Notes: generated by a model not told the origin, from the sequence alone. Shown: positions 1 to 5,858, counted from the first letter of the stretch. The stretch is 5,858 nucleotides of DNA from an uncultured archaeon (GCA_964589775.1 CAZPUN010000010.1:1-5858); one strand, 5' to 3'. A program made the numbers and translations.

Positions 1-162
1 TCACTCTGGAATTCTTCACTTGTAAAGAATTTAAGAGCGCGTATCAAGAAGATTGGAAATTTGGATAAATGTATTCAAGAACGGTCTTGTAAGAATATGA
101 CATGCCCATTATACGACAAATCCGGACTTTTATTCTGCCTAGATAGTCGTAGCGGTGTCTAA
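1..162 (+). CDS. 3' end of a Cys-rich protein, probably a radical SAM/SPASM-domain protein (truncated by the window edge)
   Basis: Frame +1 is open from base 1 to TAA at 160-162: SLWNSSLVKNLRARIKKIGNLDKCIQERSCKNMTCPLYDKSGLLFCLDSRSGV*. The 'WNS....LR' segment followed by C-x5-C-x4-C-x10-C resembles the C-terminal half of SPASM auxiliary Fe-S domains. It is absent from the ORF track because the start lies outside the window. Confidence 0.6.
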   Translation, partial: SLWNSSLVKNLRARIKKIGNLDKCIQERSCKNMTCPLYDKSGLLFCLDSRSGV

Positions 163-186
163 TGCCGCTATGACTCTTATTTTTCT
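145..186 (+). terminator. Hairpin plus T-tract terminator overlapping the upstream stop codon
   Basis: AGTCGTAGCGGTGT (145-158) pairs with ATGCCGCTATGACT (162-175), a 14-bp stem with 3 G-U pairs and a CTA loop, followed by CTTATTTTTCT. Confidence 0.6.
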
Positions 187-206
187 ATATGTTTATGAAT
201 TATATA

Positions 207-214
207 TTTATATA
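207..214 (+). promoter_or_regulatory. Archaeal TATA box for the membrane-protein pair
   Basis: TTTATATA matches the archaeal TATA consensus and lies about 50 nt upstream of the strong SD at 261-269. The region is AT-rich, so other boxes are possible. Confidence 0.45.
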
Positions 215-260
215 GGAGCAGTTGTATATTAATTAAAAAGATTAATCTTTTTAAAACCCC

Positions 261-269
261 GAGGAGGTG
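261..269 (+). promoter_or_regulatory. Strong Shine-Dalgarno site GAGGAGGTG
   Basis: Near-perfect SD consensus in otherwise AT-rich DNA, 7 nt upstream of the in-frame ATT at 277. Confidence 0.8.
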
Positions 270-276
270 TCCTACA

Positions 277-597
277 ATTCAACTTGATACGTTAACAACC
301 ACAACTACAGAAATTGTAGTTATTATCCTGAGTTTTATAATTCTATTACTTTTGATTCGAATCGGTATGAATTATCCGGACAGTCTTAACATTGGTGTAA
401 GAGAAGTAATTATTGGTGCATTTTTCTTCATGCTACACGGTGTATTCGACTTTCTGGATTCATATACTGAAAAGCCTTTATCTACAAACTTTGACATTCT
501 GGACTCAATATTCGCGACATTGGGTTTGGTCATAATTCTATTTGGCATTATAAAAGCTGCAAGAATGACAACAGAAAAATTATCGGAGGGCGGCTAA
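277..597 (+). CDS. Small 3-TM membrane protein A (106 aa), probable ATT start; paralog of the next gene
   Basis: The frame of the 352..597 ORF is open upstream. Starting at ATT 277 gives MQLDTLTTTTTEIVVIILSFIILLLLIRIGMNYP..., which adds a complete first TM helix and matches the MQ..D N-terminus of the neighbouring paralog. Three hydrophobic segments: EIVVIILSFIILLLLI, VIIGAFFFMLHGVF, SIFATLGLVIILFGII. Confidence 0.8.
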   Translation: MQLDTLTTTTTEIVVIILSFIILLLLIRIGMNYPDSLNIGVREVIIGAFFFMLHGVFDFLDSYTEKPLSTNFDILDSIFATLGLVIILFGIIKAARMTTEKLSEGG

Positions 598-598
598 G

Positions 599-937
599 AT
601 GCAAATCATAGATCACTGGGTTGTGCCATATTGGCCTGATGTTATATTGGAAACTTCTACTTTAATAGCATATCTACTATTTCTAGTATTCCTACTTGTA
701 ATCATGCGAAAGAAATACCCACTTTTAAAAGCGAAAAGCATTACATGGATTATTGTTGCAGCAATCATTGGGGTCATTGCATCAGGTATGAACGTCTTTG
801 ATGAATTTGCATGGTTCACTCAATTTGGTTATTCCATGTGGAAAATAATCAAATCTGCGCTATTTGCATTATCGCTAGTCTTCATGACCTATGGATTCTA
901 TCTGTTTCAGAAATTAATAAAGAGACTTTTTGAATAG
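599..937 (+). CDS. Small 3-TM membrane protein B (112 aa)
   Basis: ATG lies 1 nt after the upstream TAA, with SD GGAGG at 585-589 inside the upstream gene (translational coupling). Three hydrophobic helices; basic loop RKKYPLLKAK and basic C-terminal tail suggest N-out/C-in topology. Confidence 0.88.
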   Translation: MQIIDHWVVPYWPDVILETSTLIAYLLFLVFLLVIMRKKYPLLKAKSITWIIVAAIIGVIASGMNVFDEFAWFTQFGYSMWKIIKSALFALSLVFMTYGFYLFQKLIKRLFE

Positions 938-969
938 ATTTTTATATTTCTTTTTTATTTTATTTTCTT
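938..969 (+). terminator. Oligo-T archaeal terminator, possibly overlapping a TATA element for the next gene
   Basis: ATTTTTATATTTCTTTTTTATTTTATTTTCTT directly follows the TAG stop and contains TTTATAT. Confidence 0.5.
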
Positions 970-996
970 GATTGTATGATCAGCGGTGTATCAATA

Positions 997-1803
997 ATGC
1001 TTCAATATGTACTAATAATTTCAGAATCAGGTATTAATTTAGTAAAATATGCCTCTCCAAAATATGAAGATTTCGAAATCAATGAACAGCTGTTTAGTGG
1101 ATTACTAACCGCAATAAAACAAATGGGCGACTCAATTGTTAAAAAATCCCTCGATATGATTAGTTTTGGCGATTATGATCTCTACTATCTAGAGCGAGAC
1201 AGACTAATTGTCGTTCTGATACCTCGTCCCGAGCTTGATAAGAAACGAATACCGCTGATTTTGAATGGAATAATCGATGATTTTGAGACGCAGTTTGGCA
1301 ATTTTGATCCTACAATAGATATGTTTCAAAGTTTCAGAGAACGTATAAAAATGTATGAATATCGTGAAGAATTATATAATGAGGCCATCAAGGTAGCTAA
1401 GAATTTTCCTGAAGGCGTCGTAGGTGTAGCTCGCAAAAAACTGGAAGAACTTGAAAAAGAGTTCAGCATGGAAGATGCACAAAAATTAATTCATGACTTT
1501 GGACTATTTGTAGGTCTTCGTATTAAAAACAAAAAGGACCGTGTAGAAACCCTAGACTGGGCTTTGAATGAAATTTCAGTAGCGGAAATTAAAAAAGGCA
1601 TGGTAATATTAGATATTTGTCCATTCTGTAGAGGACGACATACACATATTTCTGTTTGTAATTTTGCTACTGGTTTAATTGAAGGTATATTATCAGATCA
1701 AGACCCATCAGAAATTCTCAGTCATGAGCAATGCAAGGTTAAATATGTTGAAACATATTGTAAAGCGAAAGGCGATCCGACTTGTACTTTTATAGAAAGT
1801 TAA
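997..1803 (+). CDS. Longin-like domain + V4R (4-vinyl reductase/Bet3-like) domain fusion protein
   Basis: The N-terminal ~120 aa follow the Asgard longin pattern (YVLIISESGINL ... QLFSGLLTAIKQMGDSI ... LDMISFGDYDLYY ... LIVVLI ... LNGIIDDFETQF). The C-terminus has V4R hallmarks (FGLFVG ... CPFC ... VCNFATGLIEGIL ... VETYCKAKGDPTCTF). ATG 997 is preferred over 976 because GGTG at 985-988 is at SD distance and the longin beta-1 strand starts right after it. Confidence 0.85.
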   Translation: MLQYVLIISESGINLVKYASPKYEDFEINEQLFSGLLTAIKQMGDSIVKKSLDMISFGDYDLYYLERDRLIVVLIPRPELDKKRIPLILNGIIDDFETQFGNFDPTIDMFQSFRERIKMYEYREELYNEAIKVAKNFPEGVVGVARKKLEELEKEFSMEDAQKLIHDFGLFVGLRIKNKKDRVETLDWALNEISVAEIKKGMVILDICPFCRGRHTHISVCNFATGLIEGILSDQDPSEILSHEQCKVKYVETYCKAKGDPTCTFIES

Positions 1804-1824
1804 AAAAAGTAAACAAGAGTATAA

Positions 1825-3705
1825 TTAATCTCTGAATCTCTCTTTTATTGATTCAATATATTTTGTCATGAATGGTGACAATTTACCCTCATATTGTTTT
1901 ATAATTTCGTCGGCTTTTGTTCGTCCGTATTCTGAACCACTGGCATAGTAGAATTTAATTGCCTCAGGCATGATAAGATACTGCATTAACTGATTATCCG
2001 GAAACTTTTGAGCTGCTATTTCAATTCCAGAAGCGATTCGTTCCATCAAGCTTCTGCGAATTCCACTGTCCTTGGGCAGCCTAAGCAAAGTATAGCCAAG
2101 CGATTCAAGTAATGCGATATATATATGTGCATAATGATATGCATTGAGTGTCCAGAATTTTTCGATATTTTCTTCAGTGAATTTGTAAACCAATTTCGGA
2201 ATGTCTTTGCTGATTTCTCCGTTCTCCCAGAGTATTCGAGCCGTAGCTGCAAGAATTGATGATGCGGATGTGAAATACATATCTAGATTTTCTCTATTTG
2301 CTTTTCCAATTGATAAGATCCATTCGAGGGAGAATACTGCTTCATCTCTATGCTTTCGAGCAATTTCTTTGGCCTTATCAGCATGGAGTGAAAGTGCAAT
2401 GTTGATTATACTGCCAAGCGCAAAATAGACAAGGACAGCCTTATGTCGATTATCTCCCGGTGCTGCATTCTTTATGGTTGGAAAAATCTCTTCAGTCCAG
2501 AATCGCTCTAGTGTTTCAATGATATGCTGCCCATCTGATTCAGAAAGGTCCGGAAGTAGCAAGCCCCAGAAATTGTAAAAGAATATCAAATGTCCATAAA
2601 TGCTTTTTGCAATTGGATTCGTGGCCTTTTCGTAAAGGTTCTTAGCGATTGCAATTTGTTTTAGCCATGAGTCTATAGATTTCGGCTTGGCAAAGAATAT
2701 CTTAAGAACCTCAATCATTTCATAGTTGAATGCATACAGGTATTCAGATACACCGTCGAATTTGTTTTTAAGAATATGCAGGAGTTCAGTATCATAAGGT
2801 GGAGTTATGATAACTTGAAATACTTTACTGCGGATAGATTCTTCATTTATTAGTTCTTTTATTTTCTGTTTGTTCTTTATGGTGATTTCTCGAACATCGT
2901 TGTATGAACCTAACTTGATGAATCCATTTATTTTCGCGATCAGAATTTCTCTAAACAAATCATCGTTTATCTCAATTGCTGTACTGTAAATTTCATCCAA
3001 ACTCGGGGCTTTCACCTTCGGATCAAATGTATTAAGAATGAGCCCGGCATTGACATACAAGCTCTTGATGAGGTCCATGTTTTCTATGTCTTTTATATTT
3101 CCTTGTGTCAGCTCTATTACTTTTTGAAAGTTTCCCGAATAGGTCAATTGCAATAATTCCTCAATACTAGGTGGAGATCTGATTACTTTCTTAACCCGTG
3201 AGATTAAACTAAACTTGCTTCGAGAAGGTTTTACATCTTTTATTTTGAGCTTTGTGTCATCTCGGATACCATCGACAGCTTGAGAAACAGAAAGCGTAAG
3301 GCTCTTTATGAAATTGATGGATGGAGGGTTTTTTACCAAAAGTTCTTCGGCTTTTCTACTAATTTCCTTTATTATTTCACTATTTTCTATGACTACTTCC
3401 GTATCAATGTTATCTAAATTACTCTTGATAATTTCACCAAGGTTCTCTACAATTCGTGGAACTGTGTCATCTTCAATATCCGAAAAGAACACAACTGTGA
3501 ATTTCTCATATTTAATCAGATAAATGTGGAAGTTCTCCATTTCAATATGCTTTAAGTCTTGTTTTATGACTTCCTGTGAAAAACTATCAACTGCCGTCAG
3601 GAAGGGGGCCACTAGGTCTATCATACCTTTTTCAAAAATTGGTACAAGTTCCTTTTGTAATAATGGTATTCCTGACTTAAGTAAAACGCTATACCCAAGA
3701 ATCAA
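1825..3705 (-). CDS. N-terminal longin-like domain + large alpha-helical (TPR/solenoid-like) region, 626 aa
   Basis: TTG start with SD AGGTGA 5 nt upstream (3711-3716, - strand). The N-terminus (YSVLLKSGIPLL ... DLVAPFLTAVDSFSQEV ... LKHIEMENFHIYL ... FTVVFFSD) parallels the longin domain of the convergent gene. The remaining ~450 aa are Ala/Leu/Ile/Tyr-rich amphipathic helices with no enzyme motif that I recognise. Confidence 0.8.
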   Translation of the reverse strand: MILGYSVLLKSGIPLLQKELVPIFEKGMIDLVAPFLTAVDSFSQEVIKQDLKHIEMENFHIYLIKYEKFTVVFFSDIEDDTVPRIVENLGEIIKSNLDNIDTEVVIENSEIIKEISRKAEELLVKNPPSINFIKSLTLSVSQAVDGIRDDTKLKIKDVKPSRSKFSLISRVKKVIRSPPSIEELLQLTYSGNFQKVIELTQGNIKDIENMDLIKSLYVNAGLILNTFDPKVKAPSLDEIYSTAIEINDDLFREILIAKINGFIKLGSYNDVREITIKNKQKIKELINEESIRSKVFQVIITPPYDTELLHILKNKFDGVSEYLYAFNYEMIEVLKIFFAKPKSIDSWLKQIAIAKNLYEKATNPIAKSIYGHLIFFYNFWGLLLPDLSESDGQHIIETLERFWTEEIFPTIKNAAPGDNRHKAVLVYFALGSIINIALSLHADKAKEIARKHRDEAVFSLEWILSIGKANRENLDMYFTSASSILAATARILWENGEISKDIPKLVYKFTEENIEKFWTLNAYHYAHIYIALLESLGYTLLRLPKDSGIRRSLMERIASGIEIAAQKFPDNQLMQYLIMPEAIKFYYASGSEYGRTKADEIIKQYEGKLSPFMTKYIESIKERFRD

Positions 3706-3797
3706 CTATTTCACCTTACCACAAATTTTTACGAAATAATCTACGAATTTTTATGAATATTAATGTATCCTTAAACAATAAAAAGTCTTCTAGAAAA

Positions 3798-3818
3798 TTT
3801 ATATAGAAAAAAAGAAAA
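3798..3818 (-). terminator. Oligo-T terminator of the ATPase gene next to a TATA-like element for the longin-solenoid gene
   Basis: On the - strand, TTTTCTTTTTTTCTATATAAA begins about 12 nt after the ATPase stop codon. Confidence 0.45.
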
Positions 3819-3830
3819 GGACTGAAGATT

Positions 3831-5429
3831 TTATTCAACTAATGCTTTCAAAATTTCATTCACCATTGAAAGCGTACTTTCATCTGGCATATTGCTCATT
3901 GACGATTCTGCAAGCTTCAATGCTTCATCCTGATTTACTTTAACGGGTATGACTTTGCCACCCAATTCTTGTATGATCTGCTCAAATTTTGCTCCGGTGG
4001 TCTTCTTGGGAATAACGATAATGCCTCTAGATGCTTTTCCTTGCTCAATTACTTTCTTGAGTCTCTTCGTTCCATAGAATGCAGCTACACCACCACTGCG
4101 GTCCCAATTCTTAACGTTAGGCACTTCAACTGCGACCTTAACTTCTCGATCTGCTTGCTTTACACTGATGATCGCTGCGACATCCTGCTTGCCCTTTTTG
4201 TCTTCAGGGCTTAATAGAAGACTTACATCTACTCCGACTCCACGTGCAGCCCATTCAAGAGCTTTTGTAATTGCATGTGCAACAACTGTAGGCGTAAGCT
4301 TAATTACATAATCTTTTTGTGGTTCTTTTTCTATTATCTTCTTGCCAAAGAGCTTCTCATCGAGTTTATCGATTAGTAGACGAATTGCTTCTCGGGGATT
4401 CCCTTTTGATCGTTCGATGACAAATTCAAAATCATCTTCCTTTAAGGGGAATAATTCATCTTCGGGTCCATCAATATTATTCTCTTCCCAGTATATTTCC
4501 ATCGCCTTTTTGTAAAATTCGATTATGTGCTCCTTGTTGAATTTCTCCAGTTCCACCGGTCGCTCCATTCGTGATTTAGTAGGAGCATCCATAAGTCCAT
4601 AAATACGGTCCCAAATTTCTTTTAGACATGATGCTACAATTATTACATTCTTAGTTTCATTATATATGCGTTTTAAGTTCTCAAGGAATCGGACTTCGGC
4701 TTCTTTCCCGTATGTATTGAATGGGCCTTCCATTTCATCGATGAATAAAACAACCGGACGATCTATCATCTCAGTCAATACTTTAAGAGCTGCTAGAGAA
4801 ATATCATCCTCTTCAATAAGTGTTTTGACACCGAGAATTTCCATTTCCTCATCTGATAGGGCAGCACCAAGCAACCAACGACGCGCAAGCGACCTGACTT
4901 CCTCATCACCAAAATTATATGCCAAAATAGAACGAACAACATCAGAAGCAAGTCCCGGATAATCAGCAATCACTTTATTCAGCGCATCATTAACTTCATA
5001 TCGCTTGATGAAAATTCCTTTCTTCTTGATCCCATACTTTTCTTCTAATTTTTCGCCCACTTCTTTGAATATCCAGTTTGCAGTCTCATCTACAAGACAT
5101 GAATAAATATGTAATATGTTCCTAATTGGAGATGGTGGTGAAGGTACATAAACAGCGCTAAAATCTTCGTCTTCCTCACGGTCCTTCAAAACCCAGAAAA
5201 AGTGTGTCTTTCCCATACCTGCTGAGCCTAAGATCGGCTGGAGCCTTGACGTTTTATCTGTATGTGTGTTACGTATCGCTCTCGATACTACACGGTCAGC
5301 TTCAAGATGTGGTCCCGGAACATCAATCTCATCAGGTATATCTCCTCTGGATACATATCGCTTTAAAGGCGGATTTTCTTTCAAAATTTCAAAATACATC
5401 TCATATGTTTCATCATGCTCCTCAGTCAT
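3831..5429 (-). CDS. AAA+ P-loop ATPase (BrxD/DUF2791-like) with a C-terminal restriction-endonuclease-like domain, probably inactive
   Basis: Walker A GSAGMGKT (5205-5228), Walker B VVLFIDEME (LFIDEME at 4728-4748), candidate sensor-1 IIVASC, candidate Arg finger TKSRM and GNPREAI lid. The helical insert ARRWLLG-x-x-L-x3-E-x3-LGV resembles BrxD/DUF2791-type ATPases. The C-terminal alpha/beta domain contains KVAVEVP and RGIIVIP strands. Confidence 0.85.
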   Translation of the reverse strand: MTEEHDETYEMYFEILKENPPLKRYVSRGDIPDEIDVPGPHLEADRVVSRAIRNTHTDKTSRLQPILGSAGMGKTHFFWVLKDREEDEDFSAVYVPSPPSPIRNILHIYSCLVDETANWIFKEVGEKLEEKYGIKKKGIFIKRYEVNDALNKVIADYPGLASDVVRSILAYNFGDEEVRSLARRWLLGAALSDEEMEILGVKTLIEEDDISLAALKVLTEMIDRPVVLFIDEMEGPFNTYGKEAEVRFLENLKRIYNETKNVIIVASCLKEIWDRIYGLMDAPTKSRMERPVELEKFNKEHIIEFYKKAMEIYWEENNIDGPEDELFPLKEDDFEFVIERSKGNPREAIRLLIDKLDEKLFGKKIIEKEPQKDYVIKLTPTVVAHAITKALEWAARGVGVDVSLLLSPEDKKGKQDVAAIISVKQADREVKVAVEVPNVKNWDRSGGVAAFYGTKRLKKVIEQGKASRGIIVIPKKTTGAKFEQIIQELGGKVIPVKVNQDEALKLAESSMSNMPDESTLSMVNEILKALVE

Positions 5430-5657
5430 TTCATCTCACTTCTCAAAAATGATGTTGATTACTATTATGTGTTAATGCCTTTTATGATTTTAGATTAAAA
5501 TATTTTTGAAATTTTTCTCTCTTCAAAATTGATCCTGTAATATATTTATTCTAATTAAGCTGCAAGAAGCATCGCTTTAGGAAGCAGCAATAAACTGTCT
5601 GAATGTTTTCAAAAGTATAAAACATATAATGTGAATTCACGCAATTTGAGAGTCTAG

Positions 5658-5807
5658 ATGGGTTGCGACTTGAATATACACGGCACATCCAAAATCATCA
5701 GAAAAATTGGAGCGATTACCAAATCGCCCTCATCGGGCAGCATGAGTATGTGCAAAAATGGCTACCACAAGGTATTCTATACACAGAACCCACATATCCT
5801 AATGTGA
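5658..5807 (+). CDS. Possible small ORF (49 aa, MGCDLNIHG...), unverified
   Basis: ATG 5658 to TGA 5807, preceded by AAAAG-TATAAAA (5611-5622, BRE/TATA-like) and GAGAG. No recognisable motif; a competing overlapping open frame exists (5630-5836). Confidence 0.2.
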   Translation: MGCDLNIHGTSKIIRKIGAITKSPSSGSMSMCKNGYHKVFYTQNPHILM

Positions 5808-5858
5808 GAGATATATCAGCAAAACAACAACTATGATTAATTGCGTTTTAAAAATTTT

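Follow-up and report, generated by a model that had tools for sequence, protein, structure and literature searches.

A longin-V4R fusion protein encoded beside two small membrane proteins in a conserved gene cassette of Asgard archaea

Introduction

The longin and Bet3/V4R folds are building blocks of the eukaryotic complexes that activate Rab GTPases, and how the two came to function together is an open question in eukaryogenesis. In the TRAPP core (e.g. PDB 2j3t, 3cue, and 7b6d), Bet3/TRAPPC3 is assembled with Bet5/TRAPPC1, Trs23/TRAPPC4, and Trs20/TRAPPC2, such that the two folds reside in separate subunits of a Rab GEF. A second system, the Mon1–Ccz1 heterodimer, is a GEF for Rab7, and Mon1 contains three longin domains. 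The longin topology is a five-stranded sheet between helices, and the Pfam clan for it includes Longin, Fuz_longin_1, Sybindin, Sedlin_N, and Clat_adaptor_s. The V4R fold is also present in the bacterial sensors PoxR, MopR, and DmpR, where it is fused to AAA+ and HTH output domains, and in MJ1460, which stands alone (PDB 5fru, 5kbe, 6iy8, and 2oso).

One archaeal protein that joins the two folds has been described. Tran et al. (Tran, Akil, Senju & Robinson 2024, Commun Biol 7:273; PMC10933270) present an AF2 model of a Heimdall longin-TRAPPC3 fusion, MBD3190748.1, in their Fig. 9g and Suppl. Fig. 10g and in one sentence of text, with no family, gene context, or membrane partners given. The same paper describes Asgard longins fused directly to Arf/Ras-type GTPases, a Zn held by four Cys in Thor-TRAPPC3 with a similar site in PoxR, and small hydrophobic ligands of the V4R fold, phenols in PoxR and MopR and palmitate in TRAPPC3 (PMC10933270). 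We found no other mention of a longin-V4R fusion, or of the two membrane proteins described below (tmA and tmB), in the searchable literature.

Here we describe a longin-V4R fusion from an Asgard archaeon that has the same order of domains as MBD3190748.1–an N-terminal longin and a C-terminal V4R/TRAPPC3 fold–the two being likened by architecture only. An earlier note on this DNA could not say whether the architecture had been reported; the Tran et al. model shows that it had. The locus extends a conserved Asgard module, with a predicted membrane tether formed by two small proteins, by a short and divergent member, and provides a concrete three-component system that is carried by complete Heimdallarchaeum genomes.

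The longin-V4R gene and its family

The window is the whole of contig C10, 5,858 bases in length, from a 2.16 Mb genome that is 96.75% complete; the host is an Asgard archaeon of Thorarchaeota type that forms a separate family within an order containing named Thorarchaeota MAGs. The longin-V4R gene occupies positions 997–1803 on the plus strand and codes for a protein of 268 amino acids plus a stop codon, which we refer to as P0001. Comparison with orthologues of 79% identity supports ATG 997 as the translation start, because the ATG at 976 is missing from them (the codon there is AGA) and the GGTG-N8-ATG context of position 997 is conserved; the 275-residue version of P0001 that would begin at 976 was thus ruled out. 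Relative to its orthologue in L002 the gene has a pN of 0.133 against a pS of 0.78, at which synonymous sites are saturated, and by this measure the gene is real and under purifying selection.

As a single query in the protein homologue search, P0001 matched only itself and one 79%-identity cluster, and a search of genome contigs with P0001 alone returned no relatives, although the closer family alignment did retrieve loci. An exhaustive representative search yielded 29 relatives, many of them 250–300 residues long and aligned over their full length. P0001 is a short form at 268 residues, without the helical insert of about 30 residues that is present in most family members. An AF2 model built on an 18-sequence family alignment has a pLDDT of 88.1 and a pTM of 0.87, the latter suggesting a fixed arrangement of the longin and V4R domains; the model made from the P0001 sequence by itself (pLDDT 47) is informative for secondary structure alone. 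For profile searches, a family alignment of 44 sequences was cut into an N-domain and a C-domain. The model and the profiles taken together confirm that P0001 joins a predicted longin fold to a predicted fold of the V4R/Bet3 superfamily in one 268-residue ORF, as the earlier note had read it, and Foldseek agrees with the structure matches described below, longin for the N-terminal and V4R for the C-terminal half.

Full-length fusions were found in Thorarchaeota, in Hodarchaeota, in both complete Heimdallarchaeum genomes (L021 and L022), and in records labelled Promethearchaeota. The module is patchy across the Asgard archaea, and the survey of the architecture that the note had called for finds it recurring in Thor-, Hod-, and Heimdall-type genomes.

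The longin domain

The longin domain corresponds to residues 1–122 (positions 997–1362, plus strand). In the AF2 model, residues 1 to about 125 are arranged with longin topology–two strands, a helix, three strands, and a helix (E2-9, E14-19, H30-44, E53-57, E60-67, E70-76, and H82-100)–and the best VIA structure match is VAMP7 (2vx8; Z 13.8, rmsd 2.3 Å, 109 aligned residues), which together identify the fold. Other VIA matches include Sec22b (Z 12.5), MglB (11.7), and Mon1 (10.3), as well as longin subunits of TRAPP, namely 7b6d_H (12.3), 3cue_A (12.1), synbindin (11.1), and sedlin (10.7). Roadblock, together with MglB, also matches the domain structurally (Z 10–11.7).

At the sequence level the N-terminus of P0001 alone has no Pfam match. 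Among the 18 family members, Fuz_longin_1 is the commonest longin Pfam match (five members), followed by Longin (four) and Robl_LC7 (one), and the best scores for Fuz_longin_1 (4.1e-4) and Longin (1.2e-3) are both under the Pfam cut-offs. When the N-domain profile was compared with the PDB, the first longin domain of MON1 was the best match (1.1e-4), with Bet5 (0.056) and AP-3 sigma (0.068) marginal. The best match at the sequence level is therefore the first longin of the Mon1/Fuz/HPS1 group (PF19036; PDB 8c7g and 8jbe), but P0001 has a single longin where Mon1 has three, and whereas Mon1–Ccz1 acts on Rab7 there is no evidence of a GTPase substrate for P0001.

The host genome contains 23 ORFs that are matched by a profile of this longin type, in many architectures, which bears out the statement in the note that Asgard genomes are rich in longins. 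The nearest longin paralogues in the genome carry winged-helix domains, and Atlas clusters contain proteins in which this longin type is combined with a V4R, a wHTH, or an Arf/Ras GTPase domain. The longin of P0001 fits a promiscuous module in Asgard archaea, and this set of fusion partners is compatible with a general dimerisation or adaptor role and also with a GTPase-related one.

The V4R domain

The V4R-fold domain extends over residues 126–268, including its N-terminal helices (positions 1372–1800, plus strand). Pfam V4R (PF02830) is aligned with residues 208–266 of P0001 at 24.8 bits against a cut-off of 31, and is matched in all 18 family members (best 2.6e-13). In the AF2 model the domain is a two-layer alpha/beta fold with Cys and Glu positions as in MopR. 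The leading VIA match is PoxR (5fru; Z 12.9, with an rmsd of 2.7 Å over 126 aligned positions in residues ~130–268), followed by DmpR (11.5), MJ1460 (11.0), Thor-TRAPPC3 (10.4), and Bet3 (10.0). Among solved structures the 44-sequence C-domain profile finds MJ1460 (1e-5) and MopR (0.08) and nothing else; no TRAPPC3 or Bet3 chain appears at E<=10, and thus the Thor-TRAPPC3 structures 7yh2 and 7yh3 are not detected within that limit. Searched against the protein collection, the same profile returned five proteins from short contigs, which are probably fragments of fusion genes. The TRAPP family model (PF04051) has no match to P0001 at E<=10 and weak matches to five of the 18 family members, the best at 0.014. 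From the profile matches and the structural ranking, the C-domain is of the ordinary prokaryotic V4R type and not of the Bet3 type, and by sequence it falls outside the TRAPP/Bet3 family. The PoxR group and MJ1460 are thus its best structural and sequence matches, but in the fusion the V4R is joined to a longin rather than to AAA+ and HTH output domains, or to nothing as in MJ1460.

The host provides a positive control for Bet3-type detection, a stand-alone TRAPPC3 orthologue of 175 residues encoded on contig C48. This protein matches PF04051 at 28.8 bits, over the cut-off, and among structures it finds 7yh2 (6.9e-26) and, more weakly, eukaryotic TRAPPC3 (1e-4 to 1e-2). Its gene adjoins another V4R gene and lies near a GTPase gene, and this tandem pair comprises the nearest in-genome V4R paralogues of the fusion's C-domain (33.7 and 35.1 bits). 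Thor-TRAPPC3 is in the same superfamily as the fusion's C-domain and likewise has Cys at its metal site, but the host encodes an orthologue of it apart from the fusion, and the Bet3 lineage thus appears to be represented by a different gene.

These results bear on the reading advanced in the earlier note, in which the fusion links the two folds from which the TRAPP core is built. On this view it would be a minimal unit of one longin and one Bet3 fold, evolutionarily tied to TRAPP, and would act as a GEF or GAP for a small GTPase. Both TRAPP-core folds are indeed present in one chain, the TRAPP longin subunits are among the structural matches (Z 10.7–12.3), Bet5 and Pfam TRAPP are weakly matched as noted above, and the nearest V4R paralogues are a pair that includes the TRAPPC3 orthologue; moreover, the genome has 23 Ras-family GTPase places, and related Asgard longins are fused to Arf/Ras-type GTPases. 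However, the C-domain profile misses the TRAPPC3 and Bet3 chains that the C48 orthologue finds at 7e-26 to 1e-2, the structure matches favor PoxR, DmpR, and MJ1460, the best longin sequence match is MON1 and not a TRAPP longin, and no GTPase gene is a conserved neighbor. We therefore regard this proto-TRAPP reading as quite unlikely, and the link to the TRAPP core proposed in the note is weakened. The note had itself named an ordinary V4R type, with packing on the longin unlike that of TRAPP, as the outcome that would point to independent shuffling of domains; the first part of this is largely what was found, with MJ1460 (1e-5) and PoxR (Z 12.9) leading, while its alternative, an N-terminus of some other fold, is at odds with the longin matches. 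P0001 resembles the TRAPP core in its folds but differs in having them in one chain, in a V4R outside the Bet3 sequence family, in the lack of a GTPase link, and in predicted partners that are membrane proteins. The locus offers nothing to suggest that a longin–Bet3 link was already in place: its V4R half belongs with the ordinary prokaryotic V4Rs, and the genuine relative of TRAPPC3 is encoded elsewhere in the genome.

The putative metal site

A Cys-rich region that includes the putative metal site (positions 1618–1785, plus strand) was recognized from conservation and from the alignment with MopR, and comprises C208-P-x-C211, C221, E252, C255, and C263. None of the five Cys (C208, C211, C221, C255, and C263) varies among the 44 sequences, and at least 90% of these retain E252. 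C221, E252, C255, and C263 are aligned with MopR C155, E178, C181, and C189, the presumed structural Zn ligands of that protein. Compared with bacterial V4R sensors the fusion family has an extra invariant C-P-x-C pair (C208 and C211), and MJ1460 is without the first three of the five Cys.

A redox- or metal-responsive role has been proposed for the V4R domain of MsvR, and the invariant Cys of the fusion could similarly act as a switch and not as a structural Zn site. Five invariant Cys are one more than the four ligands that a Zn site requires, and P0001 weakly matches the V4R portion of the NCBIfam MsvR model (E 0.0017), but that match scores 18 against a 220-bit cut-off, four of the positions coincide with the presumed Zn ligands of MopR, and P0001 has no DNA-binding or other output domain. 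A sensor of this kind is very unlikely, and we favor a site that is structural.

The tmA-tmB-longin-V4R cassette

Two small genes directly upstream of the fusion, tmA (positions 277–597) and tmB (599–937), are both on the plus strand and code for proteins of 106 and 112 residues, each with three TM helices. Both are supported by family alignments, and tmB by its presence in single copy. The start of tmA is unusual. There is no ATG, GTG, or TTG before position 352, and a conventional start would reduce the gene to 352–597 only; tmA probably starts at ATT 277, because TM1, which is aligned with the TM1 of all relatives, is in frame upstream of 352, the first 25 codons are under purifying selection among orthologues (pN 0.127, pS 0.66), and a GGAGGTG at 263–269 lies 7 nt ahead of the ATT. 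An hhalign comparison of tmA and tmB gives a probability of 80% (E 1.5e-5), by which the two are distant paralogues. Neither has a Pfam match above noise, and the tmB look-alikes in the ESM Atlas are generic 3-TM bundles. There are conserved motifs at the ends of TM2 and TM3, H..D..D-T in tmA and D-E-W..W-K in tmB.

Clustering of the neighbors of 25 fusion loci identified the tmA/tmB pair as the sole conserved neighbor family; it is directly upstream and on the same strand in 24 of them, and the exception begins at a contig end. The three genes also adjoin one another in all 14 of the more distant genomes checked, which represent seven families. Their order is permuted at times, and in one of these families (L047 and L054) the V4R gene runs in the opposite direction and the longin profile does not recognise its N-domain. 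The gap between tmB and the fusion is 59 nt in the lineage of the window, as against an overlap elsewhere. Overall, adjacency of the three genes is kept across at least eight Asgard families. Within the order to which the host belongs, tmB is present in exactly those nine of 40 genomes that have the fusion, one fusion being cut by a contig end. Among 301 sampled genomes of the Asgard phylum, 39 (in 19 of 70 genera) encode tmB, and 38 of the 39 have it in single copy. In the window itself, two paralogous 3-TM genes adjoin the fusion, all three on the plus strand, and the fusion belongs to a three-gene Asgard cassette, tmA-tmB-longin-V4R.

No conserved GTPase neighbor is present among the fusion loci examined. 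Recurrent neighbors of GTPase-like size were considered as candidate GTPases and, with the others, proved to be a methyltransferase, a GNAT protein, a class II tRNA-synthetase-like protein, and a luciferase-like oxidoreductase. The suggestion that P0001 regulates a GTPase finds nothing here that ties it to one, the only conserved neighbors being tmA and tmB.

The character of tmA and tmB raises the possibility that they make up a small transporter, either a carrier or a channel, whose substrate might be a metal ion or a lipid-like compound, with the V4R as a cytosolic substrate-binding or gating subunit and the longin merely dimerising. The conserved His, Asp, Glu, Trp, and Lys residues in the TM2 and TM3 end motifs of both proteins would suit such a function, as would the hydrophobic ligands bound by the V4R fold in PoxR and MopR and the palmitate in TRAPPC3, the richness in Cys of the V4R domain, and a gene stoichiometry that looks fixed given the single copies of tmB. 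Set against these, no similarity to any transporter family was found for tmA or tmB, six TM helices contributed by two 3-TM proteins are few for a carrier, and the constant attachment of a longin is left unexplained. Transport or handling of a substrate thus seems unlikely, though it merits consideration.

Predicted docking of the V4R domain on tmA and tmB

A three-chain complex of the fusion, tmA, and tmB was predicted using family alignments, together with three controls. The complex has an ipSAE of 0.68 (0.66, 0.69, and 0.68 in individual runs), compared to 0.00 for the best of the three controls; the ipSAE mark is reached by 58 of 80 solved complexes and by two of 110 mismatched pairs, a calibration that is rough for our own alignments and for three chains. 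At least 97% of contacts are shared between runs, and the pLDDT of the partners is 78 or above.

All confident contacts of the fusion are in its V4R half. The predicted docking surface consists of residues 138–143, 146, 191–195, 197, and 206–213 (within positions 1408–1635, plus strand), and includes P138, R146, an N-E-I-S-V motif, P209, and R212. In the model this surface touches the tmB loop at residues 41–46, the tmB C-terminal tail (106–112), and the tail of tmA (102–105). Its conservation is 0.66, as against 0.46 for the domain (permutation p ~0.0007), and the interface residues of tmB are also more conserved than the rest of that protein (p ~0.018); the interface residues of tmA have no extra conservation (p 0.59). 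The alignments that feed the complex model also define conservation, and the two lines of evidence are therefore partly dependent. The model and the conservation support a docked state in which the V4R domain rests on the tmA/tmB pair, at its cytosolic loop and its tails. Because the first loop of tmB is rich in Lys and Arg and is predicted to contact the soluble V4R, we infer that this loop and the C-terminal tails would be cytosolic, which would place the acidic and aromatic motifs of tmA and tmB on the outer side.

The docking model bears on two of the alternatives. The conserved V4R surface is predicted to bind a membrane pair, a further argument against an early TRAPP-like unit. It is also relevant to plain shuffling of domains, in which the fusion would be one of many combinations formed by a promiscuous longin, and its association with tmA and tmB would reflect co-regulation only. 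The 23 ORFs with this longin type, including longin-wHTH and longin-GTPase combinations, are what such shuffling would generate, but they do not account for three genes that stay adjacent in at least eight Asgard families and co-occur perfectly inside the order, nor for a complex model that beats its controls and has conserved residues at the predicted interface, and we consider this explanation highly improbable.

We hold, with middling confidence, that the fusion is the soluble subunit of a three-protein, membrane-docked Asgard module. In such a module, tmA and tmB would form a six-helix membrane heterodimer, with the V4R domain on its cytosolic face, held there by the first cytosolic loop of tmB together with the C-terminal tails of both membrane proteins. 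The V4R would engage these elements through its most conserved surface–P138, R146, the N-E-I-S-V strand, and the C-P-x-C-R-G turn beside the metal site. If PoxR, MopR, DmpR, and TRAPPC3 are a guide, the V4R is most likely stabilised by Zn and has an internal pocket that accepts a small hydrophobic ligand, which might be derived from the membrane or handed over by the TM pair. The longin domain may be left free to dimerise or to recruit another protein, as all confident contacts are in the V4R half.

How such a module might transmit a signal is more speculative. A membrane receptor-adaptor can be imagined, in which a signal at the outer face or from a lipid, received through tmA/tmB and the V4R pocket, controls recruitment by the longin of a small GTPase or of a regulator, a proposal that we ourselves rate as improbable. 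If it were correct, the module would be a membrane-anchored, ligand-gated GTPase platform, predating TRAPP or Mon1–Ccz1 and mechanistically analogous to them.

Other genes in the window

Two larger genes downstream of the fusion are transcribed leftwards. The first (positions 1825–3705, minus strand) codes for a protein of 626 residues that has a longin-like N-terminus (longin profile at residues 7–122, E 3.7e-7) and a long helical region, with no Pfam family matched; it neighbors the fusion only in the 79%-identity relatives L002–L005. The second (positions 3831–5429, minus strand) codes for a 532-residue P-loop ATPase that is syntenic in close relatives only. A five-gene module composed of the cassette, the 626-residue protein, and the ATPase was considered and ruled out, as the last two are found beside the cassette in no relatives other than those of 79% identity. 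The ATPase is BrxC/BrxD- and Sll1717-like, matching PF10923 at 27.3 bits (cut-off 22.2) and, under the cut-off, the NCBIfam Sll1717 family.

The tmA-tmB-fusion cassette and its variants

The first gene of the cassette, tmA (277-597, rightwards-transcribed), most likely starts translation at an ATT codon at 277, as judged from sequence features. The motif GGAGGTG lies at 263-269, seven bases ahead of this codon, and the 79%-identity orthologues likewise have ATT at the matching position. The first canonical start is TTG 352, and the 25 codons preceding it encode the first transmembrane segment and are kept in the same orthologues (pN 0.127, pS 0.66). In several Thorarchaeota (loci L013, L024, L026 and L030/L015) there is a tandem second copy of the longin-V4R fusion gene upstream of the cassette. 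In one Asgard family, V4R genes adjoin tmA/tmB on the opposite strand (L047:3080-3982, +; L054:4338-5216, -); the N-terminal ~140 residues of their products are unmatched by the longin profile, and this domain may have diverged or been replaced.

Other genes of the window

Convergent with the fusion gene, with stop codons 21 bases apart, is a leftwards-transcribed gene (1825-3705) coding for a 626-aa longin-helical protein, an adjacency seen in the closest relatives only. Its first ~125 residues match the same profile as the longin of the fusion (E 3.7e-7), and the remainder is helical, with no Pfam family found. Upstream on the same strand is a gene (3831-5429) coding for a 532-aa P-loop ATPase, which matches Pfam BrxC/BrxD above cut-off (27.3 vs 22.2 bits) and the Sll1717 family under cut-off. 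At the left end, positions 1-162 (+) hold a 3' gene fragment encoding a protein C-terminus; in the syntenic loci L002 and L004 the whole gene codes for a 441-aa radical SAM/SPASM protein.

Longin paralogues

Across the whole genome, 23 ORFs contain a MON1-like longin domain. In the nearest paralogues the longin is joined to a winged helix (TrmB/ArsR-like, sub-threshold; e.g. L008:1285-1893, -, and L018:536-2796, +), and across the order the genes for such proteins are often tandem pairs (~300 and ~430 aa). Atlas clusters bear out longin-TrmB and longin-Arf/Ras architectures in Asgards.

The TRAPPC3 locus

By sequence, the genome's true Thor-TRAPPC3 orthologue is a 175-aa protein (PF04051; 7yh2 at 6.9e-26) encoded on another contig, within C48:5500-8700 (L059:999-4214). 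Its gene is in tandem with those for another V4R protein of 180 aa and for a 302-aa protein to which no family was assigned, and a gene for a Ras/Arf/SRPRB-like small GTPase of 236 aa lies opposite the tandem. A search for a TRAPP-GTPase link would be better directed at this locus than at the fusion.
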